Positions 1 through 64,000 of a DNA stretch of 64,000 bases are shown piece by piece. Position 1 is the stretch's first letter. Each line of letters opens with the position of its first letter. The translations under genes were made by a program, and so were the position numbers. Under the pieces are notes generated by a model. It did no database searches and was not told where the DNA came from. It worked only from the letters and a program-made list of their open reading frames with translations. The stretch covers positions 252,907-316,906 of the forward strand of contig VBAR01000003.1 of NCBI GenBank assembly GCA_005882315.1, written 5' to 3'. Origin of the DNA: Bacteroidota bacterium. GTDB lineage: Bacteria > Bacteroidota > Bacteroidia > Chitinophagales > Chitinophagaceae.

Positions 1-813
1 ATCGATACATGTCGGTGAACCACCTCGCTGTATATGTCCGAGAATACAAACCCTGATCTCAGCTTTTGGCAATTCTTCTTTTAAAATTTTTTCTACTTCT
101 ACAGCTCCGCCAAATTCATCACCCTCTGCTACAACGATCAGGTTCACTAATTTTTTCCTTCTTTCCTTTTCTTTTAATGATAAGATGATATCATTGATAT
201 CCGTTTTTCTTTCAGGTATCAGGATATTTTCTGCGCCGGTAGCAATACCGCTATGCAAGGCAATATAACCCGCATCACGACCCATCACTTCAATAATAAA
301 GATACGATCATGTGCATCCATTGTATCCCTGATCTTATCAATAGCTTCAACAGCAGTGTTTACGGCTGTATCAAAACCAATAGTAAAATCTGTACCGGCG
401 ATATCTTTATCAATAGTACCTGCTAATCCGATCACAGGTATATCAAATTCTGAACTGAATTGTACTGCACCACGGAAACTTCCGTCACCACCGATAATGA
501 CCAAACCATCGATGCCTCTTCTTTTCAGATTATCATATGCTTTTTTTCGGCCAGCGGGTTCAAAAAATTCTTTGCAGCGGGCAGTTTTTAAAATAGTGCC
601 TCCACGCTGAATAATATTGGCTACTGATCTAGTATCCATCTGGAAAATATCATCATCGATCATTCCCTGGTAACCTCTAACGATGCCATAAATTTCAAGA
701 CCATGATACAAACCTGTTCTAACCACAGCCCTGATGGCCGCATTCATACCAGGTGAATCACCGCCGGAAGTCATTACGCCGATCTTTGTAACTTTTCTTG
801 TAGTTGTCGCCAT
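1..813 (-). CDS. pfkA: ATP-dependent 6-phosphofructokinase, first 271 codons (3' part runs off the window start)
   Basis: Hand translation of the minus strand from the ATG (complement of cat at 811-813) gives MATTTRKVTKIGVMTSGGDSPGMNAAIRAVV... PfkA hallmarks GGDSPGMNA, IIGGDGS, TIDKD and MGRDAG are present. It is absent from the ORF track because it is open at the window edge. Confidence 0.9.
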   Translation of the reverse strand, partial: MATTTRKVTKIGVMTSGGDSPGMNAAIRAVVRTGLYHGLEIYGIVRGYQGMIDDDIFQMDTRSVANIIQRGGTILKTARCKEFFEPAGRKKAYDNLKRRGIDGLVIIGGDGSFRGAVQFSSEFDIPVIGLAGTIDKDIAGTDFTIGFDTAVNTAVEAIDKIRDTMDAHDRIFIIEVMGRDAGYIALHSGIATGAENILIPERKTDINDIILSLKEKERRKKLVNLIVVAEGDEFGGAVEVEKILKEELPKAEIRVCILGHIQRGGSPTCID

Positions 814-985
814 TCTTATATTTTTTAAATCAATCCTGCCATTCCGCTGATCGTCCAATTTTTAAGATCCGATCTATTTTCCCGTTCATCATTTAAAAAA
901 TGCTTCCAAAAATAAGACTTTACACCCATTGAGTTAATCAATTTCAGAATCTTTACCTTTAATCGTTAACAAAATCGGAATAAAT

Positions 986-3136
986 ATGAAACTGCAAACG
1001 TTTGTTTTATCGTTTTTACTTGCATCATTAACACTGCATGCACAGTACACTTATCCAGAAACAAAAAAAGTTGATACTGTCACTAACTATCATGGTATGC
1101 TCGTGGCTGATCCTTATCGCTGGCTGGAAGATGATCGTAGCCAGGAAACCAAGGAATGGGTGACTGCTCAAAACAAGGTAACATTTGATTACCTAAACCA
1201 GATCCCATACCGTGAGCAGTGGTTGAAGCGGCTGGAAGAAATAAATGATTATCCCAAATATTCATCACCATCACGCAATAATGAGTATTTCTATTTTTCC
1301 AAAAATAGTGGTTTGCAAAACCAAAGTGTTTTATATCGTCAGAAAGGTTTGAACGGAAAACCTGAATTGCTGATGGATCCGAATAAGTTTTCTGCAGATG
1401 GTACCACAAGTCTTGCTGCTTTTTCTCTTTCAAAAAATGGAAAGTATGCTGTGGTTGGCAAATCAGCAGGAGGAAGTGACTGGAGAACTTTATTTGTAAT
1501 GGACATGACCACTAAAAGTTATTTGCCCGATTCATTGGCTTGGGTAAAAGTATCAGGTGTCAGTTGGCAGGGCGATGGTTTTTTTTACAGCCGCTATCCT
1601 ACACCAGAAAAAGGGAAAGAGTTGTCAACGAAAAATGAAAATCACCAGGTGTATTATCACAAAGTAGGTACATCACAGGCAGAAGATAAATTAGTATATG
1701 AAGATCCTGCTAATCCGCAACGCTTTCATGGTGTGTTCACAAGTGAAGATGAACGCTATGTTTTTTTGAACATCAGTGATCGTGGTAAAGGCAAAGATGG
1801 AAGTGCATTATGGTATTATGATAGCAAGAGTGACGATAAAACTTTTAAGCCGATCATTAAAGAACCTTCTGATTTTAATTATGGCTTAGTAGATGAAGTA
1901 AACGGACGATTTTTAATGACGACAAATGATGGAGCTAAAAACAGGAGATTGATCTCTGTTGATCCAAAAAATCCTAGCCCCGCCAACTGGAAGACTGTTA
2001 TTCCAGAAAAAGAAGAGAACCTTGTTTCTGTTTCTTCTGCTGGCGGAAAATTATTTGTGACTTACCTGAAGGATGTAACAAGCCGAGTATATGTGTACAG
2101 CAAAACTGGTAAGCTTGAAAAAGAAGTAAAACTTCCTGCATTAGGATCGGCTGGTGGCTTTGGTGGCAATTATGATGATAAGTTTGTTTTTTACACATTT
2201 ACATCTATCACATTTCCTCCGACTATTTACAAGTATGATATTGCAAGCGGTGTTAGTACTGTATTCAGAAAACCGGAAGTAAAATTCAATCCTGAGGATT
2301 ATAAGTTGGAGCAGGTTTTTTATCCAAGTAAGGATGGTACAAAAATTCCCATGTTTATTGTTTATAAAAAAGGTACTCAAATGAACGGGAAGAATCCAAC
2401 CATACTTTATGGTTATGGCGGATTTAATATCAGCAGCACACCTTCTTTTTCACCAACAAGAATTGCATGGCTTGAACAAGGCGGTGTGTTTTGTATTGCG
2501 AACTTACGTGGTGGAAGTGAGTACGGTGAAAAATGGCACCAGGCAGGAATGCGGGATAAAAAACAAAATGTGTTTGATGATTTTATTGCAGCAGGTGAAT
2601 TCCTGATCGATAAAAAATATACTTCTAAAGATTATCTCAGTGTTCAGGGTGGCTCAAACGGAGGAACTTTAGTAGGTGCAGTAATCAATCAGCGTCCTGA
2701 TCTGTTTAAAGTAGCAATACCACAGGTAGGTGTAATGGATATGCTGCGTTTTCATAAGTTCACAATTGGCTGGAACTGGATAGCTGAGTATGGAAGTAGC
2801 GATAATGAAGAAGATTTTAAAACGCTGTATGCTTATTCACCTATTCATAATATTAAAGCAGGCCCGAACTATCCGTCTACTTTAATTACAACGGCAGATC
2901 ATGATGATCGTGTGGTTCCTGCACATTCATTTAAATATGCTGCTACTTTGCAGGAAAAGTATAAAGGCCAGAACCCGGTGATGATACGTATTGACGTAAA
3001 CTCAGGTCATGGCGCCAGCAACCTTAAAAAGAATTTAGAAACAACCGCGGATATTTATTCTTTCATTTTTTACAATATGAAAGTGAAACCCAAGTTTGAT
3101 GGAGTAGCCAAACCAATAGAGAAAAAGGCATTCTGA
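986..3136 (+). CDS. prolyl oligopeptidase (S9A serine endopeptidase), secreted
   Basis: 716 aa with an N-terminal signal peptide. There is a long propeller-like N-terminal region and a C-terminal alpha/beta-hydrolase with the GGSNGG nucleophile motif, DHDDRV (Asp) and SGHG (His). Confidence 0.9.
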   Translation: MKLQTFVLSFLLASLTLHAQYTYPETKKVDTVTNYHGMLVADPYRWLEDDRSQETKEWVTAQNKVTFDYLNQIPYREQWLKRLEEINDYPKYSSPSRNNEYFYFSKNSGLQNQSVLYRQKGLNGKPELLMDPNKFSADGTTSLAAFSLSKNGKYAVVGKSAGGSDWRTLFVMDMTTKSYLPDSLAWVKVSGVSWQGDGFFYSRYPTPEKGKELSTKNENHQVYYHKVGTSQAEDKLVYEDPANPQRFHGVFTSEDERYVFLNISDRGKGKDGSALWYYDSKSDDKTFKPIIKEPSDFNYGLVDEVNGRFLMTTNDGAKNRRLISVDPKNPSPANWKTVIPEKEENLVSVSSAGGKLFVTYLKDVTSRVYVYSKTGKLEKEVKLPALGSAGGFGGNYDDKFVFYTFTSITFPPTIYKYDIASGVSTVFRKPEVKFNPEDYKLEQVFYPSKDGTKIPMFIVYKKGTQMNGKNPTILYGYGGFNISSTPSFSPTRIAWLEQGGVFCIANLRGGSEYGEKWHQAGMRDKKQNVFDDFIAAGEFLIDKKYTSKDYLSVQGGSNGGTLVGAVINQRPDLFKVAIPQVGVMDMLRFHKFTIGWNWIAEYGSSDNEEDFKTLYAYSPIHNIKAGPNYPSTLITTADHDDRVVPAHSFKYAATLQEKYKGQNPVMIRIDVNSGHGASNLKKNLETTADIYSFIFYNMKVKPKFDGVAKPIEKKAF

Positions 3137-3152
3137 TTTCACAACATAGTAA

Positions 3153-3184
3153 ATGTCCTGCCTCTGGCGGGACATTTTTTATTT
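3153..3184 (+). terminator. rho-independent terminator after the prolyl oligopeptidase gene
   Basis: Hairpin atgtcctgcc / tct / ggcgggacat (one G-U pair) followed by a tttttt-a-ttt run, 17 nt after the stop codon. Confidence 0.6.
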
Positions 3185-3253
3185 CCTTAACATACAAACC
3201 AACGGAGAGAAGTATTAACCAGAGTATTATATTCGTCAAGCTAAACAAACACT

Positions 3254-3997
3254 ATGAGACGTATCTTTTATTCATTACTGTTTCTTCTTTTATCTATAGC
3301 TGGCAATACTCAGAAAGATTCGATGGATGCGATTTTTACATTCCGTATTAGTGACTACATGGTAAAGCTGGATGATTCAACAACTGTTGTGCAGGTAGCA
3401 ATACCCGATTCCTGGCCGCTACGAATCAGTGAAAAGCAAATGGGAGTATTGAAATACCGCTTTGAACCTGGAAAAGATTACGATACTGCAATGATCGGCT
3501 ACGGTCGTTGTTATTTAATAAAAGGAGAGTGGCATTATTTTACGATCAAGCGAACTAAAGATCGTGGGCCACAACAAGGCGATTTACTGATCACAAAATG
3601 TAAAATACCTAAAGCATATACTGGTTTGCTTTTTAATCTTGCACGGAATGGCATTAGTTTAACAAACGTATATGATGAGCCATTTTATAATTCAACTGAA
3701 ATATTTTCTTTTGGACCGGCAACTGAACAAGCTTTTCTTGATTCAATGGCTGCTGATATACGTTACACAGCTAAGGCAATGCTAAAACAGGGTAGCATAC
3801 CGAACCAGGTAGTAAATGGAGGAATTTATGATGGTAAGAAAGTATTTGATGCAATGCAGGCAATTACAAAAAAAGATGTTGAGAAGTTTTTAAAATATGT
3901 AAAGGTCAGTCCTTCGAAATATGCAGGGAACACATGGAAAGTTTCAGAGGTATTTGCTACATGGATGGTGAGTAAAACACCCGAAGCGATAGAATGA
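3254..3997 (+). CDS. hypothetical secreted protein
   Basis: 247-aa ORF with a signal peptide (MRRIFYSLLFLLLSIAGNTQ). No motif recognised. Confidence 0.55.
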   Translation: MRRIFYSLLFLLLSIAGNTQKDSMDAIFTFRISDYMVKLDDSTTVVQVAIPDSWPLRISEKQMGVLKYRFEPGKDYDTAMIGYGRCYLIKGEWHYFTIKRTKDRGPQQGDLLITKCKIPKAYTGLLFNLARNGISLTNVYDEPFYNSTEIFSFGPATEQAFLDSMAADIRYTAKAMLKQGSIPNQVVNGGIYDGKKVFDAMQAITKKDVEKFLKYVKVSPSKYAGNTWKVSEVFATWMVSKTPEAIE

Positions 3998-4018
3998 TGA
4001 TAGCTTTATATTTGTTGC

Positions 4019-4906
4019 ATGAAGATATTAGTAACAGGTGCGAATGGTTTTGCAGGATATTATTTTGCAAAAAAGCTGCTTGAACAAAACCATACAGTTA
4101 TTACCACTGGAAAAGGAGCATGCCGTCTTCCTTTTTCCAATCAACCGAATTTTGTTTACGAAGAAATGGATTTCACCAATCCTTATTCTATTGACTCAGT
4201 GTTTAACAAGTACAAGCCTGATGTAGTCATTCACTCCGGCGCCATTAGTAAGCCTGATGAGTGTGAGAAAGACCAGGTGCTGGCTTATATGGTGAATGTG
4301 GAAGGAACAGTTCACCTGATGATGAATGCAGCTGAGTATAAAAGTTTTTTCATTTTCATTTCAACAGACTTTGTTTTTTCCGGAGATACAGGAATATATA
4401 AAGAAGATGATGAAAGACAACCTGTGAATTATTATGGCCGCACAAAAATGGAAGCTGAGGATGCAGTGATGGATTATGAATATGATTGGAGCATTGTAAG
4501 AACAGTATTGGTATATGGAAAACCACAGGCAGGCCGTGACAATATTTTAACAGTTGTAAAAAACAAATTGGAGAAAGGAGAGGGGTACAATATTTTTAAT
4601 GACCAGGTAAGAACACCTACTTATGTTGAAGACCTTGCTGCTGCTGTTGCGAAGATCATAGATAATAAAGCAACCGGCATTTACCATATCTCCGGCGAAG
4701 AGGTGTTGACGCCTTATCAAATGGCCATGGAAGCCGCCTCATTTTTAAATCTTGATAAATCATTGCTGAAAAAAGTGATTGCTGCAGATATGCCTCAACT
4801 TGCAATACGACCATTAACAACAGGCTTTAATATCGACAAAGCTAAAAGAGATTTAGAGTATAAGCCAACTCCTTTCAGCGAAGGGTTGAGAAAAACTTTT
4901 GAGTAG
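4019..4906 (+). CDS. NAD(P)-dependent SDR-family reductase/epimerase, RmlD (dTDP-4-dehydrorhamnose reductase)-like
   Basis: Rossmann motif VTGANGFAG at the N-terminus, YGRTK (YxxxK) catalytic motif, about 295 aa. Confidence 0.75.
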   Translation: MKILVTGANGFAGYYFAKKLLEQNHTVITTGKGACRLPFSNQPNFVYEEMDFTNPYSIDSVFNKYKPDVVIHSGAISKPDECEKDQVLAYMVNVEGTVHLMMNAAEYKSFFIFISTDFVFSGDTGIYKEDDERQPVNYYGRTKMEAEDAVMDYEYDWSIVRTVLVYGKPQAGRDNILTVVKNKLEKGEGYNIFNDQVRTPTYVEDLAAAVAKIIDNKATGIYHISGEEVLTPYQMAMEAASFLNLDKSLLKKVIAADMPQLAIRPLTTGFNIDKAKRDLEYKPTPFSEGLRKTFE

Positions 4907-4990
4907 ATCAGAAACGAAAACTTACCCCGGTTTTTAATAAATCTTGGTGGGAAACCGCAAAGTACAAAACAGATCAAAGATCAGTTTGAA

Positions 4991-5587
4991 TCAATGCGCT
5001 GATTTCAGAAACTTTTTTTCTCCTGCCAGTATCGCTACATTGATCCTGTTTTCTTTTGGAGGAACCGGACAATTATATCCAGCGGTATATGCACAGTAAG
5101 GGTTATATGCTTTATTAAAATCAACTAGAAGCATATTTTCTTTAATATCGTTAATTGAAAAATCAAAATAACGTCCGCTTTCATAAGTTTCTTCGCCAGT
5201 GGTGGCATCCATAAATGGAATAAAAAGATAATCTTTAAGCTGGTTCACCTTCATTAGATCCTGCGATTGATAAACGCAAAGTGTAACAACTGTATCGTTT
5301 AGTGTGAAATATACTTTCCCATAAATTCTATGAGATTTTTTAACCAGGCCGCTTGTCTCCATCATAAACCACGGGCTGTTGTCTATTTTTTCAAACCGGC
5401 AATTAAAACGAAATTTTTCATTGATCGGATAAAACTGCAGGCTTTTTTTGTCATCACCTTTAACCACACCATGCGTTTTTACATAGTCAGTAATGAAATC
5501 TTGTAAGGAATCTTTGTAAGATTTCTCTTGAGAAAATGCAAGGCCCGAAATGAGTAAGGTTAATAAGAATAAAGTCAGTCTTTTCAT
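4991..5587 (-). CDS. DUF1684-family protein with signal peptide
   Basis: C-terminal AYNPYCAYTAGYNCPVPPKENRI block, which I recognise as the DUF1684 signature. Signal peptide MKRLTLFLLTLLISGLAFSQ. Confidence 0.7.
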   Translation of the reverse strand: MKRLTLFLLTLLISGLAFSQEKSYKDSLQDFITDYVKTHGVVKGDDKKSLQFYPINEKFRFNCRFEKIDNSPWFMMETSGLVKKSHRIYGKVYFTLNDTVVTLCVYQSQDLMKVNQLKDYLFIPFMDATTGEETYESGRYFDFSINDIKENMLLVDFNKAYNPYCAYTAGYNCPVPPKENRINVAILAGEKKFLKSAH

Positions 5588-5601
5588 CGGTCTGATCCGT
5601 T

Positions 5602-6549
5602 TTAGTTCATCATTAATACATTCACACTTCGCTGCAGAATATTAAATGCAATTTCTGCCATCAGGTTTTCTTTGTCAAGTGTTGGGTTTACTTCAGTTAT
5701 CTCAAAACAGCAAACTTTCCGGTTCTGCATAAACTTACTTATTAGATCTTCAGCTTCTCTTTCACGCAGACCCATACCGACGGGTGTACCCGTTCCTTTT
5801 GAAATAGATGAATCAAGGCTATCAACATCAAAGGAAATATAAATATCTGTACAATCACCGAGATAGCGGGTTACTGCCCTTACAATGTTCTCAGGGCCTT
5901 TTGTTCTTACTTCTTTTGTAGTAATAACTTTAATGCCGTGTTTTTCGATCAGGTATCTTTCTTCTTTTTCATAATCCCGTAATGAAATGATCACTACATC
6001 TTCCGGCTTCACTTTAGGATGAATTTTTCCCATTCGTTTCACCTGATTCCATTGCTTTACGGTCACTTCGTCTACATCATGTACAGCACAGTCTTCATTA
6101 TCTTCATCGATAGCTGCTGCAAGACTCATGCCGTGCATATTACCCGACGGAGTAGTATAAGGAGTATGCATATCAGCATGCGCATCTATCCATATCACGC
6201 CTAATTTACTTTTTGGTTTGGCGATTTTTATGCCCGCTAATGTAGCTCCTGCAATACTATGATCACCGCTGATAACAACCGGGAAAAAATTATTTTTCAA
6301 TGTTTCACTCACGGATTTACTTACCCGTTCATACATCGTTATAATTCCTTTTACCCGCTTGGCATACGGCGATTCAATTGGTTCGTAGAGTAATTTATTT
6401 TCTGTAGGAATTTTTTCGGATGGAAAATGAATAAAGAAATTACTCATAAAATCCAGTGCAGCTATTTTTATAGCGTCTATACCAAGACTGGCGCCCCTGG
6501 TTCCGGCTCCAATTTCAGATGGGACTTCGATCAGTTTAATATTTTTCAT
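5602..6549 (-). CDS. ureohydrolase-family enzyme (arginase / formimidoylglutamase-like)
   Basis: Mn-binding motifs SGDHSIA, DAHADMHTP and SFDVDSLD in the canonical order. 315 aa. Confidence 0.8.
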   Translation of the reverse strand: MKNIKLIEVPSEIGAGTRGASLGIDAIKIAALDFMSNFFIHFPSEKIPTENKLLYEPIESPYAKRVKGIITMYERVSKSVSETLKNNFFPVVISGDHSIAGATLAGIKIAKPKSKLGVIWIDAHADMHTPYTTPSGNMHGMSLAAAIDEDNEDCAVHDVDEVTVKQWNQVKRMGKIHPKVKPEDVVIISLRDYEKEERYLIEKHGIKVITTKEVRTKGPENIVRAVTRYLGDCTDIYISFDVDSLDSSISKGTGTPVGMGLREREAEDLISKFMQNRKVCCFEITEVNPTLDKENLMAEIAFNILQRSVNVLMMN

Positions 6550-6789
6550 ATAGCGATAAGCAAATTCAGGTCAAACAATTAATGGAATAAAAAGGGAAGT
6601 AAATAAAAGTTGCCGGAAACTTAATCAGGGATGTAAAAATTGGCAGGCAATGATTGCTCTGCAAATGAAAAAACCGGCTTTATTAAATTCCTGGCAAGAA
6701 ACATATCGAGGCCTCAAAGGTAGCCATTAAAACCTGAGCAATCAAGCCAATAAAATGTAATTATTATTTAACAAGAAAAGCTTGTTAAC

Positions 6790-7581
6790 CTATTGGTGAG
6801 CAGCGAGTATCGGGATATGACTGTGATAGGCCAAACGTTTCGTATGGCTGCTATTAAACAATTTTTTTGCATTAGAATGATGGCGGGGAACCGTTATCAT
6901 TATATCGATATTATAGTCTTTTGTAAAATTATCAATAGCTTCAAAGAAATCACTCATTCCGATAAAATAAAACTCTGTATCGTATTTAGCGAACATCTCC
7001 TTCAGCTTTGCTTTTCCCTGTTGATAATGATCAGTAAGAGCAACATAATGTTCGGAGTTCACATTTACAATATGCAGTTTGGGATTAAATATTTCCAATA
7101 CCGATGAAAGAAATATTTCCGGGGTGGAAGCCGTTACATCTTCAAAGTCTGAAGCAAATGCAACATTTTTTAATCCTTCGAATTTTGCATTTGGCGGAAT
7201 GATCAAAACGGGATAGATGGTGTTATCTACCAATTTTAGAGTGTTGCTGCCGATTAGTGTCTGACCAATGGTAGAACGACCCGTAATACCCATAGCGATT
7301 AATGTAAAACGCATGGTATGCGCCAACCTGTCGATATTTTCAACAAGGTTGCCACCTTTTTCCAATTCGTATTCCACTTTTGCGTCACCTTTTTTCACCA
7401 ATTCAGCTTTCAGGCTTTCGAGATAGCTGATTGCAATATCCCGGTCTGAATCATGGTCATAATTGTGATACAATACAACTTTCGCATCAGCATGGTCAGC
7501 AAGCATCAATGCTACATAACGGGCTGCATTTAATGATGTGTCGGAAAAATCTACAGGGATAATAACTGATTTCATAAACAA
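6790..7581 (-). CDS. universal stress protein (tandem UspA domains)
   Basis: 263 aa. Two USP-like halves, each starting with an I(I/A)xPVDFS / VAFASDF strand. Length fits a tandem USP. Confidence 0.75.
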   Translation of the reverse strand: MFMKSVIIPVDFSDTSLNAARYVALMLADHADAKVVLYHNYDHDSDRDIAISYLESLKAELVKKGDAKVEYELEKGGNLVENIDRLAHTMRFTLIAMGITGRSTIGQTLIGSNTLKLVDNTIYPVLIIPPNAKFEGLKNVAFASDFEDVTASTPEIFLSSVLEIFNPKLHIVNVNSEHYVALTDHYQQGKAKLKEMFAKYDTEFYFIGMSDFFEAIDNFTKDYNIDIMITVPRHHSNAKKLFNSSHTKRLAYHSHIPILAAHQ

Positions 7582-7661
7582 CTCTCGGTTTTGTAAAATA
7601 GCTCGCCGAAGATAAGGTAAATGTGGTTACTGAAAACCAGGATAGCCGCGTTAAAAACAAG

Positions 7662-8192
7662 TTATGGTTTATCTCTGCCGACAAACCGATCGTTGCCGGA
7701 AAGAAAGCCTATGACCTTGGTGATATTTCTATCTACCGATTCTTCTGTTTTTAGAAAATTAATATAACGGATAATCTCTTTTTGCCGCGAAGGAGTGAGT
7801 GAATCAAAAACGGTTTTTATTTTCTTGTTTTTTAATAAAGCAGTTTCTAGTTTTGGATGTATTGTTATAGCTCGGGGCAGCGGGTCATATTCAATTTCAA
7901 AATTTCCTGTATCACCAACATCAATTCCTGCAGCTTTGCGCATGGGAGTATTCAGATAAAGCCGCCACTTGCCGTTGTATCTTACCAGGTTTTGTTGATA
8001 GGGATGACCATTTATTTTTCCTTTTACAGGAATGGGGCTTTTGTCTTTACCGGCCTGTTTAAAAATTACTTTTAATACATTTTGCGGAAGTAATACATAA
8101 GGATTGACACCAATGATTTTTATAATAGCAGAAAATGAAGCCACTGTTGTAAGTTTTTTAATTGCCGGGCCTGTCAAAGATCTTTTCATCAA
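7662..8192 (-). CDS. DUF1905 / YdeI-OmpD-associated family protein
   Basis: The DUF1905-like core (IPVKGKINGHPYQQNLV...RLYLN) is followed by a YdeI-type C-terminus (FDSLTPSRQKEIIRYI). The start is uncertain. The track start overlaps the upstream gene by 35 nt, and a GTG at 8144 would remove the overlap. Confidence 0.65.
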   Translation of the reverse strand: MMKRSLTGPAIKKLTTVASFSAIIKIIGVNPYVLLPQNVLKVIFKQAGKDKSPIPVKGKINGHPYQQNLVRYNGKWRLYLNTPMRKAAGIDVGDTGNFEIEYDPLPRAITIHPKLETALLKNKKIKTVFDSLTPSRQKEIIRYINFLKTEESVDRNITKVIGFLSGNDRFVGRDKP

Positions 8193-8874
8193 TCACTTTG
8201 TCAATTTCAATTGAATCCATAACCAGTTCCATAAAAATCTGCCCGCCTGCTTTTTGTATTTGTGAGAATGCAAATTTCATTCCTCCAACTTCGCGGAAAT
8301 CTGAAAGAAAAATTTCTATCTCTAATTCCTGGCCCCCGATCTTTCTTTTCTCTGTTGTTTTCAGGATAAGTGAGTTTGCATCCATGATATAATAAAAGAC
8401 AACAGAACTATCTACTCCGGCAGTGAGTTTGATCTTATGAGTTTTGATTCCTTCAACTGTTTCTGTTCCCGCCAACTCCACTTTATTTCCCCTGGCTTTG
8501 TAATCCATCAGCTTGCCTGATATCTGTGTTTGGCTTTTAAAACTATTTAATTCTGCGGCAGTAGGTTCTATTATACCGGTGTTTCCGGACAACGGATTTA
8601 TTTTCCATCCTTTCCCATTTTTATAGGCTTCAATAATTTTTACACCCTGCACATCTACATCTGTTCTTACCGCTTTACCATTTATAATTCTTATGTTGAG
8701 GGGGAGTAGCATTCCCTGTTGTTTGATCTTACCTTTCATAGTCACGGTTTTTACATCCCTGAATTTTTCTATACCACCCATTGCTGCAGTAAATTTTGCA
8801 ATAATATCTTCTACAGTTTGCGCAGGAGAAGTAAAGAAAAGAAGGAGTAGCGGCAGGAAAACAAGTTTTTTCAT
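8158..8874 (-). CDS. hypothetical secreted protein (possibly LolA-like / lipoprotein-sorting fold)
   Basis: 238-aa ORF with a signal peptide (MKKLVFLPLLLLFFTSPAQT). The fold suggestion comes only from overall resemblance. Confidence 0.5.
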   Translation of the reverse strand: MKKLVFLPLLLLFFTSPAQTVEDIIAKFTAAMGGIEKFRDVKTVTMKGKIKQQGMLLPLNIRIINGKAVRTDVDVQGVKIIEAYKNGKGWKINPLSGNTGIIEPTAAELNSFKSQTQISGKLMDYKARGNKVELAGTETVEGIKTHKIKLTAGVDSSVVFYYIMDANSLILKTTEKRKIGGQELEIEIFLSDFREVGGMKFAFSQIQKAGGQIFMELVMDSIEIDKVIDEKIFDRPGN

Positions 8875-9000
8875 AAAAATTAATTGATGCAGTAAATATA
8901 TTTAAGAATGACCAGATATAATTTCCTCTTATACTTTATTTAGCTATATCATATTTACAAAAATATTTTACTTGAATAAGCTATTGGTTACCTTCACGTC

Positions 9001-10626
9001 ATGAGAAAAGTAATACTCTTTACATTGTTGCTGCCAGCATTTATTTCCAATGCACAAAGCTGGCAGGATACAGTTAACCAGGTTGAAAAAATCATGGACC
9101 GGTATAAAGACACCGGGCCCGGTGCACAGGTGGCTATTAGCCGCAATGGAGTTATCATTTATAATTCAGCAAAAGGATTGGCGGATATGGAACACAATGT
9201 TCCGCTGACTATTAACTCAAAAATTGAAGCCGGTTCTGTTTCAAAACAATTTACGGCCGCCGCTATTTTAATATTAGTGCAACAAGGAAAACTTTCTGTA
9301 AATGATGATATCCGGAAATATTTACCTGAGTTAAAAGATTATGGCCATATTATTTACATTTATCATTTACTTCATCATACCAGCGGATTAAAGGATTGGG
9401 GTAGTGTGATATCACTTAGTGGTTGGCCACGAGGCACCCGTGCATATAATAATGATGATGCTTATCATATCATGTGCAATCAACCAACACTGAATAATAT
9501 TCCCGGCGACGAGTATATTTATAGTAACTCCAATTATACGGCCCTTTCAATAATTGTTCAGCGGGTAAGTGGCATGAGCCATGCAGCATTCACAAAAAAA
9601 TATTTATTCGAGCCAGCAGGAATGAAAAACACAGAATGGCGGGATGATTATGAACGCATCGTTCCCGGTCGTGCAATTGCTTACGCAAAAACACCGGATG
9701 GATACAGAACAGAAATGCCGAATGAAAATACTTATGGCCACGGCGCATTGCTTACTACAGTTGAGGATCTTTTGAAATGGAATGATTATTACCTGTCAGG
9801 GAAATTAGGCGGTCCGTCTTTATTAGCAAAGCAAACTGAAACAATGCCATTGAACAATGGTAAGAAAAATAATTATGCAGCGGGATTGGTTATAGAGATC
9901 GTGAACGGATATAAAACCATCAGTCATACCGGGGCCACGGCAAGCTATCGTTCACAACTGGAATATTTTCCTGAACTCGGTTTGTCCTTCGCATGTCTTA
10001 CCAATACTTCTGATGGGGCATTTGGTAATCCGGCTGTTTTAGTCCGGAATCTATTTATAAAAACTGCTTCGCCGGCTGAACAACCAAATAATTTGAAACC
10101 AGATTCAACTATTAGTTGGAAAAAGTTTATATCATATAAAGGGAGCTACAGTAATAAAAAAACAGGTGCTGGTTTTTTGTTGTATGAAAAAGATAATGGA
10201 TTATACTTTATACCGAATGGTGGACCGCTTCCTGCTTTAAATGAAAACACACTACTGGTTGGCCGGGCACAACTAAAATTTCCAACAGGTAATACTAAGC
10301 AGGTAACTTTTATTTCAGCCGCAGGAGATACAATTTTATATGAACCGGCCAAAGCAGCGGTCACTGACGAAAAATCATTAAGTGAATATGTTGGCACTTA
10401 TTTCTCTGATGCAACCGAATCCTATATGTATGCTGTCATAAAGAATGGGAAACTGGTAATGTATCCAAGAACAACAGAAGAGGAAGAATTGACCTCTGTA
10501 TATAAGGATGGGTTCTATGCTCCCGGACTTGAAATTTCATTTGAAAGAAATAAAAAGAAGGAGATCACTCGTTTCTTTGTAAATATATCAAGAGCAAGAA
10601 GGGTAGAGTTCAGGAAAGTAAAATAG
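9001..10626 (+). CDS. serine hydrolase, beta-lactamase/PBP-related (class C-like)
   Basis: Signal peptide, SxxK motif (GSVSKQF), YxN motif (YSNSNY), and a long C-terminal extension. 541 aa. Confidence 0.8.
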   Translation: MRKVILFTLLLPAFISNAQSWQDTVNQVEKIMDRYKDTGPGAQVAISRNGVIIYNSAKGLADMEHNVPLTINSKIEAGSVSKQFTAAAILILVQQGKLSVNDDIRKYLPELKDYGHIIYIYHLLHHTSGLKDWGSVISLSGWPRGTRAYNNDDAYHIMCNQPTLNNIPGDEYIYSNSNYTALSIIVQRVSGMSHAAFTKKYLFEPAGMKNTEWRDDYERIVPGRAIAYAKTPDGYRTEMPNENTYGHGALLTTVEDLLKWNDYYLSGKLGGPSLLAKQTETMPLNNGKKNNYAAGLVIEIVNGYKTISHTGATASYRSQLEYFPELGLSFACLTNTSDGAFGNPAVLVRNLFIKTASPAEQPNNLKPDSTISWKKFISYKGSYSNKKTGAGFLLYEKDNGLYFIPNGGPLPALNENTLLVGRAQLKFPTGNTKQVTFISAAGDTILYEPAKAAVTDEKSLSEYVGTYFSDATESYMYAVIKNGKLVMYPRTTEEEELTSVYKDGFYAPGLEISFERNKKKEITRFFVNISRARRVEFRKVK

Positions 10627-10681
10627 AAAATCATATTTCTTTGCTCATTATTTTTTAACAATTTTTTTTAAAGACAATACA

Positions 10682-12598
10682 ATGCTTAAAAAGACGAGTT
10701 TAGTTTTTCTTATCTCAATCATATGTTTCAATGCAAATGCGCAAACAAGTAAAATAAACATCATTCCTGAGCCGGTGATGATAAACGAAAAACCCGGTGT
10801 ATTTACATTAAAGGATTTATATTCTATTACTATTGAGGGGAGTGATGCCGACTCGAAACGTGTATCTGAATATTTAAGAGCAGCACTAACAAGAGCAACA
10901 GGATTCGAGACATCAGCCGGAAGACAAGGAGAAACAAGTGCAATCAGGCTAAGCCTGAATAAGCAACCCGATAACGAGCTCGGCAACGAAGGCTATGTGT
11001 TGGAAGTAAATGAAAAAAATGTATTGATCACAGCGAATAAAGCAGCTGGCCTGTTTTATGGTATGCAAAGTTTTATCCAGTTACTACCAAAAGAAATTGA
11101 AAGTAGTAAGCCAGTAAAAAATATTAACTGGACAGCGCCTTGTGTAAAAATAAAAGATTACCCAAGATTCGGATGGAGAGGATTAATGTTTGATGTATCC
11201 CGTCATTTTTTTACTAAAGATGAAGTGAAGCGGTTCATTGATGATATGGTGAAATATAAATACAATCTTTTACACTGGCATCTTACGGATGACCAGGGAT
11301 GGCGGATCGAAATAAAATCGTTGCCTAAACTCACTTCTGTTGGTGCCTGGAATGTACAGCGTACAGGAAAATTCGGAACCTTTTCACCCCCTGCACCCGA
11401 CGAACCGAGAAACTATGGCGGTTTTTACACTCAGAATGATATAAAGGAAGTGGTACAATATGCTAAAGAAAGGTTTGTAAATATTTTGCCAGAAGTTGAT
11501 GTGCCCGGTCATAGTATGGCGGCGATTGCTTCTTATCCGGAACTGACAAGTACCGCTCCCCCTGCAGGAACTTATAAAGTAAACTCTGGTGAAAAATTAA
11601 TGGAGTGGCCACCGGGTGGTCATTTTTATGGGTTACTTGATAATTCATTGTGTCCTGCAAAAGAAAATGTTTATGTGTTTCTTGACAAAGTGTTTAGTGA
11701 AGTAGCAGAGTTGTTTCCTTTTGAATACATTCATATGGGTGGTGATGAAACAGCAAGAAATTTTTGGGAGAAAAGTGAAGACATTAAACAACTGATGAAG
11801 AAAGAAAATCTAAAAAACCTTAATGAAGTACAAAGCTATTTTGTAAAACGTGTAGAAAAAATAATTAACTCAAAAGGAAAGAAACTGATCGGTTGGGATG
11901 AAATACTGGATGGAGGCCTGGCGCCTAATGCGGCAGTAATGAGCTGGCGTGGATTGAAGGGTGGCATAGAGGCTGCAAAGCAGGGACATGAAGTTGTGAT
12001 GAGCCCGACCGCTTACTGCTATATCGATTATATGCAAAGTGATGCAGTGATGGAGCCGCCGGTATATGCATCTCTGCGTTTAAATAAAGCATATGAATTT
12101 GAACCGGTACCTGATGGTGTTGATGCAAAGTTCATAAAAGGTGGACAAGCGAATCTTTGGACAGAGCAGGTTTATAATTACCGCCATTTACAATACATGG
12201 TTTGGCCCCGGGCATTAGCAATTGCCGAATCAGTTTGGAGTCCAAAATCAAAAAAGAACTGGAATAATTTTGCAACAAAAGTGGAAAATCATTTTACACG
12301 ATTTGAAGCCGCCGATAAGAAGTATTCGCCTGCTGTTTATGATCCTATTTTTAAATCCAAAAAAGGCGCAGCTAATGAATTGCTGCTGGACATAAGTACT
12401 GAGATAACCGGGTTGGATATTCATTACAGTTTTGACAATTCATTTCCCGATAATTACTATCCGAAGTTTACACAAACCATAACAGTGCCTAAGGATGCAA
12501 CCACACTGAAGGTAATTACGTACAGGAATGGGAAGGCAATGGGAAGAATGACGGTAATGCCTGTGGAAGAGCTTAAGAAACGGGCAGGTATAAAATAG
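10682..12598 (+). CDS. beta-N-acetylhexosaminidase (GH20)
   Basis: Signal peptide. The GH20 catalytic block has HWHLTDDQGWR and HMGGDE (catalytic D-E pair). 638 aa. Confidence 0.9.
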   Translation: MLKKTSLVFLISIICFNANAQTSKINIIPEPVMINEKPGVFTLKDLYSITIEGSDADSKRVSEYLRAALTRATGFETSAGRQGETSAIRLSLNKQPDNELGNEGYVLEVNEKNVLITANKAAGLFYGMQSFIQLLPKEIESSKPVKNINWTAPCVKIKDYPRFGWRGLMFDVSRHFFTKDEVKRFIDDMVKYKYNLLHWHLTDDQGWRIEIKSLPKLTSVGAWNVQRTGKFGTFSPPAPDEPRNYGGFYTQNDIKEVVQYAKERFVNILPEVDVPGHSMAAIASYPELTSTAPPAGTYKVNSGEKLMEWPPGGHFYGLLDNSLCPAKENVYVFLDKVFSEVAELFPFEYIHMGGDETARNFWEKSEDIKQLMKKENLKNLNEVQSYFVKRVEKIINSKGKKLIGWDEILDGGLAPNAAVMSWRGLKGGIEAAKQGHEVVMSPTAYCYIDYMQSDAVMEPPVYASLRLNKAYEFEPVPDGVDAKFIKGGQANLWTEQVYNYRHLQYMVWPRALAIAESVWSPKSKKNWNNFATKVENHFTRFEAADKKYSPAVYDPIFKSKKGAANELLLDISTEITGLDIHYSFDNSFPDNYYPKFTQTITVPKDATTLKVITYRNGKAMGRMTVMPVEELKKRAGIK

Positions 12599-12698
12599 AG
12601 ATATCTGAACATTTTTAATTAATAATTTGTTATCCCGGTGAACAGATTAAGAAAAAAAGCCGGGAAGCAGTTACATTTACAGAATAAAATAATAAAAC

Positions 12699-13541
12699 AT
12701 GAATTCGAAAATTTTAGCTTTTGCTACATTTCTTTTTTTAGGGTCAACAGCTTTTTCACAGTCAGTAAAACTGTCACTTGGTGCCGGTGCAAAATATGAA
12801 GTGATTACTACAATGAAGATGTCTTCATCCGCCAATGCAATGGGCCAGACAATTGAGACAGGCATGGATAATGAAAACACCGAGCTTTTTGATGTGAAAT
12901 CCGTTACAACAAATAATAACGAACTGAGTGCAGTCCTCAAACGGATAAAGTTTAACCTCTCGGGAATGGGTCAGGACATGAGCTATGACAGCGATAATAA
13001 AGAAAGCAAAGGTGAATTAGCCGAAGCCTTTGGTAAGAAAGTAGGAAAACCTTACCAGGTATTATATGATGATAATGGCAAAGTGCTTAATAAAGATGTG
13101 GTCGCTGAAGCAAAGCCTGAAATGCCGATACCCGGTGCGCCGGCGCCTTCTGGAAAAGTTGAACTTATCGATGAAATATTTATAGGGAAGCAATTAACAA
13201 ACGGATACAGTTGGTATGATTCCACGACTACTGATGTCGACAAAATGAAAACAACAATTAAAGGAACTTATAAAGTGCTGAGTGTGCTGAATAATAATGC
13301 TACTATTATGTTTGAAGGAATTCAGCAGCAAACCGGAGTAATGGAGCAAATGGGCATGGAATTGAATATGAGCGGAACGAGTAATGTGACAAAAGAATTC
13401 TTACTTGATTTAAAGACCGGGCTCATCATCCAGTCAAATACAAAAACAAAAGGCACCAGCAATATTGAAGTGATGGGCACAAACATACCTGTAGAAACGG
13501 ATGTGACAACGACAAAAAAGATCAAATTGGTGCAGAACTAA
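12699..13541 (+). CDS. hypothetical secreted protein
   Basis: 280-aa ORF with a signal peptide (MNSKILAFATFLFLGSTAFSQ). No catalytic motif recognised. Confidence 0.55.
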   Translation: MNSKILAFATFLFLGSTAFSQSVKLSLGAGAKYEVITTMKMSSSANAMGQTIETGMDNENTELFDVKSVTTNNNELSAVLKRIKFNLSGMGQDMSYDSDNKESKGELAEAFGKKVGKPYQVLYDDNGKVLNKDVVAEAKPEMPIPGAPAPSGKVELIDEIFIGKQLTNGYSWYDSTTTDVDKMKTTIKGTYKVLSVLNNNATIMFEGIQQQTGVMEQMGMELNMSGTSNVTKEFLLDLKTGLIIQSNTKTKGTSNIEVMGTNIPVETDVTTTKKIKLVQN

Positions 13542-14116
13542 TCGCCAGAAATAATAATATCATATTTAAGCAGTAAGCCTGCAACAGAGGGAAATGAAAA
13601 TTTCCCTTTCTTTATTTTGTTGAGTTCAGGATCGATGGAATAATTAAATGCAGTTCGGAGATCGGCTTTTTCCAGTATTGTGTTCTCAAATTTTGTGTCC
13701 TTCAGATCGCATTTATCAAAATTGGATTCAGTTAGATCGGTTTCAGTAAAATCAGCTTCCTGTAAACTACATCCTCTGAAACTTGTCTTTTTCATTTTGC
13801 GTTTATAGAAAGAACAGAAATTGAGTATGCAGTTATCAAACCTTGCAGAAAAAATAAATTCATTGCAGTTTTCAAAGTGAAGACCAAGCATTTTACAATC
13901 TTTGAACAGAACATCGCCAAATGTGGTTTGAATGACTTTTGCTGAACTAAGATTACAGTCAATAAACTCACAATCGGTAAAATTAATGTCCGACAGATCG
14001 ATGCCGGAGAAATTACAATTCAGAAAATAGCAACCCTCATAATCTGCTTTTTCAATTTGCTTTTCTGTATAATCTTCTTTTTCATATTTCTGATCTGTGA
14101 TATAATTCTTTTGCAT
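13538..14116 (-). CDS. pentapeptide-repeat protein (Qnr/MfpA-like size and architecture)
   Basis: Continuous A(D/N)LxX-type pentapeptide periodicity (CNFSGIDLSDINFTDCEFIDCNLSSAK...ADFTETDLTESNFDKCDLKDTKFEN). 192 aa. Confidence 0.85.
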   Translation of the reverse strand: MQKNYITDQKYEKEDYTEKQIEKADYEGCYFLNCNFSGIDLSDINFTDCEFIDCNLSSAKVIQTTFGDVLFKDCKMLGLHFENCNEFIFSARFDNCILNFCSFYKRKMKKTSFRGCSLQEADFTETDLTESNFDKCDLKDTKFENTILEKADLRTAFNYSIDPELNKIKKGKFSFPSVAGLLLKYDIIISGD

Positions 14117-14218
14117 TTGCTTCTATAATTTTTCAGGTTGACGGTAAAAGTACTGAAAAGGATATTTTAACTTTCGGATTCAGATTCATTGTTTAATTTT
14201 CAGGTTAAATAAGTTGAT

Positions 14219-14767
14219 ATGAATAAAATAAGTATAGCCTTACTGTTGATTTTCAGTTTTACTTCAATTATAGCCCAGGAACCACCTGCTTCTGCCGATG
14301 CAATAATGAAAGAAGCTTATGCAATAGCTAAAAAAGAAAACAAAAAAGTATTCGTGATATTTCATGCGTCCTGGTGCGGCTGGTGTAGAAAAATGGATAC
14401 CTCGATGAGTGATGCTTCTTGTAAAAAATTCTTCAATGATAATTTTGTAGTCCGTCATATGGTAGTGGATGAGAGCAAAGACAAAAAAAACCTGGAGACA
14501 CCCGGTGGACAAGAGTTTAAAACAAAATACAGGGGCGAAGGAATGGGTTTGCCCTTCTGGTTGATATTTGATAATAAAGGCAACCTGCTGGCAGATGCTA
14601 AAATAAGACCTGCAGGCGCCAGTATAGATACAGAAGGAAACAATACCGGCTGCCCGGCTAACGAAGAAGAGGTAAACTATTTTGTTGAAGTGTTGAAGAA
14701 AACTACTTCATTAAAAAATGATGAATTAGAAATGATCAGGAAACGATTCAGGAAAAACGAAATGTAA
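14219..14767 (+). CDS. secreted thioredoxin-fold protein
   Basis: Signal peptide plus a WCGWC active-site motif (HASWCGWCRKMD). Confidence 0.75.
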   Translation: MNKISIALLLIFSFTSIIAQEPPASADAIMKEAYAIAKKENKKVFVIFHASWCGWCRKMDTSMSDASCKKFFNDNFVVRHMVVDESKDKKNLETPGGQEFKTKYRGEGMGLPFWLIFDNKGNLLADAKIRPAGASIDTEGNNTGCPANEEEVNYFVEVLKKTTSLKNDELEMIRKRFRKNEM

Positions 14768-14776
14768 TTTTCTTTA

Positions 14777-17188
14777 TTACCTGACAATGGTAACAATTCC
14801 CTTTTCAGCTTTTGTGATATTATCGAAAGTTGTGTATTCGATCATCCAGACATATACACCTATTGGCTGGTCAGCTCCTTTATATTTTCCATCCCATCCT
14901 TGACCCATTGTTGAAGTAGTAAATACAGGATTTCCCCAACGATTATAGATAGAAAATTTATTCAGCGATTTCATCCCAACGAGATAAGGGATCAAAAGAT
15001 CATTAAGACCATCCCTATTGGGTGTAAAAGCAGTAGGCATATAGATCCCTATTTTTTTTACTACCACTATTTTTACTGTATCTGTTGTAACGCAAGTATG
15101 TTTGTCAGTAATTTCAATGGTATATTGAACATCACCGGTTCCGGTAAATTGAGTATGGGCACTTGCATAATTGGTTAGTTGTGCCCGTGGACGCCAGTTA
15201 TAAGTATTTCCAATTGTATCCCGGGCACTGATCGCTTTAGTGTTTCCCGTTAATACAACAATATCGGGATAACGAATTCCAGCGGCTTGTTTATTTACAA
15301 GCACTGATTTAGTAACTGACTGGGGATCGTCTTCACAACCCAACATCGTCATTTGAAGAGTAACATCAATTCTGCCGGGGTTGGTATAAGTAAGTGGCAA
15401 TGGATCTTTCAAAGAAGAAACAGGCCCTCCATTATTAAAACTCCAGTTATAATCTGCCTGCGGTATTCCGTTTTGATTGCTCAGGTTCCTGAATAGAACA
15501 GGGCGGCCAACACAAATAGAGTCCCATGAAAAACCTGGGACACCATTTATAAAAACCCTGGCGATTCCTGTGATGCTGTCTTTGCAACCAAAGTTTGTAC
15601 TTGTTACCAGCTCAATAGTGTATTGACCAACATTTGAAAAAGTTTTTATTGCATTCTGTGTTTGTAAAGAATTGCCATCGCTGAATTTCCAGGTATAGTT
15701 CATCGGTGCCGCGTCACTCACTGACGATGCATTGGTAAAAGCAAAAGCATTATTTGTTACACATCCTGTATCCAGCAACGGTGAAAAAAGTGCTTGCGGT
15801 ATTGCATGAATCTGTATAGGTATACTCCTTGTTGAATCTATACAACCATTCTCATTTACCTGTGCCCAGTAACTGCCCGTTATTGTGGGTTGATAGCTGC
15901 TGGATATAGCGCCGTTAATAGGACTATTATTAAAATACCATTGAGTGGAAACAGATGAATTGCTTGCTGTTAAACTGCCCGCCAATGGATCACCCACACA
16001 ATATTGATTTTTTCCCGTTAATCGTATTGAAGTATCCACTGTCTTCGGAAAAATAATTACAGTATCATAGCCGGAACAGCCTGTCCATGGGTTTGTTGTT
16101 TTTAAAACGAATTCTGTTGGTGTGTTTGTAATACCCCATCCCATTGGGTTTGATATCGTGGGGTCACTTACCTGGTTGGCCGGCGTCCATGCATATATGA
16201 AATCCGGAGTTGGCGGACTTCCTACCTGCACCTGTCGATAGTTACATGCAGTGGCATCAATACCTGCATCTGAAAAAGTCTGTGAGATTGTCATCGTTGC
16301 ATATAAGGTATCCCTGCACCCGAAACCGGGATAAGGAATGACGATTACAGGAAACACAGTACCTACTGATGGCGGCGGTGACAGTGTTAATAGCTGTGTA
16401 TTGGAGAGCAGTTGTGTAAATGTATTATCAGCATACCATTCATATGACTGAAAACCAAAAGGGGCCGTTAGTATGGTGCGATTCTCACCAACACAAATAG
16501 TAGTACCCTGGATAGCACCACTGCAATTTGAATTAACATCTATATAAGCATATCCAAAATGGGCACGGGGTGTACAGTCACTTGTTATAAATTCAATTTC
16601 AATAGTTCTTCCTGCAAGTCCCGTAAGGTTAAGTGTAACAGGTGTCCAGTCTTTATACAATACACTTGGATTAATTGGTGAAGTTCGAAAGCCTGGCAAG
16701 GATGATGAAGCGATAAAATCAAATGTAACACAAGGCAGTTGTGCACCTGTCGTGAGGTCAGTTATTTTTGCTCTGAAACGTGGCTGTTCTTCAATTGTAT
16801 GATTAGGATTTTGAAGTACCACTGCATACTGGAAAAAAATAGAAAATACAGGTGCATTTGCGGGAATAACATAGGTATATGAAATACCCTCGGCTTCTGC
16901 GTTGGCCTGGGAACTACCTAATCGTACACTGAATCCGCTGCCGTTTGGACAGGACTGTGGGAAGCCACCATAAACGTCATTTCCTGATCCAGCTGGGATA
17001 ATAGTATGCCTGTCATTTACCTGTCCTGTACCGGTCCACACTACTTTGTTAACCCCGTTACTAAGAATCACATTTCCGGTACGGCAAACCCAGTTAGTAA
17101 AATCTCCAAACTCAAAATCAAGATTGGGAGGGCAAACGCCGGGTTGTGCTTTAGTGGTTATACTAAAAGCATTCAAAGTAATTATCAA
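14777..17188 (-). CDS. large secreted adhesin-like protein with PKD-like repeats and a T9SS type-B (CHU_C / gliding-motility C-terminal) sorting domain
   Basis: The C-terminus PTAFTPNRDGLNDLLIPY...IYNRWGNPVF...WDGKYKG...GVYVW is the type-B sorting-domain signature. The start codon is uncertain: TTG at 17188 gives a weak signal peptide (see findings). Confidence 0.85.
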   Translation of the reverse strand: MIITLNAFSITTKAQPGVCPPNLDFEFGDFTNWVCRTGNVILSNGVNKVVWTGTGQVNDRHTIIPAGSGNDVYGGFPQSCPNGSGFSVRLGSSQANAEAEGISYTYVIPANAPVFSIFFQYAVVLQNPNHTIEEQPRFRAKITDLTTGAQLPCVTFDFIASSSLPGFRTSPINPSVLYKDWTPVTLNLTGLAGRTIEIEFITSDCTPRAHFGYAYIDVNSNCSGAIQGTTICVGENRTILTAPFGFQSYEWYADNTFTQLLSNTQLLTLSPPPSVGTVFPVIVIPYPGFGCRDTLYATMTISQTFSDAGIDATACNYRQVQVGSPPTPDFIYAWTPANQVSDPTISNPMGWGITNTPTEFVLKTTNPWTGCSGYDTVIIFPKTVDTSIRLTGKNQYCVGDPLAGSLTASNSSVSTQWYFNNSPINGAISSSYQPTITGSYWAQVNENGCIDSTRSIPIQIHAIPQALFSPLLDTGCVTNNAFAFTNASSVSDAAPMNYTWKFSDGNSLQTQNAIKTFSNVGQYTIELVTSTNFGCKDSITGIARVFINGVPGFSWDSICVGRPVLFRNLSNQNGIPQADYNWSFNNGGPVSSLKDPLPLTYTNPGRIDVTLQMTMLGCEDDPQSVTKSVLVNKQAAGIRYPDIVVLTGNTKAISARDTIGNTYNWRPRAQLTNYASAHTQFTGTGDVQYTIEITDKHTCVTTDTVKIVVVKKIGIYMPTAFTPNRDGLNDLLIPYLVGMKSLNKFSIYNRWGNPVFTTSTMGQGWDGKYKGADQPIGVYVWMIEYTTFDNITKAEKGIVTIVR

Positions 17189-17354
17189 TATGAAAAGTCT
17201 GTGCAGTATTACTGGTTAGTTTTGAAAACTTAGATAAATGGGAAAGGGAATTGGGCATTTAAAGGTAAAATATTTCTGTGAACAGAAATAACGGTATATA
17301 CGACAGGCCGGAATAATATTCTGTTATTAATACTGTGTGTATTTCAACGTGTTA

Positions 17355-18359
17355 CTATTTTACTGCGGGAATCAATGCCATTGAAGCCCAATTGGTTCCC
17401 GCTGCAGATATGAATTGATCTTTATCGTGCGGAAATCCACTGAACACAAAAGGTACAAAAGGAATAGAACGGGATTTTACTTTCCAGGAACCATCTTCAT
17501 ATTGTGTTTTCAGTAAAAAAGAAATTCCTTTTTGATATGCAGGATCATCCGTTTTTAATTGCCCGGTTTCATGCAATGCATATAATGCCTGCCCGGTTGC
17601 ATAAGCATCCGTTTCAAGATTAGTTAACTGCGACCAACCTCCATCTTCACGTTGCGTAGCCAATAATTTTTGTGCCTGCTGCTGAATAAAATTTTTATCC
17701 CCATTGATCCATTTAAGTCCAAGTAATTGAAATATTCTTTCTTCATTTGTTTCCGGCACTTTATGCATCATCCAGGTACGGGCTTTTTCAATTCGTTGTA
17801 TTGCTTCCTGTTTCATTGAAGCCGGTGCATAGTATTGAATTGCTGCAACCATCAAGGCTGTTGCAGACAAAGAATAATACTCTAACGGCGGCCGGGGATT
17901 AGGACTTACCCAACTGCCTTCTCCTGTTTGACGTTGCATTAAATTCTTTACCATCATTTCAACCACTTTAGTTGATTTATATTGGTTAGCCCATAATGCC
18001 CATAGCCTGTAACCATTTGACATAACAATTGCTACGGGGTCATCATTCTGCATTAAAACAGCTTTTTCATGACGTATTATCTGTTGAATGGTATCGAATA
18101 TTTCGGTAAGAATTGTATCATTTACTTTAAATCCTTTTTCTTTTGCCATTGATAAACTTACTGCTGTCAGATCCTGGTGATGGCAGGACTGGCATCCGCC
18201 TGCATTCTCTAAAAACAAATGACTTGTATTTTGCAACAGCGGCAAACTTTTATTCACAGCCTCTTTGATTTCTTCAGGATTGTTTTCGTGTTTATTTGTC
18301 ACAGTTGTAAACGCTGTTATCACAGCAACAACTCCTAAAAGAATAAACCATTTTTTCAT
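17355..18359 (-). CDS. membrane-anchored/periplasmic prenyltransferase / squalene-cyclase-repeat (alpha/alpha toroid) protein with an N-terminal CxxCH motif
   Basis: N-terminal hydrophobic helix. C56-Q-S-C59-H60 heme-c-type motif. Repeated QxxDGGW/QxEDGSW motifs (QREDGGWSQ, QYEDGSWKV, QTGEGSWVS) typical of terpene-cyclase/prenyltransferase repeats. Confidence 0.6.
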   Translation of the reverse strand: MKKWFILLGVVAVITAFTTVTNKHENNPEEIKEAVNKSLPLLQNTSHLFLENAGGCQSCHHQDLTAVSLSMAKEKGFKVNDTILTEIFDTIQQIIRHEKAVLMQNDDPVAIVMSNGYRLWALWANQYKSTKVVEMMVKNLMQRQTGEGSWVSPNPRPPLEYYSLSATALMVAAIQYYAPASMKQEAIQRIEKARTWMMHKVPETNEERIFQLLGLKWINGDKNFIQQQAQKLLATQREDGGWSQLTNLETDAYATGQALYALHETGQLKTDDPAYQKGISFLLKTQYEDGSWKVKSRSIPFVPFVFSGFPHDKDQFISAAGTNWASMALIPAVK

Positions 18360-18378
18360 AACAAGTTTTTTATAAGAA

Positions 18379-19317
18379 TTATTTCGCCCCGGCTTTTTTC
18401 AATAATTCCACAGTTGCAGTATTTCCTTTTTTTGAGGCCCATGAAAGAGCAGTTGATCCATCTTTTGATTTCATGCTGACATCTGCACCGTTATCCAACA
18501 AGGCTTGCACCATTTCAACATTGTCATATTCATTATAACCAGCGTACATCAATATGGTTGTTCCTCCATAATCAGCAGAATTAATTTTTTTCGTCTTTTT
18601 CAATATTGCTTTAACAGATTCTGCATCTGTAAAAATTACAGCCGCAGCTAATGGTGTAAGCCCAAAAAAACAAATCCTATCCGGATCGGCGCCTTTATCT
18701 AATAATTGAACAATGACCGGTTTATTAAAGTTTAATACGGCATTCATTAATGCTGTTGATGAATCAAGCGAAAAAGCATTAACATCATTTTTTTTACTAA
18801 GCAATAAGGATATAGTTTCTGTATCACCAAACAAGGAAGCCCTCATCAATGCGTTTTCTTTTTTGTTATTGAGAACTGATGCATCTGCTCCTTTATCCAG
18901 CAGCATTTTTATCGTTTCATATTTGCCATGGGCAACAGCAGCAATAAGCAGGGGAGTATTGCCTGATTTTGCTTTTGCATTTATATCAGCTCCATTTTGA
19001 ATCAACAATTTTGCTTTTGCAAGATCATGCAATGACCACATCAGTGGTGTTTCATCAATCTTATTCTTTGTATTTACATTAGCCCCTTTTTCAATCAGCA
19101 ATTGCATGCACTCAACAGAAGAATAAAATGTTGCGATCATGAGCAAGTTGTCGCCATCTTCATCAACACTATTTGGGTCGGCTCCCTGGTCGAGTAATGA
19201 TTTGATTTCTTTCAGATCATTATTTTTTACGGCTGCAAAAATTTTTGATGAGTTTGTTTGTGCATTCAATCCATAAAAGCAAACCACAGAAAGGAGGAGC
19301 AAAGCGAGTTTAAGCAT
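18379..19317 (-). CDS. secreted ankyrin-repeat protein (about 8 repeats)
   Basis: Signal peptide, then repeated 33-aa units of the form G.TPLM.A......E.VKLLL..GADVN (for example SGNTPLLIAAVAHGKYETIKMLLDKGADASV). Confidence 0.9.
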   Translation of the reverse strand: MLKLALLLLSVVCFYGLNAQTNSSKIFAAVKNNDLKEIKSLLDQGADPNSVDEDGDNLLMIATFYSSVECMQLLIEKGANVNTKNKIDETPLMWSLHDLAKAKLLIQNGADINAKAKSGNTPLLIAAVAHGKYETIKMLLDKGADASVLNNKKENALMRASLFGDTETISLLLSKKNDVNAFSLDSSTALMNAVLNFNKPVIVQLLDKGADPDRICFFGLTPLAAAVIFTDAESVKAILKKTKKINSADYGGTTILMYAGYNEYDNVEMVQALLDNGADVSMKSKDGSTALSWASKKGNTATVELLKKAGAK

Positions 19318-19414
19318 TGTTCAGTAGTTGGTGTTACTAAAATTAAATTAATTATCCGGATAGGCAAAATGCAGGTTGGAGTGAAGTGTTTCAAGTAGTA
19401 AAAAGTCTGGCCCA

Positions 19415-20401
19415 TCAAGATCTGATCCAGCTAAATTGGAATTCGACTGGTGCTTTTAAACCACGTTCAGAAATTTTTTTGAAACGTTCGGGAAGAGTCA
19501 TTAAATAATCACGGGCTTTTTCGGCTGTTCCTGTAAGACTGCTGATGTTCGCTATATCCCATTCTTTTATCAGTGATTCTAAGATGTGCGTATAATCCAG
19601 GCTAGTGTACACACCGAGGCGTTGTGCCGCATCGCTGAAGTGGGTAAAAGTTTTACCGATTGTTTCGCCGGCCTGGCGTAGAAAATGGGCAGGCATTACT
19701 ATACGTTTTCGCATCATGTCTTCAAAAGCCAGCATCATTTCGCTGGCATCAACCTCAAATATTTTTGTTACAAAACTTTTATAGGCTTTGGCATGGCGTG
19801 CCTCATCAGCAGCAATAACACCGCATATTTGTGAAAGTTGGTTGCTGCCATGTTTTTTGGCTAGCGTAGCTGTGCGCCGGTGAGAAATATTTGTGGCCAG
19901 CTCCTGGAAAGAAGTGTATACAAAATTTTTGTACGGATCCCTTGCAGCGCCGCTTTCCATGCCATCTGCTATTAAATACTGGGTGCTTATTTCCATCTGT
20001 TGCATATTCACACGACCAGAGAGATACAAAAATTTATTCAGCAGGTCGCCATGCCTGTTCTCTTCCGCAGACCACATCCGTATCCATTTACTCCATCCTT
20101 GCGGCTCTTCTTTTGTTATACCATCTATATCCATCAACCAGCTTTCATAAGTAGGCAGGGCTTCTTCGGTAATAGTATCGCCAACAAGAACAGCCATATA
20201 ATCATACGGCAGTTCTTTACATTCTGCCTGTAGTTCTTTTATCTCTTTGGTAAAATTTTCGTTTGTGCTTACAGGTAAAAAATCGGCGGGCTGCCAGTTG
20301 GTATCAATCTTTTTCAGAAATTCATCAATAATACTGTCAATTTTTTGCGCCAGGTAATGCATCACTTCAATCCAGGATGGTTTTAGTTTTACTTGACGCA
20401 T
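19415..20401 (-). CDS. soluble di-iron acyl-ACP desaturase family protein
   Basis: Both ExxH di-iron motifs of the stearoyl-ACP desaturase family are present (WSAEENRHGDLL and AADEARHAKAY). 328 aa. Confidence 0.85.
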   Translation of the reverse strand: MRQVKLKPSWIEVMHYLAQKIDSIIDEFLKKIDTNWQPADFLPVSTNENFTKEIKELQAECKELPYDYMAVLVGDTITEEALPTYESWLMDIDGITKEEPQGWSKWIRMWSAEENRHGDLLNKFLYLSGRVNMQQMEISTQYLIADGMESGAARDPYKNFVYTSFQELATNISHRRTATLAKKHGSNQLSQICGVIAADEARHAKAYKSFVTKIFEVDASEMMLAFEDMMRKRIVMPAHFLRQAGETIGKTFTHFSDAAQRLGVYTSLDYTHILESLIKEWDIANISSLTGTAEKARDYLMTLPERFKKISERGLKAPVEFQFSWIRS

Positions 20402-20852
20402 AATTAATTGTCCTGGCAGCGTTGGCTGTCGTGTTTTTTTGAACCGGTTAATGATATCTAATGTCTGCAGTGTTTAAAATTGCATAGAATGATCATCTGA
20501 GCATTGATAGTTAAAGCACAGCATAAATAAAATTAGGATTTGTTATAAACGGAATAGTTATAAAACTCTTTTAAAAGTTTATATAATTCACAGGTTTGGG
20601 CTGCGCGGAGACACTCAACAGGGCATTTGTTTTTGCAGATACTAATCGGTGCGAAGAAGATATTTTTAATAACCGATACCAGTTGTTGTGGTCGGATCAA
20701 TCATGTTGAACAAAATTTACAACATCATTTTTTTAAAATTGTAGAAACTATTCCCCAGCTACATCTAAATTGATATAAAAAACAGGCAAATAAAAGTTGG
20801 CCTGATTATTTATTTCTCTTTGGTAACATTTTTTTACATAAAAATAGTTTGT

Positions 20853-21122
20853 ATGAAAAAGATCAGAGTTAATCAGATTTATCGTTTTTGCCTGTTGCTT
20901 TTATTTAGCTGCATGCAAATATCAGTTTGGGCACAAGATGATGCCTCTTCAACAACAACTACAAAAACTACTAGTACTACTACTGAAACAGTATGGTATA
21001 CACAGCCATGGGTATGGGTAGTAGGCGGAGCAGTATTTCTCATCATACTCGTAGCGCTGCTAAAAGGAAGCTCTACCAGCAATACTGAATCAAGAACAAC
21101 AGTTATAAAAGATAACCGTTGA
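20853..21122 (+). CDS. small Thr-rich membrane protein
   Basis: The ATG at 20853 (MKKIRVNQ...) is preferred over the TTG at 20820. Signal/anchor segment, Thr-rich stretch (SSTTTTKTTSTTTE), one TM helix, and its own downstream hairpin. Confidence 0.5.
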   Translation: MKKIRVNQIYRFCLLLLFSCMQISVWAQDDASSTTTTKTTSTTTETVWYTQPWVWVVGGAVFLIILVALLKGSSTSNTESRTTVIKDNR

Positions 21123-21136
21123 TCAATGAATTTTTG

Positions 21137-21180
21137 AAGTGGGCAGGCTAAATGATATTTGGTCTGCCCACTTTATTTTA
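21137..21180 (+). terminator. hairpin terminator after the small Thr-rich protein gene
   Basis: Perfect 10-bp stem aagtgggcag / ctgcccactt (21137-21146 / 21164-21173) with a 17-nt loop, followed by a T-rich tatttta. Confidence 0.5.
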
Positions 21181-21229
21181 TAGCACTGGGAGCTCCAACA
21201 GATTTGCTTTTAAAAACTGCCTGTATAAT

Positions 21230-21925
21230 TTAACCTGCAAAACAGTAAGAGCATCCATGCTCCTGTGCACGGTTAATTGCCCATATGCCTGCAGGCATCA
21301 CTTTAATTCCGGGCAACAGACCACTCATCCAATCTTTTTTTACTTCCGCAGCATCCATGTTTAATGATTTTGCCACAACACCGCTGTAAACCGTTAATGC
21401 CATATCGCATACACAAAACAGAACACCACTTTCCTGTAACTCATTTATGCCGATTGGCACCATACCCACACCGGGAATATTATAATCGCCCTGTTTAGGT
21501 TTCCAAAACGGATTCCTGGTTGATGGTTTTTGTGTTTTAGGATCCTCAGCTTTAAACACTTCTCCAAAATTATATTTAGGCCATAAACGGTCTTCCATTG
21601 CATAACCAATTGCTGTATGACGGAGTACAACAACTACATTGCAATCCTTCTCATTTGTACCTGTAGCAGCATTTGTAACTAAAAATATTCTGGGCCACGC
21701 AAAAGGGAATATTCCGTTTGGTTCCGGAACATCAAACACAATCCTGTGTTTTCCTTTCAATTGTTTAAACCATTCATCGGGGTTGCCGGTATCCATATTA
21801 AAGCTATTATCTGCAAACCCGCTTACAGGATTAATAATAGTTGACAGACCCAAAGCGGCAGCACCACCTGCAATTTTTCCCAGGAAATCCCGGCGTGGAT
21901 TGTTTTCACCATTGTTGCTTTTCAT
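21230..21925 (-). CDS. Tat-exported hypothetical protein
   Basis: Twin-arginine signal NPRRDFLGKIAGGAAALG near the N-terminus. 231 aa. No catalytic motif recognised. Confidence 0.6.
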   Translation of the reverse strand: MKSNNGENNPRRDFLGKIAGGAAALGLSTIINPVSGFADNSFNMDTGNPDEWFKQLKGKHRIVFDVPEPNGIFPFAWPRIFLVTNAATGTNEKDCNVVVVLRHTAIGYAMEDRLWPKYNFGEVFKAEDPKTQKPSTRNPFWKPKQGDYNIPGVGMVPIGINELQESGVLFCVCDMALTVYSGVVAKSLNMDAAEVKKDWMSGLLPGIKVMPAGIWAINRAQEHGCSYCFAG

Positions 21926-22233
21926 AATTTAATTTTTATAGTTATGGTTAGTTAAACTGGTTCAACTGTGATCAACAATAGTTTGATCAATCAGTTGAAA
22001 TTTTGATTTACAAAATGAAAATAGGTGAGGGGCAGCGAGATAAAAGTAGGAGTTGAGTAAGTATACCTTCTTACTGCTTAAACTGCTTCTCTTCTTTAGT
22101 TGATGAGAATTTGATGATCAGAAACAGGCGGCCTGCCTGCTGGCATCAACCTGATGAGCAAAAAAATTACGTAACCATTTCTGGTTACGTAATAAATTTT
22201 TCGAAAAAGAAATATATGATTTTTGATGTGATA

Positions 22234-22431
22234 TTATTTTCCTGGCTTAAGCTCTCTAAACCATTTTTCAATTTCATCCTTTGCCTTACCTGTTTTTTGC
22301 TCTACTCTACCCCAAAATTGATCGTCCTTTCCTTCTTCATATTTAAGATCATCATCGGTTAAATTAGCATATTTCTCTTTCAATTTTCCTTTCAACTCAT
22401 CCCAATGACCTTTTATTCTTAGTGAGTCCAT
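22234..22431 (-). CDS. CsbD-family general stress protein
   Basis: 65 aa. [23 protein letters not shown]...[17 protein letters not shown] is the CsbD pattern. Confidence 0.85.
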
Positions 22432-22543
22432 AATTTTTGTTTTAATGATTAATAATAGGGTTGAACACTAGAATTGATTAAAAAACTGTGCCAGAGAATA
22501 CTGATTAAACAATGGTTGTTTAATAAAATCACTGAATAAAATA

Positions 22544-22572
22544 AAAAAGCCCGGCCTAAACCGGGTTTTTTA
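22544..22572 (-). terminator. hairpin terminator (A-run / stem / T-run, usable in both directions) after the 22589-23083 gene
   Basis: aaaaaag-cccgg-cctaaa-ccggg-tttttt, located 17 nt downstream of the minus-strand stop codon. Confidence 0.55.
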
Positions 22573-22588
22573 TTTTAATTAATAATTA

Positions 22589-23083
22589 TTACTTCATCGC
22601 TGTCTTATCGGTATTCATTTCTACTATTTCAGAAACACCATTTTTAATGAGCGTTACAAAATAGGATGTCATACCATTTGCATCCAGTTTCCTGGCAGTA
22701 ATACCAGCAAGTTCGTTGCCATATGTTCTGATCGCTGCTGCAATTACATCTTCCGGTACATAAGTATTTAGTACAGGTAATGCTACTTTAAAACTATTAT
22801 CACGACCGGGTTCCATATACCAGGGTTGTGTATTATAATAAACACGGGTCATCCTGTTATTATCAGTTGCATACGATGCATACCACCAATCAGCACTCAG
22901 CGGCATCCATCTTACTTCTGTCACTGTTGGATTAGCAGTTTGGAAATTTGTCCGTATTACAACCGGAACCTGGTTTGTATAATCAACAGTCGTGGTTGAT
23001 GTAGTTGTATACACCACCGGCTGTTGTGCACTTAATGTAAATACAGCCATCCCCATTATTGCTGCACAAAAGATCTTTTTCAT
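22589..23083 (-). CDS. hypothetical secreted protein
   Basis: The internal ATG (MKKIFCAAIMGMAVFTLSAQ, signal peptide) is preferred over the track start at 23110. Contains a TTTSTTT stretch. Confidence 0.55.
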   Translation of the reverse strand: MKKIFCAAIMGMAVFTLSAQQPVVYTTTSTTTVDYTNQVPVVIRTNFQTANPTVTEVRWMPLSADWWYASYATDNNRMTRVYYNTQPWYMEPGRDNSFKVALPVLNTYVPEDVIAAAIRTYGNELAGITARKLDANGMTSYFVTLIKNGVSEIVEMNTDKTAMK

Positions 23084-23366
23084 AAAATTCTGTTTTAATA
23101 AGTTAAACAATTTTGATTATTCATGCAGTAGGTAAACCAACAATGATGCCCTTGTTTTAACTCTGTTTTAATGCCACAGTTTGTGATAGTTAGCAAAGAG
23201 AAGTTGAAACATATTTAAGCTAGGGGATAAACATCAAAAAAATAATGTGGATTGTTTTGCAAGTTCCGATAAGTAACGACACGCAATGGGGTTTTTTGCG
23301 GATACTAACCGAGGCTGAGTAAATTATAATTGTAACAGAGATTCGTCAGCAAATAAGCTTCATTAT

Positions 23367-23777
23367 TTATTTAGCAGGCCGCTGTATTGAAATGATCTTA
23401 TCGACAACAAAATGACTATAACCCCTCCAGGGAAGAGCTCCATTATATTCTTTATAATGCAGGTCAAAATGTTCCCCACTATTGTTCATTAAGGTCGTTG
23501 CAATACTATCGTCAGTAACTGAAAATTCAAATTCGTAAGATTGTATGCCTCCTGGGGTAGTTGTACGAAATCCTGATTGAATCAGTTTGCCTTCAAAAGT
23601 TTTAAAAATATATCCCTTCTTTACTAAATAATTCAGTTCTCCGGATTTCACACCTTCGCCAAAGACAAAGTAATATTTCCACCAAATAAGAATTATCAGC
23701 GATACGATAACAATTCCTAATAGCCACCCTAAAAATTTTTTAAACGGGCTTTTTCTTTTTGGTTGTATTTCTTCCAT
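23367..23777 (-). CDS. membrane-anchored hypothetical protein
   Basis: 136 aa with a single N-terminal TM helix (FLGWLLGIVIVSLIILIWW). No recognised motif. Confidence 0.6.
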   Translation of the reverse strand: MEEIQPKRKSPFKKFLGWLLGIVIVSLIILIWWKYYFVFGEGVKSGELNYLVKKGYIFKTFEGKLIQSGFRTTTPGGIQSYEFEFSVTDDSIATTLMNNSGEHFDLHYKEYNGALPWRGYSHFVVDKIISIQRPAK

Positions 23778-24010
23778 ATTATGAAAGTACGAAATTGTAT
23801 TATGACAGAGTAGTTATTTCGAGGCAATGTTCATTTTCTTATACTTGATGCCCGCATCGTGTTGACGATGCCTCCATGCATTAGTTTGTTCCGTTGCGTG
23901 AGGACATACAGCAGGATATCAATAAACAGGATTAAAAAATTTAGCCACTGGATATACTTAGCCTTAAAAATTGTTTGAGACCCGAATAGAATTAACTTAA
24001 GAAGGATGGA

Positions 24011-25144
24011 TTATGTAATTAATTTTTTGGCTGCCTTCTTTAATGCTTCAATATCCTTCTCTGTACAATCAACATAACTATAGATTCCCATTATCAATGG
24101 CAGAGCAGTATCTTTCATAAAATACACTGTCTGAATATTGGATTTTTTTGTGTTATACTCCAATAGCTTGGCACATTGAAATTCATCCCAGCAAACCGGT
24201 GATTGAGAATAGTCAGGGCTGAGAATAGCTACAAATTTTTCTGATTGCCCGATTGCATCCGAAATCATTTTCAACCATTGCCCGCCAACCGGTATACTAT
24301 CCTTATCATAAAAAATATTCAGCAGCGGGTTTTGTTGCTTCATCGTTTCAACAAACTCATCCACTTCCTGTTTTTGCTTGTGTGCATAGCTGATAAAAAA
24401 ATCATAGCCAGTTCGGGGTTCTATGAATGTTCTTCCCCCTCCACCATTCCCAACACCGCTGCCACCAGCATCTTCACTTGCTCCGTCACCGCCTCCATCA
24501 TAACCAGCTTCTTCAGGTGCAGGCATGATGAGATCTTTATCATTATAATCGATGAGGTCATTTTTATTTTCTTTAAATGACTCAAATATCTGTAACGATC
24601 TTTCGGCATCATGATCGTTGTATACAACAATGTCAATTGATTCAACAGGCAGGCCCTGTTCTAACCAGAAAAAAGCAGATTCTAGGATAGAAGGAAACAT
24701 TTCCTCAAACGGCGCACTTTGATTACCTGTTGCCAGCAAAGGCATTGCAACACGATTGATCTCTTCATCAAAGGCAAAATTGTTAATACAACGAAACAAG
24801 CTGCTCACTACTTCCCAGGGATTATGTGATTGGGTTTTGGGCTCAAAACAAAGGATTCGTTTGAAATTAAAATAAGCCTGCTGCTCTGCTGTTAGTGGTT
24901 GTGATAGCCAGCACCCTAGTGAGCTACGGAGGTCTTGTGCTTTGTTTTTTGCAAGTAAACCAACATCAAGTCCTTTACTATAAAAGTTACCTACCAATGT
25001 ATTAAGATATGGCTCGTAGTTGTTTGGGAATGCGGAAACAACTACTATATCTGCCTTATCGGTTGGAGGAATTTTAGTCAGATCACCATGTATCAGTGAT
25101 AGTTTTGAATTACTAAATTCTATTTGTGAAAGAAATTTATACAT
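24011..25144 (-). CDS. macro-like domain :: Gly-rich linker :: TIR domain fusion protein (candidate NAD-targeting immune effector)
   Basis: C-terminal TIR (aa ~246-377): YDFFISYAH and FVAILSPDYSQSPVCWDEF (catalytic-Glu block, E321). N-terminal aa ~10-185 shows macro-fold motif order: LIHGDLTK..ADIVVVSAF ... RVAMPLLATGNQSAPFEE ... IDIVVYND. The linker is EEAGYDGGGDGASEDAGGSGVGNGGGG. The TIR call is confident. The macro call is motif-based only. Confidence 0.8.
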   Translation of the reverse strand: MYKFLSQIEFSNSKLSLIHGDLTKIPPTDKADIVVVSAFPNNYEPYLNTLVGNFYSKGLDVGLLAKNKAQDLRSSLGCWLSQPLTAEQQAYFNFKRILCFEPKTQSHNPWEVVSSLFRCINNFAFDEEINRVAMPLLATGNQSAPFEEMFPSILESAFFWLEQGLPVESIDIVVYNDHDAERSLQIFESFKENKNDLIDYNDKDLIMPAPEEAGYDGGGDGASEDAGGSGVGNGGGGRTFIEPRTGYDFFISYAHKQKQEVDEFVETMKQQNPLLNIFYDKDSIPVGGQWLKMISDAIGQSEKFVAILSPDYSQSPVCWDEFQCAKLLEYNTKKSNIQTVYFMKDTALPLIMGIYSYVDCTEKDIEALKKAAKKLIT

Positions 25145-25356
25145 GTCAGGCTGTTTTAATTATTTGGTATGACAACTGAATGTGGTGATGAGCTATTTCA
25201 TATGGAAATTAGCAAAAAATATATCATTCAAAGAGTGGTTTAGATAAATACTCCTTTAGTAGTATCACCAGTTTCAGTTCGCAGAAGTTCGTGACTTTTA
25301 TTTTCGGACCATAATCGAGATGAAGTGTTAAGAAAGTTTGATGTAATAGCGGAGTG

Positions 25357-25430
25357 TCAGGCTGAGCTTGTCGAAGCCCTGATGAGTTTTTGTACAAATG
25401 CTGTGCAACCCTTCGACAAACTCAGGGTGA
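25357..25430. repeat. imperfect palindromic intergenic element (REP-like)
   Basis: Arm 1 is tcaggctgagcttgtcgaag (25357-25376). Arm 2 is cttcgacaaactcagggtga (25411-25430), whose reverse complement matches arm 1 at 17/20 positions. The spacer is 34 nt. The arm sequence resembles a motif I recall recurring in Bacteroidota intergenic regions. Confidence 0.7.
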
Positions 25431-25465
25431 AAGAACTATGTTTTATTCAATGTCTCATTGTTGAC

Positions 25466-25534
25466 GAATAGAATTCCCGAACGTACAAGAGTGCGACGCA
25501 ACGAAAGCCTAATAGTAGCAATACAGCTAAGAAC
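25466..25534 (+). repeat. dispersed 69-nt repeat, copy A (upstream of smc)
   Basis: An ungapped hand alignment with the reverse complement of 51066-51134 gives 55/69 identities. This includes a 20/20 core, GTACAAGAGTGCGACGCAAC. Confidence 0.8.
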
Positions 25535-25654
25535 CCAAAATATCCAATATCCCAATCCCCAATTCTACCCGCACATCTGTGTATAACTCTAACAATTCCA
25601 AAACTCTAATTCCGCTGTTTTCCTCCTATATTCGCCGCATTAAACCCATTAAAA

Positions 25655-28600
25655 GTGAGATTAAAATCCCTTGAAATCAAAGGCTTTAAAAGCTTCGCCG
25701 ATAAAACCGTTGTAAGATTTGACGAAGGCATAACGGGCATTATCGGCCCCAATGGCTGTGGCAAAAGCAATATTGTGGACAGCATCCGCTGGGTAATTGG
25801 TGAGCAAAAGATCAGCCACCTGCGTAGCGAAAACCTTGAGGCGCTGGTTTTCAATGGCTCCAAAACCCGCAGTGCAAGCGGCCTTGCCGAGGTAAACCTA
25901 ACTTTCGAGAATACCAAGAACCTGTTGCCGACAGAGTTCAATACCGTTACCATCACCCGTAAATTTTATAAAAGCGGCGAGAGTGAGTACCGCCTGAATG
26001 ATGTGCAGTGCCGCCTGAAGGATATCCAGAACCTGTTTATGGATACGGGTATCAGCACCGACAGCTATGCGATCATCGAGCTGGGCATGGTGGATGACCT
26101 GATCAAGGACAAGGACAATAGCCGCCGCCGGATGCTGGAGCAGGCTGCCGGTATTTCCATTTATAAAACAAGAAAGAAAGAGGCCAAGGCTAAATTGGAA
26201 GCTACCGAGCAGGACCTTGCGAGAATCGAGGATCTGCTTTTTGAGATCAATAACCAACTGAAAAGTCTGGAGAGCCAGGCTAAGAAGGCTGAGAAATACC
26301 ACGAGATCAAAAAAGAGTATCGTGAAGTGAGTATTGAGCTGGCTAAAGCTGCGCTTGAAGGTTTTAATATTTCTTACAAAGAACTAAACCTGCAGCATGA
26401 TGAAGAAACCGATAAAAGACTGAAAGCTGAAACAGAAATAAAAAGTGAAGAAGCAAGACTCGAAGCAGAACGTTTATCGCTGATCGAAAAAGAAAAAGAA
26501 TTGCAGCAGATGCAACATGTGTTTAATGAAATGTTGCAATCGGTACGTTCAAAAGAAAATGAAAAGAATCTTTCTGCACAACGTATATCACACTTAAAAG
26601 AAAAAGAAAATAGCCTGCGTGAATTTTTGACTAAAGCAGGCGGCCAGCAAAAAGGAGTAGAGGAAGGAATTCAATTTACCACTACACAGTTGCAGGAAGA
26701 AGAGAAACGCTTTATGCAATTGCAGGAAGAACTGGGACAATTACGTACAGCTGCTGATGAAAAAAGAAATGTACTGGATGAAAAAAGAAAAGCTGTTGAA
26801 CAGGTTCGTAATGAGCAGCAGCAAATTCAGCGTAGCCAGTTTGATGCAGAGAAGAAAGTTGCTGTTGCAGATAGTTCTGTAAATAATCTTCAGCGTTTAA
26901 TAGGACAGATAGAAGAAGAAAGAAAACATAGGGAAGAACACCGTCATCATGTAGACCAGGAAAGAATACTGAAAGAAAAAGAACTGGGCATAAAGAAAGT
27001 GGACCTGGAGCAATTGCAACAGCATAATGAAAACACTAAAGACCAGATCTTACAAACACAATCAGTGTTGGATGTGTTGCGCAATAAACTGGCAGAAGAA
27101 AGCCGCAAGCTGGATGCTAAAAAGAATGAGTATGATCTGTTGAAGAGTATGATCGATTCAATGGAAGGCTATCCAGACAGCGTAAAATTTTTACATAACA
27201 ATCCCCTGTGGACAGATAATTCACCGATACTTTCTGATATTCTTTATGTAAAAGAAGAATATCGTACAGCATTAGAGAATGTGCTGGAGCCTTACCTGAA
27301 TTATTATATTGCCGATAACCTGCACGCAGGTTTGTATGCAGTCGGTTTATTAGAAGAGCATAAAAAAGGAAAAGCGAATTTCTTTTTGTTAGACAAATTT
27401 GAAACGAATAACACGAATGAACACCAATTGGAAGGTGGTATTCCTGCATTATCGGTTGTTGAAGTAGATGAAAAATATAAGGGATTAGCAGAACATTTAT
27501 TGGGTAATGTATTTATTGCCGATAATGAAGAAGTGTTACAGAACAGCAATGGTTTTGTAGTAATTGAAAAGAATGGCCGTTATGTAAAAGGGAAATATTC
27601 TTTAACAGGTGGCAGTGTTGGTTTGTTTGAAGGAAATAAGATCGGCCGTGTAAAGAACCTTGAAAAACTGAATGAAGAAATAAGAAAGCAGGAAGCAGTT
27701 GTAGAAGTGCTGCGTGCAGATATCCAGGCGAGGCATAATGAAGTGATCGCTTTCAATGAAGATCTGCGTGAGTCAGCTATCCGTGAGACGGATGTTGAAA
27801 TTTCACAACTCACTAACCAGGTATTTGCCCTGCATAATAAACTGGAGAATCTTCATTCGATGCAGAATAATAGCCAGCATCGTTTGGAAGAACTGAACCT
27901 GCAGATGCAGCAAACGAATAGTTCGGTAGAAGGTGTAAGAAAATCTCTTACCGATTATTTGCAACAATTAGAAGTAGTAGGAGTGAGGCTGAGTGACGCA
28001 GATGAAACATTTAAAGCCGCTGAAGCGGATTATAATACTGCGAATACTGCTTATAATGAATTCAATCTTTCTGTTACCCGCCAGCAAAGTAAGATCAGTT
28101 CGCTGAAGCAGGAACTGGAGTTTAAGAATAACCAGTTGAATGATCTTAACCAACAGATCGAGATCAATACGGGTTCACTGAATGAAACAATACAAAGCCT
28201 TGAGCAATCTGAAGCTGAGTTGAAAGAAATAGAAGATCAGTTATTCCAACTGATGCATAGCAAGGAAGATGAAGAAAAGAAACTAAATGAAGCAGACCAG
28301 GCTTATTATAATTTCCGTAATGCACTGAATGAAAAAGAAAGCGAACTGCGCCATAAGCTGAAGGAAAAAGAAATGATGGAGCATTTGCTCGGCGAAATAA
28401 AAGATAGACTGAATGAACTGAAACTACAATTGGCAGGAATGAAGGAACGAATGCATGTAGAGTTCCGCATCAATATTGAAGATATTATTGATGAACCAAG
28501 AACAGGAGATACACCGGCGGAAGAGTTGCAGGAGAAAAGTGACAAGATGAAAAAACGTTTGGAGAATCTTGGTGAAGTGAATCCTACGGCAATTGAAGCA

Positions 28601-29176
28601 TTCACTGAAATGAAGAAGCGTTATGATTTCATCACGGAACAAAAGAGCGATTTGGTGACTGCTAAGGATAGTTTATTAAAAACGATAGAAGAAGTAGAAT
28701 TAACGGCTAACCAGAAATTCTTAGATACATTTAATACTGTAAGAGAACATTTCCATAAGGTTTTCCAAACCCTGTTTACATCAGATGACCAGTGTGATCT
28801 TGTTTTGGAAAATCCTGATAACCTCGCTGAAACAGGAATTGATGTAATTGCAAAACCTAAAGGCAAACGTCCAACATCACTTACCCAGCTGAGCGGTGGT
28901 GAAAGAACATTGACAGCGACAGCATTGTTGTTTGCGATCTACTTAATTAAACCTGCCCCATTCTGTATACTCGATGAGGTTGATGCCCCGTTGGATGATG
29001 CGAATGTGAGCAAGTTTACCAATATGATCCGCCAGTTCAGTGATAACTCACAGTTCATCATTGTAACCCACAATAAAATGACAATGAGTACGGTTGATGT
29101 TATTTATGGTGTAACTATGCAGGAGCCGGGAGTTAGTAAGTTGGTGCCGGTGGATTTTAGGAACCTGGAGAATTAG
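25655..29176 (+). CDS. smc: chromosome segregation protein SMC
   Basis: 1173 aa with a GTG start. Walker A GPNGCGKSN, long coiled-coil arms, hinge, signature LSGGERTLTA, Walker B ILDEVDAPLDD. Confidence 0.95.
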   Translation: MRLKSLEIKGFKSFADKTVVRFDEGITGIIGPNGCGKSNIVDSIRWVIGEQKISHLRSENLEALVFNGSKTRSASGLAEVNLTFENTKNLLPTEFNTVTITRKFYKSGESEYRLNDVQCRLKDIQNLFMDTGISTDSYAIIELGMVDDLIKDKDNSRRRMLEQAAGISIYKTRKKEAKAKLEATEQDLARIEDLLFEINNQLKSLESQAKKAEKYHEIKKEYREVSIELAKAALEGFNISYKELNLQHDEETDKRLKAETEIKSEEARLEAERLSLIEKEKELQQMQHVFNEMLQSVRSKENEKNLSAQRISHLKEKENSLREFLTKAGGQQKGVEEGIQFTTTQLQEEEKRFMQLQEELGQLRTAADEKRNVLDEKRKAVEQVRNEQQQIQRSQFDAEKKVAVADSSVNNLQRLIGQIEEERKHREEHRHHVDQERILKEKELGIKKVDLEQLQQHNENTKDQILQTQSVLDVLRNKLAEESRKLDAKKNEYDLLKSMIDSMEGYPDSVKFLHNNPLWTDNSPILSDILYVKEEYRTALENVLEPYLNYYIADNLHAGLYAVGLLEEHKKGKANFFLLDKFETNNTNEHQLEGGIPALSVVEVDEKYKGLAEHLLGNVFIADNEEVLQNSNGFVVIEKNGRYVKGKYSLTGGSVGLFEGNKIGRVKNLEKLNEEIRKQEAVVEVLRADIQARHNEVIAFNEDLRESAIRETDVEISQLTNQVFALHNKLENLHSMQNNSQHRLEELNLQMQQTNSSVEGVRKSLTDYLQQLEVVGVRLSDADETFKAAEADYNTANTAYNEFNLSVTRQQSKISSLKQELEFKNNQLNDLNQQIEINTGSLNETIQSLEQSEAELKEIEDQLFQLMHSKEDEEKKLNEADQAYYNFRNALNEKESELRHKLKEKEMMEHLLGEIKDRLNELKLQLAGMKERMHVEFRINIEDIIDEPRTGDTPAEELQEKSDKMKKRLENLGEVNPTAIEAFTEMKKRYDFITEQKSDLVTAKDSLLKTIEEVELTANQKFLDTFNTVREHFHKVFQTLFTSDDQCDLVLENPDNLAETGIDVIAKPKGKRPTSLTQLSGGERTLTATALLFAIYLIKPAPFCILDEVDAPLDDANVSKFTNMIRQFSDNSQFIIVTHNKMTMSTVDVIYGVTMQEPGVSKLVPVDFRNLEN

Positions 29177-29214
29177 TTTTAAGTAATAAGTTTTAGGTTA
29201 TAAGTAAATATTTG

Positions 29215-29240
29215 AGTCCCGCTTTAGCGGGACTTTTTTT
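29215..29240. terminator. bidirectional rho-independent terminator between smc and the response-regulator gene
   Basis: agtcccgc / ttta / gcgggact followed by tttttt. It abuts the minus-strand stop codon at 29239-29241. Confidence 0.7.
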
Positions 29241-29874
29241 ACACAATTCTTCCTCTTATCGCTTTTGCAACAGCTTCGGATTTGGAATGTACATGCAGTT
29301 TTTTATAAATGTTCTTTATATGAACATTGACAGTTTCTATGCTGATGAAACAGGTGTCAGCAACCATTTTATAACTCATACCTTTTACAAGGCAGGAAAG
29401 AATTTCTTTTTCACGGGGTGAAAGATCGAATGATTCTTTATCGCCGAATGCGGGTTTTTCTTTTATCATTTTTAAAACACGGTTGGCAATAGAAGGGGTC
29501 ATTGGGCTGCCACCTTCATAAATTTCTTTGATGGCCTCCATGATCTCTGCAGGCGAAGTATGTTTTAATATATAACCTTCAGCCCCGGCACAGATTGAAC
29601 TGAATATTTTTTCATCATCATCAAAAATTGTTTCCATCAGAATTTTTATATTGGGATAATCCTCTTTGATCAGCGATACTGCTTCAATACCATTCATTCC
29701 CGGCATTTCAATATCCATCAGCACTACATCTGGTTTTGTCTCCGCAATATTCTTTAAAAGATTATTGCAATTGGGAAATGCGCCGGCACACAAAAAGCCC
29801 GGTGTACCTCCAATCATGGCATTCAGACCTTCACGCAAGCTTCGATTATCTTCAAAAATTACAACCTTGATCAT
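29239..29874 (-). CDS. two-component response regulator, NarL/LuxR family
   Basis: Receiver domain (VVLMDIEMPGMNG with the phospho-acceptor Asp) plus a C-terminal LuxR HTH (LSPREKEILSCLVKGMSYKMVADTCFISIETVNVHIKNIYKKL). Confidence 0.9.
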   Translation of the reverse strand: MIKVVIFEDNRSLREGLNAMIGGTPGFLCAGAFPNCNNLLKNIAETKPDVVLMDIEMPGMNGIEAVSLIKEDYPNIKILMETIFDDDEKIFSSICAGAEGYILKHTSPAEIMEAIKEIYEGGSPMTPSIANRVLKMIKEKPAFGDKESFDLSPREKEILSCLVKGMSYKMVADTCFISIETVNVHIKNIYKKLHVHSKSEAVAKAIRGRIV

Positions 29875-29919
29875 TTCAGTAGTTTTTATTCATGATTGTT
29901 TATGCTCATCCCGGTTGCT

Positions 29920-32900
29920 TTATAGTTTTAATTCAAGTTCAACTCCAGTTCCAAGCCCTGTTGCTGTTTCAATATTTAAACTGGCGCTTATTTCTTCTGC
30001 CCGCCGTTTCATGTTAAGCAGACCATTTCCTTGTGTCTCGGGGCTTATCTTAATGCCTGATCCGTTATCCCGGATCTGTAGAAAGATAGTTTTATTTTTT
30101 TCGGTTAATAAAATGGAGACTCTTGTGGCACCGGAATATTTAACGAGGTTAGTGATCGCTTCTTTAAATACAAGGTAAAAATTTTTGCGTACCTGCATCG
30201 GCAGCGCAATGGAGTTCAATTTTTCATCAGCATCAAAAGTGAACTCAATCTTTTTTGCTTTTAATAACTGGTAAGCAAATGAACGCATCCGGATAATAAT
30301 TTTTTCAAAGGAATCGTTTTCGGGATTGATGGCCCAAACTATATCACTCATGCTTTCAACGATTTTCCGTGAATTCAAACCAATCAGGTCTAATGCCGGT
30401 ATATCTTTTCCTGCTTGTTGTTTTGCTACTTCACTGTAAATCGAAATGCTATTAAGCGTTGATCCGATATCATCATGTAAGTCACTTGCGATATTATTTC
30501 TTATGGTTTGTAAGCGATTCACCTGTTTGATCCGGTACCGGTATATTCCGTACAGAATTGCTGCACCTGCTATCAGCAATAAAAGTATAAACCATATTGT
30601 TTGAGTAAACGGAGGAATAATAGAAATATTGAAAACGGTAATAGCAGTTGAATAATCACCGTAACCATTTCCTGCTCTTACGAGTAACTGGTATTTACCT
30701 GGAGATATCCGTGTAAATGTGAGTTCCGGTTCGCCTTCTATTTTGCTCCAAACAGTATCACCTCCATTGTAGAGAGTATATTCATAGTTAACCTTATCCT
30801 GGTTAAAGATTGAAAGATCTGAAAACCTGAAGTGAAGGCTTCTGTATTTATTATACTTTAACGATAATGCCCGGGTTTGTGTTAATGAATCGAGTGAAAG
30901 GTAACTGTCATCCAATTTTACAAATGAGAAATTCACATTACCTGGTTTTTCAGGATTATTAATGGAATCAAGATTGAAAACAACAAAGCCTTTATTTAAT
31001 GAAGACATGAGTATTATTTCGCCTTTATCATTAAACAACGGCCTGGAATTAAATTGAGAAAGTTTCCATTTGAAATCCTCATTTAATGAAAGCTTTTTAT
31101 GTTTCCCCGAAATTGTATTCAACAGGTTAATTTCATCAGGAGTAACATGACATATCCAGTTATTATATATGCCTGAGCCCATCTGGAAATCTGTCGGGAG
31201 TTTGTTATTAAACAAATCAACATACCGTGTAATAGAATCAGTAAATGGATTTACCAGTAATACAGAAAAAGATTGCTGAAGATAGATCCGGCTTGAATCA
31301 AAATTATAGATATCAAAAACACCACCTGGAATTTCACATCCCTCCCGTTCCCAGCAACTTTTAAAAATCTTTTCAACCTTTTTCGCCTTGAGGTTGATTT
31401 TATATAATTCCCGTGTGTGAATAAAATCAATCCAGAAAGTTGAGCTGTTTTTATGCAAGACAGTCGGGTAATCATATCCTTTAATAAGTTCTATTTTATA
31501 CTCTCCCTTTTCATCCGGCTTACATATGTATAGTGAATCCAGGCTGTTTTTCCCCGGTTCATAGGAATACAAATAGCCATTGGAAAATAGCCAGTACTTG
31601 TTGTCTGCATCCGGGGCTCCATAATACAATACCCGTTTTGAAAAATCAGGTTTGATCTCTTCTGTTCTTAATGTTTTCAGATCAACTTTAAAATCCCTTA
31701 CTACGCCTGTCCTGAAATTGAGTGGTTCCATTTTGTCTGTCAGGAATGCGATATAAAAAGTATCGGGATTAAAAACTGTATTAAAATAGGCGGGATATTT
31801 TTTCCACTGATCATTAAACAATGTTTTTATTATATGCAAATTGTTATCAAAGCAGATCAGTTTAGGCCTGCCTGCATTTTTCTGAAGCAGGAAATAATTA
31901 TTGTTCTTACCTTTTTCGAAGAATATCGTTTTTCTCGATTTTATGTTTTCATAATCGGGAGCTTCTATCCCGGTTGACAGGGTATCAATCGGGATCTGCC
32001 GTACCAGCGGGTTTCTTTTTTTTATTACTGATAAACCGTTATCCCCGGATAGCCAGATAAGATTATCGTTTTGTTTTCTGTTTTTGATTGCACCGGTTTC
32101 TATATAAAAAGAATTCAATTTACCGAGCGGTAAAAGCTCCGGATCATTGACAAGGTATTCAAACAGATGGATATCGTTATTTAACTTTACAAGATATTTT
32201 TCTCCGACAATCACCCAACTGTTTTTATCTCTGTCATTTTTTACAGTTTGAATACTATATCTTTTTGTTGTGTTTGTATCGGCCTTTACCAGCAGATCCC
32301 CGGTAAATGTGAAGAATATATTTCGGCCTGTAGCTAAAGATATGTTCTCCAATATTCCGGAAGGCCCGGAGGAAAGCCAGATAGTATTATCTTTTTCAGA
32401 GTACGTTATGCCTGTTATATTACGTCCTCTAAATCTTTTTGCAGGGAAAAATGGAAGTTCATCTTTCCATGAACGGCTTATTTCACCGGTGGATATGTTA
32501 TAATGCCATATCCCTTTTTTATCAGTAGTAAGTCCCCAGTAATTTCCTTCTTTATCCCTTGTTACATCTAGTTCATCACCATCAGTTGCTACCTCTGTTT
32601 CATTAGTGCTATCAATACGAATGTGTTTCAGCGCTGCTGTCTTCCAATTCAAAATATAAAACCCTTTTTCCAGGATTGAAACAAAAAGAAAATGGTTATC
32701 TCCTTTATAAGCACAATTAGCTGAGTACGGCATTCCGGTTAGTTGTGGAAACTTTTGTTTTAGAGGAATAAAACTTTCTGATTGCTTATCAAAAACAAAA
32801 AAACCATCTGATGTTCCCAGCCAGACAACGCCATCGTCTGAAAGCTCAATTTCATTAACACGGAGAGAAATGCTTTTGCTATCAGGAGTTTTGAATGTAT

Positions 32901-33123
32901 ATGGTTTCCAGCTTACTCCATCAAACGAAGAGATATGTGAATTGTTTTGAAACCAGCAAAGACCATTGTTGTCAATTAAAATCTCTCTTAAGTTGTTACT
33001 GAATTCCCTGGTGCCATCCAGCATTGTTACCACATAACCATCATTTACATTCTTAACGGGAAAAGATTGAGCTGAACAAATACAACTAACAAGCATAACA
33101 AAAAAGTAAGCTGGCCTCTTCAT
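29920..33123 (-). CDS. sensor histidine kinase with a large periplasmic beta-propeller / Y_Y_Y-type sensor region
   Basis: 1067 aa. Signal peptide and a long extracytoplasmic repeat region, then one TM helix (IWFILLLLIAGAAILYGIY). HisKA_3-type H-box (ASDLHDDIGSTL) and HATPase (RDNGSGI...GNGLLNMKRRAEE). Confidence 0.9.
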   Translation of the reverse strand: MKRPAYFFVMLVSCICSAQSFPVKNVNDGYVVTMLDGTREFSNNLREILIDNNGLCWFQNNSHISSFDGVSWKPYTFKTPDSKSISLRVNEIELSDDGVVWLGTSDGFFVFDKQSESFIPLKQKFPQLTGMPYSANCAYKGDNHFLFVSILEKGFYILNWKTAALKHIRIDSTNETEVATDGDELDVTRDKEGNYWGLTTDKKGIWHYNISTGEISRSWKDELPFFPAKRFRGRNITGITYSEKDNTIWLSSGPSGILENISLATGRNIFFTFTGDLLVKADTNTTKRYSIQTVKNDRDKNSWVIVGEKYLVKLNNDIHLFEYLVNDPELLPLGKLNSFYIETGAIKNRKQNDNLIWLSGDNGLSVIKKRNPLVRQIPIDTLSTGIEAPDYENIKSRKTIFFEKGKNNNYFLLQKNAGRPKLICFDNNLHIIKTLFNDQWKKYPAYFNTVFNPDTFYIAFLTDKMEPLNFRTGVVRDFKVDLKTLRTEEIKPDFSKRVLYYGAPDADNKYWLFSNGYLYSYEPGKNSLDSLYICKPDEKGEYKIELIKGYDYPTVLHKNSSTFWIDFIHTRELYKINLKAKKVEKIFKSCWEREGCEIPGGVFDIYNFDSSRIYLQQSFSVLLVNPFTDSITRYVDLFNNKLPTDFQMGSGIYNNWICHVTPDEINLLNTISGKHKKLSLNEDFKWKLSQFNSRPLFNDKGEIILMSSLNKGFVVFNLDSINNPEKPGNVNFSFVKLDDSYLSLDSLTQTRALSLKYNKYRSLHFRFSDLSIFNQDKVNYEYTLYNGGDTVWSKIEGEPELTFTRISPGKYQLLVRAGNGYGDYSTAITVFNISIIPPFTQTIWFILLLLIAGAAILYGIYRYRIKQVNRLQTIRNNIASDLHDDIGSTLNSISIYSEVAKQQAGKDIPALDLIGLNSRKIVESMSDIVWAINPENDSFEKIIIRMRSFAYQLLKAKKIEFTFDADEKLNSIALPMQVRKNFYLVFKEAITNLVKYSGATRVSILLTEKNKTIFLQIRDNGSGIKISPETQGNGLLNMKRRAEEISASLNIETATGLGTGVELELKL

Positions 33124-33329
33124 ATCCTAAAGGTATCTGAATATTTCCCTGTTTTCAATAACGTGAATATGGTATTCCTGTACCCGTCGGCGGTAGAAAT
33201 AACGTTTTTTGGTTATTGACTTCGGATACTGATGTTATCATTTTTGTGATGAATAGCCACTGTCAAAAACCAATCAACCAATACCGGCTAATCATGTAAT
33301 TAATTTCTTCATTTTTTAAAAAATTATTT

Positions 33330-34391
33330 ATGAAACAAAAATTATCCCAGCTATTGCTTATGAGCTCAATTGTATTGCTCATAGTTTCCTGTAAGAAATC
33401 CATTGAAAAACCCTTTTACCAGGAAAAGGCCAAAGCAGCACCATCCTCTGAATTACAATCAACATCTCTTGAATCAGGACCGTCACGGGCATTTAGTATC
33501 AACAATTCCGGTGCTATCGCTGGTTCAGCAACTGATCCTGATGGAAAGATCAAAGCTTTTAATTTAAAGAACAACGATCTCTGGTATTCTACTGACGAAG
33601 TAAAGCCTAATGGTCTTCCTGAAATTAAATTTTCTATCAACGAGCCCGGTGATATTGCCGGATCAAAGATCAGCGGTACTGGTATTTTACCAATGCTATG
33701 GAGACATGGGCAGGCTTATGAGTTAAGTCCACTACCGGGCCAGCAATTCGGTGAAGTATATGATATTAATAATTCAGGAGTGATGGTTGGCGAATCGTTG
33801 AATGGAAATTTTGTTACACCTACTACAATGCGTGCCACTGTTTTTTCTCTTGAAGGAGATCCTATTGATCTCGGCACATTGGGTGGGACAAAAGCATCTG
33901 CTGCTTCTATAAATGATTTTGGTCATATCGTTGGTGTTGCAGATAATGCACTTAATCAACAAAGGGCATTTTTATACAAAGACGGAGTAATGCAGGACCT
34001 CGGAACATTGGGCGGTATAGCTTCAAATGCCAATGCCATAAATAATTATGGCGAAATTGCAGGACGTTCCCTTTTATCCAATGGTGCAATACGGGCATTC
34101 TTGTATAAAGAAGGTGTAATGTATGATTTGGGAACATTAGGTGGCGCTGCCAGTGTAGCATTCGGTATAAATGATAAAGGAGAAGTGGTTGGATTTGCAA
34201 GAATAGCTACCGGTCAGGCACATGCATTTTTATATAAAGATGGTGTGATGTATGATTTGGGCACAAATGGAGGAACAGAAAGCAGGGCTTATGGAATTAA
34301 TAACAGGGGAGATGTGGTAGGACAGTATACAAATGCAGATGGCAGTGTGCATGGATTTGTTTACCGTGACGGGCAGATGTATTCATTATAA
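33330..34391 (+). CDS. HAF-family extracellular repeat lipoprotein
   Basis: Lipobox LIVSC. About 7 repeats of the LGTLGG..S.A.GINN.G.VVG...AFLY.DG.M.D type (HAF repeat pattern). Confidence 0.8.
   Translation: MKQKLSQLLLMSSIVLLIVSCKKSIEKPFYQEKAKAAPSSELQSTSLESGPSRAFSINNSGAIAGSATDPDGKIKAFNLKNNDLWYSTDEVKPNGLPEIKFSINEPGDIAGSKISGTGILPMLWRHGQAYELSPLPGQQFGEVYDINNSGVMVGESLNGNFVTPTTMRATVFSLEGDPIDLGTLGGTKASAASINDFGHIVGVADNALNQQRAFLYKDGVMQDLGTLGGIASNANAINNYGEIAGRSLLSNGAIRAFLYKEGVMYDLGTLGGAASVAFGINDKGEVVGFARIATGQAHAFLYKDGVMYDLGTNGGTESRAYGINNRGDVVGQYTNADGSVHGFVYRDGQMYSL
33870..34388 (+). repeat. four well-conserved tandem ~43-codon (~129-nt) HAF repeat units inside the CDS
   Basis: aa 181-353: LGTLGGTKASAASINDFGHIVG..., LGTLGGIASNANAINNYGEIAG..., LGTLGGAASVAFGINDKGEVVG..., LGTNGGTESRAYGINNRGDVVG... 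Confidence 0.7.
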
Positions 34392-34417
34392 ATATTAACT
34401 GAAGAGTAAATTATTGA

Positions 34418-34446
34418 AGTCTGGTATTCACCGGACTTTTTTATTT
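34418..34446 (+). terminator. rho-independent terminator after the HAF-repeat gene
   Basis: agtctggt / attc / accggact (one G-U pair) followed by tttttt-a-tttt. Confidence 0.65.
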
Positions 34447-34502
34447 TAGTAAAATGTTAAGCCCCTAAAAATTTGGGCCGATATAACTTATAAAACTAAA
34501 TT

Positions 34503-34847
34503 ATGATCGCAGCCAGAACAATTCTGCTATTAATCGCATCCAACATCTTTATGACCTTTGCCTGGTATTATCATTTAAAACAACAAGGCTGGTCGTTATC
34601 GAAAGCAATACTGATAAGCTGGGGCATAGCTCTATTTGAGTATATCCTGATGGTGCCGGCTAACCGCATCGGTTTTGAAAAAGGAATGACAGGTTTCCAG
34701 TTAAAGATCACACAAGAAGTAATTACATTGGTTGTATTCGCAATATTTGCTGTATTCTACCTGAAAGAGCCATTTCATTGGAAATACCTGGTGAGCTTTG
34801 TATTCCTGTTGCTGGCAGTGTTCTTTATGTTTACCAAGAAATTTTAA
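34503..34847 (+). CDS. DMT-superfamily small membrane protein (DUF486-like)
   Basis: 114 aa with four predicted TM helices. The N-terminus LLLIASNIFMTFAWYYHLK matches my memory of the DUF486 family. Confidence 0.7.
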   Translation: MIAARTILLLIASNIFMTFAWYYHLKQQGWSLSKAILISWGIALFEYILMVPANRIGFEKGMTGFQLKITQEVITLVVFAIFAVFYLKEPFHWKYLVSFVFLLLAVFFMFTKKF

Positions 34848-34852
34848 TTGAT

Positions 34853-35125
34853 CTAATGATCGGCCGGCCTGGATTTTTGCATTTCCCTTGATTGCTGCCT
34901 GCGGATCATATCATTTTTCGTTTTGTGAACTGCTGCAGATATCATGAAATACAGGCCAGTATTGAATAATATAGCAGTACCAAGCCCCCAGAAGTACCAA
35001 TCCTCACTTTTCAGCGGTTTATATACGTTCACGAAATAAAAGAAGATTAAAAAAGTAGCACCAATAATAAATGCAAAACCGATCAGGAGTTTTGTAAAGA
35101 ATTTTTCGCTGTGTCCGCTTGCCAT
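34853..35125 (-). CDS. small two-TM membrane protein, hypothetical
   Basis: 90-aa ORF with two hydrophobic helices and a basic C-terminus. Confidence 0.5.
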   Translation of the reverse strand: MASGHSEKFFTKLLIGFAFIIGATFLIFFYFVNVYKPLKSEDWYFWGLGTAILFNTGLYFMISAAVHKTKNDMIRRQQSREMQKSRPADH

Positions 35126-35252
35126 AAATGGATGTTTTTATAAGATAATTAGAAAGTTGTAAAAATAGGGGAAAATAATATTTTGTTAAGCTATCAGATG
35201 AATTACATTACAGAAATAAACAATAAATATTTTTGTAAGCAGAAATACAACC

Positions 35253-35840
35253 ATGAAAAGAATAATTTCAACCGGCATTTTTGTTTTCCTTGTTACATTT
35301 TTGATTGCCCAGCAAAGTCCTGAAGGATTGTTTCCGGGTGCAAAAGCTCCTGATTTCACCGGCTTTGATCAGAACGGCAATGAAATAAAACTAAAGGACC
35401 TCGCAAAGAAAGGGCCTGTCGTATTGGTCTTTTACCGCGGTTATTGGTGTCCTTACTGTAATAAAGCATTGAAGCGACTGGAAGACTCATTGCAACTGAT
35501 AACTGATAAAGGAGCAACGGTTATTGCCGTAACTCCGGAGATAAATTCAAATATTGACAGTACCGTTAAAAAAACAGGTGCAGAGTTTTCTATCCTTCAT
35601 GATAAGGATATGAAAATTATGAAAGCCTATAATGTGGCTTTTGAAGTACCCGAGAATACGGTGACACGTTATCGTAATGCTGGTTTGGATTTTACGAAAC
35701 TAAATGGTGAGAACGGAACCAACCTGCCTGTACCGGCAGTTTATATCATCGATAAACAACGGGATGTGATCTGGAGATATTTTGAAACCGATTATAAGAA
35801 AAGACCTTCCATACAGGCGATAATTGACAATATCAAGTAA
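35253..35840 (+). CDS. peroxiredoxin-like (AhpC/TSA-redoxin family) protein
   Basis: Signal/anchor segment. Thioredoxin-fold motif VLVFYRGYWCPYCNKAL. Confidence 0.8.
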   Translation: MKRIISTGIFVFLVTFLIAQQSPEGLFPGAKAPDFTGFDQNGNEIKLKDLAKKGPVVLVFYRGYWCPYCNKALKRLEDSLQLITDKGATVIAVTPEINSNIDSTVKKTGAEFSILHDKDMKIMKAYNVAFEVPENTVTRYRNAGLDFTKLNGENGTNLPVPAVYIIDKQRDVIWRYFETDYKKRPSIQAIIDNIK

Positions 35841-35848
35841 GCAGTTTA

Positions 35849-36916
35849 TTATAAAATCAATTTTCCAATCCTTCCATTTCCACCGGCAAAGAAAACAGCT
35901 GTTCCATTCTTTGCTTTGCGGCATACATTAAAACTTTCTTTGTTGATGCCAGCCCAGTTCATACCACCATCGGTTGAGTAATCAACACCAGTAAGTCCGC
36001 ATGTAACCAATTGTTTTGTTGAAATGAATTCTACTGAACTTCTATAACCATTTGGAGGAGTAATGGGTTTCTTCCACGTTTTACCACCATCATTAGAAAA
36101 AACACAATTCTTTTCGGATGATGATGCTTTAAGATAATCACCGGCAACAACCATTATTATTTTACCACCTTTTTTCTTTCCGTTATCAGCAATAGCGACT
36201 GAGTTGGCCCCGGTCATTTGGCCACCTTGTATCACTGGCAGATCAATAGGTTTATTTTTTGAAAACAATCTTGATCTTAATCCACCGCTTACAAATACAG
36301 CTTCGCTTCTGTTTGCTGCCCGGATATTCGTACCACTTGCTGCAAAAAATGCTTCACCACTATCTGCAACAGGCCTTTTATCAAAAGGGATTTCCTGCCA
36401 ACTGCTTCCGCCATCAAATGTTCTGGCAATAAAAAATCTTCCATCAATGGGATCGCCGATCACAATACCACTTTGTTCATTCCAGAATTCCATAGCGTCA
36501 AGAAACATTCCCTTTGTTTTATTTTCATACACTACTTTCCATGTTTCTCCGCCATTATTCGTTTTTAAAATATAAGCAGGAGCATCAACTGACATAATGA
36601 TCGCTGTAGCTCCGTCAAATGCCTCTATATCCCGAAAATCAGCTTTCAGTTTCATTGAATCATCCGGAATAAATTTTTTCGCATTATACCAGTTCCATGT
36701 TTTACCTGCATCATTGCTGCGGCCAACCATACCATTACTACCGCTTACCCAAACGATATTATCATTCACCACACTCAATCCGCGGATGCTTACTTTATTA
36801 CCGCTGTGCAGCATCTCTACTGTTGGTGTTTGTGATTTGCTATGCAGACTGAAAAAAGCAGCGATAAAAAGCACCAATTGACCGAAGATTTTTATCATAC
36901 GGAATGATTTTTGCAA
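35849..36916 (-). CDS. BNR/Asp-box repeat beta-propeller protein (Ycf48-like / sialidase-fold)
   Basis: Five SxDxGxTW-type Asp-boxes (SNDAGKTWNW, TNNGGETWKV, TFDGGSSWQE, SNDGGKTWKK, STDGGMNWAG). An alternative start at 36898 (MIKIFGQ...) is possible. Confidence 0.8.
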   Translation of the reverse strand: MQKSFRMIKIFGQLVLFIAAFFSLHSKSQTPTVEMLHSGNKVSIRGLSVVNDNIVWVSGSNGMVGRSNDAGKTWNWYNAKKFIPDDSMKLKADFRDIEAFDGATAIIMSVDAPAYILKTNNGGETWKVVYENKTKGMFLDAMEFWNEQSGIVIGDPIDGRFFIARTFDGGSSWQEIPFDKRPVADSGEAFFAASGTNIRAANRSEAVFVSGGLRSRLFSKNKPIDLPVIQGGQMTGANSVAIADNGKKKGGKIIMVVAGDYLKASSSEKNCVFSNDGGKTWKKPITPPNGYRSSVEFISTKQLVTCGLTGVDYSTDGGMNWAGINKESFNVCRKAKNGTAVFFAGGNGRIGKLIL

Positions 36917-37049
36917 ACCTAGCGGAATTGATACAAATTAAATGTGGTTTTAACCTGGAAATACAGGGGAAAAAACAACAAAGCCCTGTTAGTTACGTTC
37001 CGTAAATAAGTCTTATTTTTAGCACCTTATATTTTTTAATTCTGTAGTT

Positions 37050-38531
37050 ATGAATAAACTATTCGTTGGACTTGTTCTTTTTTTATCTGTTTTGTTTTTT
37101 GCCTGTCAGAAGGAGGTGAGTTTTGAATTGGATGGCACTCCTGCACAAGGTTCTCTGCAGGAAGATGGAGGCGGTTTATGTTTACCTAAAACTGTAAATG
37201 GATCCTATGTGGCCGGTACTGCGTTGGTTCCAGCTACCAATACGATCACTGTGGACATAAATGTGGCCACCGCCGGTACTTATAATATTTACACAGATAC
37301 CATTAATGGCTATCATTTCTACGGTACCGGAAATTTTACTGCCAATGGTATGCAAACTATTACATTAAGTGGAAGCGGTACTCCACTTGTACAGGGTAAC
37401 AATGTATTTACTGTATTTTTTGACAGCACTGAATGTGATATAACTGTACAAGTATTGCCGGCAGGTGCAGGCGGGCCAGCAGTATTCGCATTAGCTGGTG
37501 CAGGTGGTGCTTGTACTACACCGGTAATAGCAGGCAATTATATTATCGGCACTGCCTTAGGCAGCTCCAACACTGTAACATTATCGGTGAATGTGACTAC
37601 GATCGGCACTTACAATGTAACTACAACGGCTGTGAATGGAATGACCTTTTCTTCCGGGCCGGGAACCTTTACAGCAACAGGTGCTCAAACAATAGTACTG
37701 ACAGGCTCGGGTACGCCTACGGGGACAGCGGGTGTATCTAACATTCCTGTTACAGCCGGAACATCTACATGTAATTTTCAAATAACAACAACCGCAGGCT
37801 CAGTTTTCTCCTTCAATTGTGCAAGCGCAGTAGTAAACGGAACCTACCAGGCTGGTACACTTTTAAATGCAAGCAATACGGTTAATGTGAATGTGAATGT
37901 AACTACAGCGGGCCCCTACAATATCAGTACAACATCTACGAACGGAATGGTTTTTACAGCTTCCGGCACCTTTGCAAGTACGGGTTCAAACCCAATACAA
38001 TTAATTGGAAGTGGAACTCCCGTTGCTGCGGGCACATCTAATATTCCCACACCGGGTACGCCAAGCTGCACATTCCCTGTTACTGTTGTTGCGGCCGCAA
38101 GTGTTACATGGAAATTTACAGTAGGCGCTACTACTTACCAGGGTGTTAATGATTCGATCAGTTATGATAATACTACTGCGCCGCCATTGATATTAGTGGA
38201 TCATTATGGCACCAATGCAGCATCAGATCTTTATAATCTTGCATTTCTCGATATAGCAGGAGGAGTAACTGCAAATGAAACTTATAATTCAAATGTGAAT
38301 CTTGCGACTACATTGGCAAATGCAGGATATTTTTATTATTTCGGTGGGGGGATAGAATTGGAAGCAGCTGACCCTACAGCAACACCAGGTGTGAATATCA
38401 TTATTAAAGTAACCAGTCACAATACAGCTACCAAAACGATAATAGGTACATTTAGCGGTACTGCGCATGATTACACTTCGAATACAACAAAAACAGTTTC
38501 CAACGGATCGTTTACGATAGTCTATCCATAA
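37050..38531 (+). CDS. lipoprotein with three tandem Ig-like Cys-bracketed repeats plus a distinct C-terminal domain
   Basis: Lipobox FFAC. There are three units of about 95-100 aa, followed by an unrelated C-terminus of about 145 aa. Confidence 0.7.
   Translation: MNKLFVGLVLFLSVLFFACQKEVSFELDGTPAQGSLQEDGGGLCLPKTVNGSYVAGTALVPATNTITVDINVATAGTYNIYTDTINGYHFYGTGNFTANGMQTITLSGSGTPLVQGNNVFTVFFDSTECDITVQVLPAGAGGPAVFALAGAGGACTTPVIAGNYIIGTALGSSNTVTLSVNVTTIGTYNVTTTAVNGMTFSSGPGTFTATGAQTIVLTGSGTPTGTAGVSNIPVTAGTSTCNFQITTTAGSVFSFNCASAVVNGTYQAGTLLNASNTVNVNVNVTTAGPYNISTTSTNGMVFTASGTFASTGSNPIQLIGSGTPVAAGTSNIPTPGTPSCTFPVTVVAAASVTWKFTVGATTYQGVNDSISYDNTTAPPLILVDHYGTNAASDLYNLAFLDIAGGVTANETYNSNVNLATTLANAGYFYYFGGGIELEAADPTATPGVNIIIKVTSHNTATKTIIGTFSGTAHDYTSNTTKTVSNGSFTIVYP
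37179..38087 (+). repeat. three tandem ~300-nt coding repeats
   Basis: The units span aa 44-135, 155-247 and 257-346. Each starts with Cys and carries G(T/N)Y..GTAL...NT.T..VNVTT.GTYN..T...NG..F...G.F.A.G.Q.I.L.GSGTP. Each ends in C.(I/F).(V/I)T. Confidence 0.75.
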
Positions 38532-38546
38532 AGAAAATCTTATAAA

Positions 38547-38580
38547 ATAAAAAAGGCCGGTTGCAAAACCGGCCTTTTTT
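38547..38580. terminator. bidirectional rho-independent terminator
   Basis: A-run, then ggccggtt / gcaa / aaccggcc, then tttttt. It lies between two convergent genes. Confidence 0.75.
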
Positions 38581-38599
38581 ATTGGAATGAGTTATAGCC

Positions 38600-40048
38600 T
38601 TAAAATGCTTTCTTCTCTGATGATTTCAGTTTTGGTAAATTAAAATCATCTAATGCACTTTTCTGTGCTATCATTTTTTCAATGTCTTCAATTTTTCGTG
38701 GAGCAAAATCGGAGAGAAGTTCATAGCCATCCTGGGTGATCAATGCATCATCTTCTATCCTTACAGCAATGCCCCACCATTTTTTATCGCAATCACTATT
38801 GCTGGGTATATAAATACCGGGTTCAATTGTAATTACCATATCTTTTTTTAACGGGCCTCTTGTATTCCTGTCATGTACATCCAACCCGATATGATGACCA
38901 AGGCCATGCGGGTAATATTTTTTAAAATCGCTTTTGTTTTTGATAATGCCCAGCGCAAACAAACCATCCTGCAATACTTTATCAGCTGCTGCAGATGCAT
39001 CTGTCATTTTTGCTCCATCCTTCAGCGTTTTAAATGCGGCTTCCTGCGCATCATAAACAATCTGGTAAATGGCTCTTTCTTCATCAGAAAATTTTCCATC
39101 TACCGGAACTGTCCTGGTTACATCAGCAGAATAACCATGATACTCTGCACCTACATCCATTAACAGCATACTGTTACCTATTTTTGTTTTTGTATTTTCC
39201 ATATAGTGCAGTATACAGCCATTTTCACCAGCGCCAATAATAGAACCATAACCAACACTTTCTGCCCCCTGCTTTTTGTGTACAAACTCATGCAGTCCCT
39301 GTATTTCCAGCTCACTCATATCAGGCCGGATAGCTTTCATTACTTCATTCTGTCCCTGGCAGCTTATCTCTACAGCTTTTCTTATCATCAGTTTTTCTTC
39401 AGGTGTTTTTATTTCCCGCAAGCCACCAGTAATATCCATAAATGATCTTGTGTCAAATCTTTTATCTCTTGATAATGTATCCGGCACCTTCGCTTTTGTT
39501 TTAAATTGTTCGATGAGATTATATAGATCAGATTCTCCAAAACGGTTACGACGCAGATCAGTAGGTAATTGTGTAAAAATGATCTTATCAAATTTTGAAA
39601 ATTCAATAGCAAAATTTTTAAACTCCTTACCATTGAGTGCCATGGTGAAACCTAGTTTTTCCTTTGCGCCTTCTGTGCCAAGTCGTTTACCATCCCATTG
39701 TTCCCGTTGCGCATTTCGTTCCTGAACAAATAAAATGTCTTTGTACTTTTCTCCGCTTTGACCGGTTTGTTCGTCTTTAAAAATCAACAGCATCGAATTA
39801 GGCTCTTTGTACCCGGTGAAATAATACATATCCGGGTTCTGATGAAATAGATAGCTTACATCATTTGAATAGTTTCTTTCGGGATAAGCAAATACGATCA
39901 TTACCGAATTAGACGGCATCATTTGCCTTGCGGCATCGCGACGTCCGGCATGAAATTCTTTGGAAAAATAGTCCTGTGGTAAATCGTCCTGGGCAAGGAT
40001 GGATAAAAACACAATTGATAAAATAGAAGTTAAGATGGCTTGTTTCAT
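38600..40048 (-). CDS. Xaa-Pro aminopeptidase (M24B, aminopeptidase P-like), secreted
   Basis: Signal peptide and an AMP_N-like N-terminal domain. M24 metal ligand blocks DVGAEYHGYSADVTRT, HGLGHHIGLDVHD, EPGIY and RIEDD. Confidence 0.9.
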   Translation of the reverse strand: MKQAILTSILSIVFLSILAQDDLPQDYFSKEFHAGRRDAARQMMPSNSVMIVFAYPERNYSNDVSYLFHQNPDMYYFTGYKEPNSMLLIFKDEQTGQSGEKYKDILFVQERNAQREQWDGKRLGTEGAKEKLGFTMALNGKEFKNFAIEFSKFDKIIFTQLPTDLRRNRFGESDLYNLIEQFKTKAKVPDTLSRDKRFDTRSFMDITGGLREIKTPEEKLMIRKAVEISCQGQNEVMKAIRPDMSELEIQGLHEFVHKKQGAESVGYGSIIGAGENGCILHYMENTKTKIGNSMLLMDVGAEYHGYSADVTRTVPVDGKFSDEERAIYQIVYDAQEAAFKTLKDGAKMTDASAAADKVLQDGLFALGIIKNKSDFKKYYPHGLGHHIGLDVHDRNTRGPLKKDMVITIEPGIYIPSNSDCDKKWWGIAVRIEDDALITQDGYELLSDFAPRKIEDIEKMIAQKSALDDFNLPKLKSSEKKAF

Positions 40049-40126
40049 AATAAAAAAATTGCAGGAATAAATATAGATTATTCCTGCAATGCGACACCTG
40101 GAATTATATGAATGGAAAATCAGTTC

Positions 40127-40396
40127 TTATTCTTCGTCATCTTCATAAAATATATCCTCGCTTGGAATATTGTAGTGCTGCTTCCATGCCTGTACTGTTT
40201 CATCGGTCAGGCATTCGATGATGTCAAATAAAGTATCCTTCTTCATCTTCCAGCAGGTTTCTGCCGGGTTATCAAAATCCTGAACATATAGACAATGGTC
40301 ACTTTCTACAGCCACCTGTATCATTTTTACATTTGATTCCTCTTTCTCTTTAACGAGATAATAGCAACCTGTTTCGAGTAGTTCATAAGTGTACAT
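40127..40396 (-). CDS. small acidic hypothetical protein
   Basis: The internal ATG (MYTYELLETG...) is preferred over the track start at 40522. About 89 aa with an acidic C-terminus (YEDDEE). Confidence 0.4.
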   Translation of the reverse strand: MYTYELLETGCYYLVKEKEESNVKMIQVAVESDHCLYVQDFDNPAETCWKMKKDTLFDIIECLTDETVQAWKQHYNIPSEDIFYEDDEE

Positions 40397-40665
40397 AAAC
40401 ACCTCCGCTTTTAGTTTTTCAAAAATCAATCCGCGAATTAGTATGGGTAGTAATGGAATCGGGCGGGTACATTTCAGTTCTTTCAGAAAGTGAAGCCGGA
40501 TTCGTATTTCAAATTTCCGCAATCAGGGGCAGAAATCTCAATGCTGGGAAAAATAAATTTTGAACGGCCTGTGGACAAATTTTTACTTCTGATTTTCAGC
40601 AACTTGGACGGGTTGGAGAAATTAAATTTGAGAGAACCATTAACGGTTTAATGGAGAATCAGGGG

Positions 40666-41268
40666 CTAAATCTTAAATCCGGTAGGGCCGGGTTTCTTAT
40701 TTGCAGCGGCCATTAATACGGTTTGTTTGATCCTAGCTTGCCTCGTTTCTGGTCGTTTTGCGCTATCAACCCAGAATAAAAATCGCTTCCGGTAACTCGG
40801 TGAAAACGACTTGAAATTATTCATCGCTGCCTTGTTTTTATTCAGCGCTTTTTCAAGGTCAGGTGGGACTGTATTATTATCTGCATGCAAGTCCGAAGCA
40901 TTAAGTGTGTCCCATGAACCATTCGTTTTAGCCAGTTCAATTTTTGCAAGACCGGCAGCCGTCATCAGGTTGTCTTTTATAAGCCGATCTATTCTTTGCT
41001 TATTTATTTTACTCCATACACTTTTTGGTTTGCGTGGTGAATACTTTAGCATTGCTCGTTCATTGTCTAATTTCCGGGGCAGGCTATCGATCCACCCAAA
41101 ACATAAAGCTTCTTCTACTGCATCGGCATAGCTGAGTTTTCTTTTACCCGTTTCGGTTTTGTAATAGATCAACCAGATCCCGGGATAGGTTGCATGATTT
41201 TTCTCCAGCCATTTTCGCCATTGGCTGCGTGTTTTCGGGTGGAATGTTTTATAGTCGGGTGCAGGCAT
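40666..41268 (-). CDS. YdeI/OmpD-associated family protein
   Basis: 200 aa. The pattern ...EALCFGWIDS...WSKINK...FSPSYRKRFLFWV..AKRPETR..RI matches the YdeI bacteriocin-protection family as I recall it. Confidence 0.7.
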   Translation of the reverse strand: MPAPDYKTFHPKTRSQWRKWLEKNHATYPGIWLIYYKTETGKRKLSYADAVEEALCFGWIDSLPRKLDNERAMLKYSPRKPKSVWSKINKQRIDRLIKDNLMTAAGLAKIELAKTNGSWDTLNASDLHADNNTVPPDLEKALNKNKAAMNNFKSFSPSYRKRFLFWVDSAKRPETRQARIKQTVLMAAANKKPGPTGFKI

Positions 41269-41343
41269 ACAGAATGAAATTACAGGTTTATTTTATTCAC
41301 AACAGTTAATAACTACGTCAGAATCTTGCATTGCCTGTTTCGG

Positions 41344-41351
41344 TATATTTG
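41344..41351 (+). promoter_or_regulatory. candidate Bacteroidetes sigma-A -7 box upstream of parE
   Basis: TATATTTG matches the TAnnTTTG consensus, 79 nt upstream of the parE ATG. No TSS data are available. Confidence 0.3.
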
Positions 41352-41429
41352 CCCGGTTATAAAAACAGGAAATTGGGTAATAAAGCCGATAACCAAACAG
41401 AAAAACTAACGAACTAAAACGTACCGACG

Positions 41430-43322
41430 ATGGCAAAAGAAAAAGAAGTAAATCTCTTTGAGTACAACGAAGCGTCGATCAAAACCCTCGATTGGCAGGA
41501 GCATATCCGCCTGCGACCCGGAATGTATATTGGTAAACTGGGCGATGGTTCTTCCCCCGATGATGGCATTTATGTGCTTGTAAAAGAAGTAGTGGATAAC
41601 TGTATTGATGAGTATGCAATGGGACATGGCAAGACAGTTGAAATAACTGTTGATAAGACTTCAGTTACCGTTCGTGACTATGGCCGTGGCATCCCACTGG
41701 GTAAAGTGGTAGATGTTGTAAGCAAAGTAAATACCGGTGCCAAGTTTGACAGTAAAGTATTTCAGAAATCAGTCGGCCTGAATGGTGTGGGTACAAAAGC
41801 TGTGAATGCATTGAGCAATTATTTTAAAGTAACAGCATTCAGAGAAGGAAAAGAAAAAACAGCAGAGTTTGCAAAAGGAATATTAAAGAAAGAACATAAG
41901 GAAGCAAAGACTTCGGAGAGTAATGGCACAATGGTTTCATTTACTCCGGATGAAACCATGTTTAAGAATTATAAGTTTCACCCTGAGTTCCTGGAAAGCC
42001 AGATATGGAATTACTGTTACCTGAATGCAGGATTAAAAATTGTTTTTAACGGAAAGAGTTTTGTGAGTAAAAATGGCTTGCTCGATTTGCTGCAGCGCAA
42101 AACCAATGAAGATGAGATCCGTTATCCCATCATACATCTAAGCGGTGATGATATTGAAGTAGCTATTACGCATAACAACGATTATGGTGAAGACATTTAC
42201 AGTTTTGTAAATGGCCAGCATACCACACAGGGCGGTACACACCAGCAGGCTTTTCGTGAAGCATATGTAAAAACCATCCGTGATTTTTATAAAAAGGATT
42301 ATGATGCGGCTGATATAAGAACCGGTATTGTGGCTGCAGTTTCTGTTCGTGTGGTAGAGCCTGTATTTGAAAGCCAGACAAAAACAAAACTCGGTTCTGT
42401 GAATGTGGACATAGAAGGGCCGACAATGAAAAACTTTATTGGTGATTTTCTTTCTAAGGAATTGGAAATCTATTTACATAAAAATCCGTCTACTGCAGAA
42501 TCGCTGAAGAAGCGTATTGAACAAAGTGAAAAAGAAAGAAAAGAACTTTCAGGTATTCGTAAACTGGCGAATGAAAGAGCTAAGAAGGCAAACCTGCATA
42601 ACCGCAAGTTGCGTGACTGTCGTTATCATTTTAATGATGAACCACCTAATAAAGGAAAAGAAGAATTTGTAGCAAAGCTTCATGAAACGACTGTCTTCAT
42701 TACTGAAGGTGATAGTGCCAGTGGTTCAATAACAAAATCACGGAATGTAGAAACTCAGGCTGTATTCAGCTTGAGGGGCAAGCCACTCAACTGTTATGGA
42801 CTTACCAAAAAAGTGGTTTATGAAAATGAAGAGTTTAATCTCTTGCAACATGCGTTGAATATTGAAGATGGATTGGAAGGCTTACGTTATAACAATATCG
42901 TAATAGCAACCGATGCCGATGTGGATGGTATGCATATTCGTTTGCTGCTAATGACTTTCTTTCTGCAATTCTTTCCTGACCTGGTGAAGCATGAAAAAGT
43001 ATATGTGCTGGAAACACCATTGTTCCGCGTACGCAACAAGCAGGAAACAATTTATTGCTACAGCGAAGCAGAAAAACAGAATGCCGTAAAGAAACTTGGA
43101 AGCAAGCCGGAGATAACACGTTTCAAAGGTTTAGGAGAAATAAGCCCTGATGAGTTTGCATTGTTTATTGGAGCTGATATGCGTAAACGATTAATGCATC
43201 TTGAGCAAGGCGAACATATACAGGCTTTGCTTGAATACTATATGGGCAAGAACACAATGGAACGGCAGGAGTTTATTATTGAAAACCTTAAAGTCGAATT
43301 AGACATTGTAGAAGAAGTTTAA
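41430..43322 (+). CDS. parE: DNA topoisomerase IV subunit B (type IIA topoisomerase ATPase subunit)
   Basis: GHKL ATPase ([15 protein letters not shown]), TOPRIM ([18 protein letters not shown]), SLRGKPLN. At 630 aa it lacks the GyrB-specific length. Its partner A subunit lies downstream in the same orientation. Confidence 0.85.
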
Positions 43323-43378
43323 TTCTTATTTACCCCCTGAATAAGTTAGATATCATACGAAAATCAAAATCATTATTC

Positions 43379-44062
43379 ATGAAGTGGAAACTTCATGGAC
43401 TTGTAGAGCCATTTGCAGGAGTGATGAAGAATGCGGCTTATATGAGCAATATAAGTAAATGGAGAAGCAACACGAAAGTGAATGGGTATAATGATTGGTA
43501 CCTGGGCAAATGGGATTATAATAAACGATACGATCTTTATGAATCGTTGATACAATCAGAGAAGCTGGATACAGAAGCAATAGATTATCTCGAATTTGGA
43601 GTTAGTAGTGGACATTCTTTTAAATGGTGGCTGGAACATAATAAAAACCCAGGTTCATCATTTCACGGCTTTGACACATTTGAAGGATTGCCGGAGAACT
43701 GGGGACATTTTGATAAAGGGGCAATGGCGGTTGCATTGGAGTCACTTAATATCACTGATTCAAGGGCTCATTTTTATAAAGGATTATTCCAGGATACATT
43801 GATCCCTTTTTTGAATGAGTATAAAAATGAAAGACGCAAACTGATCCATATGGATGCTGATCTTTTCAGCTCTACGATCTTTTCTTTATCACAGCTGTAC
43901 CGGTTTTTAAACGAGGGAGACATAATTTTGTTCGATGAATTTGCAGTGCCGAAACATGAATTTGCGGCGTTTAAAATATTCACAGAAAGTTTTTATGTGA
44001 ACTATGAAGTGATTGGTGCAGCTAATAATTATCTGTTTGTAGCAATTAAAATAAAGAAGTAA
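43379..44062 (+). CDS. TylF/macrocin-O-methyltransferase-like class I SAM-dependent methyltransferase
   Basis: Motifs LEFGVSSGHS, FDTFEGLPE and HMDADLFSST in the order typical of the TylF family. Confidence 0.65.
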   Translation: MKWKLHGLVEPFAGVMKNAAYMSNISKWRSNTKVNGYNDWYLGKWDYNKRYDLYESLIQSEKLDTEAIDYLEFGVSSGHSFKWWLEHNKNPGSSFHGFDTFEGLPENWGHFDKGAMAVALESLNITDSRAHFYKGLFQDTLIPFLNEYKNERRKLIHMDADLFSSTIFSLSQLYRFLNEGDIILFDEFAVPKHEFAAFKIFTESFYVNYEVIGAANNYLFVAIKIKK

Positions 44063-44064
44063 GA

Positions 44065-44847
44065 ATGTTTGAATTTCATGCAGACAGGAAAAGATATTTT
44101 GATATACAGGTGTTAAACGCTGAGAAATATGTCATTCCTTTTATTGAGCAAAGTTTTAAGATAACTCCCGGTATGCGGATATTAGAAATTGGCTGCGGCG
44201 AGGCGGGGGTTTTGAAAGGATTTATCAACAAAGGCTGTTTTGGAATGGGGGTGGAGCTGGATGCGCCACGAATTGAACATGCAAAAGAATACCTTGCAGA
44301 TGATTTTGTAGCTGGCAGAATTCAGTTCATTTCAAAAGATATTTATAAAGTAGATGCGGAAAAAGAGTTGGGCGGGTTTTATGATGTAGTTGTTTTGAAA
44401 GATGTGATCGAACATATACATGATCAGCCTAAGCTGATCGGCTGGATGAAGAATTTTTTAAAACCGGGAGGTGTAATATTTTTTGGGTTTCCGCCCTGGT
44501 ATATGCCTTATGGTGGCCACCAGCAAATGTGCAGATCATGGATGCGCAAAATTCCGTGGATACATTTGTTGCCACGAAGCACTTATGGTTGGTTGCTGAG
44601 AAAGAATAAAGAAAGTGCTGATGATCTGCTGGAAGTAAAAGATACCGGCATCAGTATAGAGCGGTTTGAAAGGATCTGTAATGAGCAGGGATATAAAATT
44701 GAAAACAAAACTCATTACTTACTCAACCCGATCTATGAATGGAAATTTGGCTATAAAGCGAGAAAGCAATTCGGTTTGATAAAGTCAATTCCATTTGTAA
44801 GAAATTTTTTTACGACTTGTGTTTATTATTTAATTAAAGTGAAATAA
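44065..44847 (+). CDS. class I SAM-dependent methyltransferase
   Basis: Motif I RILEIGCGEAG, acidic loop GVELD, and post-I/II motifs (VVVLKDVIEHI, LKPGGVIFF). Confidence 0.75.
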   Translation: MFEFHADRKRYFDIQVLNAEKYVIPFIEQSFKITPGMRILEIGCGEAGVLKGFINKGCFGMGVELDAPRIEHAKEYLADDFVAGRIQFISKDIYKVDAEKELGGFYDVVVLKDVIEHIHDQPKLIGWMKNFLKPGGVIFFGFPPWYMPYGGHQQMCRSWMRKIPWIHLLPRSTYGWLLRKNKESADDLLEVKDTGISIERFERICNEQGYKIENKTHYLLNPIYEWKFGYKARKQFGLIKSIPFVRNFFTTCVYYLIKVK

Positions 44848-44852
44848 AGGTT

Positions 44853-45704
44853 ATGATACATGTAGTTTTTCAAGAATCAGATGTTGATGTATTGCAGCAG
44901 GCAATAGAACTCGACGAAACATTGAAAGGTGAAATTTTTCAGATCAAAGATGACCTGGGAGTTGGTCCGCTTAACGGGCTGGATACTGACGAAGGCTGGA
45001 AAGCAAGAGAGGATTGGTGGAGAGAGTTGTTAAAAAATTCACCTTATGGTGAAAAATTGGTTGGAAGTTTTGATGATCGGGAAACAATGAAGCAACTGAT
45101 GACAGCATTAGATGCAGATGAAACACAGGAAGCATGGATATGGATGGGGCAGAACCAACATGATGTAACTGGTTACTTCTGGCTGATGCCACAACTAAGA
45201 AAATACCAGGGGAGGCTGATGATCGTATACCTGAATAATCTTCCTTTCATCAATGATAAAGGACAGATATTTTACCCATTGAAAGTGCATGATGTATTGC
45301 CAAAGGAAATTGTGAAAGCAAAAAAATTGTCAAGACCTATTACATTGAGTGAATTTGAAGTGGATCCGGATGAGTGGAAAAAATTGATAGATGAAAACGC
45401 TGCAGTAAGAATACTTGAAGGTGGGAAAAAAATAGCCGGCAAAGAAGTTAGTTTTTATGATGGAGAGATTTTAAAGAACATTACTCCTGAGTGGCAGAAA
45501 GCAACAAGGGTATTGACAAATACATTACATCGGATGAAGATAAAAACAGGCGATGTGTATATCATGTGGCGTATGAAGCAACTGATTGCCGATGGAAAGA
45601 TTGAAGCAACAGGTGAAATTGAAAAAGGATGGAAAGATTTTGATGTGAGAAAGGCAGGTGCTGTTTCTGCAGAAGCAGTTTCATCGGAAGTTGAAACCAA
45701 TTAG
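44853..45704 (+). CDS. DUF1835/DUF3658-like protein
   Basis: The N-terminus MIHVVFQESDVDVLQQA...DDLGVGPL resembles the DUF1835 start. This assignment is from memory and unverified. Confidence 0.55.
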   Translation: MIHVVFQESDVDVLQQAIELDETLKGEIFQIKDDLGVGPLNGLDTDEGWKAREDWWRELLKNSPYGEKLVGSFDDRETMKQLMTALDADETQEAWIWMGQNQHDVTGYFWLMPQLRKYQGRLMIVYLNNLPFINDKGQIFYPLKVHDVLPKEIVKAKKLSRPITLSEFEVDPDEWKKLIDENAAVRILEGGKKIAGKEVSFYDGEILKNITPEWQKATRVLTNTLHRMKIKTGDVYIMWRMKQLIADGKIEATGEIEKGWKDFDVRKAGAVSAEAVSSEVETN

Positions 45705-45705
45705 T

Positions 45706-46059
45706 ATGAAAAATATTCTCAAACTGGAAGAAGCAGCCATGTTTGCTCTCAGCATTTATGGATTGTATTCCTTACAGGCAGAATGGTGGTGGTTTGCATT
45801 GCTGGTTCTCGGGCCAGATATAAGTATGTTAGGTTACCTGGCAGGAAATAATGTAGGCGCTGCCTGTTATAATTTATTTCATCATAAAGCAGTGGCCGTT
45901 GTAATTTTTATGGCTGGATTGCTTATGCCCAACCTGTTATTGCAATTGGTGGGAATTGTCTTGTTCGGTCATTCTTCAATGGACAGGATGATGGGTTATG
46001 GCCTTAAAACATCTGAAGGATTTAAATACACACATTTAGGAATAATAGGAAAACAATAA
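45706..46059 (+). CDS. small membrane protein (DUF4260-like)
   Basis: The ATG at 45706 (MKNILKLEEAAMF...) is 1 nt after the upstream stop. About 117 aa with 3-4 TM helices. The track start at 45658 overlaps the previous gene and was rejected. Confidence 0.6.
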   Translation: MKNILKLEEAAMFALSIYGLYSLQAEWWWFALLVLGPDISMLGYLAGNNVGAACYNLFHHKAVAVVIFMAGLLMPNLLLQLVGIVLFGHSSMDRMMGYGLKTSEGFKYTHLGIIGKQ

Positions 46060-46062
46060 AAA

Positions 46063-48585
46063 ATGAGTGCAGCAAAAAATAAACTGAAAGAGATTGAAAA
46101 CAATGATACCGGATTGCACGGCCAGTATAAAACATGGTTTTTGGATTATGCATCCTATGTAATACTAGAAAGAGCTGTTCCGGCGATTGAGGATGGATTA
46201 AAACCTGTACAGCGCCGCATCCTTCATGCGATGAAGGAAATGGATGACGGACGTTTTAATAAAGTAGCAAATGTGATCGGGCAAACTATGCAATATCATC
46301 CGCATGGTGATGCAAGCATTGGTGATGCGCTGGTGAATATCGGGCAGAAAGACCTGATGATAGAAACACAGGGTAACTGGGGTGATGTAAGAACAGGTGA
46401 TGAAGCCGCAGCTCCGCGTTATATCGAAGGACGATTGAGCAAGTTTGCACTTGAAGTTGCTTTTAATGCTAAAATAACCGAGTGGCAATTAAGCTATGAT
46501 GGAAGAAAGAATGAACCGGTGACATTGCCGATGAAGTTTCCTTTGCTGCTTGCACAAGGCGCAGATGGAATTGCGGTTGGTCTTTCAACAAAAATTCTTC
46601 CTCATAATTTCTGTGAATTGATCGAAGCATCTATAAAACATTTACGTGGTAAGCGTTTTGAATTGTATCCCGATTTTCAAACCGGCGGGCAGATAGATGT
46701 GGATGAATATAACCAGGGTAAACGCGGTGGTAAAGTAAAAGTGAGGGCACATATTGAAGAGTTGGATAAGAAAACGCTGGCTATCCGTAGTGTTCCGTAT
46801 GGAGTTACTACCACACAAGTGATGGATAGTATTGTAAAGGCAAACGACCAGGGAAAAATTAAAATCAAAAAAGTAACAGATAATACGGCTGCTGATGTAG
46901 AGATACAGGTTGACCTGGCACCGGGAATTTCGCCAGACATTACAATTGATGCACTGTATAAATTCACCGACTGTGAAATTTCTATTTCTCCAAATGCTTG
47001 TGTGATCGTTGCACAGAAACCGCAGTTCCTTACCGTGACTGAGTTGTTACGAATTTCAACTGACCATACTAAAGATTTGCTGCAGCAGGAATTAAAGATC
47101 AAGTTGAGTGAGTTGCAGGAAAAATGGCATTATACTTCACTAGAAAAGATCTTCTTTGAAGAAAAGATTTATAAAGAGCTGGAAAAAAAGCATGCTACAT
47201 GGGATAAAGTGTTGGAAGCAATTGACGATGCATTTAAACCATTCAAGAAACAATTAAAAAGAGAAATTACAAGAGAAGATATAATTAAGCTTACTGAAAA
47301 ACCAGTACGTCGTATCTATAAACTTGATATCGATGAACTGAATGACCATATCAAAGGATTAGAAGCCGATATTAAAGCGGTAAAACATGATCTGGCCAAC
47401 CTGGTAGATTTTGCCGTAAACTATTTCGAAAATCTGTTGAAGAAGTATGGTAAAGACCGGGAACGCAAAACAGAGATCAAACAATTTGAAGTGATCCAAA
47501 CAAAGCATGTTGCTATTATCAATACTAAAATTTATGTGAACCGCGAAGATGGGTTCATCGGTACATCGCTCAAAAAAGATGAGTTCGTTTTGGATTGCTC
47601 GGATATGGATGATCTGATTGTCTTTACCAAGCAGGGAATTATGAAAGTGGTAAAAGTGGCTGATAAGTCTTATATCGGTAAAGACATCATGCATGCTGCC
47701 GTTTTTCAAAAAAATGATGAACGGACCACTTACAATATGATATATATGGATGGTAAAACCGGTAAGAGTTTTGCAAAACGTTTTAATGTAACCGGTGTTA
47801 CCCGTGATAAGGAATACTTCCTGGCGAATGATCATGAAAGAAGCAAAGTGCATTACCTCAGTATAAATCCAAATGCAGAAGCAGAAATTATAAAAATTGT
47901 ACTCACTCCGGGTTGTAAGGCACATAAAAAAGAATTCGAATACAATTTCAGTGAGTTGGAGATCACGGGCCGTAGCAGTAAAGGGATCACTGTAACTAAA
48001 TACCCGATCAAATCAGATGGAGTGAAACTGAAAGAGGCTGGTGTTTCTACCATTGCCGGTAAAAAACTATGGTATGATGATCAGTTTGGAAGATTGAGTA
48101 CCGAAGAGAAAGGAAGGTTTATAGGTACATATGAACCTGATGATAAAATACTCGTGGCAATGAATGATGGCAATTATATGATCACTGACCAGGAACTCTC
48201 ACAGAAATTCGATGCGGAGAAAGTTTTGCTGATCGAAAAATTCAATCCGGAGAAAACAATTACTGCGGTATATGCTGATATGGATAAGAAGCAATTCATG
48301 GCTAAGCGTTTTAAAATTGAAACGACGACACTCCGGAATAAATTCATGTTCATCAAAGAAGGCGAAGGGAATTATGTTGCCGCAGTTAGTACAGATGAAG
48401 AGCCAGTATTATCCGTTCAGCAGGGCAGGGGAGCACAAGTGAGAAAAGGTAAATTGAAGATCGCAAAAATTGCTGAGATCAGTGGATGGAGAACTGTTGG
48501 TACAAGATTATTGGATTACAGCAAGAGTGTGGAAATGGAATGGGTGAAACAGAAGGGAGGACAACAGGCCGAATTATTCAACTAA
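46063..48585 (+). CDS. parC: DNA topoisomerase IV subunit A
   Basis: LKPVQRRILHAM, and the active-site Tyr block AAPRYIEGRL. 840 aa. I could not find a GyrA-box (QRRGGKG-like) in the C-terminal domain. Confidence 0.85.
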   Translation: MSAAKNKLKEIENNDTGLHGQYKTWFLDYASYVILERAVPAIEDGLKPVQRRILHAMKEMDDGRFNKVANVIGQTMQYHPHGDASIGDALVNIGQKDLMIETQGNWGDVRTGDEAAAPRYIEGRLSKFALEVAFNAKITEWQLSYDGRKNEPVTLPMKFPLLLAQGADGIAVGLSTKILPHNFCELIEASIKHLRGKRFELYPDFQTGGQIDVDEYNQGKRGGKVKVRAHIEELDKKTLAIRSVPYGVTTTQVMDSIVKANDQGKIKIKKVTDNTAADVEIQVDLAPGISPDITIDALYKFTDCEISISPNACVIVAQKPQFLTVTELLRISTDHTKDLLQQELKIKLSELQEKWHYTSLEKIFFEEKIYKELEKKHATWDKVLEAIDDAFKPFKKQLKREITREDIIKLTEKPVRRIYKLDIDELNDHIKGLEADIKAVKHDLANLVDFAVNYFENLLKKYGKDRERKTEIKQFEVIQTKHVAIINTKIYVNREDGFIGTSLKKDEFVLDCSDMDDLIVFTKQGIMKVVKVADKSYIGKDIMHAAVFQKNDERTTYNMIYMDGKTGKSFAKRFNVTGVTRDKEYFLANDHERSKVHYLSINPNAEAEIIKIVLTPGCKAHKKEFEYNFSELEITGRSSKGITVTKYPIKSDGVKLKEAGVSTIAGKKLWYDDQFGRLSTEEKGRFIGTYEPDDKILVAMNDGNYMITDQELSQKFDAEKVLLIEKFNPEKTITAVYADMDKKQFMAKRFKIETTTLRNKFMFIKEGEGNYVAAVSTDEEPVLSVQQGRGAQVRKGKLKIAKIAEISGWRTVGTRLLDYSKSVEMEWVKQKGGQQAELFN

Positions 48586-48592
48586 AATTTTT

Positions 48593-48624
48593 AATGCTCA
48601 ATTCTAGTTGAGCATTTTTATTTC
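48593..48624 (+). terminator. rho-independent terminator after parC
   Basis: aatgctcaa / ttctag / ttgagcatt followed by ttt-a-ttt. It overlaps the stop codon of the convergent gene. Confidence 0.6.
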
Positions 48625-49544
48625 TGAGGCTTTCTCTTGATCTTAATTGATGCATTTTTCTCAAGGCTACTTGATAATCGGATCTGATATTGTTTCTTTC
48701 CGTCATCTAATACCATTAATGCTGTATTGGGTGGAATACCTCCCAGGTTCTCAGCAAACATGATCAGTTCATTTGTTTCTAAAGTTTTGTCCAACGCAAA
48801 ATGAAAATGAACTGAGCGGCTTGATAATTTCAGGTGATAAGCCACTAATTGCTTATTAAAAAATACTGCAATAGAATCACCGTCAATTTCTCCGTTATCA
48901 TAAAAATCAACTTCTATTGAATCAGATTCTACTTCAAGCTCCTGCACCACTTCATTTTTGCGCATAGGCATTTCATTATTCATTACATAGTTCACTACGT
49001 TATGCGGTACCACAACAACCGCCGGCAATGTATCAGTAAATGATGGCTGCCAAAGCTGGTTTGTTTCTTTAAAGTTCCTGATAGCAGCCAACACCGAATC
49101 TTTCTTACTGACATCCGCATTCATCGTCAGATTAAAATTCAATTCTGTACATGTATACTTGTATTGAGGTAAGCTTGTAAATGAGCCAATAAGATTTGAA
49201 CCTGATTGCGATGCTCTTAATATTGCCCGCATATTCATCATGCAGTCAATCTCCAATTTTGAAGTAGAGCCATGATAAGTCATGGGAATATTATACAAAC
49301 TAAGCGTTCTTGTTTTAGCATCATAGTTACCGTTTACTTTCATACTACGATAGCTATTTCTGAAATAATAATTCAGCACGCCGCTTACATAACCTTTTTC
49401 GGGGTTCAGCACCAGCTCAACCAAATAATTATTAGTAGAGGTGTTTGTTTTAGCATTCGCATAGCCATACCAGTATCCAAATACTGACTGTGCACCTGAT
49501 TGTAGGGAAATAAGCAATAATAAGGATAGAAATAGTTTTAACAT
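48618..49544 (-). CDS. hypothetical secreted protein
   Basis: 308-aa ORF with a signal peptide (MLKLFLSLLLLISLQSGAQS). No motif recognised. Confidence 0.55.
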   Translation of the reverse strand: MLKLFLSLLLLISLQSGAQSVFGYWYGYANAKTNTSTNNYLVELVLNPEKGYVSGVLNYYFRNSYRSMKVNGNYDAKTRTLSLYNIPMTYHGSTSKLEIDCMMNMRAILRASQSGSNLIGSFTSLPQYKYTCTELNFNLTMNADVSKKDSVLAAIRNFKETNQLWQPSFTDTLPAVVVVPHNVVNYVMNNEMPMRKNEVVQELEVESDSIEVDFYDNGEIDGDSIAVFFNKQLVAYHLKLSSRSVHFHFALDKTLETNELIMFAENLGGIPPNTALMVLDDGKKQYQIRLSSSLEKNASIKIKRKPQK

Positions 49545-49594
49545 GGCTGTTTGTTATGCAAGAATAATGCTATAACGTGATGGATGAGATGAAA

Positions 49595-50029
49595 TTACTT
49601 CAATAACCGTTTTATTTCCCTGTCAGTCTCCTTTTTCTTGATGGATTCACGTTTATCGTGTAGTTTCTTTCCTTTGGCAAGGCCGATCTCAATTTTAAAG
49701 AGGTTTTTTTCATTGAAAAATATACGAAGCGGGATGAGGGTATATCCTTTTTCTTTCAGTTTGGTTTCAATCTTTTTTATTTCTCTTTTTTGTAACAGCA
49801 GTTTCCTGTCACGTAGCGGATCATGATTATTCACAGTTCCATGTGAGTATTCTGCAATATGAAAACTTTTTAACCAGATCTCACCTTTGTGAATCAAGCA
49901 ATAACTGTCATTAAAACTAGCACGGCCGGCCCTTAAGCTTTTTACTTCTGTGCCAAGCAAAACCATCCCAGCATCATATTTATTATCTATGAAGTATTCA
50001 AAATAGGCTGATCGGTTTTTTATTTCCAT
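49595..50029 (-). CDS. smpB: SsrA-binding protein SmpB
   Basis: 144 aa. NRSAYFEYFI...AGMVLLGTEVKSLR...IAEY...HDPLRDRKLLL...IPL are SmpB hallmarks. Confidence 0.95.
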   Translation of the reverse strand: MEIKNRSAYFEYFIDNKYDAGMVLLGTEVKSLRAGRASFNDSYCLIHKGEIWLKSFHIAEYSHGTVNNHDPLRDRKLLLQKREIKKIETKLKEKGYTLIPLRIFFNEKNLFKIEIGLAKGKKLHDKRESIKKKETDREIKRLLK

Positions 50030-50087
50030 GCAGGTAAAAAAATAAGAGGCAAATTTACCTCTTACATTTTAAAAATATTTTATAAGA

Positions 50088-51008
50088 TTAATTTTTAAAT
50101 AGCTTCAGCAGCACCGAGAGCTTATCTCTTACGTCTTTCCGCTGAACAATGAAATCAAGAAAGCCATGATCTAAAATGAATTCACTTCTTTGAAAACCTT
50201 CAGGCAGATCTTTTTTAATAGTTTCTTTAATAACTCTCGGGCCGGCAAAACCGATCAACGCTCCGGGCTCAGCAATATTTAAATCTCCCAGCATACCAAA
50301 AGATGCAGAAATACCTCCAAAAGTCGGGTCAGTCAGCATCGATATATAAGGAAGCTTTGCATCACTTAATTGTGAAAGTTTGCCAGAAGTCTTTGCCAAT
50401 TGCATCAGTGAAAAAGCAGATTCCATCATCCTGGCACCTCCACTTTTACTGATCACCATATAGGCCATCCGGTGTTCAATTGCATAATCGACAGCTCTTG
50501 AAAATTTTTCTCCCATTACGCTGCCCAGGCTTCCGCCAATGAATTCAAAATCCATACAGGCAATCACAATATCATTACCACCAACTTTTCCTGTTGCTAC
50601 CCGCATCGAATCTTTCAGGTTACTGTTTTTCCAGATATCTTCCAGTCTTTTTTTATAAGGTTTCAGATCGGTAAAACCCAGAAAATCCTTGCTACGGATA
50701 TTTTCAAACAGCTCGGTGTATTGCTTATCATCAAAAATCAGATCGTAGTATTCGCTGCTGCCAATACGGTGATGGTAATTGCATTTCGGGCAAACAAATA
50801 ATTGTTCCCGCAGATCATTCATGGTGCAGATGAAATTACATTCAGGACATTTTGTCCAGAGTCCTTCAGGAGTTTCTTTTTTCTCAGAAGTTTTAGTCTG
50901 GATTCCTTTCTTAATGCGTTTAAACCAACTACTCTTTGTTTCCTCTGATTTACCTTCTTCACCCGCCAGGTTTACATCAAAGTCTTCAAATTGTTTTGCC
51001 ATAGCCAA
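50088..51008 (-). CDS. accD: acetyl-CoA carboxylase carboxyltransferase beta subunit
   Basis: Zn-ribbon CPECNFIC...CPKCNYHHR followed by the carboxyltransferase domain (GGSLGSVMGEKF, SGGARMMES). Confidence 0.92.
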   Translation of the reverse strand: MAMAKQFEDFDVNLAGEEGKSEETKSSWFKRIKKGIQTKTSEKKETPEGLWTKCPECNFICTMNDLREQLFVCPKCNYHHRIGSSEYYDLIFDDKQYTELFENIRSKDFLGFTDLKPYKKRLEDIWKNSNLKDSMRVATGKVGGNDIVIACMDFEFIGGSLGSVMGEKFSRAVDYAIEHRMAYMVISKSGGARMMESAFSLMQLAKTSGKLSQLSDAKLPYISMLTDPTFGGISASFGMLGDLNIAEPGALIGFAGPRVIKETIKKDLPEGFQRSEFILDHGFLDFIVQRKDVRDKLSVLLKLFKN

Positions 51009-51065
51009 AAGTTAGGCTACAAATATAGGGATTGTGAGATTTAAAAATTTCGGGCTGATTTTTAT

Positions 51066-51134
51066 GTACTTAGCTCACTTGCTACTAGTAAACTGTGGTT
51101 GCGTCGCACTCTTGTACATCCTGTAGTTCTATTC
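51066..51134 (-). repeat. dispersed 69-nt repeat, copy B (upstream of accD)
   Basis: The reverse complement aligns without gaps to 25466-25534 at 55/69 identities. It has the same orientation relative to its downstream gene as copy A. Confidence 0.8.
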
Positions 51135-51201
51135 AGCATATTTGAAGCAACTTCACATCATTCGCACATTTTCAAAATCGCAAATTTGCTAATCGGCTTT
51201 A

Positions 51202-51570
51202 TTAATTATTCGGTGCCCCACTATCAACCCAGCAACTAATTGAATTTTTTTGCCCTGTTGTTAATGAACCCGTTTGTGGCATTCTACCGCTTTGTATAGC
51301 TGATTTTATAGCTGCACCATTTGCAGAAGCCTGGGCATGATTAGTAAGTGGACCGGGGCCGTTGGTACTTCCTGTTGCATGACAAGTTGTACTAGTTGCA
51401 CAAGTAGAAAGAAGAATTGGAAGTATGTCAGCATTAAATGCTTTATTAGTAACGGTTGCACAATTTACCGTTGTGCCACCACCTCCGCCACCGCCGCTTC
51501 CTCCATTATCCTTACTGCATGACAAAAATATTATTAAGCCGAATAGAATGATAACTAAAGCCTTTTTCAT
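51202..51570 (-). CDS. small lipoprotein with a poly-Gly tether and a cytochrome-c-like (PSCyt-like) domain carrying CX5CH instead of CxxCH
   Basis: Lipobox FLSC and a G-run (GGSGGGGGGG). Then FNADILPILLSTC57ATSTTC63H64...GRMP...L...Q...ISCWVDSGAP, which has the layout of Planctomycete-type cytochrome c domains. Confidence 0.55.
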   Translation of the reverse strand: MKKALVIILFGLIIFLSCSKDNGGSGGGGGGGTTVNCATVTNKAFNADILPILLSTCATSTTCHATGSTNGPGPLTNHAQASANGAAIKSAIQSGRMPQTGSLTTGQKNSISCWVDSGAPNN

Positions 51571-51654
51571 TGTTATATTTTAGGTATAAATCGTTTTGTT
51601 CTTTTATATAGTTGCCTCAGAAAAGATAAACATAATTTAAACATACAAAAACGA

Positions 51655-51683
51655 TAATAAAAAAAGTCCCCATTCGGGGACTT
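51655..51683 (-). terminator. rho-independent terminator after the 51721-51903 gene
   Basis: The minus strand reads aagtcccc-gaat-ggggactttttttatt. Confidence 0.6.
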
Positions 51684-51720
51684 ACACTTTGTTTCAAAAC
51701 TCGTATGATGATTTTCCGGA

Positions 51721-51903
51721 TTAGTTCCAGCTTTTTCTCCAATCAGATGCTGAACGGAAATTTTTTCTCAAATTCCACATTTCGGCAGCGCTGAAAAGTT
51801 TTGCTTTTCCATCTTTAATATCCTGTTCCAAATTTGCTGCAAGTGTTTCAGGGGTTTGGATTTTTTCATCAGGATTCATGACTCTCTGTTTTTCTGTCTT
51901 CAT
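51721..51903 (-). CDS. small hypothetical protein (60 aa)
   Basis: An ORF with its own downstream terminator hairpin. No recognised motif. Confidence 0.4.
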   Translation of the reverse strand: MKTEKQRVMNPDEKIQTPETLAANLEQDIKDGKAKLFSAAEMWNLRKNFRSASDWRKSWN

Positions 51904-52147
51904 TTTTCTATCGTTTAAAGGTTAATCAATACAATGGCCTCCCATATGGGTCAAGAATCGTTAATTTCTGTCAGTAGTGAATTAATCAGTGAAGATATCT
52001 TCGGGTACTATCTGAAGCAGGTGCTTGATTTGATGGTGCAAATATACGACAATAGAGCTTTCTGAAAAAGCAATTGAATGAAAAAAATAGAAATAGTTTT
52101 AAAATGGGTTACCTCACAACCGTATGTTTTTCAAAAGAAATTGTGAT

Positions 52148-53794
52148 TCAATCTAACCATACTATTTTTTGCTTTTCGGCAAACCATTTCGGGTAGTTGG
52201 GCACGTAAATTTTTTCAATTTCATTTCTTTTTACTTTCAATGTAGGAGTTAGTAGTTTATTCGCAACAGTCCAATTTTCTTTCATTACCACAATTTTTTC
52301 CAGCTTTTCATATGCTTCCAGCGTTTTATTTATTTCAGCACATAATTGTTCGAGCTCAGTGCTGAGGAGTTGTTTATCTTTTTTCATTCCGGTTTCTGAT
52401 AATGAAATAAGTCCGATTGGTTGGGGAATACCTGTACCTACTACACAGGCAGATTCGATATCCGGGTTTGATAACAGTTTTGTTTCAATAGGTGCTGGTG
52501 AAATATATTTTCCTTTATCTGTTTTGAACTGATCCTTTACCCTGCCAGTAATGAATAAGAACCCATCCTTATTATACTCACCAATATCACCAGTCTTTAA
52601 ATAACCTTCTTCATCAAAAGCCTGTGCTGTTAATTCTGGTTCTTTATAATAACCTTTCATATTGCCTACACTTTTTACTCTCAGTTCTCCATCTTCAGCA
52701 AATTTTGTTTTGAGTCCTTGCACAGGTTTGCCAACACTACCAAAGCAAAAACTCTGGGGTGTTTCAAAATGGGCATATACGCAGTCTTCCGTCATTCCAT
52801 ATGCCTGAACTACCGGTACGCCGATCTTATGAAACCACTTAAGTATCTCAACTGATATGGGAGCTGATGAACTTACTATCTGTCGTGCATTTGCAAGTCC
52901 TAATTTTTTACGGATGCTTTTTTTAATGATCCCTGAAATGAGAGGAATGGATAAAAGCAGGTTCAGTTTTTTTTGTGGCAATTTTTTTAATACCCCTTCT
53001 CTTAATTTTCCCCAGATGCGGGGTACTGCAAAAAATAAGGTGGGTTGTGTATCTGCAACATTGGCCGGGAATGACTCTATGCTTTCTGCAAATGAAATAG
53101 TGCCGCCGTAATAAAGTCCATACATTTCAACGGCCAACCTTTCTGCAATATGACTGAGCGGTAAATAAGAAAATAAAACAGGCCGTCCGCTCAACCCAAC
53201 AAATGGAATAACATTATGAAGAGTTTCATAAAATGCTTCCACACTATGCATTACTCCTTTTGCCATGCCTGTAGTACCTGATGTATAAATTATAGTAAGC
53301 AGATCACCCTGCTGCCAATCATGAAAATCATTCATGGGTTGTTGTTCAGCTATAAATTTCTCCAATGAATATTTTTCATGCAAGCCATAGGACTCAACAC
53401 TTATTTTAATAATGTTTGCCGGTATCCCTTCTTTTTGACCTGCATAATCATCAAGCTTGCCTAATATGATTGCTTTTGCTTCGCTATGCACCAGTATTGG
53501 TTCAATTGAATGTGCAGAAAGGCTAGGGTAGATGGGAATGGAAATATATCCGCACATCATAATGGCGAGGTCACTTATTATCCATTGTGCACAATTTTTT
53601 GAAAGTATTGCGATATGACTTTGTTCAGGAAGGTTCAGCGATCTCAAGCCTGAAGCAATTCTTCTTATTTCATTACCGGCCTGTGCCCATGTCCATGTTT
53701 TCCATTGGCCACTGATAGGTTGACGAAATAAAACTTCATTGGGTATCTTTTTTTCCCATTGCAAAAATGATTCAAGCGGGGAGATGGCTGGCAT
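52148..53794 (-). CDS. AMP-dependent synthetase/ligase (long-chain acyl-CoA synthetase-like)
   Basis: AMP-binding motif IIYTSGTTGMAKGV, plus YGMTE, TGDIGEY..DGFLFITGRVKD and KRNEI at the C-terminus. Confidence 0.85.
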   Translation of the reverse strand: MPAISPLESFLQWEKKIPNEVLFRQPISGQWKTWTWAQAGNEIRRIASGLRSLNLPEQSHIAILSKNCAQWIISDLAIMMCGYISIPIYPSLSAHSIEPILVHSEAKAIILGKLDDYAGQKEGIPANIIKISVESYGLHEKYSLEKFIAEQQPMNDFHDWQQGDLLTIIYTSGTTGMAKGVMHSVEAFYETLHNVIPFVGLSGRPVLFSYLPLSHIAERLAVEMYGLYYGGTISFAESIESFPANVADTQPTLFFAVPRIWGKLREGVLKKLPQKKLNLLLSIPLISGIIKKSIRKKLGLANARQIVSSSAPISVEILKWFHKIGVPVVQAYGMTEDCVYAHFETPQSFCFGSVGKPVQGLKTKFAEDGELRVKSVGNMKGYYKEPELTAQAFDEEGYLKTGDIGEYNKDGFLFITGRVKDQFKTDKGKYISPAPIETKLLSNPDIESACVVGTGIPQPIGLISLSETGMKKDKQLLSTELEQLCAEINKTLEAYEKLEKIVVMKENWTVANKLLTPTLKVKRNEIEKIYVPNYPKWFAEKQKIVWLD

Positions 53795-53847
53795 ATCGTT
53801 AGGGTTTTAATCTGTTGCTATAAATAAACAGCTTATTCCTCATTTAA

Positions 53848-53878
53848 ACAAAAATCCCCTCAACTGAGGGGGTTTTTG
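53848..53878 (-). terminator. rho-independent terminator after fbaA
   Basis: The minus strand reads cccctc-agtt-gagggg followed by atttttgttt, directly after the fbaA stop codon. Confidence 0.6.
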
Positions 53879-53879
53879 T

Positions 53880-54947
53880 TTATGCATTTCTGTTGATGCA
53901 ATTCAAATCTTCGAAAGCAACTTCCAATCGCTTTATAAAAGATTCTTCACCTTTTCTCAACCATACACGGGGATCATAATATTTTTTATTGGGTTTATCA
54001 TCGCCTTCAGGATTTCCAAGCTGTCCCTGCAGGTAACCTTCACTCTTTTTATAATTATTTAAAATGCCTTCCCAGAAAGCCCACTGCAGATCGGTGTCAA
54101 TATTCATTTTGATAGCTCCGTAACTAATTGCTTCACGTATCTGGCTTTGTGGTGAGCCGCTGCCGCCATGGAAAACAAAATAAACAGGTTTAGGAGCCGT
54201 ACCTAAAACTTTTTCAATATGTTTCTGAGAGTTGTTCAATATTTCAGGACGTAGTTGCACATTACCTGGTTTGTACACTCCATGCACGTTTCCGAAAGCT
54301 GCTGCAACAGTAAACATGTTTCCAACCTTGCTTAATTCTTTATATGCATATTCAACGTGAGCCGGCTGGGTGTAGAGTTTATCATTTTCTACATCACTAT
54401 TATCTACGCCATCTTCTTCACCACCTGTTACACCGAGTTCAATTTCAATACCCATACCAAGCGGCTGCATTCTTTTAAAAAATTCAACCGAGGTGTGAAT
54501 GTTCTCTTCAATTGGCTCTTCACTTAAATCAAGCATATGACTACTAAAAAGGGGTTGACCTTTTTCTTTAAAATATTGTTCGCCTGCATCTATCAACCCG
54601 CTTATCCAGGGCAACCATTTTTTTGCAGCATGATCTGTATGCAACACTACAGGCACGCCATAATGTTTAGCTACATTATGAATATGCAGCGCACCTGAAA
54701 TAGCTCCGTAAATATTTCCCTGTAGTTTATCATTTGGCATTCCTTTACCAGCAATAAACTGGGCACCGCCATTTGAAAACTGGATGATAACAGGTGAATT
54801 GACTTTTGCTGCTGTTTCCAATGTTGCGTTTATGGTATTAGTGCCGATGGTGTTTACGGCTGGCAACGCAAATTGGTTTTCCTTGGCATCATTTAATAAA
54901 GCAAGTAATTCTTTACCAAACAAAACTCCGGGTTGATATTTTTTCAT
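53880..54947 (-). CDS. fbaA: class II fructose-1,6-bisphosphate aldolase
   Basis: 355 aa. PAVN, VVLHTDHA, FHGGSGS, MNIDTD and the overall class IIa pattern. Confidence 0.93.
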   Translation of the reverse strand: MKKYQPGVLFGKELLALLNDAKENQFALPAVNTIGTNTINATLETAAKVNSPVIIQFSNGGAQFIAGKGMPNDKLQGNIYGAISGALHIHNVAKHYGVPVVLHTDHAAKKWLPWISGLIDAGEQYFKEKGQPLFSSHMLDLSEEPIEENIHTSVEFFKRMQPLGMGIEIELGVTGGEEDGVDNSDVENDKLYTQPAHVEYAYKELSKVGNMFTVAAAFGNVHGVYKPGNVQLRPEILNNSQKHIEKVLGTAPKPVYFVFHGGSGSPQSQIREAISYGAIKMNIDTDLQWAFWEGILNNYKKSEGYLQGQLGNPEGDDKPNKKYYDPRVWLRKGEESFIKRLEVAFEDLNCINRNA

Positions 54948-55230
54948 ATAGAATCTATTTCCTTTCCGGCGAAGATAAGAGATTGAAAGAAGTTGATAAA
55001 AAGCTTTAACGGGTATTCGTAAGCTACTGGAGTGAGTATATGCTCAAGTTACAGATGCATTAGTATAGTAAGGCTTGATATTGCCATGCAGCAAACTCGG
55101 CTTATCTTGATTTAAGTAGAATTAAGTAAGCTCAACGAGCAAATAAAAGGAAACAAGGAATGAAAGTAAAAATTGAATTTGAAGGGAGACCACCGTTCCC
55201 CCTGCTAAACTTCTCAGGTTAGCAGGAGGG

Positions 55231-55450
55231 TTTTGGATTTTAGATTTTTTTCAAGGATCTTGGACGGCGGTTCAGGAATGGACGGTTCCTCAGGACTTTG
55301 GATTTTAAGTAAAAATTTTCAATAGGACTTGTTTGGCTTCTTAGAATAAGGTTTTTTGGTTTTTCGTCGGATTCTCGGATTTTAAAGAACGGTTTTCAAC
55401 AGGAATTAGTTTTTTCTTGGACTTAGGATTTGGGTTTTTCAGGATTCGCT
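55231..55450 (+). repeat. strand-biased degenerate GGAYT-motif tract in a 650-nt intergenic region
   Basis: GGAYT occurs 9 times, at 55235, 55293, 55300, 55325, 55369, 55377, 55419, 55426 and 55442. There are 5 near variants (GGATC, GGACG x2, GGAAT x2). No ARTCC is seen on the same strand. No ORF of 60 aa or more is present here. Confidence 0.6.
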
Positions 55451-55596
55451 TTCGACATTTATTGTGTCAATTGCAAAACAAAAATAGATTTGCGATTCAT
55501 TTAACACAAGAGCAATTATAGCCGATATTTTTACTACAGTTTTTACTGGATATTAGTAATAATACGAATGTAAATAGTCTAATCACCACTACTTTC

Positions 55597-56955
55597 TTAT
55601 TTTCCAAGTGCTTGAATTACATCATATTTGGTCACAATATGTAAATTACCGCCATCGTCCTTTGAAAGTACGGCTCCGTTCTCCTTATTTATTAATGTGC
55701 TGAGTCTTTCCACAGGGGTTTCAAAATCAACCATGGGGTAGGCGGGTTCCAACACGGATTCGACTGAGGAATTCTTTATTTCGGGATTATTGAAGACTTT
55801 TTGAAATAAACCACTTTCACTAATAGCGCCAATCACACCATTTCCATTCATTACAGGTATGTGTTCGATGTCATATTTCTTCATCATATCCACAGCTTCA
55901 GATACGGTTTGCGTAGGATTTACAGTAATTAATTTTTTTGAACCTCTTGCACTGATAATATCCCTGAATGTTTTTACATCCAGGAAACCACGTTCTATCA
56001 TCCACTGATCATTATAAATTTTAGCAACATACCGGCTACCATGATCATGAAAAATACAAACGACGAGATCATCCTTTTTTAAACGGCTTTTTAACTGCAT
56101 CAAACCTGTTATGCAACTACCGGCGCTGTATCCGCAAAACATACCTTCCTCTTTTGCTAAACGACGGGCCATAATAGCACCGTCCTTATCTGTTACCTGT
56201 TCAAAATGATCGATCACACTCATATCATAATTTCCCGGAACAAAGTCCTCCCCAAAACCTTCGCTGATATAAGGGTGAACTTCATTCATATCAACTTCAC
56301 CTGTGCGAAAATATTTTGTAAGTAATGAACCATACACATCAATAGCCCAAACCTGGATATTCGGATTTTGTTCTTTTAAATATTTTGCTGTACCTACAAT
56401 TGTTCCTCCTGTACCTGCAGTACATACAAGATGTGTGATCTTCCCATCAGTTTGTTTCCATATTTCTGGTCCTGTAGATTCATAATGTGCTAACCTGTTT
56501 GCAAGATTATCGTACTGGTTCATGTGATATGAATTCGGAATTTCATTGGCTAACCTTTTGGCAACGCTGTAATAGCTCTTAGGATCTTCTGGCAAAACAT
56601 TAGTAGGGCAAACAATTACCTCTGCGCCTACAGCTTTTAGTATATCAGCTTTTTCTTTTGATTGTTTATCTGTAGTAACGAAAATGCATTTATATCCTTT
56701 TACAACGGCTGCCAACGCAAGCCCCATACCTGTATTACCAGATGTGCCTTCAATAATTGTTCCGCCAGGCTTGAGTTTGCCTTCCTGTTCGGCTACTTCC
56801 ACCATCTTTAGTGCCATACGATCTTTAATTGAATTGCCGGGATTGAAATAATCAACTTTGGCAAGCACAGTGCAGGGAAAATCTTTAGTGATCTTATTTA
56901 AACGGATCAGCGGGGTATTTCCTATTGTTTCTAGAATGTTGTTTTTAATATCCAT
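55597..56955 (-). CDS. cystathionine beta-synthase-like PLP enzyme (CysK/CBS fold plus tandem CBS domains)
   Basis: PLP-Lys block NPGNSIKDR, then TSGNTG and GTGGT. The C-terminal ~130 aa hold two CBS-type repeats. Confidence 0.8.
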   Translation of the reverse strand: MDIKNNILETIGNTPLIRLNKITKDFPCTVLAKVDYFNPGNSIKDRMALKMVEVAEQEGKLKPGGTIIEGTSGNTGMGLALAAVVKGYKCIFVTTDKQSKEKADILKAVGAEVIVCPTNVLPEDPKSYYSVAKRLANEIPNSYHMNQYDNLANRLAHYESTGPEIWKQTDGKITHLVCTAGTGGTIVGTAKYLKEQNPNIQVWAIDVYGSLLTKYFRTGEVDMNEVHPYISEGFGEDFVPGNYDMSVIDHFEQVTDKDGAIMARRLAKEEGMFCGYSAGSCITGLMQLKSRLKKDDLVVCIFHDHGSRYVAKIYNDQWMIERGFLDVKTFRDIISARGSKKLITVNPTQTVSEAVDMMKKYDIEHIPVMNGNGVIGAISESGLFQKVFNNPEIKNSSVESVLEPAYPMVDFETPVERLSTLINKENGAVLSKDDGGNLHIVTKYDVIQALGK

Positions 56956-57073
56956 ATCGCAGTTTCTTTCACTGCGAAGGTAAGATTTTAAGAAGGAAAG
57001 TCTTCAGCGTGAATGTCAAATGAGTCAGAAAGTAAAATATAAGACTCTTGATTGACCTGTAAGATCAATATGA

Positions 57074-57595
57074 CTATACTGACTGCTTATTCCTGAATTG
57101 TTTTCTTTTGTTAGCAAGAACTCTATCAAGCAATGCCAGGCCTATAACAATATTTACCATCATAAATCCATTCACCCAATTATTATTGAAGAATTTGCTT
57201 ATTTCCACTTTTGAAAAATCAACACCGAGGCTATTTTTCCCAGCTTCGCCGGATTCCCAATCCACCTGGCTAAATCCGTAAACAATAAATCCCACAATCA
57301 TAGTAAGAAAGAAAATACCGATACCCCAGACAATGCGGTTATTAATATATTGTTTGGTTGCGGGTGCAATATGGTATTTGGCGATCGTGTCCATTACATT
57401 TTGAGTAAATCGCATAGAAGGATGTTCCAATTCTGATGACTTGAGTAATTGGCTTACCTGCAATAATTCATGGTATTTATTTTTCCATTCAAGGTTGGTC
57501 TCCAGCAATTTTTCAATAGCTGATTTTTCTTCAGTGGAAGATATACCATCAATGTACTCCCATAATTGCTGCTCTATATCATGTTGCTCTTTCAT
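57074..57595 (-). CDS. membrane anti-sigma factor (putative)
   Basis: The gap to the ECF sigma gene upstream is 11 nt. The N-terminal cytoplasmic region (LWEYIDG...) is followed by TM helices, the typical sigma/anti-sigma layout. Confidence 0.6.
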   Translation of the reverse strand: MKEQHDIEQQLWEYIDGISSTEEKSAIEKLLETNLEWKNKYHELLQVSQLLKSSELEHPSMRFTQNVMDTIAKYHIAPATKQYINNRIVWGIGIFFLTMIVGFIVYGFSQVDWESGEAGKNSLGVDFSKVEISKFFNNNWVNGFMMVNIVIGLALLDRVLANKRKQFRNKQSV

Positions 57596-57606
57596 GGTAA
57601 TCTGGT

Positions 57607-58188
57607 TTAATAAATATCTTTTACCTCTTCTAAAAAATAAGTTTCCATTTTTTCTTTCAATCTTGTTCTTGCACGATGCAATCTCACTTTTACCGTATTC
57701 GCTTCCAGCTTCAATATCTGTGCTATCTCCTGCAGGCTTTGTTCATTTTTGTAAAACAAAGTTATTACTTCTGCATCTTCAGGGCTCAGCATGGCAATAG
57801 CGCTGTTCACCATCGACTGTTTTGACTTTTGTTCCACCAGGTTAGCTCTGAAACCAGAATCCACACTATCGGCCAGTTCAAAAGTGCTTTCATTGTCCAG
57901 CGACTGAATATCCAACTTTTTCTTCCTTAAAAAAGTAATGCTGGAGGTATTTGCAATCGTGTACAACCATGTGCTGAATTTTGATTCACCCCTGAAATCT
58001 TTTAAAGACCTGTATGCTTTTACAAATACATCCTGAGCTACTTCCTCGGCATCCTCACGGCTCTTTACCATACGTAATATCAGCGTATACACATAATTCT
58101 GGTAACGGTTGACCAAGGCTGCAAATGCCTGATGGTCACCGCCGAGAACCTGTTTTATTATCTCATTTTCTGTGGCTCCGGTGTGCAT
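57607..58188 (-). CDS. ECF-type RNA polymerase sigma-70 factor
   Basis: Region 2 (FAALVNRYQNYVYTLILRMV...AEEVAQDVFVKAY) and region 4 (LSPEDAEVITLFYKNEQSLQEIAQILKLEANTVKVRLHRAR). The ATG at 58188 is preferred because the TTG at 58218 lies inside the predicted promoter. Confidence 0.85.
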   Translation of the reverse strand: MHTGATENEIIKQVLGGDHQAFAALVNRYQNYVYTLILRMVKSREDAEEVAQDVFVKAYRSLKDFRGESKFSTWLYTIANTSSITFLRKKKLDIQSLDNESTFELADSVDSGFRANLVEQKSKQSMVNSAIAMLSPEDAEVITLFYKNEQSLQEIAQILKLEANTVKVRLHRARTRLKEKMETYFLEEVKDIY

Positions 58189-58196
58189 GGATATGA

Positions 58197-58227
58197 ATAA
58201 GACTGCATTAAGGTACAACAGGTTACC
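58197..58227 (-). promoter_or_regulatory. candidate ECF-type (autoregulatory) promoter of the sigma/anti-sigma operon
   Basis: The minus strand reads GGTAACC-N17-GTCTTAT, ending 8 nt before the ATG at 58188. It has the same architecture as the two plus-strand copies. Confidence 0.5.
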
Positions 58228-58257
58228 GCCTGCCAGTAAAAAAATATTTCATATACC

Positions 58258-58288
58258 TGTAACCGGGTCATTTAAGACGTAGTCATAT
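58258..58288 (+). promoter_or_regulatory. candidate ECF-type promoter, distal copy, facing the 58390 gene
   Basis: TGTAACC-N17-GTCATAT on the plus strand. Confidence 0.45.
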
Positions 58289-58321
58289 TGGATAGAACCG
58301 CTTAAACGAGAAAAAAGAGGC

Positions 58322-58352
58322 TGTAACCTCAAACCGAAATAAGCAGTCATAT
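58322..58352 (+). promoter_or_regulatory. candidate ECF-type promoter, proximal copy, facing the 58390 gene
   Basis: TGTAACC-N17-GTCATAT on the plus strand, ending 37 nt upstream of the ATG at 58390. Confidence 0.5.
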
Positions 58353-58389
58353 ATCAAAACCCATTTAAAAAAACTTAAAATTTAAAATT

Positions 58390-58773
58390 ATGGACGGCGG
58401 AGAAGCACTCATACCAATTACAATGTTTGCAGGTGGATTTGCAATGATCTTTGGTATTTACTATTTAAAAACAAAAGAAAACCTGGCCATGGTAGAGAAA
58501 GGCATGAATCCAAAGGATAAAATAAATCGTCCGGCGCCTTTCAGAACTTTAAAAGTTGGCTTATTGTTATTAGGAGCAGGTATCGGATTATTTACTGCAT
58601 ATATGATAGATACGTTTGCCATCGGCGGTGGTGGTGGCGGAGGCAGATATTATCATCATGAAAATGTTCCGGCACTTTATTTCAGCCTTATTGGTATCGG
58701 CGGCGGTTTAGGACTTGTGATATCTTACCTGATCGAAAAGAAATATTGGTATGATAAGAACGGCAATGATTGA
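58390..58773 (+). CDS. small multi-TM membrane protein with a poly-Gly loop, hypothetical
   Basis: 127 aa with three hydrophobic helices and a GGGGGGG run. It is divergent from the ECF sigma gene. Confidence 0.6.
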   Translation: MDGGEALIPITMFAGGFAMIFGIYYLKTKENLAMVEKGMNPKDKINRPAPFRTLKVGLLLLGAGIGLFTAYMIDTFAIGGGGGGGRYYHHENVPALYFSLIGIGGGLGLVISYLIEKKYWYDKNGND

Positions 58774-58784
58774 TATCTCAGCCA

Positions 58785-60383
58785 TCACTTACTTACTACT
58801 TCTAACCCTTTCCTGAAAATATCATCTTCAGTGTTAAGCACCTGGTAATACCCGGTGCTTCTCCATTTTAAACGGGCAAGTTGTGCTTTTAATCTTAATT
58901 GTAGAAAGGATTTGTCTTTAGCAGGAATTGAGCTAATGCTAACAGAATCTGTTTTAGCAAAATCTTCAAATGTTTTCCAGATTGTTTCTGTAACAAAAAA
59001 TTGCTGATTGAATTCAGCTGCTGATTTATACTTGTCAATACTTTCCCTGTTTCTTAAGTAAAACAGGTAAACAAATTTATTGATACTACCTATTTCAAAT
59101 AATCTTCTTGTTGCAAAATCAAACTGTGTTGAGTCATGCGGAATAAAAAAATCCGGCATAATACCACCGCCACCATATACTGTGCCTCCACAATCGGTTT
59201 TAAATGCTTTGCCATTAGAATATTTTATTTCTTCAACATTATGCAGCGAATCGGTCTCCGAAAAACGTTCCCATATTTCATCTATATAAACTTTTTTTCC
59301 GTTTTCATACGAACGCTGAATGCTTCTGCCTTTTGGTGTATAATACCTGGCAACAGTCAACCGCATCGCTGAACCATCACTTAAATCATATTGCAACTGT
59401 ACCAAACCCTTTCCAAAACTGCGTCGGCCAATTATTTTTCCCCGGCACCAATCCTGAACAGCACCTGCTAATACTTCGCTGGCACTTGCAGAAAGTTCAT
59501 CAACCAATACAACTAATTTATTGCTGGTATCTTCAAACATGCCTGGCCTTTTGGATTTATATTCATCTTTGGGTGAGTGCAGGCCTTCCGTATAAACGAT
59601 CAGTTTGCCATCCGATAAAAATTCATCAGCAATATTTGTTGCAGCTTCCATAAAACCGCCACCATTACCCCGTAAATCGAAAATGAGTTTTTTCATTCCA
59701 TCACCTGTCATTTGTTCCAGGTTTTGCATAAACTCACGGTAGGCATTTTTGGAAAACTTATTTAAACGTATATAACCCGTTGTTTTATCAATCATGTAAG
59801 CAGCATCAATGGCCGATACAGGTATTGAGCCTCTTGTTACATCCAATTTTTGTAATTGCTTATCCCGAAAGATTTGTAATTGTAGCGATGTACCGCTTTT
59901 TCCTTTTATCAGTTTTCTTACATCAATATTACTTTGCTCCCTTCCGGCAATCAATGAATCATCCACCCGTATTATCTTATCGCCTACTTTCAATCCTGAT
60001 TGTTCAGCCGGGCTTTTAGGTATTACATAAATAATATTAACGGTGTCGCTGAAAACATTAAACTCTACACCGATGCCTTCAAAATTTCCAGCGAGGTCTT
60101 CGTTGGCTTCGTTAAGTTCCGTAGCAGGAAAATATACTGAATGCGGATCTAATTTACTCATCATCTCCTCAATAGCCCCGATAGATAGCGAATCAATATT
60201 CACACTATCTACATAACTTCTTTTTATACGATCCAATGCTTCTTGTATGGAGTTTTTTTTGCTACTGGCAAAAAACTTTTTATTTCCGTTTTTGCCTCCC
60301 AACTGATATCCGAAGTACATTCCGACAATCATCACCAGTGAAAAGATCAGTGGAAGCCAAACCTGTAATTTTTTATTCCGCAT
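58785..60383 (-). CDS. S41-family C-terminal processing peptidase (Ctp/Tsp) with a PDZ domain
   Basis: PDZ (GLKVGDKIIRVDD). S41 catalytic block VVLVDELSASASEVLAGAVQD and a downstream GKG Lys. The ATG at 60383 (MRNKKLQVWLPLIF..., TM anchor) is preferred over the track start at 60452. Confidence 0.88.
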   Translation of the reverse strand: MRNKKLQVWLPLIFSLVMIVGMYFGYQLGGKNGNKKFFASSKKNSIQEALDRIKRSYVDSVNIDSLSIGAIEEMMSKLDPHSVYFPATELNEANEDLAGNFEGIGVEFNVFSDTVNIIYVIPKSPAEQSGLKVGDKIIRVDDSLIAGREQSNIDVRKLIKGKSGTSLQLQIFRDKQLQKLDVTRGSIPVSAIDAAYMIDKTTGYIRLNKFSKNAYREFMQNLEQMTGDGMKKLIFDLRGNGGGFMEAATNIADEFLSDGKLIVYTEGLHSPKDEYKSKRPGMFEDTSNKLVVLVDELSASASEVLAGAVQDWCRGKIIGRRSFGKGLVQLQYDLSDGSAMRLTVARYYTPKGRSIQRSYENGKKVYIDEIWERFSETDSLHNVEEIKYSNGKAFKTDCGGTVYGGGGIMPDFFIPHDSTQFDFATRRLFEIGSINKFVYLFYLRNRESIDKYKSAAEFNQQFFVTETIWKTFEDFAKTDSVSISSIPAKDKSFLQLRLKAQLARLKWRSTGYYQVLNTEDDIFRKGLEVVSK

Positions 60384-60472
60384 CGTTACTGTTTCTTTGT
60401 AAATTGAATGCAAAATAACGGATTTGAAGTTAAACCTGGATTCATTCATCAATTTTAGAAATCATTTATAAC

Positions 60473-61309
60473 GTGGTTAAACTGATAGCTGATAGCGGGG
60501 CAACAAAAGCAGAGTGGTGTCTTGTGAATAATAATAAAAAGAAAACTGTTTTTACACAGGGGATCAGTCCCTATTTTCTCAATCAGCAGCAGATCGTTGA
60601 ATTACTTAAAAAAGAATTACTGCCAAAAATCAGGAATGTAAAAATTGATGAAGTTCATTATTATGGAACCGGCTGCGCCAATCCTAAAAATGCTTTACTG
60701 GTTAAAAAAGCAATTCAGTCTGTAATCAACACCAAAAAAATAACAGTGAGTCACGACCTGATGGCTGCAGCAAGAGCTTTATGTCTTAAGTCAAAAGGCT
60801 TAGCTTGTATTTTAGGTACGGGTTCCGGGGTCACTTATTATAATGGTAAAACGATTGCCAAAACAAGTACAGGACTGGGTTACGTTTTAGGTGACGAGGG
60901 TAGTGGGGCATATTTGGGAAGAAAAGTTATTCAATACTACCTCTACAATACATTTGATGAAGACCTGAAAGCAAGATTTGATGCAAAGTTCGTAACCAAT
61001 AAAGTGGAGATATTGGAGAATGTATATAAAAAGCCATTACCGAACCGCTATCTTGCTTCTTTCGCATTATTTCTTGCGGAAAATCGCGGCCATTATATGA
61101 TTGAAAACATTATCGAAGATGGTATAAATGATTTTTTCTTTGCCCACCTCGTTAAGTTTAACGAGGTTTGGAAAACGCCTGTGCATTTTGTGGGTGGAGT
61201 TGCATTTGGTTTCAAAGATGTATTACAGGAACTTTGCACAAGTTATGGTTTTGAATTGGGCAGGGTCTTAAGGAACCCCATGGAGGGATTAACGGAATAT
61301 CACAAATAG
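60473..61309 (+). CDS. BadF/BadG/BcrA/BcrD-type ATPase: N-acetylglucosamine / N-acetylmuramate kinase (MurK-like)
   Basis: GTG start. LIADSGATKAEW N-terminal phosphate-1 motif, then ILGTGS and GYVLGDEGSGAYLG. It sits immediately upstream of murQ (1-nt gap). Confidence 0.8.
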   Translation: MVKLIADSGATKAEWCLVNNNKKKTVFTQGISPYFLNQQQIVELLKKELLPKIRNVKIDEVHYYGTGCANPKNALLVKKAIQSVINTKKITVSHDLMAAARALCLKSKGLACILGTGSGVTYYNGKTIAKTSTGLGYVLGDEGSGAYLGRKVIQYYLYNTFDEDLKARFDAKFVTNKVEILENVYKKPLPNRYLASFALFLAENRGHYMIENIIEDGINDFFFAHLVKFNEVWKTPVHFVGGVAFGFKDVLQELCTSYGFELGRVLRNPMEGLTEYHK

Positions 61310-61310
61310 T

Positions 61311-62135
61311 ATGGATTCATTTAATAAAATTACAGAGCAGGCGAGCCAGTACCGCAATCTTGAGCAAATGCCGGTACATGAATTACTCAGCAGTATCAAT
61401 AAAGAAGATCAAACTGTACCAAATGCTGTTGAAAAAGCTATTCCGCAAATTGAAAAGCTGGTAGAAGCGGCAGCTGATAAAATGCTCAGTGGTGGCCGTC
61501 TCTTTTATATTGGTGCCGGCACAAGTGGTCGTTTGGGTGTGGTAGATGCCAGCGAATGTCCGCCAACTTACGGAGTACCTTATGGTTTGGTTGTGGCAAT
61601 TATTGCAGGTGGAGAAAAAGCTATAACCAACGCAGTTGAATATGCAGAAGATGATAAAGAAGAAGGATGGAAAGATTTACAAAAGAGCAATGTGAATGAA
61701 AAAGATTTTGTAATTGGCATTGCTGCAAGCGGCACTACACCCTATGTAATTGGTGCATTGGAAAAATGTAAAGAATCGGGGATATTAACCGGCAGCATAA
61801 CAAATAATCCCGGTTCGCCCCTGGCCGTTGTTGCCGATTTCCCGGTGGAAGTAGAAGTAGGACCTGAATTTGTTACCGGTAGCACAAGAATGAAAAGCGG
61901 CACTTCGCAAAAGCTGGTGCTAAATATGATCTCCACAGCGCTAATGATACAACTGGGCAGGGTAGAAGACAACAAGATGGTGAATATGCAACTAACAAAT
62001 GAGAAGCTGGTTGATCGTGGCACTAAAATGCTGATGGAAAAATTAAAACTCACTGATTACGGTGAAGCGAAAGAATTGTTATTAAAATTCGGAGGTGTAA
62101 AAAAAGCGGTAGAAGCGAAGACTGCAGGTAGGTAA
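61311..62135 (+). CDS. murQ: N-acetylmuramic acid 6-phosphate etherase
   Basis: SIS-domain signature GAGTSGRLGVVDASECPPTYG, plus GIAASGTTPY and GSTRMKSGTSQK. Confidence 0.93.
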   Translation: MDSFNKITEQASQYRNLEQMPVHELLSSINKEDQTVPNAVEKAIPQIEKLVEAAADKMLSGGRLFYIGAGTSGRLGVVDASECPPTYGVPYGLVVAIIAGGEKAITNAVEYAEDDKEEGWKDLQKSNVNEKDFVIGIAASGTTPYVIGALEKCKESGILTGSITNNPGSPLAVVADFPVEVEVGPEFVTGSTRMKSGTSQKLVLNMISTALMIQLGRVEDNKMVNMQLTNEKLVDRGTKMLMEKLKLTDYGEAKELLLKFGGVKKAVEAKTAGR

Positions 62136-62170
62136 CTTGCTAATCAACAAATCGGCTATAATAAAACCCT

Positions 62171-62737
62171 ATGCACGATATTGAACCATATTATAATTGG
62201 CGTCACATTTATATAAGTGAGGAAGACAAACTTTCTCCTTTCTATGGACAAACTTATTCTGAGTTTGAATTCTCACAAACTGTTTACAACTATTATATTC
62301 ATCCGCAATGGGATGAATTTGGCAGCAAGACTTTATATTTAAAAGTACTGATCGCTGATTATGATGAAAAGTATGCTGTAATTGAATTGATCGGCGAGTG
62401 GAATGATGCAATTGAAAACGACATCATGACCCTTAAGCGGGAAGTGATCGATGTTTTCGAATCACACGGCATCATTAAATTTATTTTCATTGCTGAGAAT
62501 GTACTCAATTTTCATAGCGGGGATAAGGATTACTATGAGGAATGGTATGAAGAGATAAATGATAACAACGGCTGGATCGTTTGTCTGAATATGCCTGAAC
62601 AAACCCAACATGATTTTAAAAAGGCAAAACTCAACCGGATGATTGAATTAATTGAGCTGCCGGAATGGCGAGTGTATAAGCCATTTCACCTGTTTAAAAA
62701 AATAGATAACGAACTTTCATTGAGATTAAACGCATGA
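62171..62737 (+). CDS. hypothetical cytoplasmic protein
   Basis: 188-aa ORF, acidic and Trp/Tyr-rich. No motif recognised. Confidence 0.55.
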   Translation: MHDIEPYYNWRHIYISEEDKLSPFYGQTYSEFEFSQTVYNYYIHPQWDEFGSKTLYLKVLIADYDEKYAVIELIGEWNDAIENDIMTLKREVIDVFESHGIIKFIFIAENVLNFHSGDKDYYEEWYEEINDNNGWIVCLNMPEQTQHDFKKAKLNRMIELIELPEWRVYKPFHLFKKIDNELSLRLNA

Positions 62738-62778
62738 GTTTTTCTTAAATTATTTGTGGCAGTTTAATGTTCCAATGT

Positions 62779-62786
62779 TATATTTG
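62779..62786 (+). promoter_or_regulatory. candidate Bacteroidetes -7 box upstream of sdhC
   Basis: TATATTTG (TAnnTTTG consensus), ending 44 nt upstream of the sdhC ATG. Confidence 0.3.
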
Positions 62787-62830
62787 GGTAAGAGATCTGC
62801 ACGGCAGACTACCTCTCTTAAAATTAGCTT

Positions 62831-63541
62831 ATGAATTGGTCGCAAATATTTACTTCTTCAATAGGAAAGAAAATAGTAATGAGCCTTACAGGTTTGTTTC
62901 TTATTACTTTTCTTGTAGTACATATGGGTGTGAATGCCTGTGTGTTTAAAGATGCGATAGTTCCTGAAGACAATGGTGATATGTTTAATCGTGCTGCCGA
63001 TTATATGGGGCGTACTGTTGCGATCCGTTTAATGGAAATTGTTTTGTTCCTCGGGTTTTTCGTGCATATTATCCAGGGTTTTATGATTGAGTTTCAAAAC
63101 CGCAGCAAAAGAGCAAAGGGTTATGAAGTAAATCTGGGTAATCGTGGTAGTAAATGGTACAGCCGTTCAATGGGTTTGCTCGGAACATTATTATTCCTGT
63201 TTTTAATTCTGCATTGGTGGCATTTCTGGATTCCTTCACGGTTTACTCATGCAGGATTAGACCCGGTTATGTTAAGCAATGCAAGAGAATCACATAATAT
63301 GTTTGCATTAATGCAGGCAACATTCAGCGAATGGTGGGTTGTAATAATTTATGTGGTGGGATGCATTTCTCTTGCATGGCATCTTGCGCATGGTTTTCAA
63401 AGTGCATTCAGAACATTGGGTGTGCATAATAAAAGATATTTATCATTATTAAATGCTGTTGGTATCGGATTCTCAATAATAGTGCCTTTGATTTTCGCAT
63501 TGATGCCACTGGCATTTAAGTTAGGATGGGTTGGGAAGTGA
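62831..63541 (+). CDS. sdhC: succinate dehydrogenase/fumarate reductase cytochrome b subunit (b558, Bacteroidetes type)
   Basis: 236 aa with five TM helices. The N-terminus SSIGKKIVMSLTGLFLITFLVVHM is typical of this family. It is followed by sdhA. Confidence 0.85.
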   Translation: MNWSQIFTSSIGKKIVMSLTGLFLITFLVVHMGVNACVFKDAIVPEDNGDMFNRAADYMGRTVAIRLMEIVLFLGFFVHIIQGFMIEFQNRSKRAKGYEVNLGNRGSKWYSRSMGLLGTLLFLFLILHWWHFWIPSRFTHAGLDPVMLSNARESHNMFALMQATFSEWWVVIIYVVGCISLAWHLAHGFQSAFRTLGVHNKRYLSLLNAVGIGFSIIVPLIFALMPLAFKLGWVGK

Positions 63542-63633
63542 AAATAGTAGTATAGAAGTTTGTAACATAAAATAAATAATCCATCAACCTCCGCCAGAGT
63601 GGATCCTGATGGAATAAAAAGATAAACTCATAT

Positions 63634-64000
63634 ATGCTTGACGCAAAAATTCCACAAGGAGTTCCTTTAGATGACAAATGGACTCATTACAAAGGTCACT
63701 GTAAACTTGTGAACCCGGCGAACAAACGTAAACTCGAAGTAATAATCGTTGGGACCGGGTTGGCCGGTGCATCTGCAGCTGCGGCATTGGGAGAATTAGG
63801 CTACTCAGTAAAAGCATTTTGTTTCCAGGATTCACCACGTCGTGCACATAGCATCGCTGCACAAGGCGGTATCAATGCAGCAAAGAATTATCAGAATGAT
63901 GGCGACAGTGTGTTCCGTTTATTTTATGATACAATAAAAGGCGGCGACTATCGTGCAAGAGAAGCGAATGTCCATCGTCTGGCTGAAGTGAGTACAAATA
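63634..64000 (+). CDS. sdhA: succinate dehydrogenase/fumarate reductase flavoprotein subunit, N-terminal 122 codons (runs off the window end)
   Basis: Hand translation from the ATG at 63634 gives [16 protein letters not shown]...[19 protein letters not shown]...[14 protein letters not shown]. This holds the FAD dinucleotide fold and the covalent-FAD His block. Confidence 0.9.

Follow-up and report, generated by a model that had tools for sequence, protein, structure and literature searches.

The 64,000-nucleotide stretch of Bacteroidota DNA analyzed here (the window) harbors a gene encoding a macro-like::TIR protein, and we found this fusion to be a widespread, unnamed, modular two-domain cassette that occurs in many architectures. 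Modeling and alignment show its N-terminal domain to be a predicted divergent macro-type fold that has kept the Gly-Asp pair of adenine recognition and lacks the residues of MacroD hydrolases. The C-terminal TIR domain has, as judged by alignment, every single-chain active-site residue of a TIR proven to cleave NAD and is apparently NAD cleaving itself. Across bacteria, the macro-like domain was observed almost only beside NAD-consuming catalytic domains, mostly TIR but also ADP-ribosyltransferase (ART). Our preferred interpretation, which we hold tentatively, is that two linked modules make the product of this gene a self-contained effector directed at NAD, namely, a ligand-gated NADase with a putative ligand, a putative trigger that may be phage infection or another stress, and a putative anti-phage role in immunity.

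Organization of the macro-like::TIR gene

The initial annotation had described a 377-aa minus-strand open reading frame (ORF) whose two halves are joined by an acidic, Gly-rich linker. The ORF was found to be intact, with all of the quoted motifs present in its translation, and its start is consistent with the N termini of homologues (Table 1). The linker was recovered as well, as a segment predicted to be disordered in the AlphaFold2 (AF2) model, and its length and sequence differ between homologues. Ten metagenome contigs encode an identical 377-aa protein, with the same surroundings as in the window. Promoter and terminator scans of the window gave counts at the level of shuffled sequence; the promoter models were of the sigma-70 type, with Bacteroidota promoters outside their coverage.

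Table 1. Features of the macro-like::TIR gene (window positions unless given as aa)
Feature	Position	Strand	Basis or details
Complete gene, 377-aa macro-like::TIR protein plus stop (24011-24013)	24011..25144	-	ORF list and translation
Macro-like domain, aa 1-198	24551..25144	-	AF2, Foldseek, family profile, hhalign
Predicted strands of the macro-like domain	aa 3-9, 14-19, 31-37, 68-72, 78-81, 94-100, 131-135, 169-174		AF2 model
G20-D21 'GD' motif, equivalent of AF1521 G19-D20 (adenine N6 contact in macrodomains)	25082..25087	-	HMMER alignment
Span with clade-specific invariant residues	24842..25036	-	S37 (25034-25036), Y43, C78-W79-x-S81 (24902-24913), E101 (24842-24844)
Acidic Gly-rich linker, predicted disordered, aa 199-242	24419..24550	-	pLDDT <50
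TIR domain, aa 243-377	24014..24418	-	Pfam TIR_2
TIR active-site residues	24182..24391	-	S252 (24389-24391), D280 (24305-24307), S315 (24200-24202), catalytic E321 (24182-24184); alignment to Cat1
510-bp divergent spacer between the macro-like::TIR gene and smc; presumed promoter region	25145..25654	.	ORF map; promoter role inferred

The TIR domain aligns with the NADase Cat1

The assignment of the C-terminal ~130 residues to a TIR domain was borne out by Pfam. TIR_2 matched aa 249 to 369 with an E value of 1.8e-16 (61.2 bits, cutoff of 28, profile positions 1 to 119 of 122), and the Pfam TIR model matched with an E value of 2.9e-7 (30.9 bits, cutoff of 21.3). The best solved relative by sequence was Cat1, with an E value of 2e-8 for the single sequence and 5e-13 with the family profile. 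S252, D280, S315, and E321 align with Cat1 S7, D33, S68, and E74, and the glutamate lies in the S-x-x-C-x-x-E register of the alpha-C helix. The cryo-EM structure of Cat1 locates these four residues in the NADase site, and toxicity in vivo is lost when D33, S68, or E74 is changed to alanine, S7 not being among the mutants made (PMC12162218). The four residues are invariant in the close homologues of the window protein (alignment A1) and 93 to 99% conserved among 117 representatives sharing at most 50% identity. E321 itself, which had been proposed as the catalytic glutamate, is present in all 36 close homologues and in 97% of the 117 representatives, and the E74A mutant of its Cat1 counterpart is inactive in vivo. 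One HMMER alignment to AbTIR placed the catalytic glutamate two residues away from E321; we rejected this register, the Cat1 alignment and the Cat1 mutagenesis both favoring E321. The argument from AbTIR spacing is our own reading.

Cat1 (CARF-TIR, type III CRISPR-Cas, PDB 9mud) resembles the window protein in combining a sensor and a TIR NADase in one polypeptide, with the same S, D, S, and E active site. However, its sensor is a CARF domain binding cA4 instead of a macro-like domain, its TIR domain is N-terminal rather than C-terminal, and it needs Cas10 as a signal generator, whereas no generator is linked to the gene studied here. Cat1 activity depends on TIR-TIR assembly. In TIR NADases such as Cat1, SARM1, and AbTir, two TIRs complete one active site.

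The N-terminal domain is a divergent macro-type fold

Current models from Pfam, NCBIfam, and PADLOC leave all but the TIR half of the protein without annotation. For the N-terminal half, we obtained sub-threshold Macro/YmdB hints and nothing from PADLOC, whose ThsA models gave no match. Pfam Macro (PF01661) scored an E value of 0.17 on the window protein (12.3 bits versus a cutoff of 22) and gave any match in just 4 of 16 family members (best E value, 0.01). Because the sequence-family models stayed below threshold, the fold assignment rests on a profile search, AF2, and Foldseek. A family profile matched AF1521 among the PDB sequences with an E value of 1.2e-3, and AF2 modeled aa 1 to 190 with block pLDDT values of 77 to 97. 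The top 45 Foldseek matches in the PDB were all macrodomain containing, with E values of 1e-8 to 1e-6 and TM scores of 0.64 to 0.79 (normalized on single-domain targets). They comprised AF1521, macroH2A1.1, PARP9/14/15, and macroH2A-carrier fusion crystals, and the best ones (AF1521, macroH2A1.1, and the PARP9/14 macrodomains) reached E values of ~1e-8 and TM scores of 0.72 to 0.79. Viral macrodomains were matched as well. This confident model upholds the macro-type fold first suggested for the N-terminal half, a three-layer alpha/beta/alpha arrangement.

We next compared individual residues. Equivalences to AF1521 were taken from the GD motif (HMMER) and from aa 130 to 190, which hhalign pairs with AF1521 133 to 191; a global hhalign of the full domain could not be trusted from the GD motif to aa 130 and was set aside there. 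G20-D21-L22-T23 aligns with AF1521 G19-D20-I21-T22 ('qGDl' on 'QGDI'), and among 149 representatives sharing at most 50% identity, the glycine is kept in 99% and the aspartate in 95% (Asn in 5). The equivalent aspartate in ThsA-Macro is D100, the role of which has been described (10.1101/2024.01.03.573942). Neither the catalytic asparagine that closes strand 3 in MacroD ('NAAN') nor its Gly-rich loop 1 ('GGG') is present in the family alignment, which shows 'VVSA[FY]P..Y.P' at this position, with an uncertainty of about one residue; the TARG1 Lys/Asp and the PARG QEE motif were not found in the alignment either. In loop 2 ('G-[IV]-[YF]-G'), only the first glycine is kept (G140, 97%), G140-N-Q-S143 facing AF1521 G143-I-Y-G146. 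Position Y175, that of the adenine-stacking aromatic, is Tyr or Phe in ~47% of the 149 representatives (50 Tyr and 20 Phe).

S37, W79, and E101 are 100% conserved in the same 149 representatives, and Y43, C78, and S81 are 97 to 98% conserved. All six are also kept in ART-fused and short forms of the domain. S37 and E101 each come at the C-terminal end of a strand in the AF2 model, and this set of residues may form one pocket. The macro-like domain is thus a clade of its own and not a typical macrodomain.

The macro-like::TIR pair is a widespread modular cassette

An exhaustive search of representatives placed the macro-like clade at about 1,230 clusters at 50% identity; a word-index search with a Ralstonia N-terminal domain had yielded only 5 proteins. 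Full-length macro-like::TIR homologues number more than 500. A pattern-based survey found 77 loci among 185,579 species genomes, which is a lower bound, and these loci are patchily scattered over Bacteroidota, Accumulibacter, Acidobacteriota, Methylomirabilis, and Verrucomicrobiota, with at least six phylum-level groups represented. The view of the gene as an orphan oddity is right as to the lack of a named system and wrong as to rarity. PADLOC gave generic TIR-domain matches only, those to ThsB1 being weak, partial, and confined to the TIR core (E values of 2e-3 to 3e-3 with the full protein and ~4e-4 with the TIR region), and the literature searched had neither a name for the fusion nor a description of any protein in which a TIR is directly joined to a macro-type domain.

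Among 61 macro-like proteins with extra regions, the fusion partner was TIR in 38, ART in 9, and NUDIX in 2. The fusions to ART toxin domains were found in Ralstonia and Acidobacteriota, and the same macro-like domain also lies in an operon that encodes DUF6508 and a phosphoesterase-like protein. The macro-like::TIR pair itself was found alone or behind Pkinase-FHA-VipA/VipB, Hsp70, CHAT, and AAA_16 front ends, the kinase-FHA-VipA/VipB-macro-like-TIR protein reaching 1,717 aa.

A proposed model of a ligand-gated NADase

Fusions of TIR NADases to ligand sensors (SAVED, STING, and CARF) are already known, as are macrodomains reading TIR-made signals (type II Thoeris). We propose that the macro-like domain would bind an adenine-nucleotide or ADP-ribose-type ligand in a crevice lined by S37, W79, and E101 and, via the flexible linker, would control the pairing of TIR domains. 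Once released, the TIR would cleave NAD+, leading to NAD+ depletion, growth arrest, and ADP-ribose-type products. In the roughly one-third of genomes that bear an operon, these products may also switch on a CapV-like patatin and a TIR-like::TPR-S protein. The window genome has no such partners nearby, and there, the roles of sensor and effector would both fall to this one protein.

This model is supported by the significant TIR match, by the closest solved relative being a NADase, and by the conserved active-site set. It is further supported by the place of the pair behind sensor and scaffold domains, which is that of effector cassettes, by the patchy distribution of the family, and by the fusion of the macro-like domain to TIR, ART, and NUDIX. 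Also in its favor are the similarity of the modeled fold to ADP-ribose-binding macrodomains and the conserved GD motif. However, the phosphate- and distal-ribose-binding loops are not conserved, and the aromatic residue at position 175 is kept in about half of the representatives, which leaves ligand binding by the macro-like domain putative. Moreover, the fully invariant Ser/Trp/Glu set would fit an enzyme as well as a sensor.

A precedent for such a sensor is the ThsA macrodomain of type II Thoeris, in which adenine contacts are kept and the catalytic Asp is lost. It retains the adenine-binding Asp, lacks the MacroD catalytic residue, and senses a TIR-made ADPR conjugate (10.1101/2024.01.03.573942). 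As here, type II Thoeris (ThsB TIR plus ThsA/ThsC Macro-TM) pairs a TIR with a macrodomain. Unlike here, the two are separate proteins, with the macrodomain on a membrane effector and the TIR as signal producer, and our macro-like domain belongs to a different clade without a PADLOC ThsA match and with its own S/W/E signature. The TIR-SAVED and TIR-STING CBASS effectors and SARM1, the ARM domain of which senses NAD+/NMN (discussed in PMC11204291), likewise use a nucleotide or metabolite sensor to control an oligomerization-dependent TIR NADase; however, these proteins sense through other folds, and both what they bind and where the signal comes from are known, while the macro-like sensor and its ligand are hypothetical.

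If its ligand or catalysis is worked out, the macro-like domain would provide a new control element for NAD-based immunity and toxin biology, and it could reveal a new ADP-ribose-derived ligand. The single-gene form of the window would offer a minimal version for biochemistry.

One-third of the loci encode a patatin and a TPR-S protein

The initial annotation had found no partner gene on either side of the window gene, and this was confirmed: the 10 kb to either side of it contain none of the effector partners, the partner families had no tblastn match in the 64-kb window, and the neighbors of the window gene cluster with those of no other locus. The partner-less state does not extend to the family, however. 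In 25 of 70 loci, the macro-like::TIR gene forms a tight operon with genes for a CapV-like patatin and a TIR-like::TPR-S protein, lying 12 to 43 bp downstream of the latter; these loci are spread over several Bacteroidota clades. The patatin resembles CBASS nucleotide-activated phospholipases (PADLOC E value of 8e-55; NCBIfam CBASS_lipase E value of 1e-39, below its cutoff), and the adjoining protein has a TIR/DrHyd-like N terminus and a Pfam TPR-S/MAP3K_TRAF_bd C terminus. In the minimal operon, the macro-like::TIR protein is the only canonical TIR. Such an operon, carried for instance by Foetidibacter luteolus and Agriterribacter humi, constitutes a ready three-gene system for the study of TIR-to-effector signaling.

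By the logic of Thoeris, the only canonical TIR of a minimal operon should be a signal producer and not the terminal effector, which counts against the NADase-effector reading. The TIR could accordingly be ThsB-like and mainly make an ADP-ribose-derived second messenger rather than drain NAD+, with the macro-like domain sensing infection or shaping or holding the product, and with killing left to the patatin and the TIR-like::TPR-S protein; in the window genome, these effectors would be encoded elsewhere or lost. We consider this rather unlikely, although it fits the operons, the match of the patatin to nucleotide-activated phospholipases, and the domain composition of the TPR-S protein, which is that reported for ThsI, the cADPR-responsive effector of type VIII Thoeris. 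In that system (ThsB plus ThsI, a CMP-hydrolase-like domain with TPR; signal, cADPR), ThsI has a counterpart by composition next to our gene in 24 loci. The likeness to ThsI is one of domain composition only, the window copy has no such neighbor, and the operons found here also carry a CapV-like patatin. Furthermore, the type VIII ThsB sequences listed in Table S1 of the Thoeris survey preprint represent another type of TIR, and in the part of this table that was examined, the family motif was not found. Fusion to large sensor or scaffold N termini also resembles effector usage. Finally, an operon of a TIR with a dedicated effector, as in Thoeris of any type, occurs in those 25 loci and not in the window: the other 45 of the 70 loci, the window included, have no patatin or TPR-S partner within 5 to 10 kb, and the non-Bacteroidota clade never has them. 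These stand-alone copies occupy 33 different genomic contexts, and therefore, the protein must be able to function alone.

Could the macro-like domain be an enzyme?

The conservation of S37, W79, and E101, and nearly so of C78, S81, and Y43, exceeds what is usual for a pure binding site. The macro-like domain might be a hydrolase of a new clade, with S37, W79, and E101 as candidate catalytic residues. Like a fused antitoxin or a self-limiting device, it would break down or trim what the attached TIR or ART makes, or it would undo self-ADP-ribosylation. DarT-DarG and SirTM-macro pairs, whose macrodomain hydrolases serve as antitoxins or erasers for an NAD-enzyme partner, function in a similar way. 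[quoted passage not shown] Nevertheless, we regard such a safety catch as improbable. The DarT-DarG and SirTM-macro macrodomains are coupled to an NAD-consuming enzyme as here, but they are active hydrolases on separate polypeptides, and the known macro catalytic signatures (MacroD Asn with its Gly-rich loop, TARG1 Lys/Asp, and PARG QEE) are absent from our alignment. In addition, no effect of the protein could appear until its fused antitoxin was turned off, a switch for which this reading offers no explanation.

A bolder version seems no more probable. Here, the invariant Ser37/Trp79/Glu101 would mark an unrecognized catalytic macro clade that is a dedicated partner of TIR and ART and works on what the attached enzyme produces, and macro-like::TIR would be a single-chain writer-editor making a new ADP-ribose-derived messenger, read by CapV-like patatins and TPR-S proteins where present and employed for self-regulation by stand-alone copies.

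Genomic context and an immune role

The ligand-gated effector reading, with its putative immune role, has against it the flank-like GC content of the gene, the lack of defense-gene enrichment around stand-alone copies, and the lack of phage, viral, and full-length plasmid copies. The window gene has housekeeping neighbors (SMC, a two-component system, a fatty-acid desaturase, and glycolysis genes), and its GC content equals that of its flanks. In agreement with the earlier view that it is the sole immune-type gene in a housekeeping window, no other recognizable defense system was found in the 64 kb; single-protein PADLOC matches (mad3, PDC-M72A, and LmuB/JetC/AriA/PtuA) were rejected as isolated, and they are probably SMC and topoisomerase/GHKL ATPases. 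Among 148 ORFs flanking the 45 stand-alone loci, no PADLOC family recurred. An IMG/VR scan and a phage collection gave no phage or viral copies, and in a plasmid collection, matches covered the N-terminal domain alone; with no full-length match in these collections, we rejected a mobile-element or phage origin. In Prolixibacteraceae, one locus is common to seven species. As to the neighborhoods of homologues, stand-alone copies occupy 33 contexts and show no defense-gene enrichment, and recurrent partners occur in 25 of the 70 loci.

The housekeeping neighbors, flank-like GC, shared Prolixibacteraceae locus, lack of defense enrichment, and lack of phage, viral, or full-length plasmid copies would also suit a regulator of NAD/ADP-ribose metabolism in housekeeping or stress response, or a TIR serving as a scaffold, vertically retained in some Bacteroidota, but we find this very unlikely: the lower-bound 77 loci are scattered over phyla, the stand-alone copies occupy 33 contexts, the cassette is joined to typical conflict-system domains with its catalytic set intact, and one-third of the loci, the only ones to sit with conflict-type genes, carry a CBASS-type patatin, TPR-S, and extra TIR genes.

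A TIR domain predicted to be catalytically equipped

The minus-strand ORF encoding the macro-like::TIR fusion is intact (377 aa plus stop) according to the ORF list, its translation and a check of codon coordinates, and the translation holds every motif quoted in the initial annotation. We found a residue-for-residue identical protein on ~10 metagenome contigs, each with the same gene context; the gene thus exists in a real organism and did not arise in assembly. Neighbors of CHU_C and Y_Y_Y type would point to a Bacteroidota host.

The C-terminal half, previously read as a TIR domain, indeed matches Pfam TIR_2 (aa 249-369; E 1.8e-16, 61 bits against a cutoff of 28) and Pfam TIR (E 2.9e-7). 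Among solved structures, the nearest in sequence is Cat1 (E 2e-8 for the single sequence as query, 5e-13 for the family profile), a CARF-TIR NADase of type III CRISPR systems (PMC12162218). The NADase site of Cat1 comprises S7, H8, N9, N10, D33, S68 and E74 together with K121 and Y122 of a second TIR, and cryo-EM and mutagenesis showed that toxicity is lost in the N10A, D33A, S68A, E74A, K121A and Y122A variants (PMC12162218). In HMMER alignments, S7, D33, S68 and E74 of this site correspond to S252, D280, S315 and E321 in the window protein. These four residues are invariant in an alignment of 36 full-length homologues and conserved at 99%, 93%, 98% and 97%, respectively, among 117 TIR-bearing representatives sharing at most 50% identity. 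E321 had been proposed as the catalytic glutamate, with which the Cat1 alignment agrees; another register, suggested by one AbTIR alignment, was rejected in its favor. Because of the Pfam matches and these conserved residues, the TIR half has what a catalytic TIR needs and, judging by its sequence, is predicted to be catalytically equipped.

The N-terminal half has a macro-type fold

Sequence models alone leave a macro assignment of the N-terminal half unestablished: Pfam Macro stays below threshold (E 0.17), the NCBIfam YmdB-type model falls far under its cutoff (E 0.01-0.03), and PADLOC returns no match for this half. Three independent lines nevertheless establish the fold that had been claimed from motif order. 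First, a profile built from 16 macro-like sequences matches the archaeal macrodomain AF1521 (E 1.2e-3) with the 'GD' and 'IAxPxxxxG' motifs both aligned in the correct order, and hhalign places aa 130-190 on AF1521 133-191. Second, the AlphaFold2 model (36-sequence alignment, mean pLDDT 81.8) has block values of 77-97 over aa 1-190, followed by a disordered linker (aa 199-242) and a well-formed TIR domain. Third, the best 45 Foldseek matches in the PDB all contain a macrodomain (E 1e-8 to 1e-6; TM 0.64-0.79, normalised to single-domain targets), including AF1521, macroH2A1.1/1.2/2, PARP9/14/15, an Oceanobacillus macrodomain and macroH2A-carrier fusion crystals. A viral structure library gave the same macrodomain picture.

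A macro-like clade with NAD-consuming partners

When 1.84 billion representatives were searched exhaustively with an HMM built as a mixed profile, 1,230 macro-like clusters were recovered at E<=1e-3 (883 at <=1e-10 and 357 at <=1e-30). Local HMMs of both halves were used to classify the best 150 of the 1,230. Among these, 84 are macro-like::TIR alone, 23 have an extra N-terminal region (95-1,377 aa) ahead of the pair, and about 15 have a C-terminal extra region or additional TIR copies; in 15 the macro-like domain precedes a non-TIR region, in 7 it is C-terminal, and in 4 it stands alone. A Pfam census of 61 proteins with extra regions gave TIR_2 (38), ADPrib_exo_Tox/ART (9/8), Pkinase (4), VipA+VipB, Hsp70 and DUF6508 (3 each), CHAT, FHA and NUDIX (2 each), and pYEATS, AAA_16, aegerolysin and Peptidase_C25 (1 each). 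The macro-like domain is a clade of its own that partners almost only NAD-consuming catalytic domains, and the macro-like::TIR pair serves as a terminal cassette that follows sensor or scaffold domains. The 1,717-aa representative P0241, for example, reads Pkinase-FHA-VipA-VipB-macro-like-TIR, with the cassette at its C terminus. VipA-VipB is a T6SS-sheath-like module, and its fusion to a TIR effector is unusual. P0211, P0265, P0206 and P0224 are further large forms with a C-terminal cassette, and large census representatives besides P0241 carry Hsp70, CHAT, pYEATS or AAA_16 domains.

The domain also occurs without TIR. In a tblastn search of plasmids with the window protein, the N-terminal half alone matched, on 133 Ralstonia solanacearum megaplasmids (28% identity, E 1e-15). 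There, the protein joins a macro-like domain that keeps all family motifs to an ADP-ribosyltransferase toxin domain (Pfam ADPrib_exo_Tox), and its gene lies in a conserved four-gene cluster that also encodes DUF6508 and a metallophosphoesterase. This cluster recurs in Thermoanaerobaculia and in another metagenome, where a gene for a short 'helical::macro-like' protein precedes. The Ralstonia cluster adjoins a ShET2/EspL2 type III effector gene, and the Thermoanaerobaculia cluster adjoins RHS-repeat toxin genes.

Genomic contexts of the fusion

A pattern-based scan of 185,579 species genomes found at least 77 macro-like::TIR loci, a lower bound, mostly in Chitinophagaceae and Prolixibacteraceae but also in Accumulibacter, Bryobacterales, Vicinamibacterales, Methylomirabilis and Limisphaerales. 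The fusion was not found on viral contigs, phages or plasmids in the collections searched. Clustering the flanking ORFs of all loci (70 non-redundant) brought out recurrent partners: 25 of the 70 share a tight same-strand operon, which looks like a multi-effector TIR signalling system of Bacteroidota outside the named Thoeris types. The operon is often preceded by a glycosyltransferase gene, and the TIR/DrHyd-like::TPR-S gene often has a second copy downstream. In a neighbor-joining tree, loci with the operon turn up in several separate Bacteroidota clades but in neither the non-Bacteroidota clade nor the deep branch to which the window protein belongs, a pattern suggesting that the linkage may be old and have been lost repeatedly.

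Features of the window and of homologous loci
Feature	Location	Size	Description
Gene under study	24011-25144 (-)	377 aa	macro-like::TIR
Palindrome	25357-25430	37+37 nt	70% complementary, no gap
Inverted repeat	25174-25189 / 25264-25279	16 nt	88% complementary, 74 nt apart
GyrB/ParE-like and topoisomerase IV-like genes	41430-48582
Operon loci	L008-L021, L024, L026, L028, L044, L047, L057, L059, L071, L073		~5 kb to each side of the match
Operon member			patatin; PADLOC CBASS phospholipase effector E 8e-55, NCBIfam CBASS_lipase E 1e-39 (under cutoff)
Operon member		466 aa	TIR/DrHyd-like N terminus plus Pfam MAP3K_TRAF_bd / TPR-S ('TPR sensor')
Operon member, optional		226 aa	TIR-like
Operon member	12-43 bp downstream of TPR-S gene if no small TIR-like gene between		macro-like::TIR
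Operon member, optional			TIR_2-TM-CarboxypepD_reg
Operon member, optional		~510 aa	beta-barrel-like
P0065 contexts	L081:6822-9850, L082, L083
macro-like::ART cluster	L087:4965-8937		Ralstonia solanacearum CP047139.1 megaplasmid
macro-like::ART cluster	L089/L090:8001-11820
macro-like::ART cluster	L091:5573-9476
Cluster gene 1		~300 aa	helical N terminus plus macro-like in L089-L091; uncharacterised in Ralstonia
Cluster gene 2		~400 aa	macro-like::ART
Cluster gene 3		~125 aa	DUF6508
Cluster gene 4		~450-480 aa	Metallophos/ASMase_C phosphoesterase in Ralstonia

The 45 stand-alone loci lie in 33 different genomic contexts with synteny among close relatives alone, and no recurrent defence family was found among their 148 flanking ORFs. 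Four of the 148 are isochorismatase-family proteins. This family includes the nicotinamidase PncA, a curious neighbor for a nicotinamide-releasing enzyme, but the four may merely reflect a few related genomes. The gene for P0065, among the nearest relatives of the window protein, immediately follows pntA/pntB (NAD(P) transhydrogenase), same-strand and 150 bp downstream, which gives another NAD-related neighbor of uncertain meaning.

Conserved residues and proposed function

The macro-like half keeps the adenine-contacting Asp: G20-D21 aligns to AF1521 G19-D20, with 95% conservation of the Asp. The MacroD catalytic pattern is lost: the family alignment shows neither the MacroD-type Asn that ends strand 3 nor Gly-rich loop 1, and of loop 2 'G-I-Y-G' the first Gly (G140) alone remains. 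The adenine-stacking aromatic is present in the window protein (Y175, aligned to AF1521 Y176) and is Tyr/Phe in only ~47% clade-wide. The same pattern, adenine contact kept and hydrolase residues lost, has been reported for ThsA of type II Thoeris, whose macrodomain senses His-ADPR (10.1101/2024.01.03.573942). Across 149 representatives, S37, W79 and E101 are 100% conserved, and G20, D21, Y43, G58, D71, C78, S81 and G140 are each conserved at >=95%. In the model, predicted strands end C-terminally at S37 and at E101, and the short strand 78-81 contains W79 and S81. Ligands bind roughly there in alpha/beta folds, and these residues may form one pocket.

We tentatively favor a ligand-gated TIR NADase, a reading that is quite possibly correct. 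The macro-like domain would bind an adenine-nucleotide or ADPR-type ligand and thereby govern TIR self-association; the assembled TIRs would cleave NAD+, leading to depletion and to ADPR-type products, which would activate the CapV-like patatin and the TPR-S protein where present. An immune role is likewise presumed. The working logic would be that of sensor::TIR NADase effectors (Cat1, TIR-SAVED, TIR-STING, SARM1), and the macro/TIR pairing echoes type II Thoeris. The TPR-S neighbor has the same composition, a likeness by domain composition only, as that reported for ThsI, an effector that cADPR activates in type VIII Thoeris (bioRxiv 10.64898/2025.12.03.692087); the type VIII ThsB TIRs listed in that preprint are of a different type from the TIR studied here.

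A TIR that mainly produces signal, as ThsB does, is rather unlikely; the operon partners would suit it, and they are missing at the stand-alone loci. That the macro-like domain represents a new kind of hydrolase and works on the product, as a cis antitoxin or self-limiter, seems improbable: its invariant residues could serve such an activity, and those of MacroD are gone. A non-immune housekeeping role in NAD/ADPR metabolism, for which the surroundings of the window gene might speak and the effector-like operon would not, is very improbable.

The window protein belongs to no named system, as had been noted: PADLOC gave only generic TIR-core matches, and the operon arrangement of Thoeris was not found at its locus. 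Searches of openly accessible full texts under several names did not yield the fusion, and an earlier mention, for instance in a comparative-genomics survey, is possible; what comes closest is the prediction that TIR systems are regulated by their macrodomains through the targeting of cADPR (PMC9503650). In the fusion, the known sensor-plus-TIR logic comes with a widespread macro-type partner domain that had gone unrecognised.

The window locus

The gene had been interpreted as an orphan in an otherwise housekeeping window. This description held: no homologue of any recurrent partner lies within the 64 kb, and a single-gene NAD-targeting module is credible, but the protein is one member of a large modular family that has recurrent partners at other loci. 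Its near neighbors are smc (divergent, 510-bp spacer), a small membrane protein, CsbD, a fatty-acid desaturase, an ankyrin protein and a two-component pair; glycolytic genes, topoisomerase subunits, SmpB and ACC lie farther away. The GC content of the gene equals that of its flanks (0.39). On the 56 other window ORFs, PADLOC found no defence system and only isolated single-protein matches, which may be due to SMC and GHKL/topoisomerase ATPases. Strong ones among them, mad3 (E 4e-58) and PDC-M72A (E 2e-45), probably reflect SMC or the GyrB/ParE-like and topoisomerase IV-like genes and not a defence system.

The spacer to smc holds an imperfect palindrome whose core, CTTCGACAA[AG]CTCAG, is present on each arm but at no other place in the window, where chance would give 0.15 matches; the palindrome could act as an operator or a terminator-like element, or could be a REP-type repeat. 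A second inverted repeat, just upstream of the start codon, could represent a regulatory site or a 5'-UTR structure.
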